DNA of 35,357 bases from a virus. Its lineage: Duplodnaviria; Caudoviricetes. Below the pieces are notes generated by a model. The model did not search any database. It was given only the letters and a program-made list of their open reading frames with translations, and was not told where the DNA came from. The translations under genes were made by a program, and so were the position numbers. Location: positions 1 through 35,357 of IMG/VR virus record IMGVR_UViG_3300032277_000036. One strand, given 5' to 3'. This document shows positions 1 to 35,357 of the stretch, one piece after another; the first letter of the stretch is position 1, and each line of letters starts with the position of its first letter.

Positions 1-168
1 CAGACGGACCAGTTCGTCTGCGATGGTCTCTGTTTCTTGGATGATTTCATCGTCCCCAGAAATAGCCGACAGATTTAGGGCCATGCCCACAAAGTCCATC
101 AGCGCCTCTACCTGAACAGGGTGCATGTCTTTTAGTCCAAGTGTCTTTCCAATGTTCGGATCGATCAT
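1..168 (-). CDS. Hypothetical protein, truncated by window edge (MIDPNIGKTLGLKDMHPVQVEALMDFVG...)
   Basis: ATG at 168 overlaps the polymerase stop (ATGA coupling); frame is open for 56 codons to position 1. Confidence 0.7.
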   Translation of the reverse strand, partial: MIDPNIGKTLGLKDMHPVQVEALMDFVGMALNLSAISGDDEIIQETETIADELVRL

Positions 169-2099
169 TCGATTTCTCCCCAATCTTCCTTGATGTCTAC
201 GTCTATCTTCGAAGGAACCTTGAGCGGCACACCTGTCTCCATGATCTCCTTAATCCTAGCCGTTTGCTCTTGGCTCTCTATGTTAAAGCATAACTCATCA
301 TGAACCGTGAGCATAGGAGTAAGTCCCTCGTTGTAGCAATCGAGCATCGCCTTCTTGGTTTGGTCTGCCGCTGATCCTTGGATCAAACGGTTGAGCGCCT
401 TGTATGTGAAGGCGCGTTTAATATCCTTGCCGTACTCCTTCAGAGCTTCCTCGTGAGGTAGGGGTTTGCCTACTCCGAACTTCAGGGGCTCCCAAAGATG
501 AAACCTGCACTTACGGCCCAGTAGAGTGCGTATCTGACCGTTCTTGTCCGCCTGCTTGGTAGCCATATCCGCAAGCTGCTTAACAAACGGAACCTTACTG
601 CGGTGCCGCTTAATTAAATCCTTGGCGTCTTCCGCAGGAATACCCAACTGATCTGCCAGCTTGGCTACGCCCATGCCGTACATAATCCCAAGGTTTACCG
701 TCTTGGCTTGCTTGCGCGTAATCCCAGCAAGATCCGCTACCATCTGATGAAGATCCACGTCCCCACTGTTAAATTCGTCCACCACATTATCAACCACATG
801 GCTGCGCAGCGCAGACGGAACGCTTGCCGCAAAGTGTACCAAGAGCCGCGGTTCTTGGCTCGAGTAGTCAAACGACCCCCACTTCATACCGTCCTCTGGA
901 ATAAACAATCCTCGGATCATCTTCTTAATATCCGGATCCCGAGCCGGGATCTGCTGGAGGTTGGGGTTCGAAGAGGAGAACCGCCCCGTTACCGTACCGC
1001 CCTCGTCCCTGCGGGTGGAGTGCAGTTCCGTATGGATGCGTCCGTTGTGCTCGTGCCGCAGAATGCTGTCGATAAACGTAGCGTCGGCCTTGTCATACTC
1101 CCTTAGTTTAACCAACTGCTGGCATACTTCTGCTGGATGGTTGTTTAACCACGCCTTGGTAAACGACGGAGCTCCGCCTGTAGTCTTACCAGTATCCTCG
1201 TTTTCTTTGATCTCGGTCCTCGGGTATTCCATGCCCAGCTTATCGAACATCTTCTGGATTGAAGCAGACGCCCAGATGTCCACCTCCATGCCAGCTTCCT
1301 TTTCGATCTTGCCGCGCAGCAGCTTAGATTGTTTGCGGATCAACTTTTTATTCCGCTCGGCTTTATCCAGATCCACCCGCACCCCTTGGGTTCGCATGTC
1401 CAACATACAAGGAATCAAACCGTTTTCGATGTCCCAGATATGCCAGAGTTCCTGATCCTCGAGCTCGATCTTCAGAGCCTGCCACAATTTAAGCGTAGCC
1501 ACTGCATCCTGCTCGGCATAGGCCCCCACATATTTAGGTGGCAGCTTGTACATCTCTGCCTTGGGATCAACGCCCCATTCCTTGGCAGCAGCTTGCAGCA
1601 GTTTCTCGTTCTTGCGTAGCGCAACAAAATCCCGAGCCATAGCATCGAGGCCAAAGGACCAACGGTTTTCATTGACCAACGCGCCAGTAATCATCGTGTC
1701 TATAATCCGACCCTTGATCTCTACGCCCTCGGCTCTCATCCATCCCGCATCGTAGGTCGCGTTGTGCATGATTACATTCATGTCGGGCACGGACATCTGT
1801 TTCTTGAGCCAGCGCATGGTGAACTTGGGATCGAGGTTGTGGGAGTTTTCATGGCGGATCGGGAAGTACCCTTTGTACTCCCCCGCTGCCACAGCAATCC
1901 CTATGATATGCCCGTCCTTGCGAGCCCAGCCCGGACCCAAGGTTTTGATGTTGGGATCATATGTCTCCAGATCCACAGCCACTTCTTTGTAACCCGTAAG
2001 ATCGGGATACTCCGGTGGAATGTTCCAGTCGGCATCGATCAGATCCAACTCGTTTTTAATCTGGTGGTGCAGCGCACTGCCGAATAAGTTATTTTGCAT
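165..2099 (-). CDS. polA: Family A DNA polymerase with 3'-5' exonuclease domain
   Basis: Exo motifs DLETYD, HNATYD, YAEQD; TGRFSSSNPNLQQIP; motif A FDYSSQEPRL; motif B RKQAKTVNLGIMYG; motif C TVHDEL. No 5'-3' exonuclease domain. Confidence 0.97.
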   Translation of the reverse strand: MQNNLFGSALHHQIKNELDLIDADWNIPPEYPDLTGYKEVAVDLETYDPNIKTLGPGWARKDGHIIGIAVAAGEYKGYFPIRHENSHNLDPKFTMRWLKKQMSVPDMNVIMHNATYDAGWMRAEGVEIKGRIIDTMITGALVNENRWSFGLDAMARDFVALRKNEKLLQAAAKEWGVDPKAEMYKLPPKYVGAYAEQDAVATLKLWQALKIELEDQELWHIWDIENGLIPCMLDMRTQGVRVDLDKAERNKKLIRKQSKLLRGKIEKEAGMEVDIWASASIQKMFDKLGMEYPRTEIKENEDTGKTTGGAPSFTKAWLNNHPAEVCQQLVKLREYDKADATFIDSILRHEHNGRIHTELHSTRRDEGGTVTGRFSSSNPNLQQIPARDPDIKKMIRGLFIPEDGMKWGSFDYSSQEPRLLVHFAASVPSALRSHVVDNVVDEFNSGDVDLHQMVADLAGITRKQAKTVNLGIMYGMGVAKLADQLGIPAEDAKDLIKRHRSKVPFVKQLADMATKQADKNGQIRTLLGRKCRFHLWEPLKFGVGKPLPHEEALKEYGKDIKRAFTYKALNRLIQGSAADQTKKAMLDCYNEGLTPMLTVHDELCFNIESQEQTARIKEIMETGVPLKVPSKIDVDIKEDWGEIE

Positions 2100-2424
2100 T
2101 CTTTGTTCGCATTCTATCTATGATATCCGAAATACTGCTCTTGTCACGATCCGTGTGCTCCGCCCCCAAGGCACTGTAACCAGCCTTGTCTATCCACGAA
2201 TCCTCGTGATCTATAGTCTCGATAAGACGTGCACTCTTTACCCAGTCCATCATTAACGCAACATGCGCCGGGGTCACATGACCGTGGCTCTTCATCGCCC
2301 CACTAATAATTACATTCCATCCGGTGGCGATCCGAGAGTGGTTGTCGTATGCGTCACCGTAATCCGTGGCCCTCGGACCATTGATCAGTTCCTTCGCCTC
2401 ATCTAAAACTTCATCTCTCTTCAT
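2089..2424 (-). CDS. Conserved phage protein, DUF6378-like (MKRDEVLDEAKELINGPRATDYG...)
   Basis: Pattern L.EA..LI.G.R..DYG...NH.RIA..W...KSAR...DSWIDKAGY; start set at ATG 2424 after GAGG. Confidence 0.75.
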   Translation of the reverse strand: MKRDEVLDEAKELINGPRATDYGDAYDNHSRIATGWNVIISGAMKSHGHVTPAHVALMMDWVKSARLIETIDHEDSWIDKAGYSALGAEHTDRDKSSISDIIDRMRTKNAK

Positions 2425-2428
2425 GTCG

Positions 2429-2755
2429 TTATCCTCTAAACAGGTTGCTTTTCCATTGACACACCTTGTCAATATGTGTGTGGCGTGTGGTAGGACGTAC
2501 CATTCCCACCTTCTCAACCCACCCTAACTTTCGCAGAGATGCCATCATAGCCCCCCAAACATTATGATGGTGAGGGTCTTTCATCCCTTGCGACCTACAA
2601 AACGCACAAATCTTTCCGCCCTCAACAAACTCATGCTCGGACAAATACTTTGCTGCGTTGTCGTAGTATTCCTGTTTCCACTCATCGTTCGCATGGACGT
2701 AGGCTCGTTCGATTTCAGCTTCGATAAAATCAAAGCGATCTTGCTCATTGGTCAT
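2429..2755 (-). CDS. Hypothetical protein
   Basis: 108-aa ORF, ATGA-coupled to the helicase stop, within the operon. Confidence 0.75.
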   Translation of the reverse strand: MTNEQDRFDFIEAEIERAYVHANDEWKQEYYDNAAKYLSEHEFVEGGKICAFCRSQGMKDPHHHNVWGAMMASLRKLGWVEKVGMVRPTTRHTHIDKVCQWKSNLFRG

Positions 2756-4281
2756 ATCGTGTACCTGTACTTATAGTTGCTCTGAAGAATGTATAACGTG
2801 TGACGCGCTCTGGTTACGCCAACGTAAAACGCTCGATGCTCATCGTCCGGGTGATCGCTGTTTACACACGCCGCCGTCGACATCGTGTACACAACGCAGT
2901 TGTCGTCCTCCCCGCCTTTCATTGCATGGAATGTGGACAACTTGATACGAGGCTCCGACATTAAATCATCGCCTCTCCGAGCCATGGCGTCAATGTAATC
3001 CTGATCGTCTCGGCCCACGCGCATCACCTCATAGGCGCTCTGCTCTGGCCCAGCCAACAACCCGTACTGAAGCTGCAAGATTTCTATGTCCAGTTCAGCG
3101 TCCGGAGCAAGCACATCCAGCATCTTCGTCGAGCCACGCTTGACTACAGCATTCTTTCCCTGCTTCGGAACCGCCGAATAGAGGTCCTTGATGCGTTGCA
3201 GCCCCACGCTTTTACCAGCACATAGGTCATTCCAAGTTCCCAAGTTCGCCACCAGTTCGAGCGGAATACTGGGCCTGCCCTTGATCGAATACTTAAACCC
3301 AGCCTTTCGAACATGCTTGGCTAACTCGTAAACATATCCGTTAGTTCGAGCCATGATGGTCCACGATCCCTCGTGCAGCGGAACGTCCTCCAGATGATAA
3401 ACGTATTCGACGTTACCCTCTTCGTCTCGAGCCTTAAATTGTTTGACGTGCCGATCATCAATCCGCTGGGCGATTGTCTTTGCCAGCGCGTGAACCGATC
3501 TTGGAATGCGATAGCTTTGAGCCAAAACTTTGACGTTAGCCGAGCTTTTGTTAAACTCCTTAACATCAACGCCCGTCCACCTGTGAATGGCCTGATCATC
3601 ATCCCCAGCAATATAAACCTTCTCTGACTTCTCCGCGATCTTCTCCGCCATGCGCCACTGCAATGGGGTAAAGTCTTGAGCCTCGTCGATAAACAAATAG
3701 TCGAGGTTCGGTGGGATCCCCAGCGTGATGTACTTCTCGATCATATCCACATAATCGTACTTGCTGGTCGCGGCCTTGTACTCAATAAGCTGCTTGGATA
3801 ACTGCTCCAGCTTGGGAAAGAACAAGTCCCTGTCGCCCTCCTGATTGAACTCCGTGTCCAAATCAACCATGCGCAACCGTGCGCGGTTCTCAAGCTGTAG
3901 GTACTTGGACCCCGATCCTCCGAGCGTGGGCAGTGACATGCCATCCTCGAGGTTCGTCCGTATCTTGCCCTCGAAGGTCAAACCAATCTCGCGCCCGATG
4001 TTGTCGTAGTCTTCTTTGTTCATCACGTCTTGGGACTGTAACCCAAGTCCACGAAACCCAAACGAATGGCTCGTCCGCATGTGGGGAAAGTCTTTGGCCT
4101 CCAGATTAAACTCAGCACAGGCTCTTGTTACCATCTCCTCGATAGCCTTGCGCGTGAATGAAATAACCCCCAGTCGAGACGGGTGCGCTCCACTAGCCAA
4201 CGCCTCTTTGATCTGCTGTATGAGGTAGTATGTTTTACCAGTGCCCGGTGGGCCTAGAACAAGTTCCGCTTTAGGTATCAT
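2752..4281 (-). CDS. Superfamily 1 (UvrD/Rep-like) DNA helicase
   Basis: Walker A GPPGTGKT, SFTRKA, Walker B FIDEAQD, AGDDDQAIHRW, QSYRIP, STFHAMKGGE, YVGVTRAR; start reassigned to ATG 4281. Confidence 0.93.
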   Translation of the reverse strand: MIPKAELVLGPPGTGKTYYLIQQIKEALASGAHPSRLGVISFTRKAIEEMVTRACAEFNLEAKDFPHMRTSHSFGFRGLGLQSQDVMNKEDYDNIGREIGLTFEGKIRTNLEDGMSLPTLGGSGSKYLQLENRARLRMVDLDTEFNQEGDRDLFFPKLEQLSKQLIEYKAATSKYDYVDMIEKYITLGIPPNLDYLFIDEAQDFTPLQWRMAEKIAEKSEKVYIAGDDDQAIHRWTGVDVKEFNKSSANVKVLAQSYRIPRSVHALAKTIAQRIDDRHVKQFKARDEEGNVEYVYHLEDVPLHEGSWTIMARTNGYVYELAKHVRKAGFKYSIKGRPSIPLELVANLGTWNDLCAGKSVGLQRIKDLYSAVPKQGKNAVVKRGSTKMLDVLAPDAELDIEILQLQYGLLAGPEQSAYEVMRVGRDDQDYIDAMARRGDDLMSEPRIKLSTFHAMKGGEDDNCVVYTMSTAACVNSDHPDDEHRAFYVGVTRARHTLYILQSNYKYRYTI

Positions 4282-4492
4282 ATTCTTTTCCTCTTGGTCT
4301 GCTGTTGACCCAATCCTCGATCTCCGCCAAAACCCAGCGCGAAGCCGAGCGTCGATTATCGTCGGACCCAAGAACAATGGGCTTCGGAAAGTCTTCTGTC
4401 ATCTGTGCTAACTTGTAGACGTAAGACCGTGATACTCCCAATAGATCGGCAACCTCTCCGACCCGGAGCAATCTGTTAGAATGGGATGTCAT
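4271..4492 (-). CDS. AlpA/excisionase-like HTH DNA-binding protein
   Basis: LLRVGEVADLLGVSRSYVYKL...FPKPIVLG...RWVLAEIEDW matches the AlpA pattern. Confidence 0.85.
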   Translation of the reverse strand: MTSHSNRLLRVGEVADLLGVSRSYVYKLAQMTEDFPKPIVLGSDDNRRSASRWVLAEIEDWVNSRPRGKEYDT

Positions 4493-6002
4493 TATCTATC
4501 TCCTGTACGGGTAATTCTACCTCGTCCTCTTCAAATGCAGGAACCCACCAACAACGTATCTTGGTTCGCTTCCCGCCTCGTTTCATAATATTCTGACTGC
4601 CGTTATCGCCGCCCATGTCCCTGATCATCTGAATGATCTGAGCTCGGCCCAGCGCAGTAAACCTGCGGTGGTGCAGATATTCCAGCAGCCCCTCGATCTT
4701 AAACTTGGTTACGCCGTCATCGGTCCACGGCTTGCCCATCTCAATCTCTTCCGGTGCCATCGCTCGAATGTGGCTCGTGCAGTAAGAAACCAAATGACTC
4801 TTGAACTGCCCCGCATACGTCTCTTCCTCCGGTACATCGATGTACGTCGCTTGGCTCATCAAGCTGTTGACCATCTGCTGCCATTTGTTGGCCTTGGTAG
4901 TCGGAGGCATAAAGTTGCACTGCTCCATGCAGGCCCGTTGCCAAAGCGTCTGGTTCTGTAACTGCTCGGTGCTCAACTGAATGCGCAGCCCGTTTACATC
5001 CATGAAGTATAACCGCGGCTCGGACAGCATGATTGTCAGGCCACCAACCTGTGGTGCATCCGGAGCATCGTCGCTAATCCCATGCTTTGCCAACACGCAA
5101 AGCGATGGATCGCAATACGACTTGAACGGCTCATCCTTACAAGTGTACCCCCAGTCTTTCTTCTCATGCTGCTTGATAACCGTCATGACTTCCGTCGAGG
5201 GCAGCGGAGGAGAAAACAACGTCCGGTTATATTCTTCCAACGCATTCTGCCAACTGTCCGGAAACTTCTTCTTGCAGTACACGCCCATAAAAAAGAGCAG
5301 CTTATTGCGCGGCTCCGACTGCGGCCCGTCCGAAAAGATGTTTCGAATACACGGAGGTCCGTCATCAAAATGCTTGCGCGTCTGGGTCGTGCTACGAATA
5401 GCCTCCAGATCCGACAACAGTACGCTTTTCTTGTCGATAGCCTCCAGAAACTCATCGAGCTCCATCGCATCGCCCTTCTCATCGAAGCAATACCGCTGGG
5501 GCATCTCCGCATCGAAGTAGGGCATGTTGATAAAGTTACCCACGTCCCCGCGCTCGACAATAATCGTGTCTTGCTTCGGGAATATCTCGACCCCACTGTG
5601 ACCCAGCATGATCGACATCTCGGTCAGATACTCTCGGACCACCGCCGCCTGTTCCCACTCCTTGAGAAACAAATACAGATGCGCCCCACCCGACTTAGAT
5701 CGACAGTGCAGCAGCGGAAGCTGTAGCTTCTGGATCTTGTCCTGTAACTCTTTCTGGTTCAGATCGTAGACATCAACGTCAATCGCCCCGAACCTACACT
5801 TATTCTCTTCGTTGATCGGGATAGCCCCGACCCCCTGCTTGCCATCGATGTGCGCCTGTACTAGCGCCTCGGTCAACGGCTCTCGTATGATCTTGCTTTT
5901 GCTGTTTGCCTTGCCGTCCCTGCTTGTTCGTCCAACAGTCGTTGTACCATGAGCATTCTTCGCCCCAGCAAACGCGGCAAGCAGCTTTTTAGATTGTGAC
6001 AT
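4476..6002 (-). CDS. Archaeo-eukaryotic-type primase (Prim-Pol) with PriCT-like region
   Basis: AEP motifs GAIDVD and RSKSGGAHLY; PriCT-like RNKLLF...YNRTLFSPPLPSTEV; acidic DNDIPF tail. Confidence 0.82.
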   Translation of the reverse strand: MSQSKKLLAAFAGAKNAHGTTTVGRTSRDGKANSKSKIIREPLTEALVQAHIDGKQGVGAIPINEENKCRFGAIDVDVYDLNQKELQDKIQKLQLPLLHCRSKSGGAHLYLFLKEWEQAAVVREYLTEMSIMLGHSGVEIFPKQDTIIVERGDVGNFINMPYFDAEMPQRYCFDEKGDAMELDEFLEAIDKKSVLLSDLEAIRSTTQTRKHFDDGPPCIRNIFSDGPQSEPRNKLLFFMGVYCKKKFPDSWQNALEEYNRTLFSPPLPSTEVMTVIKQHEKKDWGYTCKDEPFKSYCDPSLCVLAKHGISDDAPDAPQVGGLTIMLSEPRLYFMDVNGLRIQLSTEQLQNQTLWQRACMEQCNFMPPTTKANKWQQMVNSLMSQATYIDVPEEETYAGQFKSHLVSYCTSHIRAMAPEEIEMGKPWTDDGVTKFKIEGLLEYLHHRRFTALGRAQIIQMIRDMGGDNGSQNIMKRGGKRTKIRCWWVPAFEEDEVELPVQEIDNDIPF

Positions 6003-6022
6003 TTACTGCTCCCAAATGAAGT

Positions 6023-6053
6023 TGGGGGACGGCCTGCAACACCCGCCCCCCGA
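6023..6053 (-). terminator. GC-rich hairpin after the SSB gene (weak terminator or mRNA stabiliser)
   Basis: Minus strand GGGGGGCGG...CCGTCCCCC stem just after the stop codon; poor U-tract. Confidence 0.5.
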
Positions 6054-6059
6054 GGCTAC

Positions 6060-6854
6060 TTAGAACGGAATTTCATCTTCGTCCTTGACCGGGGTATTGG
6101 AAGTTGGGTTTCCCTCCTCCGGAGCAGCTTTCACTTCGCCAGCCGCAACACTGTCGCGGAAGGCTTTGGCTTCGAGCATTAGATCGCGGTCCTCGACCAG
6201 TCCGATCTTCTCAATAGTGTAATTGAACCACGACCCTTGGTCATTGCTTTCCTCAACAGTGGTAAACTTCCACTGAGTGGCAAACAACGGAGGCAGAACC
6301 ATCTGCCCTGTCTTCGGGTGCTTGATCTTCTGCATAGCAATCTGGGTTTTCCAACGGCGGCTGACTTTTAACTGCGATGATTTCATATCGATCACGACAG
6401 GTTGAGTAATGCCATCCTTGCCAACAACTAAACAGAAATGCTGATCCGATTTAACCAACTCGTGTCCATTAGGCAGGATCTCCTTGGCCCCATTGCGAGT
6501 GGTTTTTTGAAGCACCGGATCAGTGGCTGGGATCTCCCCTTGGAAACCACCACCTTGCTCCCGAGGTATGAACTCGAGGTACTTGGTGGTCTGGAAACAA
6601 GGAACGACTGTTATCCCTTCTTCGCCCGTGAACAGTTCCATGGTCACGTTATTAAACATGTCCCCCTGCTCCGAGCCTTCGATGTACTGAGCTTCACGCT
6701 TCTTGAGTTGTGGCGACATCGCTTGCAAAATACGAATGAACGGGATCTGCATCTCGCTGCTGTCGTATGTTGCGCCTTCACCCGCGAACTCGAGGATGTC
6801 GTCCATGACATCTGTGCTTAACTCTGCATTTTTCTTTTTTGCTACGGCACCCAT
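6060..6854 (-). CDS. Putative single-stranded DNA-binding protein
   Basis: Replication-module position, IPFIRILQAMSPQ and GSWFNY motifs, acidic C-terminus EDEIPF; start at ATG 6854. Confidence 0.72.
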   Translation of the reverse strand: MGAVAKKKNAELSTDVMDDILEFAGEGATYDSSEMQIPFIRILQAMSPQLKKREAQYIEGSEQGDMFNNVTMELFTGEEGITVVPCFQTTKYLEFIPREQGGGFQGEIPATDPVLQKTTRNGAKEILPNGHELVKSDQHFCLVVGKDGITQPVVIDMKSSQLKVSRRWKTQIAMQKIKHPKTGQMVLPPLFATQWKFTTVEESNDQGSWFNYTIEKIGLVEDRDLMLEAKAFRDSVAAGEVKAAPEEGNPTSNTPVKDEDEIPF

Positions 6855-6855
6855 A

Positions 6856-7413
6856 TTACTTCCTCCGGATCTGTGCTGTGTTAGAAATGAACGCCCCGAA
6901 CAGGTCGAGGTCGATTGGTTTACCATCCGTCACGCGCTCTTTAACAAACGCTTTGAGTGTGGATGGGTGGACGTGGGTCTTGGTTTGAGGATCAAAGCCA
7001 CGATCTTGCAGCAGACCAACAACGTCCCCCGCAACATTGTCTTCGCCCTTACCAAACGAAACGGTGATGTCGTTCTTGATGATGTCGTCCAGCCCGTTAT
7101 CGCGTAACCAACCCAAGGCTTCGTCCTTGCGGTCCTTGGGTATCGAGGCAGACACAATCATCTTGCGCTCGACTACAGCACCGTCCACGTCAAGACGCTC
7201 GACGCCCATCTCATCCATCAGAACAGGAATGTTCTCGACAGACAGCTTGTGCTTCTCTTGCTTGAGTGCCTTCAAGTGATCCTCCGCATCGCTGATTTGC
7301 TGCTCAACATTACGCAGGGTTCGAACCAGTTGACTTAACTGCTTTCCGGTTCCAGTATCGACGGACGCTAACGCATCTGATTCGTCGAAGTAGTCTTCAA
7401 ATATATCGTTCAT
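6856..7413 (-). CDS. Conserved hypothetical replication-module protein (coiled-coil N-terminus, VHPSTLKAFVKE motif)
   Basis: 185-aa ORF with GAGG RBS; first gene of the leftward replication operon. Confidence 0.8.
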   Translation of the reverse strand: MNDIFEDYFDESDALASVDTGTGKQLSQLVRTLRNVEQQISDAEDHLKALKQEKHKLSVENIPVLMDEMGVERLDVDGAVVERKMIVSASIPKDRKDEALGWLRDNGLDDIIKNDITVSFGKGEDNVAGDVVGLLQDRGFDPQTKTHVHPSTLKAFVKERVTDGKPIDLDLFGAFISNTAQIRRK

Positions 7414-7432
7414 AAGTTTTTCCTCTTCAGGG

Positions 7433-7464
7433 TTGATTTATACGGTAGCCTCGTGCTATCCGTA
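7433..7464. promoter_or_regulatory. Divergent promoter region with inverted repeat TACGGTAGC-N5-GCTATCCGTA
   Basis: 73-bp gap between divergent genes; TTGATT followed ~17 nt later by GCTATC; imperfect palindrome overlaps it. Confidence 0.45.
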
Positions 7465-7486
7465 CAGAAGACAATAGTGGAGGTAT

Positions 7487-8959
7487 ATGATGGATGTCAA
7501 CTACAATTTTAAATTAAAACCGTTTGACCATCAAAAACAGGCGCTCAATACCGGGTGGGATCGTATTGAGTTCGGGCTGTTCATGGAAATGGGAACGGGC
7601 AAATCAAAGGTTCTGATCGACAACATGGGTATGTTGTACCAAGCGGGGCTCATAGACTTCGCCTTGGTCATCGCTCCCAAGGGTGTCTACCGCAACTGGG
7701 TAGCCAAAGAAATCCCCGAGCATATGTCCGATGACATCGAGCATCGAGTAATCCGTTGGGTGTCATCGCCAAACAAAAAGCAGCAAGAAGAAATGCGGTC
7801 AGTAAAAGACAGGTTCAACGGCCTGACCATCTTCGTCATGAACGTCGAATCGTTCTCCTCGGTCAAAGGTAAAACCGCTGGTGAATGGATGGGTCGTGCG
7901 CTGGGCTCAAATGGTCTAATCGCAATCGACGAATCAACCACCATAAAAAACCATAAGGCCAAGCGCACCAAGAACCTGATGAAAATCGCAGACATGTTCA
8001 AGTACAAAAGACTATTGACAGGGTCTCCGATAACAAAAAGTCCAATGGATATTTATTCTCAGTGTGAATTTTTACGGTCGGGCTTGCTGGGGTATGATAG
8101 TTTCTATGCGTTCCAAGGACGGTACGCCGTCACACAAAAACGCACCATGGGACATAATTCATTCCAACAGATCGTCGGGTTCAAGAACCTTGATGAACTA
8201 ACTTGGCGCATCGAAAACTTTTCCTATCGGGTGCTCAAAAAAGATTGCCTCGATCTGCCAGATAAAATCTACACCGCTCGATACGTCACCCTGACCGACG
8301 AGCAACTAAAGATGTACAACCAGATCAAAGAACAGGCGCTCTTGCTCCTCGATAACGGGGACCTCGTGTCTGCACCCGCGGTCATTACCCAGCTTCTCAG
8401 GCTGCAACAGATTATGTCCGGACACCTCAAGACAGATGACGGCGATACTCTGACCTTTAAGTCATCGCGCATGGATGCCCTGACCGAGATCATGGACGAG
8501 CATGACGGCAAAGCAATCATCTGGTCTCGCTTCCGGTATGACATCCAACAGATCACAGCCATGCTAAACGAGAAGTTCGGAGCAGGTTGTGCCGCATCAT
8601 ACTACGGCGATACGTCCGACGATGAACGCAACCGCATCGTTCAAAACTTCCAAGACCCAAACCACCCGCTCAAGTTTTTCGTGGGCAACCCAGCAACCGC
8701 TGGGTACGGCCTGACGTTGACCGAAGCAAACCTCGTGGTGTACTATGCAAACGACTTCAATCTGGAAACACGGATCCAATCAGAGGACCGCGCCCACCGG
8801 ATCGGACAAAAGAATAACGTGACCTACATCGATCTGATTACCGAAGGCACAATCGACGAACGGATCGTCAAGGCTCTTCGAGCAAAGATCGATATCGGCG
8901 CAAAGGTACTAGGCGAGGAAGCAAAAGAATGGCTAAGTCTAAATCCCACGAAGAAGTAA
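7487..8959 (+). CDS. SNF2-like superfamily 2 helicase
   Basis: MEMGTGKS, IAIDEST, LLTGSPI, GYGLTLTEA, QSEDRAHRIGQ; GGAGG RBS. Confidence 0.92.
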   Translation: MMDVNYNFKLKPFDHQKQALNTGWDRIEFGLFMEMGTGKSKVLIDNMGMLYQAGLIDFALVIAPKGVYRNWVAKEIPEHMSDDIEHRVIRWVSSPNKKQQEEMRSVKDRFNGLTIFVMNVESFSSVKGKTAGEWMGRALGSNGLIAIDESTTIKNHKAKRTKNLMKIADMFKYKRLLTGSPITKSPMDIYSQCEFLRSGLLGYDSFYAFQGRYAVTQKRTMGHNSFQQIVGFKNLDELTWRIENFSYRVLKKDCLDLPDKIYTARYVTLTDEQLKMYNQIKEQALLLLDNGDLVSAPAVITQLLRLQQIMSGHLKTDDGDTLTFKSSRMDALTEIMDEHDGKAIIWSRFRYDIQQITAMLNEKFGAGCAASYYGDTSDDERNRIVQNFQDPNHPLKFFVGNPATAGYGLTLTEANLVVYYANDFNLETRIQSEDRAHRIGQKNNVTYIDLITEGTIDERIVKALRAKIDIGAKVLGEEAKEWLSLNPTKK

Positions 8960-9171
8960 TCGAAGCAATCTGCGATTACAAAAAAGGATGGACCAACCTG
9001 AAAAGCGCAAAGGAGGAGCTCGGTGAACTAGCTGGGCTCTCTCCCGATATAGCAGGGGCGCTGCTCAAAAATATGAAGCGCAGCAACGTCACACAAATAC
9101 GCGGGTACTCTAAAGAAAAAGACTACCAAATCGCAGGGAAAAAGGGAAAGCCTAACGAGGCAAAAAAATAA
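8929..9171 (+). CDS. Hypothetical protein
   Basis: 80-aa ORF overlapping the helicase end. Confidence 0.65.
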   Translation: MAKSKSHEEVIEAICDYKKGWTNLKSAKEELGELAGLSPDIAGALLKNMKRSNVTQIRGYSKEKDYQIAGKKGKPNEAKK

Positions 9172-9211
9172 CCCCAACCGTTGCAGTGCGAAACCTAGCC
9201 GGGTCGGGGTT
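9160..9211 (-). terminator. Rho-independent terminator for the leftward cluster (convergent junction)
   Basis: Minus-strand stem AACCCCGACC...GGTTGGGGTT followed by ATTTTTTTG. Confidence 0.6.
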
Positions 9212-9261
9212 AGTCTATGAGGGCAAATAAGGCCACAGGCGTGAACCTATTCGAGCAGTGA

Positions 9262-9441
9262 TTAAACTGTATCAGAGTTTTCCAACGCTGCATAGGCTTT
9301 TCTAACCAAAACAGACAGTTGTCGCGCCATGTTTCTCTGTTCTTTGCCAGCCATCTCACGAAGCATCTCGTGATCGTCAAGCAACATCGCCACATTTCTA
9401 AACTTAGGCAGTGGCGGCTCGGGCTTTTGTTTCTTAGCCAT
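9262..9441 (-). CDS. Small ribbon-helix-helix-like DNA-binding protein
   Basis: FRNVAMLLDDHEMLREMAGKEQRNMARQLSVLVRKA has an Arc/CopG-like strand-helix-helix pattern; AAGGA RBS before ATG 9441. Confidence 0.6.
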   Translation of the reverse strand: MAKKQKPEPPLPKFRNVAMLLDDHEMLREMAGKEQRNMARQLSVLVRKAYAALENSDTV

Positions 9442-9460
9442 AAGTAATCCTTTATCAGTT

Positions 9461-9497
9461 GTCGCCCACAAGTATCACACATGTGGGCGACACGCAA
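9461..9497 (-). promoter_or_regulatory. Sigma70-like promoter TTGCGT-N17-TACTTG overlapped by a perfect 10-bp inverted repeat
   Basis: GTCGCCCACA (9461-9470) / TGTGGGCGAC (9482-9491); -35 at 9497-9492 and -10 at 9474-9469. Confidence 0.55.
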
Positions 9498-9498
9498 G

Positions 9499-9933
9499 TT
9501 ACGTCTCGTAGTAGTACATCGTCTCCGTTCCCACGTTATCCATGGTCTTTAGAGCCTTCTTGATGACATCCTCAGACGCACCCACAAGCTCCGACAACTC
9601 TCTCAAGCTATATAAGTCAGGCGCATCGCCATTCCCCATCGCCTTTCGAAGGTTGTTATGTAAACTCGCAACTTGGTCCTGCGTACTCACGCTCTGGGCC
9701 TTGATAACCCGCCACGGCGTGTCTCCTTTGACATCCCCCGAGTTCGGTATCATGATAGCGCGTGTCTCCAACCCCTCCTCGAGGTCAAAGGCTTTCACCA
9801 CCTTGGCAGGGATAAAGCACCGCTCTCCCTCGTCAGTAATCCCAAACGCTGTTTGAGTGTCCATTATGTCCAAGACAATAACCGATGCCTCTTTCAAGAT
9901 GTCGTTAAAAATTGGGTTCGTATAGTTCGCCAT
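9499..9933 (-). CDS. Hypothetical protein (possible OB-fold N-terminus plus C-terminal HTH)
   Basis: 144 aa, AAGGAG RBS; YSLRELSELVGASEDVIKKAL is HTH-like. Confidence 0.7.
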   Translation of the reverse strand: MANYTNPIFNDILKEASVIVLDIMDTQTAFGITDEGERCFIPAKVVKAFDLEEGLETRAIMIPNSGDVKGDTPWRVIKAQSVSTQDQVASLHNNLRKAMGNGDAPDLYSLRELSELVGASEDVIKKALKTMDNVGTETMYYYET

Positions 9934-10037
9934 TTGCTTCTTTCTCCTTTAGGTAATTTAGTTCGTCTACTAGCTGCTCGATCCTCGGATCTGCGGTTTC
10001 TTCCCACAGTATGTCATCGATCTGTTTATCTAATTCT

Positions 10038-10385
10038 TTAATCCTTGTCGGGATGTACGTTAGAAACGGGCTCATCTTTACTCCTCGGTAATCCGTATCT
10101 CGATTTAATCTGACGCAATGACTTGATCGTCAGACCCATGATGTCCGCCGCATCGTTCAAAGACATCTCACGTTGCAGCAATTTGTTTAGCATCGCCGCA
10201 TCCTTGGATAACGACAACTTCGGACGCCCACCCTTGTTCACGCTGGTGTGCTTCTTAAACCCGTTCAACGCGCTGTTGCTAACCCCACCATTCCAACGCG
10301 GGTTTACCACCTTGTCCTTGATGTTCTGAGCCAGCCACTTCTCTCGATACCGATCCTCGTATTTAATCCTCTCAAACTCTGTCAT
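10038..10385 (-). CDS. Hypothetical HTH-containing protein
   Basis: GGRPK followed by MSLNDAADIMGLTIKSLRQIKSRYGL. Confidence 0.7.
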   Translation of the reverse strand: MTEFERIKYEDRYREKWLAQNIKDKVVNPRWNGGVSNSALNGFKKHTSVNKGGRPKLSLSKDAAMLNKLLQREMSLNDAADIMGLTIKSLRQIKSRYGLPRSKDEPVSNVHPDKD

Positions 10386-10570
10386 ATCTGTTTCCCCGCC
10401 TCTCGAAGGTTCTTGACGTATGTGTCAAGCTCCTCACGCGCAGCAAACAACTCACGCTGCACATTGGGCCGCGCATCACGGCGATACCGCTCGTCCTGCA
10501 ACGCATCAACCTGACGCTTGAGCCAACGCAACTGCGCTGCCTGAAACTTCGTTAAATCCTGATCACCCAT
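10382..10570 (-). CDS. Hypothetical protein
   Basis: 62 aa, GGAGG RBS, stop overlaps the next start (ATGA). Confidence 0.7.
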   Translation of the reverse strand: MGDQDLTKFQAAQLRWLKRQVDALQDERYRRDARPNVQRELFAAREELDTYVKNLREAGKQI

Positions 10571-10805
10571 TGTCTACCTCCGGTCTAGCTCGAGGACGAA
10601 CGATCCTTGAAACTTCCTTCGTTACCTCGCAAAACATCATGATGTTGTTACCATACAAGTCATAAAGCTCCTCGTACAAGGGCATCGCTACGTCGTTCTG
10701 CAATACCTCCTGACAATGGTCCTCGTTCTCGAACCAAACCACCGTCTGAAGCTCCTTGCCTTGCATCTCATAATGCAAAACCAACGCTGTAAAGTATTCA
10801 ATCAT
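10563..10805 (-). CDS. Hypothetical protein (MIEYFTALVL...)
   Basis: Start at ATG 10805, TGATG-coupled to the upstream micro-ORF. Confidence 0.7.
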   Translation of the reverse strand: MIEYFTALVLHYEMQGKELQTVVWFENEDHCQEVLQNDVAMPLYEELYDLYGNNIMMFCEVTKEVSRIVRPRARPEVDNG

Positions 10806-10873
10806 CACCAATCACTCCCGAACACCTTGCGAAAGATTTCATCTAACATTCGATCCATCTCCTTATCGGTCAT
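10805..10873 (-). CDS. 22-aa microprotein MTDKEMDRMLDEIFRKVFGSDW
   Basis: GAGGAG 7 nt before ATG; fills the operon gap; stop overlaps the next ATG. Below the ORF-track cutoff. Confidence 0.55.
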   Translation of the reverse strand: MTDKEMDRMLDEIFRKVFGSDW

Positions 10874-11135
10874 TCGCACACTCCTCGCAAATATAAGCAT
10901 CGTGACCCATTCCAAGCGTCACCACCTCGCCGCAATCACACAACCGCGACACCTCACCATCACCAGAACACTCGTTACATGGCTCTTGGACCTCGTCCAA
11001 ATAACCAACATCACGACCAAAACCTTGCGGTCGCGCAACCTCGTAAAATACCTGACCCAACCCGTCACACTCAGAACACACATCCATGATCGGCGTCTCC
11101 ATCGCCTCAATCAAAAGGTTTTTGATCTTACCCAT
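10863..11135 (-). CDS. DnaJ-type zinc-finger-like small protein
   Basis: CSECDGLG and CNECSGDG (CxxCxGxG twice) plus CDC and CEEC. Confidence 0.75.
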   Translation of the reverse strand: MGKIKNLLIEAMETPIMDVCSECDGLGQVFYEVARPQGFGRDVGYLDEVQEPCNECSGDGEVSRLCDCGEVVTLGMGHDAYICEECANDR

Positions 11136-11337
11136 TTTCTCCCTCCACCAACTTATAAATGATAGTTCCTACGTCCTCGTAATCCTCCAGCGTACCCCAA
11201 TTCACCTCCATGTCAGTGTAACCAAAGTCCGCGTCCTCGAACCGCATCTTAATCACTGCGTCCAATAACGTCTCCGCTGGCATCGTAAACGGAACCGCGC
11301 CATACTCATTCTCATACCAACCGTTAAGCTCCCTCAT
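11128..11337 (-). CDS. Hypothetical acidic protein
   Basis: 69 aa, overlapping neighbours in the operon. Confidence 0.65.
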   Translation of the reverse strand: MRELNGWYENEYGAVPFTMPAETLLDAVIKMRFEDADFGYTDMEVNWGTLEDYEDVGTIIYKLVEGENG

Positions 11338-11657
11338 GATACAAAATCCAAATCAAAGCTGTAATACGGCTCAACATATCCCCACTTGCAATCAGGGATT
11401 TGCATCGAAGCAAACACAGCCCACTCATACGGACCAGCCTCAAACGATACATGCCAAACCTTTTCGTACCCCTGCGCCTTGCGCTCCTCTGGGGTCTTGA
11501 TGTGAACCTCGTAACTCGGATCCATGCCAACCATCTTACACCACTTGCACAACGCTCCATACAACCCCTTCGCCGCACCAGCCTTCGTCTTGTATGACGC
11601 CGGATCCCAGTCCAACGTCATCGTACCCTCTTCCAAACAATCAAAACTAAACATCAC
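11334..11657 (-). CDS. Hypothetical protein
   Basis: 107 aa, ATGA overlaps at both ends. Confidence 0.7.
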   Translation of the reverse strand: MMFSFDCLEEGTMTLDWDPASYKTKAGAAKGLYGALCKWCKMVGMDPSYEVHIKTPEERKAQGYEKVWHVSFEAGPYEWAVFASMQIPDCKWGYVEPYYSFDLDFVS

Positions 11658-11905
11658 TCATCCTCCTCATAATGCGAAGCAAGCTCATGGTAATCAATCT
11701 CACCCAAAGCACAGTTAAATAGGTCAGTCATGAAACCGTTAGCGTCAGGTCCATCAAGCAAAGCCGAAGCCATCTCGTCAACCATCAGCTCAATGTAAGC
11801 AGCATTGATCTCACACCCCGCTTCTTGGTCCATGGTTAAGCTGTCGCCTATCCACAGGTTCACCAACCAAGTCTCTTTGTTCTTCCAACCGTTATAAGAC
11901 ATCAC
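11654..11905 (-). CDS. Conserved small phage protein (YNGWKNKETWLVNLW motif)
   Basis: Recognisable YNGW.N.ETW.V.LW motif of small phage proteins. Confidence 0.75.
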   Translation of the reverse strand: MMSYNGWKNKETWLVNLWIGDSLTMDQEAGCEINAAYIELMVDEMASALLDGPDANGFMTDLFNCALGEIDYHELASHYEEDE

Positions 11906-12159
11906 ACTCTCCCATAAAAAATATTGTGAATGTCAGCAGGCTTGCTACGGTCCAACTTAAACTCCGAAGTGTAATAACCGTGAATGCGATCCCGTCTGCT
12001 CGAAACACTGCCCTTGAATACAACAATCTCTGTCACCGGACCTTGGTCCTTGAACATCTCACGATTGCGGAAGTACCTCGCCCGTAGGGCCTTGATCGTT
12101 TTCAAGGTGGGGCTCAACAGGACAGTGCCGTCCTCGCATATAGCATTGTATGAATACAT
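11902..12159 (-). CDS. Hypothetical protein, first gene of leftward cluster
   Basis: AGGAG RBS; lies downstream of the promoter at 12241-12212. Confidence 0.72.
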   Translation of the reverse strand: MYSYNAICEDGTVLLSPTLKTIKALRARYFRNREMFKDQGPVTEIVVFKGSVSSRRDRIHGYYTSEFKLDRSKPADIHNIFYGRV

Positions 12160-12211
12160 CTTAGTCTCCTAGATAAATAATTAGATAGCGAAGCACTTGT
12201 GCTTCGAGAAC

Positions 12212-12241
12212 AACTTAACCACAAGTAGACTTGGAAGTCAA
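12212..12241 (-). promoter_or_regulatory. Leftward sigma70-like promoter TTGACT-N18-TAAGTT
   Basis: Near-consensus -35; palindrome CGAAGCAC-TT-GTGCTTCG (12189-12206) just downstream. Confidence 0.6.
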
Positions 12242-12246
12242 GCGCG

Positions 12247-12424
12247 CTGAGTACAGTATAGACACTTTCCCACAGTTTTTTTGTTTTTTTTTTTTTTCAA
12301 TCCAAATATGGTGTCCCCACCGTCCTCAAACGTCCTCACCCTTGATTTCACTTGTTAAAACTGCCCTCATCTGAGTACACTTGTGAGGACGTGAGGACGT
12401 TTAGCTGGAGAAAAGTGCTATATA
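12247..12424. repeat. Candidate replication origin: T-tract plus inverted iteron pairs
   Basis: T-run ~12275-12297; CGTCCTCA at 12321 and 12331; its complement TGAGGACG at 12384 and 12392; CTGAGTACA at 12247 and 12371; flanking imperfect inverted repeat. Confidence 0.6.
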
Positions 12425-12432
12425 GGGAGCGG

Positions 12433-12461
12433 TTGCTTTCCAAATCTTGTTGTTGTAAATT
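12433..12461 (+). promoter_or_regulatory. Rightward promoter TTGCTT-N17-TAAATT for terS
   Basis: 17-nt spacing; followed by the TTGTGG...CCACAA hairpin and GAGG RBS. Confidence 0.55.
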
Positions 12462-12487
12462 GTGGTTAGACCACAACCGAGGTGACT

Positions 12488-13060
12488 ATGGGAAAGCTGG
12501 AAAAGAAGATTGAAGAGGAACATGGTCGGACGTTGACCAACCGACAGCGCACCTTTGCGAGGCACATCGTCGAAGGGATTTACTCAAACGCAGAGGCGGC
12601 TCGAAAGGCTGGGTATTCAGCAGAAGTGGCGAACACCAGCGCGTCAAAGCTGCTCAACGGCAGAGATTATCCCCATGTTTTGGAATATGTGCAGGAGCTC
12701 CGAGAGGAGAGGCAGCGCCGTTACGGTGTCACCACTATCGGTCAGTTAGAACGGCTGTACAAGCTGTCATCTGGCGCAGAGGAGGCGGGACAGTTTTCTG
12801 CCGCCATCAATGCTGAAAAAATTCGCGCTGCGCTGGGTGGCCTCACGGTCGACCGGAGAGAAAACATAAACACCATTGATCAGATGTCACGGGACGAGAT
12901 TACAGCCCGACTTGCTGCGTTGCAGAAACAGTATCCGCAAGCCTTTGTGATCGAAGGGACAGCAAAGGACATAACACCAGATGAGCAAGGGACCGGAGGC
13001 GAACTTTTGGCAATCGATCAGGACAAATCTGCCGAGCAAGTGCTTCGCCACGAGGATTGA
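12488..13060 (+). CDS. terS: Terminase small subunit
   Basis: LTNRQRTFARHIV...SNAEAARKAGYS...ASKLL N-terminal HTH typical of Terminase_2-family TerS; AAINAEK motif. Confidence 0.82.
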   Translation: MGKLEKKIEEEHGRTLTNRQRTFARHIVEGIYSNAEAARKAGYSAEVANTSASKLLNGRDYPHVLEYVQELREERQRRYGVTTIGQLERLYKLSSGAEEAGQFSAAINAEKIRAALGGLTVDRRENINTIDQMSRDEITARLAALQKQYPQAFVIEGTAKDITPDEQGTGGELLAIDQDKSAEQVLRHED

Positions 13061-13373
13061 AAACAAGCATGGAGGGGGCGTACCGGACGTTCACGCCGTC
13101 TGGGATGGCGTTCCTTTTTGGCTCGAGCTCAAGGTAGCGAACTCCAACGCCGTCCGCGTCTCGCCTCACCAGATCGCGTGGCATATGGCTTATTGGGCTC
13201 GAGGAGGGGCAACTTTCTTCTTAGTAAAGGCCCCCTCTTTGAAGAGTATATATTTGTTTGAGGGTGACAAAGGTCCTAGTTTGCATGATCACGGGCTGTC
13301 TGGGACTGCTGGGCATAGGTTCGAGGGTTTTGGTTCGATGTTCGAGGCCCTGCGGCCCCTTGCGCAGCGATAA
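12981..13373 (+). CDS. PD-(D/E)XK nuclease (Holliday junction resolvase/VRR-NUC-like)
   Basis: E..FW...RIEN...GVPDV...FWLELK...SPHQIAWH. Confidence 0.8.
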   Translation: MSKGPEANFWQSIRTNLPSKCFATRIENKHGGGVPDVHAVWDGVPFWLELKVANSNAVRVSPHQIAWHMAYWARGGATFFLVKAPSLKSIYLFEGDKGPSLHDHGLSGTAGHRFEGFGSMFEALRPLAQR

Positions 13374-13540
13374 AGCCCTGCGGCCCCTCGCGCCGTTTTA
13401 CACCCGCGAGGCGACCGAGGAACGAGGGAGCCGAGCTCACTAAACATGTGTCGAGGAACGAGACTCAATTTAAACAAACACTTATCGAGCGACTAGCGAG
13501 ATTCATTTTAGACTAAACTTTGTCACGCGACTAGCGTGAC
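13347..13540 (+). repeat. Cluster of short repeats and mini-hairpins
   Basis: GCCCTGCGGCCCCTYGCGC at 13347 and 13375; CGAGGAACGAG at 13416 and 13452; GCGACTAGCG at 13489 and 13527. Confidence 0.75.
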
Positions 13541-13559
13541 TCCATGTATGATAGTAGTT

Positions 13560-13578
13560 GGGGGAGCCGAAGCCCCCC
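13560..13578 (-). terminator. C(UUCG)G hairpin at the end of the small-gene operon
   Basis: Minus strand GGGGGGC-TTCG-GCTCCCC right after the 13584 stop; weak U-tail; 16-nt core repeated at 14567-14582. Confidence 0.55.
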
Positions 13579-13583
13579 GTTAG

Positions 13584-13814
13584 TTACCAGTAGTTGCGTG
13601 TTGTTCTGGCTTCGGTTTCGAACATCTCCTCCGCCATGGCCTCCTCTTCCTTGTCGACGGCGCTACCGTCTGTTTGCAGGATATCTTTGAGCTCACCTCC
13701 TGACAGTCCGAGCATCCCGGCGTATGTCAGGATTGAGAGGTCAGGGTTGCTGTCGTAGTAGTCGCGGATCTCGTCGTCGGTCCATTCGAACATTGGTCTC
13801 ATGACATTCTCCAC
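13584..13814 (-). CDS. Hypothetical acidic protein
   Basis: 76-aa ORF in operon (start may be ATG 13802). Confidence 0.7.
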   Translation of the reverse strand: MENVMRPMFEWTDDEIRDYYDSNPDLSILTYAGMLGLSGGELKDILQTDGSAVDKEEEAMAEEMFETEARTTRNYW

Positions 13815-13999
13815 ACTCTAATTTTGTCATCTATGGTTCGTGCAGCGATTGTGAAACCCATACCCAATGCTGCTTTTCTCATTGACATATATTGAGATTT
13901 GTTGTCGAGGAGGACGCTGTCTCCAACGCTCATTTTGTTTAAAAGGTTTTTCCATACTGAGCGGCGTAGTGGAATTGGAATGTTCTTTTCGATTCTCAT
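13799..13999 (-). CDS. Small putative DNA-binding phage protein (MRIEKNIPIP...MSVGDSV...IRVWR)
   Basis: Recognisable IEK.IPIP / M.VGDS / RVWR motif; AGGAGG RBS. Confidence 0.75.
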   Translation of the reverse strand: MRIEKNIPIPLRRSVWKNLLNKMSVGDSVLLDNKSQYMSMRKAALGMGFTIAARTIDDKIRVWRMS

Positions 14000-14008
14000 G
14001 TTGTCCTC

Positions 14009-14206
14009 CTATTGGAACAGTGTGTCGTATTCGTGGGTTGAAAGGAAGTGTCGGAAGTTATTGTCGACACCGAGTTGGTACGCGTCCCATTCGTCACGGA
14101 ACTGCTGTGCATCGTCGCCCTGTATGAAGAACGACCAGCCTGCTTCGTACTCGCGGACCTCGACACCATAGCCGAGGTCCTTCATCTGATATCCGCCTAT
14201 GCGCAT
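14009..14206 (-). CDS. Hypothetical protein
   Basis: 65-aa ORF in operon; start uncertain. Confidence 0.65.
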   Translation of the reverse strand: MRIGGYQMKDLGYGVEVREYEAGWSFFIQGDDAQQFRDEWDAYQLGVDNNFRHFLSTHEYDTLFQ

Positions 14207-14544
14207 GGTAGCGGTTCCATGGCCCGGAGCTCACTGAGGTAGAAGTGATCGTGGTCTCCGAGGGGCATCATCTTCTCGCCACCTAGTACCAGATACTGTG
14301 CGTGATCGCGTTGTGCTACGCCCCAGTATCGATACCCGAATGTGGTGAGTATGCCGTTGATGCGCTCGCGTGTTGTGACGGTGGGCCAACCTGCGAGGGT
14401 GAAGCCGATGTCTCCGTCGAGTGTGCGCCATGCGATGCGGTTGTTGTGTAGCCAGACGATCTCGCCATTGGTGCGTGTTCGTGCTGCGTTGGCTGCGGTG
14501 CGACGGAAGAAAGCCCGTGCGATCTTGTCAGTTTCTTGTCTCAT
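14197..14544 (-). CDS. Conserved hypothetical phage protein (LHNNRIA...GWPTVTTRERIN)
   Basis: GW.T.TT.ER.N motif common in small phage proteins; AAGGA RBS. Confidence 0.75.
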   Translation of the reverse strand: MRQETDKIARAFFRRTAANAARTRTNGEIVWLHNNRIAWRTLDGDIGFTLAGWPTVTTRERINGILTTFGYRYWGVAQRDHAQYLVLGGEKMMPLGDHDHFYLSELRAMEPLPCA

Positions 14545-14564
14545 TAGATAGATCCTTTGAAGGT

Positions 14565-14584
14565 GCGGGAGCCGAAGCCCCCGC
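14565..14584 (-). other. Intercistronic C(UUCG)G hairpin
   Basis: Minus strand GCGGGGGC-TTCG-GCTCCCGC with no U-tract. Confidence 0.6.
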
Positions 14585-14592
14585 GGTTGAAG

Positions 14593-14823
14593 TTAGTCGA
14601 CTGTGACCGAGAAGGTGTTGTTGCCAAACCAGTTGGTAATCTTGTGGTCGATGTCGAACTCCTCGATCATGTCTGCAATCTCTGACGAGTGATCGTAGAT
14701 GTCGAAGGATGTGGAGTTCATACCCTCCTGAAGATCGTTGACCTTCTGCTCGATACGTTCGTCGACCTTCTCCTGAATGATTGCCATGATCAGGTCAGCT
14801 AGTTGGTTAGTTTGATTTTCCAT
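14593..14823 (-). CDS. Hypothetical acidic protein
   Basis: 76 aa, AGGAG RBS. Confidence 0.72.
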   Translation of the reverse strand: MENQTNQLADLIMAIIQEKVDERIEQKVNDLQEGMNSTSFDIYDHSSEIADMIEEFDIDHKITNWFGNNTFSVTVD

Positions 14824-14977
14824 CTGTGATCTCCTGTGTTAGATGGGCTGCTAGATTAAATGCCATGCAAGCGGCGACCATGATGTGTGCTCGGTCGCTT
14901 GCATTGTGCGCGTTGATCCACTCGAGTAGTTCGTCCCACGACTTGGGTGTGTGGAACATGCCGATTGGCTCAAGCAT
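14807..14977 (-). CDS. Hypothetical protein (MLEPIGMFHTPKSWDEL...)
   Basis: AAGGAGG RBS before ATG 14977. Confidence 0.68.
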   Translation of the reverse strand: MLEPIGMFHTPKSWDELLEWINAHNASDRAHIMVAACMAFNLAAHLTQEITDGKSN

Positions 14978-15236
14978 CAATAGATTCCTCCTTCTTGATT
15001 GTGTACTCGACGACGGTGTCAAACTTGGCGACATCGTACTTGCTGTCGTGCTGCATCGATTTGAATGCTTCTGCTAGGATCTGACGTAGATCCTTGTGCA
15101 ACTGACGCTCAGAGCTCCAGCCGTTCCACTCGGCACCGTGCTCGGTCATGAGGCGGTCGATTGTTTTGAGCTCCCGAAGTGTAAGGTTAAGGCTGATTGG
15201 TAGTTGATCGATGTCTGTATAGTTTTTAGTAGCCAT
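14970..15236 (-). CDS. Hypothetical protein, first gene downstream of the structured element
   Basis: 88 aa, strong AGGAGG RBS (15242-15247). Confidence 0.75.
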   Translation of the reverse strand: MATKNYTDIDQLPISLNLTLRELKTIDRLMTEHGAEWNGWSSERQLHKDLRQILAEAFKSMQHDSKYDVAKFDTVVEYTIKKEESIDA

Positions 15237-15257
15237 TGTGGCCTCCTATGTTTGAGT

Positions 15258-15600
15258 TACTACAACGCACATGGAACTTCGTGCATTGTCCCATCAACTA
15301 GCCGCACGTTTAATCGCGCCGAGGAACGAGGGAATCGTCAAGGGGGTTTAGCAGAGCGGCGCAAAATGTGAGATCTCAGGTTCTGATGCTACGTCATGGG
15401 CTCACTGGCACTGAGGGTGATCCTTGGCGCGAGGCACCCATGACGTTGCGTCAGGTTCTGTGATGTTGCATTTTGGGCAAACTCCCGACCCCTCACGCGC
15501 ACATAAGCGTAGCGTTGGAGCATGTGGGGTTGACGACGCATTAAACGGGATGGCCTCCCGGGGGGACAATCCGCACGGGGGTTCATGTGTGTGTGTAGTA
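15258..15600 (+). other. Large branched foldback (structured ssDNA or ncRNA), domain 1
   Basis: Nested complementary pairs: 15258-15292 with 15563-15600, 15307-15314 with 15540-15547, 15336-15341 with 15530-15535, 15342-15349 with 15479-15486, and a 39-position unbulged stem 15362-15400 with 15437-15475. Confidence 0.8.
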
Positions 15601-15605
15601 GTCTA

Positions 15606-15922
15606 GGCGCTGGCGCACTCAGGCAGGCTGACCAGCGGAAGAGGCTCCATGCACGACGAGACACCCAAGACGCGAGAACATCTGAAGGATGTTCCCGTCG
15701 CCGGGTGGATCGCCGTAGCATGGAGAGGGAGCGCAGGCCCTGACTGGGCGCATATTGGTACGGTTCCGCTGTCTCTCAGTGCGTGATCCAACGGGGCTAT
15801 AGCCGTTGGCCGACTGTCAGTTCGGAGACTGACACGGGCCGAAGGACCGTATGCGTCAAGGATCGAAGCCCGAAGGGCCAAGACCTGAAGGGGCTTGGTT
15901 CACGAGAGCCTGCCCGGACGCC
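15606..15922 (+). other. Multi-hairpin structured domain 2 with GAA/GGA triloops
   Basis: GGCAGGCT (15622-15629)/AGCCTGCC (15907-15914); CAGCGGAA (15633)/TTCCGCTG (15764); CTCCATGC (15645)/GCATGGAG (15718); GAACATCT-GAA-GGATGTTC; CCAACGG/CCGTTGG; TGTCAG..C-GGA-G..CTGACA; GCCC-GAA-GGGC; CCAAG...CTTGG. Confidence 0.75.
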
Positions 15923-16155
15923 CACCCCCCACACCCCATCGATCAAATCCCCCCACCCCCATGGCACCTCTCTAATTATTCCCACGAGCCAAGGTGCAAA
16001 GAACTACACGCAAGGTACGCAGACACTGGACAGAGATCAGAGTGACAAGGCTCTGCTTACCTGATACACAGACATACTTGCCGGGGTTACTGGAGCATAT
16101 GGTATGGCTGGCGGGGCAGACCCCCCTCCCCCCCACCCCCCTTATATGACCCCCC
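15921..16155 (-). repeat. Two C-tract clusters (G-quadruplex-capable on minus strand)
   Basis: CCCACCCCCCACACCCC...CCCCCCACCCCC (15921-15960) and CCCCCCTCCCCCCCACCCCCC...CCCCCC (16121-16155). Confidence 0.65.
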
Positions 16156-16181
16156 GTTGGTGCGGTGTGCACCCTATAATG

Positions 16182-16210
16182 TTGGTTTTGTAAATTATTT
16201 CGGGTATAAT
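16182..16210 (+). promoter_or_regulatory. Sigma70-like promoter TTGGTT-N17-TATAAT for the rightward structural arm
   Basis: Perfect -10 at 16205-16210; a second TATAAT at 16175-16180. Confidence 0.6.
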
Positions 16211-16247
16211 TCCATTGGGTTGTGTTCCAACAACAAGGAGAGTACAA

Positions 16248-16502
16248 GTGGGCCGTGATTATAGAAAAGAGTACGACAACTACCATTCGTCGCCTAAACA
16301 GAAGAAGAACCGGGCATCGAGGAACGCGGCCCGTGCTGCGATGGTTAAGTCTGGTAGGGTAAAGAAGGGTGATGGGAAGGATGTTACTCATCGGAACGGT
16401 AATCCTCGGGATAATTCTGGTGGTAATTTGGGTATATTGAGTGCGAGTAAGAACCGTAGTTTTCGTCGTACTAAGAAGGCAAGGAAGGCGCAGGTACATT
16501 GA
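16248..16502 (+). CDS. Small HNH-endonuclease-like protein
   Basis: RDYRKEY...NRASRNAAR...GDGKDVTHRNGNPRDNSGGNL...SKNRS; GTG start after AAGGAG. Confidence 0.75.
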   Translation: MGRDYRKEYDNYHSSPKQKKNRASRNAARAAMVKSGRVKKGDGKDVTHRNGNPRDNSGGNLGILSASKNRSFRRTKKARKAQVH

Positions 16503-16963
16503 GGTATGAGGTAGTAACGAGGATGACGTTGCCTATTGAGGTGGCTGTTTTACGTTTGGGTAAGTTTTCGCATCGGGAGAGTGCGTATAGTCATTTGGGT
16601 TTTAACGCGACTAAGTTGTTGAAGGAGGCCAAGTTATTTGCGACTACGGACAACCGTTTATTTATTCTTGCTTGGGATGGTGATAAGGCTGTTGGAGTGA
16701 TGGCTGCGATGGTTGCGGATTATTTTTTTAGTGATGACTTGGTAGCGAACGATTATTTGTGGTATGTTTTACCGGAGTACCGAGGATCGAAGGTTGGTTG
16801 GGAGTTATTGACGATGTATGAGCGGTGGTCCGCGGACCAAGGAACTGTTGATACTCGTGTTGGGATGACGTCTATGATTAACGCGGATGTTTTCAATGGT
16901 ATTATGGAGAAGCGTGGTTATAAGTGTATAGGCGCTAATTACCGCAAGAGGAGCCAAGCATGA
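16499..16963 (+). CDS. GNAT-family N-acyltransferase
   Basis: WYVLPEYRGSKVGWELL (acyl-CoA binding motif A) and EKRGY (motif B). Confidence 0.85.
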   Translation: MRYEVVTRMTLPIEVAVLRLGKFSHRESAYSHLGFNATKLLKEAKLFATTDNRLFILAWDGDKAVGVMAAMVADYFFSDDLVANDYLWYVLPEYRGSKVGWELLTMYERWSADQGTVDTRVGMTSMINADVFNGIMEKRGYKCIGANYRKRSQA

Positions 16964-19900
16964 ATCCTTTTCTGTTTAATTTTTTATTGGACCGTCGAGT
17001 TTTTGGTGGTGGAGACACGTCGACTGGTAACAGCAGCAGCGGCGACGATGGTGGCAGCGATACCAACCAAGACCGTATTAATGATCTGTACGCCGAGCAC
17101 GGTGACGACGTTTGGGACGAGGCTGGGGATGAGTTAAACGATTTATTAGAAGAGGGTCGAGACGCGACCTATACAGGCGGCAACGGCAACGGCACTACTA
17201 CGGGCGGCAACGGCACTACTACGGGCGGCAACGACGACGACGGCGGCAGCACTACTACTACTGTGAGTAGAGAGTATAAGACTACGGATAGCGGCTCTGT
17301 TTATTTTGTTGATGCGAACGGGGTTAATCAGTACGTTGCTGGATCCAACTGGGGTCAGGCTAATCCTTCGACTGATTTACAGCAGTATTTGGATTCGACT
17401 AATCACCCTCAGAAGGACACGGGTTCTTCTACTTCTGGGACCGCGACCACTGGACCTGTGACGGTTAGTGTAAGTGTAGCGAACGGCGACACATTGAGTG
17501 ATCTTGCTGTAACCTACAACACGACGGTTGCGGCGATTGCGAACGCTAGTAACATTAATTTAGCGGATGTTAACGACATTAACATTGGAGATACGTTAAC
17601 GATACCGAGTGGTTCGAACACGACTGGTGAGAGTATTTATGTAGATGTTCCCCAGAGTGTGTTTGACGAGAAGACGCCTGACGGTGCTATATCTGTTGAC
17701 GGAAGTTTTTACGATTCGTTTGGGAACTCATATTCTACTGTTGAGGATCGGAACTATGGCGATGATCAATTATTAAAGCAGGAGTCTTGGAGTAATCCGG
17801 ACAACTGGGAGGTTGTGGTTGATGAGCAGGGTCGCTTGGATCAGAAGTACACTGGTGACATGACGGCTCCGGACAGCGGTGCGTACACGGTTCCGAGTTT
17901 GTCTACGTTGGCTGCGGCTGGAAACAACGACAGTGGTTATGACTTAAAGGTTATCAACGGCACGACGTACATGGAGGACAAGTACGGTCAGACGTATCGT
18001 GACGAAGATGATTTAATTACTGGTGAGAAGGACGTTGATGACCGGGTTGATTCGTACAATAACGCGAGCAACTGGCGGATTGATGCGGACGAGCGCGGCG
18101 TTCCACAGTTAATTTATGTAGGTGGTGAGACGGCTCCTCCTGCGAGTGCGTATAGCGGTGGTTACGTTAACGTGCCGAGTTTAATGGACGTAGATTCTGC
18201 GCAGGAAGAGGCAGGTTTAAGTGACGTTTATTTGGATCTTGAGGAGATTGGCGGCGAGATCAAGGTTTTAGATTCGTATGGCAATATATTTGACGATGCG
18301 GATGCTGCGGCTGCGAATGATGTTAAGGTGCTGGATCGTGCGGATCCGGAGAATTATGAGATTGGCATAGATCCGGAAACTGGGGCGTTAGAGACTAAAT
18401 ACGTTGGAACGTATTCCGACAGTGATATTGTGGCGAACTCTACTGCGGACACTTTTAAAAAGGTATTTCCTACTTTTATTCTAAACACTCCTCAGAATTT
18501 AGCCGCGGTCCGTGGGACCATGGACCCTGTATCGAGAAGCACGGTCATTAACGAGGACATGGCGTATTATTTGTCTCGTGTTACGGGCCGTGATGTTTCG
18601 GAGTTAGTTGGACAGCAGGTATCGTTGAATGATTTGGGTGTATTGGATGCGCTTGGTTATACGTTAGACAACGATGCGTCTCAATATGTTGCTTCTGAGT
18701 TTACGACTGTTGGTTCGGACATGCCGACGTTGACTGCGGAGGAAGTTGCGGATCCGACGTTGATTGATATTTCGATTGATTCGATGCGCAATCTTGCGAC
18801 GGGTTTTACGACTACGTTTACGGGTGCGCTTCAAGGGTTGGAGATAGCCAAGGGGGCTAACGACGATTTAACCTTGCAGGGTTATGTGGACAACATGGCT
18901 CGTTTAGGTGGGGATCGAGAAGACATAGACGAAAGAATTGCTTCTATAAACGCTCAGTTAGAACAAATAGCTTCGGAAGAGGGAATTAGTTTAGCAGAAG
19001 CGAAGGATTATCGTGGAGATTTGGCGGGACAACTAATTATGTTGGATCAGTCAAAACTAGGGATTGAAACGGACATAATGCTTCAACAGTCCGCGTTTGA
19101 GGATTTAGTTGAGCAGGCTGGTATTCCGTTAAACGAGCGTTTTTACTTTGAGTTGGGCGAGTATCTTCAAGAGAATGCGTCTAACTTCATTGGTGAAGTC
19201 GAGAATCCGGAAGTCTTTACGGTTAAATTGTTTGGTGCGTTGGGCAACGCGTTGGGTTTTGCCACTTCGGCGGCGGGTGCTTCGGTTGGTGCGACGTTAG
19301 TAACGGGGAACCCTGTATCGGGAACCATTGCTGGTACAGCTTCAGCCGCGATCCTTGGTTCTTTGGGCAATGCTGCTTCGGTATATAAGGAAGCCGCGCA
19401 GAGTGGAGCTACTGAGGAGCAAGCTCGTCGGGTTTCACAACTTGGACTTGTTATTGGCTCGGCGGAAGCTATTCCGATTGGTAAGGTTCTGGGCAAATTG
19501 CCGCCTAATTTTGCGGATTTGTTTGTAAACAAGGTTGTAAAGTCTGCAGTAAAGTTTGCGGAAGAGGGTGTTGTTGAAGGTGCGCAGGAGGTTATGACCA
19601 GCGTATTAAACGACATGGCGGCGAAAGGCGTTTACGACCCTGATCGACAGGTGTTCAGTGCGGATTTAACGGAAGACGCTTTAATCGGGTTCTTGGTTGG
19701 CGGTGTAACTAACGCGGGACTAGGGGCGTTAACTTCAAGCGAAAAACAAAAAATCGCTAACGACACGGGTATAACTGTTGATGAGTTAAACACAGCGATT
19801 AACAACCCTGTTTTGTTTGCGGATGTTGCGGTTGATAACGGCATAACAAAAGAGACTATCGATCAGTTGCTTGCGGATGGCATGAACATCTCAAAGATTG

Positions 19901-22900
19901 TTAGTGATTTTAAATCGGTTACGGACACCGCAGCAAATCCTAATGGCACGACGGTTGAGGTTTTGGCAAACCAGAGTTCGTTTAACGATACGAAGGTTGT
20001 CGATGGATCGGGGAACGCGGCTATTGTTTATGGCAACCCGGCGTCGAATAGTTTCACGGCAACGCCCACGACGGAGGGGTCTTCTGGTGTATTTGTGAAT
20101 ATCACCAATCCGTTTACCATTGATGGGATAAACAACGATACGGGGTTCAACAACCTTGTGGATATCTTTGGAGAAGACACAGCCAACAGCATTAAGGAAG
20201 AATACAACGATACGGGGACTGTGACTGTTACGAATGACATGGTCGATACGATTGTAAATAACGGCTACGACGGGATCGTTAACAACGACACTGGGGCGGT
20301 AACGGTTACGGACAATTCCAATGTATCGACGGTAACGGAAGAAGAGTCGACCACGGACAATACGGTTGTTGCCACTCGTCCTGAGTGGAAGAACGAGATG
20401 GACCAGATGTATGCCACGATGGGTGGTATTAGTTTGGACGAGGCTCAACGGATCGCGGACCAGTATGGTGTGCCGATTACGGAGTTCGGGGATTATTACA
20501 AGGAAATGGTTGCTGTTAACCAGCCTTGGAAACAGGCTATTCTTGATAACTACTTGATGAACGGTCGGGTGGACTTCGATACGATCAAGCAGATCGAGGC
20601 TGATTTTGGAATTACGACCAACGAGTTCAATGATTTCTATAAGAAGCTGTCTATTGCGAGTGCCGATGGCTTTGATGCTGGGATCTTGGACGCGTTTGAA
20701 GGCGAGATTGATGACCTTGGTGGCACAATTGGGGTGCTCGAGGGTCAGCTTGACACGGCTCAAGATGCGGCGAACTGGGTAAACAGTCAGCTTGATGCGG
20801 ACAAGAGCCGCAATGAGATTATCAACACATTGAAATCGGAGGGCGGATTTAGTCAAACTGAAGCGGCTAAGTTGTATGACTCGATTTATGGGTTCCGTGA
20901 GACGATTGGCGGCTTGGAAACGGACATTACGGGTCTTGAGACAGACGTTGATACGCTTACTGGAGAGCGGGACTTTGCTGAAGGGGCGTATGGCGTAATA
21001 AACGATGCGCTTGCGAGTGAGACGGATCGTCAGGATATTATTAATAATCTGGTTGAGAACGGGTTTGACAGTGCTTCGGCGGCATCTTTGGTTGATACGG
21101 TACAGCAGATCCGCGATACGGATGCTCAGTTGCGCAGCGAAAAAGGTTTTGCGCAGGGCGCGTACAACTATGTAGAGACTAGACTGGCGGACAACGCAAC
21201 CAGAGAAGAAATCTTTGCAGAGTTAAAGGACAATGGGTACACGGATGCGACGGCGAACACGTTGCTCGATGACATCCAAGGGGTGTTCAACGACAAGGCT
21301 GCGCTGGTTACGGACGTGTCGTTCTCTCAAAACGCGTATGCACTGGTTAATGCGCAGCTAGACGCTGGTAAAACCCCGGCAGAGATCGTAGAGTTGTTGG
21401 GAGAAAACAACTTCCCGACAGACTTAGCCCAAGGGCTTGTGGACAGCATACAAACTTACCGAGACACCATCGGCGGTTTGGAAACGGACGTTGAAACGGG
21501 TGAGGGTTTAACGCAGTTTGCCCAACAGGCTTACGATTATGTCAACGGACAGTTGGATGCGGAGACTTCGCTAGACGATATTGTCGCGGATTTAATCGAT
21601 AACGGTTATTCTGAGGCCGGGGCTAACGCTCTGGTTACGAACATTGATGGGATGCGTACAAATCTGTCCGCGGCGGAGACTTTGCTGGGTACAGCCAACG
21701 CAAATCAGTTGTTTGGGCAGACGGCGTATAGTTTTGTCAATGAGCAGCTAGAACTTATTGCAAATCAGGACCCGGATGCCGAGGTTCAGCTTTCTGAGAA
21801 CGACATTATTGCCAAGTTGGTAGAGAATGGGTTCTCCGAGGACAACGCGGCGACGTTGGTAGGCAATGTAACCACCATTCGGACTACAGAAACCACACTG
21901 CGAGACCAGATTGACGGCCTTGAGGCGGAGAATACGTTTGCCGAGGGTGCGTATGACTACGTTAACACGCGTTTGGACGCGATGTTGGGCCAAGATCCGG
22001 ACGCCGAGGTGCAGATTACCCCGGAATCCATTGTAAATGAGCTTGTTGAGAATGGATTTGACCAAACTACGGCTGAAAGCCTAGTTAGCAATGTCACGAC
22101 GGTTAAGGATAAGGTTGCGGACCTTGGGATGCAGCTTGATACGCTTGGCACGGAGGCGAGTTTCGCGCAACGTGCGTATAGTTACGTCAATTCCATGTTC
22201 GATCAGGGCAAAACGGCGGAAGAAATCTCCAGTTCCTTGGTTGAGAAGGGGTTTGCGGAAGATACGGCGTCTACTTTGGTTACGAGTGTCGACGGAACGC
22301 GGACCACGCTTGCTGGTTTGGAGACGGACTTAGGAACGGCGCAGGATCAGCGGACATTTGCGCAGAGAGCCTTTGATTTTGTCAACCAACAGTTAGATGG
22401 CGAGGTATCGGTAGACGATATCCGTCAGGATTTGCTTGATAACGGGTTTTCGGAGCTAGATGCGGACGCATTGATTACGGATGCTACGGATATCCGGTCA
22501 AATACGGACCTTTTGGAGGCTAATAACAGCTTCGCGCAGGGTGCATATGGGTTTATTAACGAGCAATTAGAGAGTGGTTCTCAGACTACGGATATCATTC
22601 AGGAGATGATTGATAACGGATTTGGGTACGATAAGGCTCAATCCATGGTTACGAACGTGGTAAATGTGCAAAACGAGGTGGATACACTGTCTGATGCACT
22701 GGGTATCATGGAAGGAAGAGCCGAGTTTGCGCAGACTTCGTTTGATTACATCAATAACCAGCTAGACAACAACGTCACAGAGGATGCGTTGCTTAATGAT
22801 CTGGTAGAAAACTACGGGTTTACTGCGGACAACGCGCAGAATTTTGTGGACTCGGTACAAGACACGCGTTTCCGTGAGAGCGAGTTACAGCGGATTAAGA

Positions 22901-23535
22901 CGGCGACGACGACAGGAACTACGTTTGACTTTGCTTCAGCCACGGCGGGGGCACCGGAAGACGAGGGCGACGAAGATCAGGTAGCTCCGACGACGGATGG
23001 TCCTTTTGCCCCGATTACTCGCCCGGATCCGACAACCACGACTACACCAGCCACGGCGGTGGGAGGAGTTGGTGGAGACGGCGACGGCGGCACTTATGTT
23101 GGTGGTCAGGCCGTAGAGTTAGACGAGTTTGGAAATCCGATCCTGACCTTCGATCCGTTTGGTCGTCCGGTAGGAACGTACACAACGCAGCCTACACAGC
23201 CTGTTGGTCCGTTTGACGCGTATGCGATGCAGATGCCCGAGACTCCTGCCTTTAATCCGCAGCAGGCGCGTTTAGGTCCACAGCCTACGCAGGTTACGTT
23301 GGACGAGGCTGGATTTATTACTGAGCCTGTGTCGTACATTCCGGAGCAGGTTCCAACGGATCCGACACCATATTACAGCCCTCAGTTTAATCAGTTTACT
23401 GAGGTTCCCGTGGGCTACGGAGCGACGATGGTGCCTCCGAGCTTTATTCAGCAGCCACAACCTGCTATAAACGAAGTAACGCAAGAAGGAATAGGGGCGT
23501 TTTTAGGCAGAACGCCGCCTGTAGGAGTAGCTTAA
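16960..23535 (+). CDS. Giant acidic multidomain protein (LysM, hydrophobic segment, degenerate ART-like domain, 11 helical repeats); probable virion/injected protein
   Basis: 2191 aa; LysM VANGDTLSDLAVTYNTTVAAIANASNI...INIGDTLTIP (~17464-17607); Gly/Ala hydrophobic helices ~19230-19740; repeats ~20755-22860. Confidence 0.85.
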   Translation: MNPFLFNFLLDRRVFGGGDTSTGNSSSGDDGGSDTNQDRINDLYAEHGDDVWDEAGDELNDLLEEGRDATYTGGNGNGTTTGGNGTTTGGNDDDGGSTTTTVSREYKTTDSGSVYFVDANGVNQYVAGSNWGQANPSTDLQQYLDSTNHPQKDTGSSTSGTATTGPVTVSVSVANGDTLSDLAVTYNTTVAAIANASNINLADVNDINIGDTLTIPSGSNTTGESIYVDVPQSVFDEKTPDGAISVDGSFYDSFGNSYSTVEDRNYGDDQLLKQESWSNPDNWEVVVDEQGRLDQKYTGDMTAPDSGAYTVPSLSTLAAAGNNDSGYDLKVINGTTYMEDKYGQTYRDEDDLITGEKDVDDRVDSYNNASNWRIDADERGVPQLIYVGGETAPPASAYSGGYVNVPSLMDVDSAQEEAGLSDVYLDLEEIGGEIKVLDSYGNIFDDADAAAANDVKVLDRADPENYEIGIDPETGALETKYVGTYSDSDIVANSTADTFKKVFPTFILNTPQNLAAVRGTMDPVSRSTVINEDMAYYLSRVTGRDVSELVGQQVSLNDLGVLDALGYTLDNDASQYVASEFTTVGSDMPTLTAEEVADPTLIDISIDSMRNLATGFTTTFTGALQGLEIAKGANDDLTLQGYVDNMARLGGDREDIDERIASINAQLEQIASEEGISLAEAKDYRGDLAGQLIMLDQSKLGIETDIMLQQSAFEDLVEQAGIPLNERFYFELGEYLQENASNFIGEVENPEVFTVKLFGALGNALGFATSAAGASVGATLVTGNPVSGTIAGTASAAILGSLGNAASVYKEAAQSGATEEQARRVSQLGLVIGSAEAIPIGKVLGKLPPNFADLFVNKVVKSAVKFAEEGVVEGAQEVMTSVLNDMAAKGVYDPDRQVFSADLTEDALIGFLVGGVTNAGLGALTSSEKQKIANDTGITVDELNTAINNPVLFADVAVDNGITKETIDQLLADGMNISKIVSDFKSVTDTAANPNGTTVEVLANQSSFNDTKVVDGSGNAAIVYGNPASNSFTATPTTEGSSGVFVNITNPFTIDGINNDTGFNNLVDIFGEDTANSIKEEYNDTGTVTVTNDMVDTIVNNGYDGIVNNDTGAVTVTDNSNVSTVTEEESTTDNTVVATRPEWKNEMDQMYATMGGISLDEAQRIADQYGVPITEFGDYYKEMVAVNQPWKQAILDNYLMNGRVDFDTIKQIEADFGITTNEFNDFYKKLSIASADGFDAGILDAFEGEIDDLGGTIGVLEGQLDTAQDAANWVNSQLDADKSRNEIINTLKSEGGFSQTEAAKLYDSIYGFRETIGGLETDITGLETDVDTLTGERDFAEGAYGVINDALASETDRQDIINNLVENGFDSASAASLVDTVQQIRDTDAQLRSEKGFAQGAYNYVETRLADNATREEIFAELKDNGYTDATANTLLDDIQGVFNDKAALVTDVSFSQNAYALVNAQLDAGKTPAEIVELLGENNFPTDLAQGLVDSIQTYRDTIGGLETDVETGEGLTQFAQQAYDYVNGQLDAETSLDDIVADLIDNGYSEAGANALVTNIDGMRTNLSAAETLLGTANANQLFGQTAYSFVNEQLELIANQDPDAEVQLSENDIIAKLVENGFSEDNAATLVGNVTTIRTTETTLRDQIDGLEAENTFAEGAYDYVNTRLDAMLGQDPDAEVQITPESIVNELVENGFDQTTAESLVSNVTTVKDKVADLGMQLDTLGTEASFAQRAYSYVNSMFDQGKTAEEISSSLVEKGFAEDTASTLVTSVDGTRTTLAGLETDLGTAQDQRTFAQRAFDFVNQQLDGEVSVDDIRQDLLDNGFSELDADALITDATDIRSNTDLLEANNSFAQGAYGFINEQLESGSQTTDIIQEMIDNGFGYDKAQSMVTNVVNVQNEVDTLSDALGIMEGRAEFAQTSFDYINNQLDNNVTEDALLNDLVENYGFTADNAQNFVDSVQDTRFRESELQRIKTATTTGTTFDFASATAGAPEDEGDEDQVAPTTDGPFAPITRPDPTTTTTPATAVGGVGGDGDGGTYVGGQAVELDEFGNPILTFDPFGRPVGTYTTQPTQPVGPFDAYAMQMPETPAFNPQQARLGPQPTQVTLDEAGFITEPVSYIPEQVPTDPTPYYSPQFNQFTEVPVGYGATMVPPSFIQQPQPAINEVTQEGIGAFLGRTPPVGVA
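17185..17233 (+). repeat. In-frame 21-nt tandem repeat (GNGTTTG)
   Basis: GGCAACGGCACTACTACGGGC twice plus partial copies. Confidence 0.8.
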
Positions 23536-24606
23536 ATGGCTTATACGATTCAATCGGGCGACACGCTCAGTGAGATTGCGGAAAAGAACAACACCTCCGT
23601 TGCGGAGATCATGGCGTCTAATCCTCAGATTTCGAATGCAAACCAGATACAAGCTGGCGCATCGCTCAACATGGGGAGCGCAGGTTCGGGGGCGTCTACT
23701 TATCAGGGTGGTTTTGGTACGGAGTCTGGTGGCAGCAGTCAGGAGCGAGCCCGTGCGATTATAGGCGATGATCGAGCAAGCGAATTAGCAAAGCTGTCTC
23801 AGCAGAACTTTACCCCAGCGGAAGCGCAGCAGGCGTCTCGTCAGTATGGTTATGTTGGAGGTATTCCTTCTTTAGATCAAAGTATGCTTACGGAAATGTC
23901 TGGGGCGAAATACGATCCGTTTAACACCAAGGACATGGTTATTGGTGGATTATTGGGCGCGGTCATACCGGGCGCTGGGTTGCTTTACACCGCAGCGAAG
24001 TACAACGAGGCGTATGAGGATCGTGAGATCGCGGGTCAGCTTATGAAACAAGGGGAGTACGAAGAGCGCGGGATTTTCGGGACCGATTTGTTCAAGGCAA
24101 AAGACGCTGCTCAGTATGTTCCGGTGTATGACGAGAAAGATCAGTTGGTTGGGTCTCTTGGGTTAGACGCTGAAGGAAAAGCTCTTGGCTATATGGGTCA
24201 ACGTATGGAGGGGTATGAGGGACTGGGGTCTCAGTTTATTCAACCCGCAGAAATGCCTCAAGCGGGTGGGGGGGACGATGATCGTCCGTCGCCTATTTCG
24301 GCGGAAGCCGTTGGCGTTACTCCGGAAGCGGGAGCGGGGGCAGGTTATAGGCCGACACCGAAACTGCCTCAAGTTCCACTGCCTTCAGCGTTGGAACAAA
24401 CGAGACCTGCTCCGCAGCAGCCTATTACTAAGCCCACGCCTATCCCGGCGGGGTTTGGTCAACAGCCGCGGCAGCAACAGCAGGGCGCAGCGGGTCCAGC
24501 TATTAAGGATCCGCAGGGCGGGATTATGACTACTCTCGCTGCCCAGCAGCAGCAGGAGATGTACCCGTTCATGTACGGCAACGAGTACCAACGTAATACG
24601 GCATGA
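23536..24606 (+). CDS. LysM-domain protein with one predicted TM helix and a Pro/Gln-rich tail
   Basis: N-terminal YTIQSGDTLSEIAEKNNTSVAEIMASNPQISNANQIQAGASL; MVIGGLLGAVIPGAGLLY. Confidence 0.85.
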   Translation: MAYTIQSGDTLSEIAEKNNTSVAEIMASNPQISNANQIQAGASLNMGSAGSGASTYQGGFGTESGGSSQERARAIIGDDRASELAKLSQQNFTPAEAQQASRQYGYVGGIPSLDQSMLTEMSGAKYDPFNTKDMVIGGLLGAVIPGAGLLYTAAKYNEAYEDREIAGQLMKQGEYEERGIFGTDLFKAKDAAQYVPVYDEKDQLVGSLGLDAEGKALGYMGQRMEGYEGLGSQFIQPAEMPQAGGGDDDRPSPISAEAVGVTPEAGAGAGYRPTPKLPQVPLPSALEQTRPAPQQPITKPTPIPAGFGQQPRQQQQGAAGPAIKDPQGGIMTTLAAQQQQEMYPFMYGNEYQRNTA

Positions 24607-26069
24607 ATTTACAAGCCTTACCAGAAGAAGCCCTAAAAGAGATTCTGTCGCTGACAGAAGCTAAGAAGAAGTTGGATTTGCGAGCCAAAGCGCAAGACCA
24701 GTTTATGCCGTTTGCGCATCATGTGTATGAGAACTTTATTGAAGGTCGTCATCACAGGGTTATTTCTAAACAGTTAGAACGTGTGGCTCGTGGAGAGTTA
24801 AAGCGGTTAATTATCAACATGCCGCCTCGGCACTCGAAGTCAGAGTTTGCCAGTTTCTTAATGCCTGCTTGGTTTCTGGGTCGCAACCCGAAGCTCAAGA
24901 TTATTCAGGCTACTCACAACACGGAGCTTGCGGTTCGGTTTGGACGTAAGGTTCGAGATTTGATTGACGACCCTGCCTACAAAGAAATCTTTCCGGATAC
25001 GAATTTGAAGGAGGACAATAAGGGTGCAGGTAAATGGCAGACGGACAAGGGCGGTGAATATTTTGCTGCGGGTGTTGGAGCAGCGGTTACGGGTCGCGGT
25101 GCGGATTTATTTATAATTGACGACCCTCACTCGGAGCAGGATGCGATGAGCGACAGTGCGTTTGACAACGCATATGAGTGGTACACATCTGGTCCTCGAC
25201 AGCGTTTGCAGCCGGGTGGTGCGATCATTTTGGTTATGACCCGTTGGGGTAAGAAGGATTTGACGGGCCGTTTGGTACAAGCGCAGGGCGGCGACATTAT
25301 GTCGGACAAGTGGGAGGTTGTTGAGTTCCCTGCAATCATGCCGAGCGACAAGCCGTTATGGCCTGAGTTTTGGGAGAAAGAGGCGCTTCTTTCGATCAAA
25401 GCCTCGCTTCCTGTAGGCAAGTGGAATGCGCAGTGGCAGCAACAGCCTACTGCTTCTGAGAGTGCGATAGTCAAACGAGAGTGGTGGAAAGACTGGGAGA
25501 AAGAACAGATCCCGGCGATTAAGTACGTTGTTCAAGCGTATGACACGGCGTTTTCAAAGAAAGAAACAGCGGATTATTCTGCGATAACGACGTGGGGGGT
25601 GTTTACGCCCGACGACGGTGGTCCGGATAACATCATACTTATGGACGCTCGAAGAGGGCGTTGGAACTTTCCTGAACTCAAGGAGATTGCGTATGAGGAG
25701 CACGAATACTGGGAGCCAGACATGGTGTTGGTCGAAGCGAAAGCGACGGGTACACCGCTCATTGACGAGTTGCGGCTTCGTGGTATTCCAGCCTTGGGCT
25801 TCTCACCGGGCAAAGGAAATGATAAAGTAACCAGAATGCACATGGTTGCGCCTTTGTTTGAAGCTGGGATTGTGTGGGCACCGATGCACGAGAAGTTTGC
25901 GGATGAGGTCATTGAGGAAGTGGTTTCATTTCCTAATGGCGATCACGATGACTTTTGTGATAGCATGACACTAGCCTTGATGAGGTTTCGTCAGGGCGGC
26001 TTCGTTTCTTTACGGGGCGAAGAGGAAGAGGACGATTTGTACGTTCCTCGTAGACGGGAGTATTACTGA
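24603..26069 (+). CDS. terL: Terminase large subunit
   Basis: INMPPRHSKS Walker A, IIDDP Walker B, MTRW motif, RNase H-like YDTA, VEAKATG, FPNGDHDDFCDS. Confidence 0.95.
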   Translation: MNLQALPEEALKEILSLTEAKKKLDLRAKAQDQFMPFAHHVYENFIEGRHHRVISKQLERVARGELKRLIINMPPRHSKSEFASFLMPAWFLGRNPKLKIIQATHNTELAVRFGRKVRDLIDDPAYKEIFPDTNLKEDNKGAGKWQTDKGGEYFAAGVGAAVTGRGADLFIIDDPHSEQDAMSDSAFDNAYEWYTSGPRQRLQPGGAIILVMTRWGKKDLTGRLVQAQGGDIMSDKWEVVEFPAIMPSDKPLWPEFWEKEALLSIKASLPVGKWNAQWQQQPTASESAIVKREWWKDWEKEQIPAIKYVVQAYDTAFSKKETADYSAITTWGVFTPDDGGPDNIILMDARRGRWNFPELKEIAYEEHEYWEPDMVLVEAKATGTPLIDELRLRGIPALGFSPGKGNDKVTRMHMVAPLFEAGIVWAPMHEKFADEVIEEVVSFPNGDHDDFCDSMTLALMRFRQGGFVSLRGEEEEDDLYVPRRREYY

Positions 26070-28564
26070 TGGCTATGCCACCTCGCCCAATGGGCAGTTT
26101 AGTAGATTCAGGAGTTGATCTTGAAGCGACCGAAGGTCTTCCCGATGTTGAGGTAGACGTTGTGGAGGCCGCAGATTTCAGCGGCGGAGCGGAAGTCATT
26201 GACGATGGACAGGGTGGAGCGATTGTCCAAGCAATGGGTGAAATGGATGAAGAGGGCGTAGAGGTTGAGATAGTTGACCACACGGCAAACCTTGCGGAGT
26301 TTTTAGATGATGGCACTTTGGGCGAAATTAGCAGCGATTTGGTCGGTCTGTACGAGGAAGATTATGAGTCTCGTAGGGACTGGGAAGAGACTTATAGTAA
26401 GGGTTTGGACTTACTTGGTGTCCAAAACACGGAGCGTTCTGAGCCGTTTGAAGGCGCTAGTGGGGTCACGCACCCGTTAATTAGCGAAAGCGTCACACAG
26501 TTTCAGGCACAGGCATACAAGGAATTGTTACCTGCGGGTGGTCCGGTTCGCACACAGATCATAGGTGTGCAGGATCAGAAGCGTGAGGATCAGGCCCAGC
26601 GTGTAAAGCACTTTATGAATTACCAGATCATGGAGGTGATGGAGGAGTACGATCCCGGGATGGATCAGATGCTGTTTTATCTTCCCTTGTCTGGATCTAC
26701 GTTTAAGAAAGTTTATTTTGATCCACTAAAAGCTCGTGCGGTAGCGGAGTTCGTACCTGCACAGGACGTGGTTGTTTCGTATTCAGCTACGGATTTGGCT
26801 ACGGCCCCACGCGTTACGCATGTCTTAAAGATGACCGACAACGATGTTCGGAAGATGCAATTTTCCGGAGTGTACAAGGACATCGATCTAGGCAGCGCAG
26901 GAGACGCGCAAGAGGATGAGGTAGAGGAGAAGGTCAACAAGCTACAAGGCATCTCACGGAGCTACACAGACGATATCAGGACCATTCTGGAGATGCACTG
27001 TGATCTCGACATCGATGGGTTCGAGGATACGGATCAGATGGGCGAGCCTACGGGTATCAAGTTGCCGTACATTGTTACCATCGACAAAGACAGCGGACAG
27101 GTTTTGGCTATTCGTCGTAACTATGACGAGATTGATCCGATTAAAAAGAAACGCCAGTACTTTGTGCATTACAAATTCTTACCGGGTTTAGGTTTTTACG
27201 GCTTTGGTCTGGTGCATATGATCGGTGGGTTAGGACGTGCAGCTACGAGTATTCTGCGTCAGTTAATTGATGCGGGGACGTTGGCGAACTTACCTGCTGG
27301 GTTTAAAGCCCGTGGAGTTCGAGTGCGCAACGACGATGAGCCGTTGCAGCCCGGAGAGTGGAGGGACATTGATGCTCCCGGTGGGAATATCAGGGACTCA
27401 CTGATACCGCTTCCATACAAGGAGCCGTCAGGAACGCTGGCTCAGTTGTTGGGATCGTTGATCCAAGACGGTCGTCGGTTTGTTTCTATTGCCGATCAGC
27501 AAGTCAATAATATGAATCAGGAAACTCCGGTGGGCACTACGGTAGCCATGCTGGAGCGTGGCATGAAGGTAATGTCCGCTATACACAAGCGGCTGCATTA
27601 TGCACAGAAGAACGAGTTTCGTTTATTGGCTCGCATTTTCAAGGAAAACACGCCACCGGAATACCCATATGACGTTGCGGGTGCGCCTGCCGCGGTTAAG
27701 CAGGAAGACTTTGATGACAGGATCGATGTACTTCCGGTCAGTGATCCAAACATATTCTCCATGGCGCAACGCGTTACGCTGGCCCAGACACAACTCCAAC
27801 TGGCTCAGTCAAATCCACAGATGCACAACCTCCATGCTGCGTATCGACGGATGTATCAGGCGCTCGAGGTCCAGAACATTGAGGAAATCTTACCCCCACC
27901 CCAAGAGCCTCAACCTATGGACCCCGCTATGGAGAATGCCAAGGCGCTTATGGGGGACATTTTACGAGCGTTCCCAGAGCAGAACCACGAGGCGCATATC
28001 GACATCCATATCATGTTTATGAAGACTCCGATTGTGGCTACTTCTCCGCAGATTATGGGATCGTTTATGTCTCACTTGCAGGAGCACGTCAGTATGCTTG
28101 CGAAGAAGCAGGCTATGGACGAGGTCAAGCAGGCATTGAGCGGAGCGAAGATGATGGCGGAAGTAGGTGCAGTAAGCTCGGATTCTGTTGCTCAGTACGA
28201 GAAGCAGTTAGAGGTCGACATGCAAAACCAGCAGGAAGTAGAAAACTTGGTCGTTCTGTATCAGCAGAAGATTATGGCGGATGTGTTGGCAAGGCTGATG
28301 CCCGAGAACCCGAACGAGCCCGATCCTTTGGTAGCCATTCGTATGCAAGAGTTGGAGCTTCGTCGTCAGAAACAAGAGCAAGAGGCGGTAAACGACGCGG
28401 CCAAGCTGGAGTTGGAGACGAACAAAGTCGAGCAGCGTGATCGATTAGACAACGCTCGAATGAGTTTGCAGGAAGAGATTGCGGATGACCGGAACGAAGT
28501 TAACCGGGAGCGCATTGCAGTTAACGCTGAGATCCAGCAGATGGCTATGCAACGGAGGGGATAA
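26069..28564 (+). CDS. Portal protein
   Basis: 831 aa after TerL; [52 protein letters not shown]; coiled-coil tail. Confidence 0.9.
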
Positions 28565-28761
28565 TGCCGCTAAAAAAGGGAAAGTCTCAGGACGTTATCA
28601 GTAAAAACATTGAGGCGGAAATGGACGCTGGCAAGCCTCAAAAACAGGCGGTTGCGATAGCTTTGAGTAAAGCTGGAAAGAGCAAATACGCCAGTGGTGG
28701 CATGGTAAACAGTCGTTTTAGTAAAATTGCTAGACCGCAGAGGTTTGCTGGAGAGTTTTAG
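28564..28761 (+). CDS. Small basic protein ([16 protein letters not shown]...[11 protein letters not shown])
   Basis: Common phage head-region small-protein motif; TAATG coupling. Confidence 0.78.
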
Positions 28762-28940
28762 TGATTTGTGCCCTTACAGCGATTTTGGTGGGCGTATATA
28801 CTTACGGTGATTTATACACTTCTTGCGTGTATCGATGTCCCAAAGAAGTGTCTTTCTTCTATTATCATTATCCTCGTGTTATAAGGGTGCCATATGGGTA
28901 TCGGTGCCCACCTTCTGTAAAGATAGGTGACAAAGTATGA
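28761..28940 (+). CDS. 59-aa Cys-containing small protein (MICALTAILVGVYTYG...CVYRCP...CPPSVKIGDKV)
   Basis: GTG start after GGAG; stop overlaps the next ATG (ATGA). Below the ORF-track cutoff. Confidence 0.55.
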   Translation: MICALTAILVGVYTYGDLYTSCVYRCPKEVSFFYYHYPRVIRVPYGYRCPPSVKIGDKV

Positions 28941-29404
28941 TTGAAGTTTTAGCTTTAGCGGGTGCAGTCACTAAAATAGCGGGAGGCATTAGTTCTGCTG
29001 TTCAAGCTGGCAAAGACCTGAACAGTGTTATGCCTCATTTTGGAAAGTTGGCTAAATTAGAGGCCGACATAGCTATTGCTGAATCAGGTAAGCACAAAGG
29101 TCCGCTTGGAAGATTAACATCTAGCGAAGAAGAAGGTTTTGCTATTGCTCAAGCCAAGATGGCGCACAAGGAAGCAATGGAAACTCTTCGCAGCCATTGC
29201 CGTTTATATGGGCCTCCGGGCATGTGGGACTTGGTTGTGCGTGAGCAAGCCGAAGCGAGAAAACGACAGAAAGAAGCCTTGGAAGCCCAAGCCGCTGCTA
29301 GAGACAGATTGTTCTGGGGTATTTCATTGGCGATAGGGGTTTTAATTTTTGTTGGTGGAACTGCGGCAATGATTTGGGGTGTAGATCGGTTGGCGAATGG
29401 GTGA
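28937..29404 (+). CDS. Hypothetical membrane-anchored protein
   Basis: Coiled coil followed by C-terminal TM LFWGISLAIGVLIFVGGTAAMIWG. Confidence 0.75.
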   Translation: MIEVLALAGAVTKIAGGISSAVQAGKDLNSVMPHFGKLAKLEADIAIAESGKHKGPLGRLTSSEEEGFAIAQAKMAHKEAMETLRSHCRLYGPPGMWDLVVREQAEARKRQKEALEAQAAARDRLFWGISLAIGVLIFVGGTAAMIWGVDRLANG

Positions 29405-29538
29405 CATTATACAAGAATATACTAGGGAAATACGTTGTGTGTGACAAAGCTGGGAAAATCATTATAATAACGCATCACCACGGCATAGCAAAAGCGTGGT
29501 TGGAAAAGGGAAAGCGTGATGGCAACAAAGCTGGATGA
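29401..29538 (+). CDS. 45-aa small protein (MTLYKNILGKYVVCDKAGKIIIIT...)
   Basis: GTGA overlap with the previous stop; fills the gap to the next gene. Confidence 0.5.
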   Translation: MTLYKNILGKYVVCDKAGKIIIITHHHGIAKAWLEKGKRDGNKAG

Positions 29539-29713
29539 ATGGAAGGTTCTGCCGCGTTTGATGATGCTGGTGACATCCATTATGTATATACGGTGCCTAG
29601 AATGGGCATTATCCCAACCTGACCTATCGGTATCACAGGCGGGTCTAATATCAGTTGTAACTGGGGCTTTCACGGGAAGTTTCGGCATCTGGATGGGTAA
29701 GGAGTCTAAGTAA
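29519..29713 (+). CDS. Two-TM holin/antiholin-like protein
   Basis: LDEWKVLPRLMML...; two hydrophobic helices; next to the endolysin cassette. Confidence 0.6.
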   Translation: MATKLDEWKVLPRLMMLVTSIMYIRCLEWALSQPDLSVSQAGLISVVTGAFTGSFGIWMGKESK

Positions 29714-30096
29714 TGTTACAAGCACTTATAGGTCCAGTGGCAAACCTCGCAGGCTCTTGGTTGCAGGGTAAAGCGGATAAGAACGCTGCCCATGCGGAGC
29801 TAAAGCTAACTGAGGCGAAGGCGAAAGCCCAGATATTGTTGTCTGAAAAGACAAGCGTTGCTGACTGGGAGCGCATCATGGCGGAGGGCGCAAAATCAAG
29901 CTGGAAAGACGAATGGTTCGTAGTAATTCTGTCTATCCCATTGATTTTGTGCTGGATTCCGGGCGCGGAAGGCTGGGTTGACCGTGGGTTTGCGCAGCTT
30001 TCAAAAGCTCCGGACTGGTATTTTTACAGCCTTGGAATTGCAATTTCAGCCAGTTTTGGTGTGCGTGGGGCACAGGCATTTTTTAAGAGGAAGTAA
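29713..30096 (+). CDS. Putative holin (3TM-type)
   Basis: SSWKDEWFVVILSIPLIL...PDWYFYSLGIAISASFGVR; basic C-terminus; directly precedes the endolysin. Confidence 0.7.
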   Translation: MLQALIGPVANLAGSWLQGKADKNAAHAELKLTEAKAKAQILLSEKTSVADWERIMAEGAKSSWKDEWFVVILSIPLILCWIPGAEGWVDRGFAQLSKAPDWYFYSLGIAISASFGVRGAQAFFKRK

Positions 30097-30097
30097 C

Positions 30098-30562
30098 ATG
30101 AGCGAGTTTAAGTTAAGCCAGCGTAGTCTGGACCGTATCGAAGGCATTGATGAAGAGCTTCATGCGCTTGTATGTGCCGCTATTCATAATACACCATATG
30201 ATTTTGGTATTCCGCATTTAGGCGGTCTTCGCACTATTGAAGAACAGCGCAAACTAAAAGAATCCGGTGCATCAAAGACCATGAAAAGCAAACATCTTGA
30301 AGGTGATGCTTTTGATTTTATGGTTTTTCTTGGGCCTAGAGTTTGTTGGGAACTAAAGTTCTACGATGATGTTGGCGATGCTATTGTGAAAACGGCTAAG
30401 GATATGGGCATTAAGCAACTTAAATGGGGAGGGGCTTGGCATATCGACAACATCCTAGACTGGGATGGTACGATGTTAGAGGCGTACAATGATTACGTTA
30501 AGTTACGGGTGTCGCAGAACCGCACACCGTTTGTAGACATGCCCCACTTTCAAAAAGGATAA
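30098..30562 (+). CDS. Endolysin, peptidase M15 family (L-Ala-D-Glu peptidase-like)
   Basis: FKLSQRSLDRIEG, GLRTIEEQ, SKHLEGDAFD, WGGAW, DMPHFQ; ATG 30098 after GAGG. Confidence 0.88.
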   Translation: MSEFKLSQRSLDRIEGIDEELHALVCAAIHNTPYDFGIPHLGGLRTIEEQRKLKESGASKTMKSKHLEGDAFDFMVFLGPRVCWELKFYDDVGDAIVKTAKDMGIKQLKWGGAWHIDNILDWDGTMLEAYNDYVKLRVSQNRTPFVDMPHFQKG

Positions 30563-30567
30563 TTGTT

Positions 30568-31218
30568 ATGATTTCTAAAGCTACTGAGAAGGCCATCGAA
30601 GACGCAGTGTCCGAAGCTGCGAGCGACGATAAGAAAAACCCTACTTCTCGTTATAACACGCAGAAGGGCCGTAATAACACGGCAAAGTATGGCAGGAAAG
30701 CTAAGAAGAAGCTGCCTAGCACACCTAAGATAAAAAAGGATCCTAAATCCCCCAAAGGATTTAAGAGCAGCAAAATTCCGGACACACTAGAGTCTGGTAG
30801 CTCTATGGGCGTAGGCACTGATCCTACTAAATTTGGGGTAGGGGTTCGTGTCGGAGAAAGAAATCGTATGGGTGACACCGTACCGAAGTTTGCTACGGGC
30901 GGAGAGGTTCGTGAAGACAGGAAAGCTAAGAAGAAGCTGCCGAAGACTCCGAAGCTGCCCAAGGATCCAAAAACGCCTACTTCGATGGGCGACAAAAAAC
31001 TATTCCAACTTCCGTACAAAAGAAAGATTTCAAAAAAACTAGGCACTAAAGAATTGCCTGTTGGAAAACCAGTGCCTGATAGCATGTTACCTCCCATGTT
31101 AAGTACCCGTAAAAACGGTAAAGGAACTCGTGAAAACTTTGAGGGTAGCTTTAGATCAGGCGGCGAAGTCCGCGTTGCGGATGTTCGTGATAACCCTAAA
31201 CGTGGGAAGTGTTACTAA
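30568..31218 (+). CDS. Lys/Pro-rich basic protein with internal duplication
   Basis: RKAKKKLP[S/K]TPK..KDPK[S/T]P twice; identical 24-nt DNA repeat at 30693-30716 and 30918-30941. Confidence 0.75.
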   Translation: MISKATEKAIEDAVSEAASDDKKNPTSRYNTQKGRNNTAKYGRKAKKKLPSTPKIKKDPKSPKGFKSSKIPDTLESGSSMGVGTDPTKFGVGVRVGERNRMGDTVPKFATGGEVREDRKAKKKLPKTPKLPKDPKTPTSMGDKKLFQLPYKRKISKKLGTKELPVGKPVPDSMLPPMLSTRKNGKGTRENFEGSFRSGGEVRVADVRDNPKRGKCY

Positions 31219-31595
31219 TGACTACGATTATGATCAGTGTGCTTCCTGACGGGATGCCTGTAGATAAAATGGAGAGCGACGACGACGGCAAGAGTTGTCC
31301 GCTCCCAACGCAAGATGACGAGCTAAACGCCGCTAATCGTGAGATAGCGGTTGAGGAGTATGGGTATCGTGAGCCTAATACTAGCTCGGCATTTCGCAAT
31401 GACGAAAGCTGCGGGACGTGTGGAATGTACAACCAGACCGAGGATATGCAAGATTGCATTGGAGACGAGTCTGGGGACACGGGCTATTGCCAACTACTCA
31501 AGTTTGTGTGTAGTAGTGAAAACACATGCAACGAGTGGGTAGAAGGTGGTCCAATCACATCTGACCTACAAGAGGAATACAAGGATATCCTATAA
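31218..31595 (+). CDS. Acidic Cys-rich protein (possible metal/Fe-S binding)
   Basis: CGTC...C...GYC...C...TCNEW; TAATG coupling at 31218. Confidence 0.72.
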   Translation: MTTIMISVLPDGMPVDKMESDDDGKSCPLPTQDDELNAANREIAVEEYGYREPNTSSAFRNDESCGTCGMYNQTEDMQDCIGDESGDTGYCQLLKFVCSSENTCNEWVEGGPITSDLQEEYKDIL

Positions 31596-31807
31596 TGGAT
31601 GTTGTCGACTTCGCAAAATATGTGTATAGGTTGTTGAGAGAGCGTGAAGAAGACATTGCTCGCTCTTTAGCCAACGGGTCTGCTAAAGACTGGGAGACCT
31701 ATAAAATGATGGTGGGAGAGATACGGGGACTCTCTTTTGCTAAAGAAGAAATGAAGTCCCTGCTGGAGAGAAACGCTGACGATGTCGAAGACCTTATATC
31801 TTCCTGA
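31595..31807 (+). CDS. Conserved hypothetical protein (YKMMVGEIRGL motif)
   Basis: 70 aa, directly upstream of GroES. Confidence 0.75.
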   Translation: MDVVDFAKYVYRLLREREEDIARSLANGSAKDWETYKMMVGEIRGLSFAKEEMKSLLERNADDVEDLISS

Positions 31808-32261
31808 TCACGTCGCGCAGAAAATAAATAAGGAAAAAAGCTCTGACACGTCAGACGGTCCTTCTTTAGAAAGCGCGTACATTAACGCTGACGAGCGGGT
31901 GTTAGATCCCTCGCTCCTCGAAAAGCCCCTTCTTGAAAGATTACCGCAGCCTACAGGATGGCGTATGCTGGTAATGCCTTATCAGGGGAAACTCAAAACA
32001 AAAGGCGGCATTCACTTACCTGACGAAGTTCGGGAAAGAGAATCTGTAGCTACGGTTGTTGCATATGTCTTGAAGCTAGGGCCGTTGGCCTATGGTGACA
32101 AAGACAAGTTTGGCGAGCCGTGGTGCAAAGAAGGACAGTGGGTTTGCATCGGTCGCTACTCAGGTTCTCGATTTAAGATCGAGGGTGGAGAGGTCCGGAT
32201 TATTAACGACGACGAAGTAATTGCAACCCTAATGGAGCCCGATGATGTCAAACATGTCTGA
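31782..32261 (+). CDS. groES: Co-chaperonin GroES-like protein
   Basis: PTGWRMLV, KTKGGIHLPD, VLKLGPLAY, GRYSG, RIINDDEVIA. Confidence 0.88.
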   Translation: MSKTLYLPDHVAQKINKEKSSDTSDGPSLESAYINADERVLDPSLLEKPLLERLPQPTGWRMLVMPYQGKLKTKGGIHLPDEVRERESVATVVAYVLKLGPLAYGDKDKFGEPWCKEGQWVCIGRYSGSRFKIEGGEVRIINDDEVIATLMEPDDVKHV

Positions 32262-33180
32262 AGAAACTGAAACCGAAGAGATTGAAGTAGAGATTGAAGA
32301 CATCGCTTCGGAAGAGCCTGCAAAAGAGGCGGCTCCTGAACCAGAGGTATCTGTTCAGGAAGAGCCTGAACCGCAGCAGGTTGAGGCCGCGGAGGATAGC
32401 GAAGAGTTAAACGACTATAGCAAGGGTGTTCAAAAGCGAATTAAAAAGCTGACGGACAAGTATCGCAAAGAAGAGCGCGATAAGCAGGAAGCCTTGCGGC
32501 TATCTTCACAGTTAATGGAAGAGAATAAGAAGATGAAGGATCGTCTTCGGCTTCTCGACCGAGGATATGTGCAAGAATACGGCAATCGTTTAAACATCGA
32601 GATGAACTCTGCAAAGATCCAGTACAAGGATGCAGCGGATCGAGGTGACAGCGATAAGATGCTGGAGGCGCAAGAAAAGCTGTCTCGTTTAAACAACGAG
32701 ATGGAGCGTCATCGTCAGGCGAAAGCGCGGGTTGAACGTGAGGCTAAACAGCCGCAGCAACCTCCATTGCAGCCGGGACAACCTGTTGCGCAAGCACAAC
32801 CAGCCCCACAACAGCAGGCTCCGCAACCGGATCCAAAAGCTGTGGCGTGGGCAGAGAAAAACGAATGGTTTGGCACGGATAGATTACTTACATCTGCCAC
32901 ATATGCCATCCATGCAACACTTGTCGAAGATGAGGGGTTTGACCCGAACGGCGATGAGTACTATACTGAAATTGACCGTCGTCTTCGTTCGGAGTTTCCG
33001 AACAAGTTTCAAACGGTTAAGAAGTCGGGAAGTGGAGCACCTGTCGCCTCGGGGAACTCCTCTGCATCTCGCAGCACTAAACAGGGGCGCAGGTCGGTGA
33101 AGCTAACGCATTCTCAAGTTGCGATTGCAAAGAAGCTAGGCGTACCGCTTGAGGAATACGCAAAGTTTGTAAAGGATTGA
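32254..33180 (+). CDS. Putative capsid scaffolding protein
   Basis: Acidic N-terminus, long coiled coil, C-terminal AKKLGVPLEEYAK; upstream of the capsid genes. Confidence 0.75.
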   Translation: MSEETETEEIEVEIEDIASEEPAKEAAPEPEVSVQEEPEPQQVEAAEDSEELNDYSKGVQKRIKKLTDKYRKEERDKQEALRLSSQLMEENKKMKDRLRLLDRGYVQEYGNRLNIEMNSAKIQYKDAADRGDSDKMLEAQEKLSRLNNEMERHRQAKARVEREAKQPQQPPLQPGQPVAQAQPAPQQQAPQPDPKAVAWAEKNEWFGTDRLLTSATYAIHATLVEDEGFDPNGDEYYTEIDRRLRSEFPNKFQTVKKSGSGAPVASGNSSASRSTKQGRRSVKLTHSQVAIAKKLGVPLEEYAKFVKD

Positions 33181-33184
33181 GAAT

Positions 33185-33643
33185 ATGGCTAATAGATCAC
33201 CACGCAAGACTACAACGCGGGACACAGACTCGCGCAGAAAACCATGGGCACCGCCCAGTCACCTTGAAGCACCTACGCCACCAGATGGGTATGTGCATCG
33301 TTGGATACGAGTTGCAATGCGAGGCGAAGAGGACAAAATGAATGTCAATGCCAAGCTGCGTGAAGGATGGGAACCTGTCCGGAAAGATGAGTATCCAGAC
33401 TATGAGGCTCCGACTATTGACGATGGTCGATATGAGGGCGTTATAGGTCAAGGCGGATTGATGCTGTGTCGACTCCCTGTTGAAACGGCTCACGAAAGAA
33501 CTGAATATTACGGGGGCAGAACCCGCGAACAGATGACTGCCGTAGATCAGGACCTTATGAAGGAACAACATCCTTCGATGCCGATAACTAATAGTCGGCA
33601 AAGTCGTGTATCGTTCGGAGGTTCTCGTAGAGACTCCGACTAA
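33185..33643 (+). CDS. Conserved hypothetical head-region protein
   Basis: PPDGYVHRWIR...LREGWEPV...GGLMLC motif. Confidence 0.78.
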   Translation: MANRSPRKTTTRDTDSRRKPWAPPSHLEAPTPPDGYVHRWIRVAMRGEEDKMNVNAKLREGWEPVRKDEYPDYEAPTIDDGRYEGVIGQGGLMLCRLPVETAHERTEYYGGRTREQMTAVDQDLMKEQHPSMPITNSRQSRVSFGGSRRDSD

Positions 33644-33662
33644 TTGAAAGAGGATTGCTACT

Positions 33663-34298
33663 ATGGCAAACACTAACGGTGCCTTCGGACTTCGTCCGAT
33701 TGGTGTAGTCGGTCAGGCTGCAAACACCACTGGTGCGACCGAGTATCGTATCGCCTCTGGAAACACTAACGCGATTTACCAAGGTTCACCCGTAATACCG
33801 CTGTCAACAGGCTTTATTGATATTGTTGGCGCGGCTGCTGGTGGAACGGTAGGTTTACTTGGTGTGTTCTGGGGATGCGAATATGTATCGTCGACCACTG
33901 GTGAGAAAGTTTTCTCAAACTACTGGCCCGGGTCAGGCGCGGATTCTAATCATCCCGTCAAAGCCTTCGTGTATGACAACCCAATGCAGACATTTGTTAT
34001 CTGCTCAGACGCTTCACTGACTAGCGAAGCAACTGCGCAGGGTCATGTGTTCGCAAACGCAAACTTTGCGGCTGCTACTTCAGGCACTACAGCCTCTGGT
34101 ATTTCATCTGCTAAGTTGGGTGTTAGCACAATCGCCACCACTGCTGCATTGCAACTGCGCATCATGGGCATCCAAGATGACCCTGAGAACAGTGACTTCA
34201 CAGCGGCTGGTATCCCTGTAATTGTTCGATTGAATAACAGCTTCAACTCCGCCAACGGTGCGATTGTTGCTGGTACTCCGTCGACTACTGGCGTTTAA
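33663..34298 (+). CDS. Putative capsid decoration/cement protein
   Basis: MANTNGAFGLRP start, Ala/Gly/Thr-rich, immediately upstream of the MCP. Confidence 0.68.
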   Translation: MANTNGAFGLRPIGVVGQAANTTGATEYRIASGNTNAIYQGSPVIPLSTGFIDIVGAAAGGTVGLLGVFWGCEYVSSTTGEKVFSNYWPGSGADSNHPVKAFVYDNPMQTFVICSDASLTSEATAQGHVFANANFAAATSGTTASGISSAKLGVSTIATTAALQLRIMGIQDDPENSDFTAAGIPVIVRLNNSFNSANGAIVAGTPSTTGV

Positions 34299-34311
34299 GG
34301 AGGTCTAAAGA

Positions 34312-35223
34312 ATGGCTATTTCTCGCGCACAACTAGCGAAAGAGCTAGAACCGGGCCTCAACGCGCTGTTTGGTATGGAGTACTCTCGGTACGAAAACCA
34401 ACACGCGGAAATCTACACAACGGAATCTTCAGATAGAGCATTTGAAGAGGAAGTAATGTTGAGTGGGTTCGGCGCAGCACCAACCAAATCGGAAGGTTCT
34501 GCCGTCAATTTTGACGAAGCTAACGAAGCATATACTGCTCGTTATAACCACGAAACAATCGCGCTTGCGTTCTCTATAACGGAAGAAGCGATTGAAGACA
34601 ACCTCTACGACCGTCTCGGTTCACGCTATACGAAGGCGCTTGCGCGTTCTATGGCTCACACCAAGCAGGTTAAAGCTGCATCTGTGTTGAACACTGCGTT
34701 CACTGCTGGTGCAACTGCTGGTGGTGACGGTGTTGCACTTTGTGCGACAGACCACCCGCTAACCAACGGTGGTACGTTTGCTAACGAACCAACAACTGCG
34801 GCTGACTTGAACGAGACTTCTTTGGAAGACGCGTTGATCAGCATTGCTGGTTTCGTTGACGAGCGTGGGTTGAAGGTCGCCCTGCGCGGCACCAAGTTGG
34901 TCATTCCACGTCAACTGCAATTCGTTGCAGAGCGTTTGATGGTTTCAAACTTGCGTGTTGGCACAGCGGACAACGACACTAACGCCATCCGGTCAATGGG
35001 TATGTTGCCAAACGGTTATGCCGTTAACGACTTCCTGACTGATCCAGATGCGTTCTTCGTCATGACCGACGCACCTCGTGGTTTTGTCCACTTCGAGCGT
35101 TCTGCTCTGTCCACTAACATGGAAGCAGACTTCGACACTGGCAACATGCGCTTTAAGGCTCGTGAACGCTACAGCTTCGGCTTCAGCGATCCACGCGCAG
35201 TATTCGGTTCACCCGGAGCGTAA
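34312..35223 (+). CDS. Major capsid protein
   Basis: MAISRAQLAKELEPGLNALFG...ITEEAIEDNLY...KARERYSFGFSDPR; TAAGGAGG RBS; followed by a strong terminator. Confidence 0.9.
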   Translation: MAISRAQLAKELEPGLNALFGMEYSRYENQHAEIYTTESSDRAFEEEVMLSGFGAAPTKSEGSAVNFDEANEAYTARYNHETIALAFSITEEAIEDNLYDRLGSRYTKALARSMAHTKQVKAASVLNTAFTAGATAGGDGVALCATDHPLTNGGTFANEPTTAADLNETSLEDALISIAGFVDERGLKVALRGTKLVIPRQLQFVAERLMVSNLRVGTADNDTNAIRSMGMLPNGYAVNDFLTDPDAFFVMTDAPRGFVHFERSALSTNMEADFDTGNMRFKARERYSFGFSDPRAVFGSPGA

Positions 35224-35272
35224 AACGTGCTATAGTCTGGGAGGGTACTTTCATATACCTCCTCCCAAACTG

Positions 35273-35303
35273 GGGGCTACTTCGGTAGCCCCTTTCTTTT
35301 TTT
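35273..35303 (+). terminator. Rho-independent terminator after the MCP
   Basis: GGGGCTAC-TTCG-GTAGCCCC followed by TTTCTTTTTTT. Confidence 0.9.
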
Positions 35304-35357
35304 GTCTGGTGTGATATTCTACATCTGGAGCAATAATGCTCGGTATAGATTTCATGG

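Follow-up and report, generated by a model that had tools for sequence, protein, structure and literature searches.

Promoters that a host RNA polymerase uses on single-stranded DNA have been described from conjugative plasmids (PMC9849209, PMC12672017, PMC11541004). Class 1 comprises Frpo1/Frpo2 (ssp1a/b) and ssi1-3, in F, ColIb-P9 and pESBL (PMC9849209, PMC12672017, PMC11541004), and we name the F folds after PMC9849209. In F, such ssDNA promoters drive early genes and prime synthesis, and they are silenced by conversion of the strand (PMC9849209, PMC12672017, bioRxiv 10.64898/2026.01.09.698686). A second class is represented by ssp2, upstream of klcA (PMC12672017; bioRxiv 10.64898/2026.01.09.698686). 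A literature search combining single-strand promoters with phage terms returned, among the records listed, no report from tailed dsDNA phages.

The window analysed here, a stretch of 35,357 nt with a GC content of 50%, represents 35 of the ~56 kb of a phage genome. Core genes are held in common with HTVC023P-type phages (PolA, an AEP primase, helicases, terL, GroES and capsid), and its terL matches those of HTVC023P, HTVC027P and 023Pt_psg01 at 54-60%; by these sequence comparisons, the phage is HTVC023P-like. A large fold-back sits at a divergence point, where small genes downstream of terS form a leftward cassette on one side and HNH and virion genes run rightward on the other (Table 1). As in Frpo class 1, this fold of ~350 nt on the template strand abuts the first gene; the order of start codon, fold, small hairpins and a short element termed motif A is the same, and motif A is 74% alike over 66 nt. 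Both systems carry a variable small-gene cargo, which includes, in three relatives of the window phage, a DUF932 gene such as the one behind Frpo1 in F. Unlike class 1, the locus belongs to a tailed dsDNA phage without known ssDNA entry and has no conserved -10 element. The fold gave no blastn match to the F leading region and one chance match among 72,556 plasmids, and by sequence it is not a member of Frpo class 1. Features typical of Frpo elements of any class were present in silico: a large template-strand stem-loop upstream of an operon, a paired -35 box and no duplex promoter. With ssp2, the fold has in common that its boxes lie on the 3' arm and that their linear spacing is non-canonical (TTGCAT-15-TAAGAT in ssp2, by our own reading of the F sequence). 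However, ssp2 is rod-like with a clear -10, whereas the window fold forms a three-way junction and a bubble and has no homology to it. We propose, with a probability of roughly 0.55, that the fold-back serves the leftward cassette as a single-strand promoter of Frpo-like type, one that replaces the duplex promoter of relatives and lacks sequence homology to Frpo.

Table 1. Positions of the fold-back, its parts and neighbouring features in the window.
Feature	Position	Strand	Remarks
Terminase small subunit, terS (Terminase_2)	12482..13060	+	
Cluster of tandem-GA/GNA mini-hairpins, far end of cassette	13406..13540	+	
Leftward cassette, small mostly unannotated genes	13584..15236	-	variable among relatives
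First cassette gene, 88 aa, no family	14970..15236	-	ribosome-binding site 15242-15247
Branched fold-back (family 1), main finding	15258..15600	+	folding, tiled windows, covariation
Helix downstream of bubble, partner 15563-15570	15285..15292	+	predicted +1 of leftward transcript near 15289
Predicted pre-melted bubble, template side	15293..15300	+	sequence not conserved
Three-way junction: bulged C, 3-bp helix, tandem-GA/GAA mini-hairpin, unpaired GAA	15315..15334	+	conserved
Tandem-GA/GAA mini-hairpin within junction	15319..15331	+	~110-nt insert instead in L004/L017
Template-arm partner of -35-like box	15335..15341	+	
Long apical stem	15362..15475	+	exchangeable; sequence differs among family members
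Side arm, second junction	15489..15529	+	variable
-35-like box, 3' (non-template) arm	15530..15535	+	TTGACG 11/14; TTGACA, TTTACG, TTTGCG 1/14 each
Predicted bubble, non-template side	15555..15562	+	nt 20-27 past -35 box
GACAAT-type hexamer	15565..15570	+	A and T invariant 14/14; register set by eye
Further swappable hairpin modules of array	15620..15850	+	15600-15915 z -3.96
Motif A, 51-nt branched GNA-loop element	15860..15910	+	common to F, NAH7, inoviruses, microviruses
Core element	16083..16210		kept in array-bearing and promoter-bearing relatives

The nested arms reported in the earlier note were all found where it had placed them, and its apical stem (15362-15400/15437-15475) has 30 Watson-Crick pairs, 5 G.T pairs and 4 mismatches over 39 positions. 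The DNA fold of 15258-15600 reaches -84.3 kcal/mol (z -7.48), a value matched by none of 100 shuffles. Its stability also exceeds that of all 101 tiled 350-nt windows, the best of which (-72.1) itself lies inside the array described below. When 15240-15620 was folded against shuffles, z-scores were -5.74 (DNA, +), -4.04 (DNA, -), -6.53 (RNA, +) and -5.49 (RNA, -). Thus both strands fold and + folds better; the preference for + which the earlier note had read from the wobble pairs is borne out, yet the - strand also beats its shuffles. The strand difference of the fold-back is -16.4, against a largest value of -13.8 among the tiled windows (sd 6.6), and on a Watson-Crick-only skeleton of 14 representatives G.T exceeds A.C among the + strand mismatches (26 vs 8). 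The same arms were found in independent contigs, so the fold-back is no assembly artefact. The structure belongs to the template (+) DNA strand and is conserved. If instead the leftward mRNA, as - strand RNA from a duplex promoter further upstream, began with a structured 5' leader, two of these properties would also be expected, namely the RNA - score (z -5.49) and the end of the fold just before the ribosome-binding site. The wobbles and tandem GA pairs favour + and no upstream leftward promoter rises above background, and we regard a leader as the least probable of the readings considered here.

Relatives were collected by scanning viral, metagenome and genome collections with patterns, the metagenome scan covering 119 of ~300. 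Both arms were present in 38 distinct contexts, 37 of the fold-back type and 1 judged chance. The core pattern occurred 106 times in 185,579 genomes, once with a partner arm, a match also judged chance. One locus (L223) was added by eye, and 14 representatives were selected. Since retrieval relied on the 5' core plus four complementary bases, part of the pairing signal is built in. Over 16 anchored pairs in these representatives, 215 of 224 cells pair, compared with 181 +/- 4 when partners are permuted (0/10000), a permutation that ignores relatedness. A helix outside the retrieval criterion pairs at 5.64 of 6 positions when matched to its own partner and at 3.68 when matched to those of other members, and changes on both sides. 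The junction therefore covaries across the 14 representatives, as judged against permuted partners with kinship ignored. The bulged C, the base of the tandem-GA hairpin and the unpaired GAA are invariant. The junction hairpin (15319-15331), which loops out of the template path in the fold, tolerates inserts of up to ~110 nt, and the junction loops are mainly GAA, GTA, GTAA or TTTA. In L259, L288 and L402 the junction is not adopted in the ensemble.

Within the fold, the TTGAC-type box is paired with a probability above 0.7 in 11 of the 14 representatives. Mean cross-arm pairing past the box is 0.65-0.80 at nt 1-12, 0.17-0.33 at nt 20-24 and 0.66-0.79 at nt 28-35. The earlier note had placed an unpaired bubble about 19 nt from TTGACG, and the window indeed has 19 paired nt followed by an 8x8 bubble. 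By eye, the bubble is clear in ~7/14 representatives, while in L004 and L318 most of this stretch is paired. The dip in pairing fits a bubble from about -11 to -4, and the start would then fall on template base 30, 15289, a prediction derived from the canonical -35-to-+1 distance. From box to ATG, the linear distance of 99-197 nt becomes 80-96 nt after loop-out, vs 72-83 nt for the duplex promoters of relatives. No conserved -10 hexamer occurs 17 nt from the box in the 14 representatives, and no linear promoter was found in silico in the window's fold or in 11/14 members. The 35 nt that separate TTGACG from TAGTTG in the duplex were found as described, and TAGTTG itself was dropped as a -10 candidate: it is present in 1/14 representatives and is altered in a co-occurring strain too. 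GACAAT-type hexamers lie 27-32 nt from the box in most members. As a -10 box, GACAAT would need 10-12 nt looped out, which the model disfavours, and because the sampled spacer stays at 27-32 in most members we keep it only as a second register. In the model, the hexamer would form the start-site helix or, alternatively, a -10 box with 10-12 nt looped out. Other fold families have -35-like hexamers on 5' as well as 3' arms, so a test for boxes on the 3' arm does not discriminate across families. In one different fold family (L214 1107-1490 and L224), TTTACG-18-TATACT/TACACT lies on the 3' arm at canonical spacing; a template-side hairpin loops out, and as duplex the box pair would face rightward.

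6S RNA is a promoter-like duplex with a central bubble. The box and bubble of the fold resemble it, which raises the question whether the + strand acts as a non-coding RNA, an open-promoter mimic that sequesters the host sigma70 polymerase. RNA + has the best z-score of the four folds (-6.53), and one RNA-library contig spans 15309-15602; however, this contig is strandless and has the same depth as neighbouring genes. The fold-back has no Rfam match (3 chance matches only), its features point to DNA, with junction loops mainly GNA/GNNA, and unlike in 6S RNA its template arm enters real genes. A rightward promoter for such an RNA would need to lie in the first cassette gene, which in relatives belongs to several unrelated families, and the cassette would be left without a promoter. 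A 6S-like decoy is thus quite unlikely.

Among the cassette proteins a Pfam family passes the cut-off in 5 of 29 representatives, with no named anti-defence family found by Pfam in these 29, and all Atlas matches of the first gene are under 0.9. Between cassette genes, leftward UUCG hairpins (13561-13578 and 14566-14584) have no U-tracts and are of RNA type, on the mRNA strand.

What occupies the slot ahead of the cassette differs among relatives. In 10/11 inspected array-less relatives, whose terS is 76-91% alike and whose slot holds a short gap, TTGAC[AT]/TTTACA-17-CATAAC/TACATC points toward the cassette 72-83 nt from the start codon. A -10 without the T at -7, as in these motifs, is common in alphaproteobacteria (PMC7703639). 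Among 41 terS loci that reach the core, a regular-expression search that includes some near-duplicates found 4 with the array, 28 with the duplex motif and 9 with neither, so that the leftward duplex motif is present in 28/37 array-less relatives. On a terS tree, array-bearing rows are interspersed among promoter-bearing rows. With a promoter matrix built from the relatives' duplex promoters, for which training-set scores are circular, leftward promoter scores in 22 fold-bearing arrays were 3.2-10.4, none above a background of 3.1-15.2. The simplest reading of the slot comparison is that the fold does the job of a promoter. The duplex promoters of L022, L024, L031, L046 and L061 have a short palindrome over the -10 box, a possible operator, and the head-of-cassette gaps of the same five contain an A/T-rich UP-like tract. 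In the array-less L026 and L076, short GCGCCCT-type repeats occur in runs between cassette genes, downstream of terS. By eye, the divergent gap of HTVC027P holds no comparable array. A fold scan of the region after terS was discarded, its signal coming from a GC-rich gene and not from an array.

At 26 loci, a mosaic array lies between the first ribosome-binding site and the fixed 51-nt motif A, and relatives with the same first gene have different long folds at the same place. The fold and the other array modules gave chance matches only in plasmids and phages. Motif A, in turn, matches in 886 plasmids, 702 of them conjugative. In F it immediately follows each of Frpo1 and Frpo2 on the 3' side, with 471-472 nt to the next start codon (624 in the window), and it occurs 3 times in the NAH7 leading region, each time on the template strand. 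The viral matches comprise 50 loci: 30 belong to the same clade as the window phage, 14 are Rep_trans elements with motif A on the rep strand, and 6 are other; two microvirus non-coding stretches also contain it. In inoviruses and microviruses motif A is on the coding strand, and it is the coding strand of ssDNA phages that enters the cell single-stranded. The plasmid strands with motif A are those that enter cells single-stranded (PMC11541004). Motif A covaries (96.7% paired, with 4/14 pairs changed on both sides in 15 sequences), and its loops (n=39) are GNA in 19, GNNA in 5, GNAT in 11 and other in 4. The unrelated tailed phages L255 (2160-2630) and L261 have a fold-back, motif A, a consensus rightward promoter and terS in this order, and in L553 (3980-4080; Sphingopyxis phage VSN-002) and L227 a variant of motif A is found right upstream of an Erf/YqaJ recombination operon, on the template strand.

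In DNA, GNA/GNNA mini-hairpins have a far higher stability than in RNA (PMC13037366). Across 26 arrays the raw GNA count was 40 on + vs 9 on -, and tandem GA pairs numbered 18 vs 0. After dereplication, GNA made up 17 (+) vs 9 (-) of 128 triloops, against a background of 31 vs 35 of 389; the loops are therefore a moderate argument for DNA rather than RNA. A GNA scan of the whole window in 1.5-kb bins showed no enrichment. The company that motif A keeps with ssDNA-entry elements, as seen in sequence matches, is the stronger argument for DNA. At the far end of the cassette, the mini-hairpin cluster has up to three tandem GA pairs and is present in close relatives; it may be the outer boundary of an ssDNA zone.

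Motif A, for which no established name was found, is likely a host priming signal. Like the window, the primosome assembly site of phiX174 has, by eye, GAA mini-hairpins and a GGGGTTGAC string within an intergenic ssDNA stretch, with no further likeness seen. In another reading, the fold and the rest of the array together form a region for single-strand initiation (priming) or for replication pausing; its RNA would be no more than a primer, the cassette being expressed from elsewhere. The position of motif A on the strand with which ssDNA phages and plasmids enter would suit such a role, and in F Frpo transcripts prime while ssp2 stalls conversion (bioRxiv 10.64898/2026.01.09.698686). However, the fold sits right next to the ribosome-binding site, with a net spacing that is conserved, and takes the place of the duplex promoter, with no other leftward promoter found in the 22 arrays, and a purely priming or pausing role is unlikely.

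A promoter structure need not imply a free ssDNA phase. The hairpin promoters of the N4 virion polymerase have, like the window, a GNA-capped mini-hairpin on the template strand (PMC13037366). The same structure might be extruded in intact duplex by supercoiling and SSB, as at N4 early promoters, whose signature is template-strand GNA mini-hairpins (PMC13037366). In contrast to N4, with its own polymerase and small hairpin, the window combines a host-type -35 box with a large fold, and no polymerase was found in the 35 of ~56 kb. Extrusion of imperfect 343-nt arms would probably lose many pairs, no virion polymerase domain was found in the 2191-aa protein of the window, and a search of two long relatives for a T7-type polymerase found none, although the control of this search was silent. 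An SSB family was absent from two long relatives. We consider extrusion very unlikely and favour a promoter on free single-stranded DNA. The 2191-aa protein (16960-23535) is a LysM protein, acidic, with helical repeats and variable among relatives, in which no polymerase domain was found.

Because the fold region lies between terS and the HNH gene, with a conserved core between, its position suggests that genome ends may be nearby. This core element contains GGGGTTACT, a C-run/G-run and TATA-like boxes beside the HNH gene, and is a candidate terminus, origin or late promoter. Near-exact contigs are ~2-2.7x deeper left of 15900 than right of it in four DNA runs. We do not claim a terminal repeat since a fifth run is inconsistent and summing contig depth does not give a copy number.

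If the fold-back acts as a single-strand promoter, freeing of the + strand would let its 3' arm pair back as the non-template strand. The junction hairpin would loop out, and the host sigma70 polymerase would bind the -35 box, with the pre-melted bubble at about -11 to -4 substituting for a -10 box. A start near 15289 would give a leader of ~53 nt. By analogy with F, exposure of the + strand would switch the cassette on; if synthesis were then primed at motif A, on the 3' side of the fold, the - strand would be remade across the fold and the promoter switched off, as in F. As a first guess, the single strand could arise by resection of the - strand at a nearby genome end after entry; alternatively, it could come from strand displacement in replication or from terminal-repeat synthesis. 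The ssDNA-dependent control put forward in the earlier note thus keeps the support of the conserved geometry, the slot swap and the Frpo-linked motif A, and loses its TAGTTG -10. The fold shows no sequence likeness to Frpo/ssi, and in the model a + strand RNA folds no worse. A bolder and doubtful extension is that one phage lineage swapped its duplex early promoter for a plasmid-style single-strand promoter with priming modules, so that the first genes fire only on strand exposure at the entering genome end, through host nuclease attack or single-stranded delivery. This would amount to a leading region in a dsDNA phage.

Taken together, the fold family offers a new promoter architecture, a junction plus a bubble. 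Natural pairs of relatives in which duplex promoter vs fold is the only difference make the question directly testable. Should the fold function as predicted, a single-stranded phase at the early region would have gone unrecognised in an abundant group of marine phages.

Follow-up and report, generated by a model that had tools for sequence, protein, structure and literature searches.

Why would a tailed phage with a double-stranded genome keep a strongly folded stretch between its genes, and does this stretch work as RNA or as single-stranded DNA? The window analysed here, the whole record of 35,357 bases, is a fragment of such a phage. Its large terminase is closest to those of 023Pt_psg01, HTVC027P, DSL-LC04, and HTVC023P (54-60% identity), and it encodes PolA, a UvrD helicase, and its own AEP primase; the structural region also encodes a GroES-like gene and a GNAT acetyltransferase (31782-32261 and 16499-16963, respectively). 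The folded region, 15606-15922, occupies part of a spacer of 980 bases that separates a block of small leftward genes from an HNH gene read rightward (Table 1). The first-pass annotation described it as one closed domain of GNA-capped helices and proposed either a single-stranded DNA module common to conjugative elements and this phage (a single-strand origin or primosome site) or a large undescribed non-coding RNA.

All hairpins quoted in that annotation are present in the sequence, and their GNA loops are triloops kept in 3-nt register on the + strand. The UUCG loops that it ascribed to the mRNA hairpins of this phage were found as well, in register on the mRNA strand (e.g., at 35281). The region folds better than 100 of 100 shuffles on both strands, whether treated as RNA (z -4.0 on the plus and -4.5 on the minus strand) or as DNA (z -3.7 and -5.0). 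It is not protein-coding: no frame stays open across seven homologues, and ORFs 15389-15721, 15603-15881, and 15783-16064, which overlap the intergenic region, have no PHROG match. Neither the window nor four homologous loci gave an Rfam match at the gathering threshold, the only hits being chance matches (four at E 0.5-5; PAGEV, radC, and others below the gathering threshold), and no tRNA or tmRNA was found.

The single closed domain of 317 nt did not hold. Instead, hairpins follow one another along the region up to a core of 71 bases at its 3' end, and only the last 71-87 nt are widely shared. The proposed closing helix (15622-15629/15907-15914) has a pair probability of 0.81-0.97 in the DNA model and 0.31-0.39 in the RNA model; it keeps 6-7 of its 8 pairs in the three closest relatives, where it breaks without compensation, and 0-3 of 8 in the other nine. 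It competes with the covarying stem of the core for the same bases. The energy models, which were used without sheared-pair terms, prefer the closing helix and give the mispaired stem of the core a probability of 0.0 within the 317 nt. The closing helix is not conserved and is perhaps an alternative fold in the window.

Table 1. Features of the spacer and its neighbourhood (window coordinates).
Feature	Position	Strand	Remarks
Terminase small subunit	12482..13060	+	phrog_51, E 9e-16; 3.4 kb upstream of the core, same strand
Small leftward genes, no clear family	13584..15236	-	the + strand with the folds is their template
Rod-shaped DNA fold	15262..15594	+	ahead of the leftward operon; DNA fold of 15255-15590 has z -6.5
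5' arm of the closing helix of the first-pass annotation	15622..15629	+	energy-predicted, not conserved
Long interrupted hairpin, GAA cap (15684-15686)	15645..15725	+	stem sequence varies among relatives
Hairpin, 7 bp, variable loop	15788..15809	+	kept in most relatives, by eye
Hairpin, GGA triloop, one bulge	15815..15834	+	compensatory changes in related phages
GAA-triloop hairpin	15834..15850	+	directly 5' of the core; within the IncP-9 and IncN-like plasmid matches
Core element	15853..15923	+	89 bits with model R1, whose training set includes the window
HNH gene	16215..16502	+	about 290 nt 3' of the core; preceded by a conserved promoter-like stretch

Among 13 related phage spacers, the spacer is a mosaic in which modules swap while the 3' core is present in 13/13 rows, a count that is not a prevalence because the rows were picked for matching the spacer. 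Of 84 loci collected by their HNH or GNAT gene, many of them from distant phages, 12 contain the core according to model R1. In the 13 rows, compensatory changes accompany all three hairpins that could be counted: the long interrupted one (7-8 of 8 pairs kept in six rows), the GGA hairpin (5-6 of 6 pairs in 11 rows), and the GAA hairpin next to the core (5-7 of 7 pairs in 11 rows); the pair count of the 15788-15809 hairpin is spoiled by a one-column misalignment. We propose that these other hairpins, within 15606-15850, fold on the strand of the core and are a lineage-level feature.

The core consists of an outer stem followed by a stem with an A.G mispair (15862.15908) and a tandem G.A (15865-66/15904-05), which leads to a three-way junction. 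This junction joins a hairpin of 3 bp with a GAA triloop (15869-15877) to another stem containing an A.G mispair (15878-15898) and includes a linker of 4 nt (15899-15902) that is free or, in variants, replaced by a hairpin. This fold covaries strongly: in 43 rows, counted (as in model R1) with an older pairing that retains a 3-bp helix of never-varying pairs, 95.1% of 931 cells are paired and ten pairs show two-sided changes. None of 500 shuffles was as high on four of five measures, and slid controls reached 19-51%. Since the search patterns fix many letters, the never-varying pairs are uninformative; the 3-bp helix of our first fold was dropped, the variants showing the tandem G.A and a free linker.

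The loops and mispairs of the core are DNA-type. Among 211 cores, 148 loops are GNA and 41 GNNA, and 32 of these 41 break the GNRA rule of RNA. Where the letters were left unconstrained, the tandem GA/GA occurs in 125 of 126 cores and the A.G in 121 of 126. Wobble is almost absent on either strand, with G.T in 7 of 931 cells of the 43 rows (<1%). GNA loops and sheared G.A pairs are stable in DNA.

The core family is large and lies outside Rfam, with at least 211 distinct copies. Pattern scans gave at least 123 viral (estimate 160), at least 126 genome (estimate 300), and at least 124 metagenome loci (estimate 1300). The resemblance to plasmid DNA that the first-pass annotation had proposed is real: BLAST matches 865 plasmid records (best E 2e-9), and a search with the 3' end finds 886, of which 702 are typed conjugative, together with two Microviridae. 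The genome matches listed belong mostly to Alpha-, Beta-, and Gammaproteobacteria, with a few Selenomonas and Oscillibacter and one planctomycete; in the flanks of the 80 genome loci listed, where 138 proteins were scanned, genes of conjugation or of the leading region are frequent (TrbI, relaxases, ArdC, ParB, PsiA, DUF932). Model R1 has no match in phiX174, G4, M13, ColE1, or ColIb-P9 (10-55 kb), and no core was found in DSL-LC04 (12-61.5 kb) or HTVC027P (1-23 kb). Weak, diverged copies were seen in the IncP-1 plasmid R751 (one, L587:14827-14915, 14.1 bits) and in the IncW plasmid R388 (two, L588:20074 and 24080, 16.4 bits). R751 encodes its own primase. The rule that the core occurs only in plasmids without a primase was considered and is not clean, ColIb-P9 having no core (10-55 kb), R751 one weak copy, and R388 two.

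In plasmids, the core lies on the template strand of the leading-region marker genes in 54 of 56 copies, and one of the two exceptions is a member of an opposed pair; F, IncN, and IncP-9 follow the same rule. According to the available portions of PMC9849209 and PMC11541004, the leading genes in the F model are read from the transferred strand. F has two core copies on the strand that is the template of the leading genes, each 3' of one of its two Frpo units, and the IncN plasmid R46 has three diverged copies in leading-region spacers, each behind a PAS-type hairpin. The published ssiD priming fragment of F ends about 100 nt before the core, and a 1991 shotgun screen of F is said not to have reported the core site.

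In microviruses, too, the core lies on the single strand. Each of the 15 matches below E 0.05 (14 loci) among 76 microvirus loci is on the capsid-sense (virion) strand, with one minus-strand match at E 0.39, and the core is sense in loci L002, L003, and L377 too; it is located after the scaffolding gene. Across 80 microvirus genomes, 14 of 24 family-type matches lie 24-51 nt before a phiX174-nick-like motif within a hairpin, where the nick site is assigned by this motif; descriptor matches in coding DNA (two on the plus and seven on the minus strand) were set aside as chance by eye. Single-strand origins usually sit just upstream of the nick site and are exposed last on strand displacement. 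Sister genomes carry only the outer arm or another module at this position. Just 10 of 72 gokushovirus-like loci match the model, so the core is one of several modules there. At the same place behind the scaffolding gene, those gokushovirus-like genomes that have no core (within L384-L455) carry other recurring folded modules (e.g., L431, L444, L406), which are candidates for further minus-strand origins. The available part of PMC9865509 states that every microvirus probably needs a complementary-strand start site and does not certify its own candidates.

The orientation of the core to the mRNA is thus opposite in plasmids and microviruses, and in both it is the strand that enters single, which argues against RNA. 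Together with the DNA-type loops, this makes it very probable that the core works as folded single-stranded DNA. As to the module common to conjugative elements, strand logic, loop and mispair types, and placement support the claim for the core; a closed domain of the whole 317 nt is not supported.

A structured RNA, be it a non-coding RNA or part of an mRNA, in which the minus strand would form UUCG-like loops, would agree with the equally good folding of that strand, with the reverse of the C-GAA-G loop reading UUC plus G, and with the RNA-library contigs that touch the region (summed depth 2-31 against 0-89 on the flanks, from contigs of four of the six RNA runs listed, which give no strand, ends, or level). 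However, besides the orientation, the loops keep a 3-nt register, the fixed mispairs become C.U and U.C on the minus strand, wobble is almost absent from either strand, and Rfam gave no match. We consider an RNA role of the core very improbable, and the large non-coding RNA is unsupported, strand logic, loop and mispair types, and placement fitting single-stranded DNA instead.

What such a folded strand does may be approached through the phiX174-type primosome assembly site (PAS, n'-pas). A short bulged hairpin has a single copy in phiX174, at 2354 beside the annotated minus-strand origin (2308-2351), and a single copy in ColE1, at 1355 downstream of the origin, the latter being, as we assume, ssiA. 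This assignment also draws on the available part of PMC3167613. The phiX174 hairpin is kept in FL76 with a compensatory change. The three matches in phiX174, FL76, and ColE1 are not independent since the descriptor was drawn from them, whereas those beside plasmid cores are. Such a hairpin stands 5' of 48 of 344 cores, at a distance of up to 120 nt, and precedes the cores of R46, an IncN-like plasmid, NAH7, and p1215 (IncP-9 copies among them). Many of the 48 look like one related plasmid lineage and therefore represent fewer events. It is missing from the window and the other 296 cores, and none was found in F (30-70 kb). The outer arms share its bulge-and-stem form in 12 of 159 cases. Judged from the sequence, this neighbourhood appears to favour a PriA-type site.

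A descriptor of a mispair, 2 bp, and a tandem G.A gave one match at the phiX174 origin but had been written after seeing that sequence; it missed ColE1, found only background when relaxed, failed in FL76, and was dropped. A likeness to the stem of the phiX174 origin, the second beside the hairpin, is not kept in FL76. In a microvirus outside the phiX174 group (bajarodmic virus 369, L585:301-321), 21 bases identical to the phiX174 hairpin follow right after the Rep gene.

Among the known systems, the phiX174-type PAS (phiX174 F-G spacer, ColE1 ssiA), which is recognised by PriA, is a folded DNA on a single strand, as the core very probably is, and in microviruses it is likewise intergenic. The core differs from it as a larger, nested, multi-junction fold. 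The single-strand origins of rolling-circle replicons (sso, M13 minus origin, G4 oric) are comparable in position, as in microviruses the core sits on the displaced strand shortly before the probable nick site; unlike them, the core also occurs in tailed double-stranded phages. Frpo1 and Frpo2 of F and ssi1-3 of ColIb-P9 are class 1 single-strand promoters, according to the available text of PMC9849209 and PMC12672017. The F core shares their strand and repeated unit. With the F Frpo as query, F, ColIb-P9, and pKPC-LK30 were found and the window was not matched. We do not assign the core to the PAS or Frpo families. The CUP repeats of IncN pKM101/R46 are ArdK-bound regulatory repeats (Delver and Belogurov 1997, as cited in the available part of PMC6289460); R46 carries its three cores in leading-region spacers, and the fold could be mentioned in the 1997 paper, represented here by that citation. 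As far as found in the available portions of PMC11541004, bioRxiv 10.64898/2026.01.09.698686, PMC5737381, PMC7690428, and others, the core element is undescribed; work before 2000 (e.g., Masai and Arai 1997, Nomura 1991) could mention it.

In tailed phages, the core is linked to the terminase small subunit gene (terS). Of 37 copies near terS, which are not independent lineages, 35 share the sense strand of this gene; 26 precede the terS match by 141-315 nt, and nine follow it at about 3 kb. Temperate phages have three to four cores per genome, often as opposed pairs around a small gene, and 19 such pairs, with members 131-1016 nt apart, were found in the temperate loci. In several loci (L140, L141, L172, L184, L143, L188, L378:6763-7305), small variable genes have their first and last codons within the two cores of a pair, which are read in frame.

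In the window, the rod-shaped fold is a candidate single-strand promoter, and its predicted layout resembles that of an Frpo ahead of a leftward operon; a -35-like hexamer is paired within its stem, a -10 is not assigned, and the rod region has no BLAST similarity to the F Frpo. In relatives, other rods take its place. The folded block as a whole is replaceable: three relatives whose GNAT gene is 98% identical lack a core within 3.5 kb of it, and in one of them, locus L006 (2500-3500), the borders of window 13230-16130 enclose a different leftward cassette, with neither an HNH gene nor a folded block. Since the block is replaced in close relatives such as L006, the core is dispensable for the lineage and represents an accessory module.

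We suggest that the core is probably a priming signal of some kind. As the best single mechanism, a PAS-like, PriA-read start signal by which the host primes a lone strand has, in our view, about an even chance; position and neighbours make "origin or primosome site" our best guess. The core would fold only while its strand is unpaired, a host protein would read the junction and mispairs, and primer synthesis would follow, with the host priming machinery, most plausibly the PriA primosome, loading at the core to copy the lone strand. Such a signal is unexpected in a double-stranded tailed phage. In this phage, the + strand would become transiently single close to the packaging start, e.g., by end resection or strand displacement; the exposed strand may then fold the promoter-like rod for the leftward block and be primed at the core, which would serve a swappable early-gene block rather than the main origin. 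Several observations count against this reading: the phage has an AEP primase of its own; R751, with its weak copy, likewise has a primase; model R1 matches neither phiX174 nor G4, M13, ColE1, or ColIb-P9 (10-55 kb); the PAS-type hairpin is missing from the window; the lineage can do without the core; the ssiD fragment stops short of the F core, which the 1991 screen is said to have missed; and the energy models prefer the closing helix.

Perhaps the core instead presents folded single-stranded DNA to RNA polymerase or DnaG, either as an accessory part of Frpo-type units or as an sso primed without PriA. In F, each repeated unit contains a core some 100 nt 3' of its Frpo stem; judged by eye, core-like sequence forms the end of three of the Frpo* candidates of Samuel 2024, and the window has the same order of gene, rod domain, hairpins, and core. 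However, microviruses and temperate phages carry the core without a rod and with no room for one, ColIb-P9 has three Frpo-like units and no core match (10-55 kb), and the core contains no promoter boxes; this reading seems unlikely. In the supplement of PMC11541004, as far as it was available, a second module takes the position of the core behind a near-identical Frpo* unit (Frpo* 4 and 5; 5 against 6).

A role in recombination or exchange, with the core marking the borders of gene cassettes or modules, or one as a barrier (shield or roadblock) to nucleases and helicases of the host, appears to us distinctly unlikely. The 19 opposed pairs, the loci L143 and L188 with common flanks and different interiors, and the swappable block of the window agree with exchange, and ssp2 of F is a proven structural roadblock. 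Yet single copies beside the origin of 4-kb microviruses have nothing to exchange, and, compared with attC-type sites or transposon ends, the opposed pairs flank genes and show no target duplications by eye. Moreover, the two members of a pair differ in sequence and both retain the fold, as would also be expected with a priming site on each strand. That the core of tailed phages is part of a packaging signal read by terminase or HNH is scarcely probable: the terS sense strand in 35/37 copies points that way, but plasmids and microviruses carry the core without a terminase, close relatives package without it, and contig ends show no clear pile-up beside it.

Only tentatively do we extend the preferred reading, a priming signal, to one family of folded-DNA signals across F, IncN, IncW, and IncP-9 plasmids, integrative elements, microviruses, and temperate and lytic tailed phages. 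Such a family may represent the missing complementary-strand start of many microviruses and transferred plasmid strands, and in tailed marine phages it may lie beside a rod resembling a single-strand promoter, on whichever strand the genome end exposes. If so, these double-stranded phages would, on entering the cell, use a leading region in the manner of plasmids. The terS link of the core points to an unrecognised single-stranded step. Two open questions are touched here, how priming of a transferred plasmid strand takes place in the recipient and at which site complementary-strand synthesis begins in most microviruses, for which a 71-base element with a covarying fold and two copies in F gives a defined object to assay.

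Some minor features of the locus deserve mention. Between the core and the HNH gene, window 16085-16212 (+) holds a conserved G-run, a C-run, and a promoter-like stretch with two TATAAT in 13/13 aligned relatives, a possible late promoter or end signal. The minus (mRNA) strand has terminator-like hairpins with in-register UUCG loops at 13557-13580 and 14561-14585, while 13330-13560 folds no better than shuffles. Identical 13-nt hairpins with a tandem G.A and a GAA loop, at 13415 and 15319 (+), bracket the leftward gene block and are on the same strand in eight of 11 relatives scanned.
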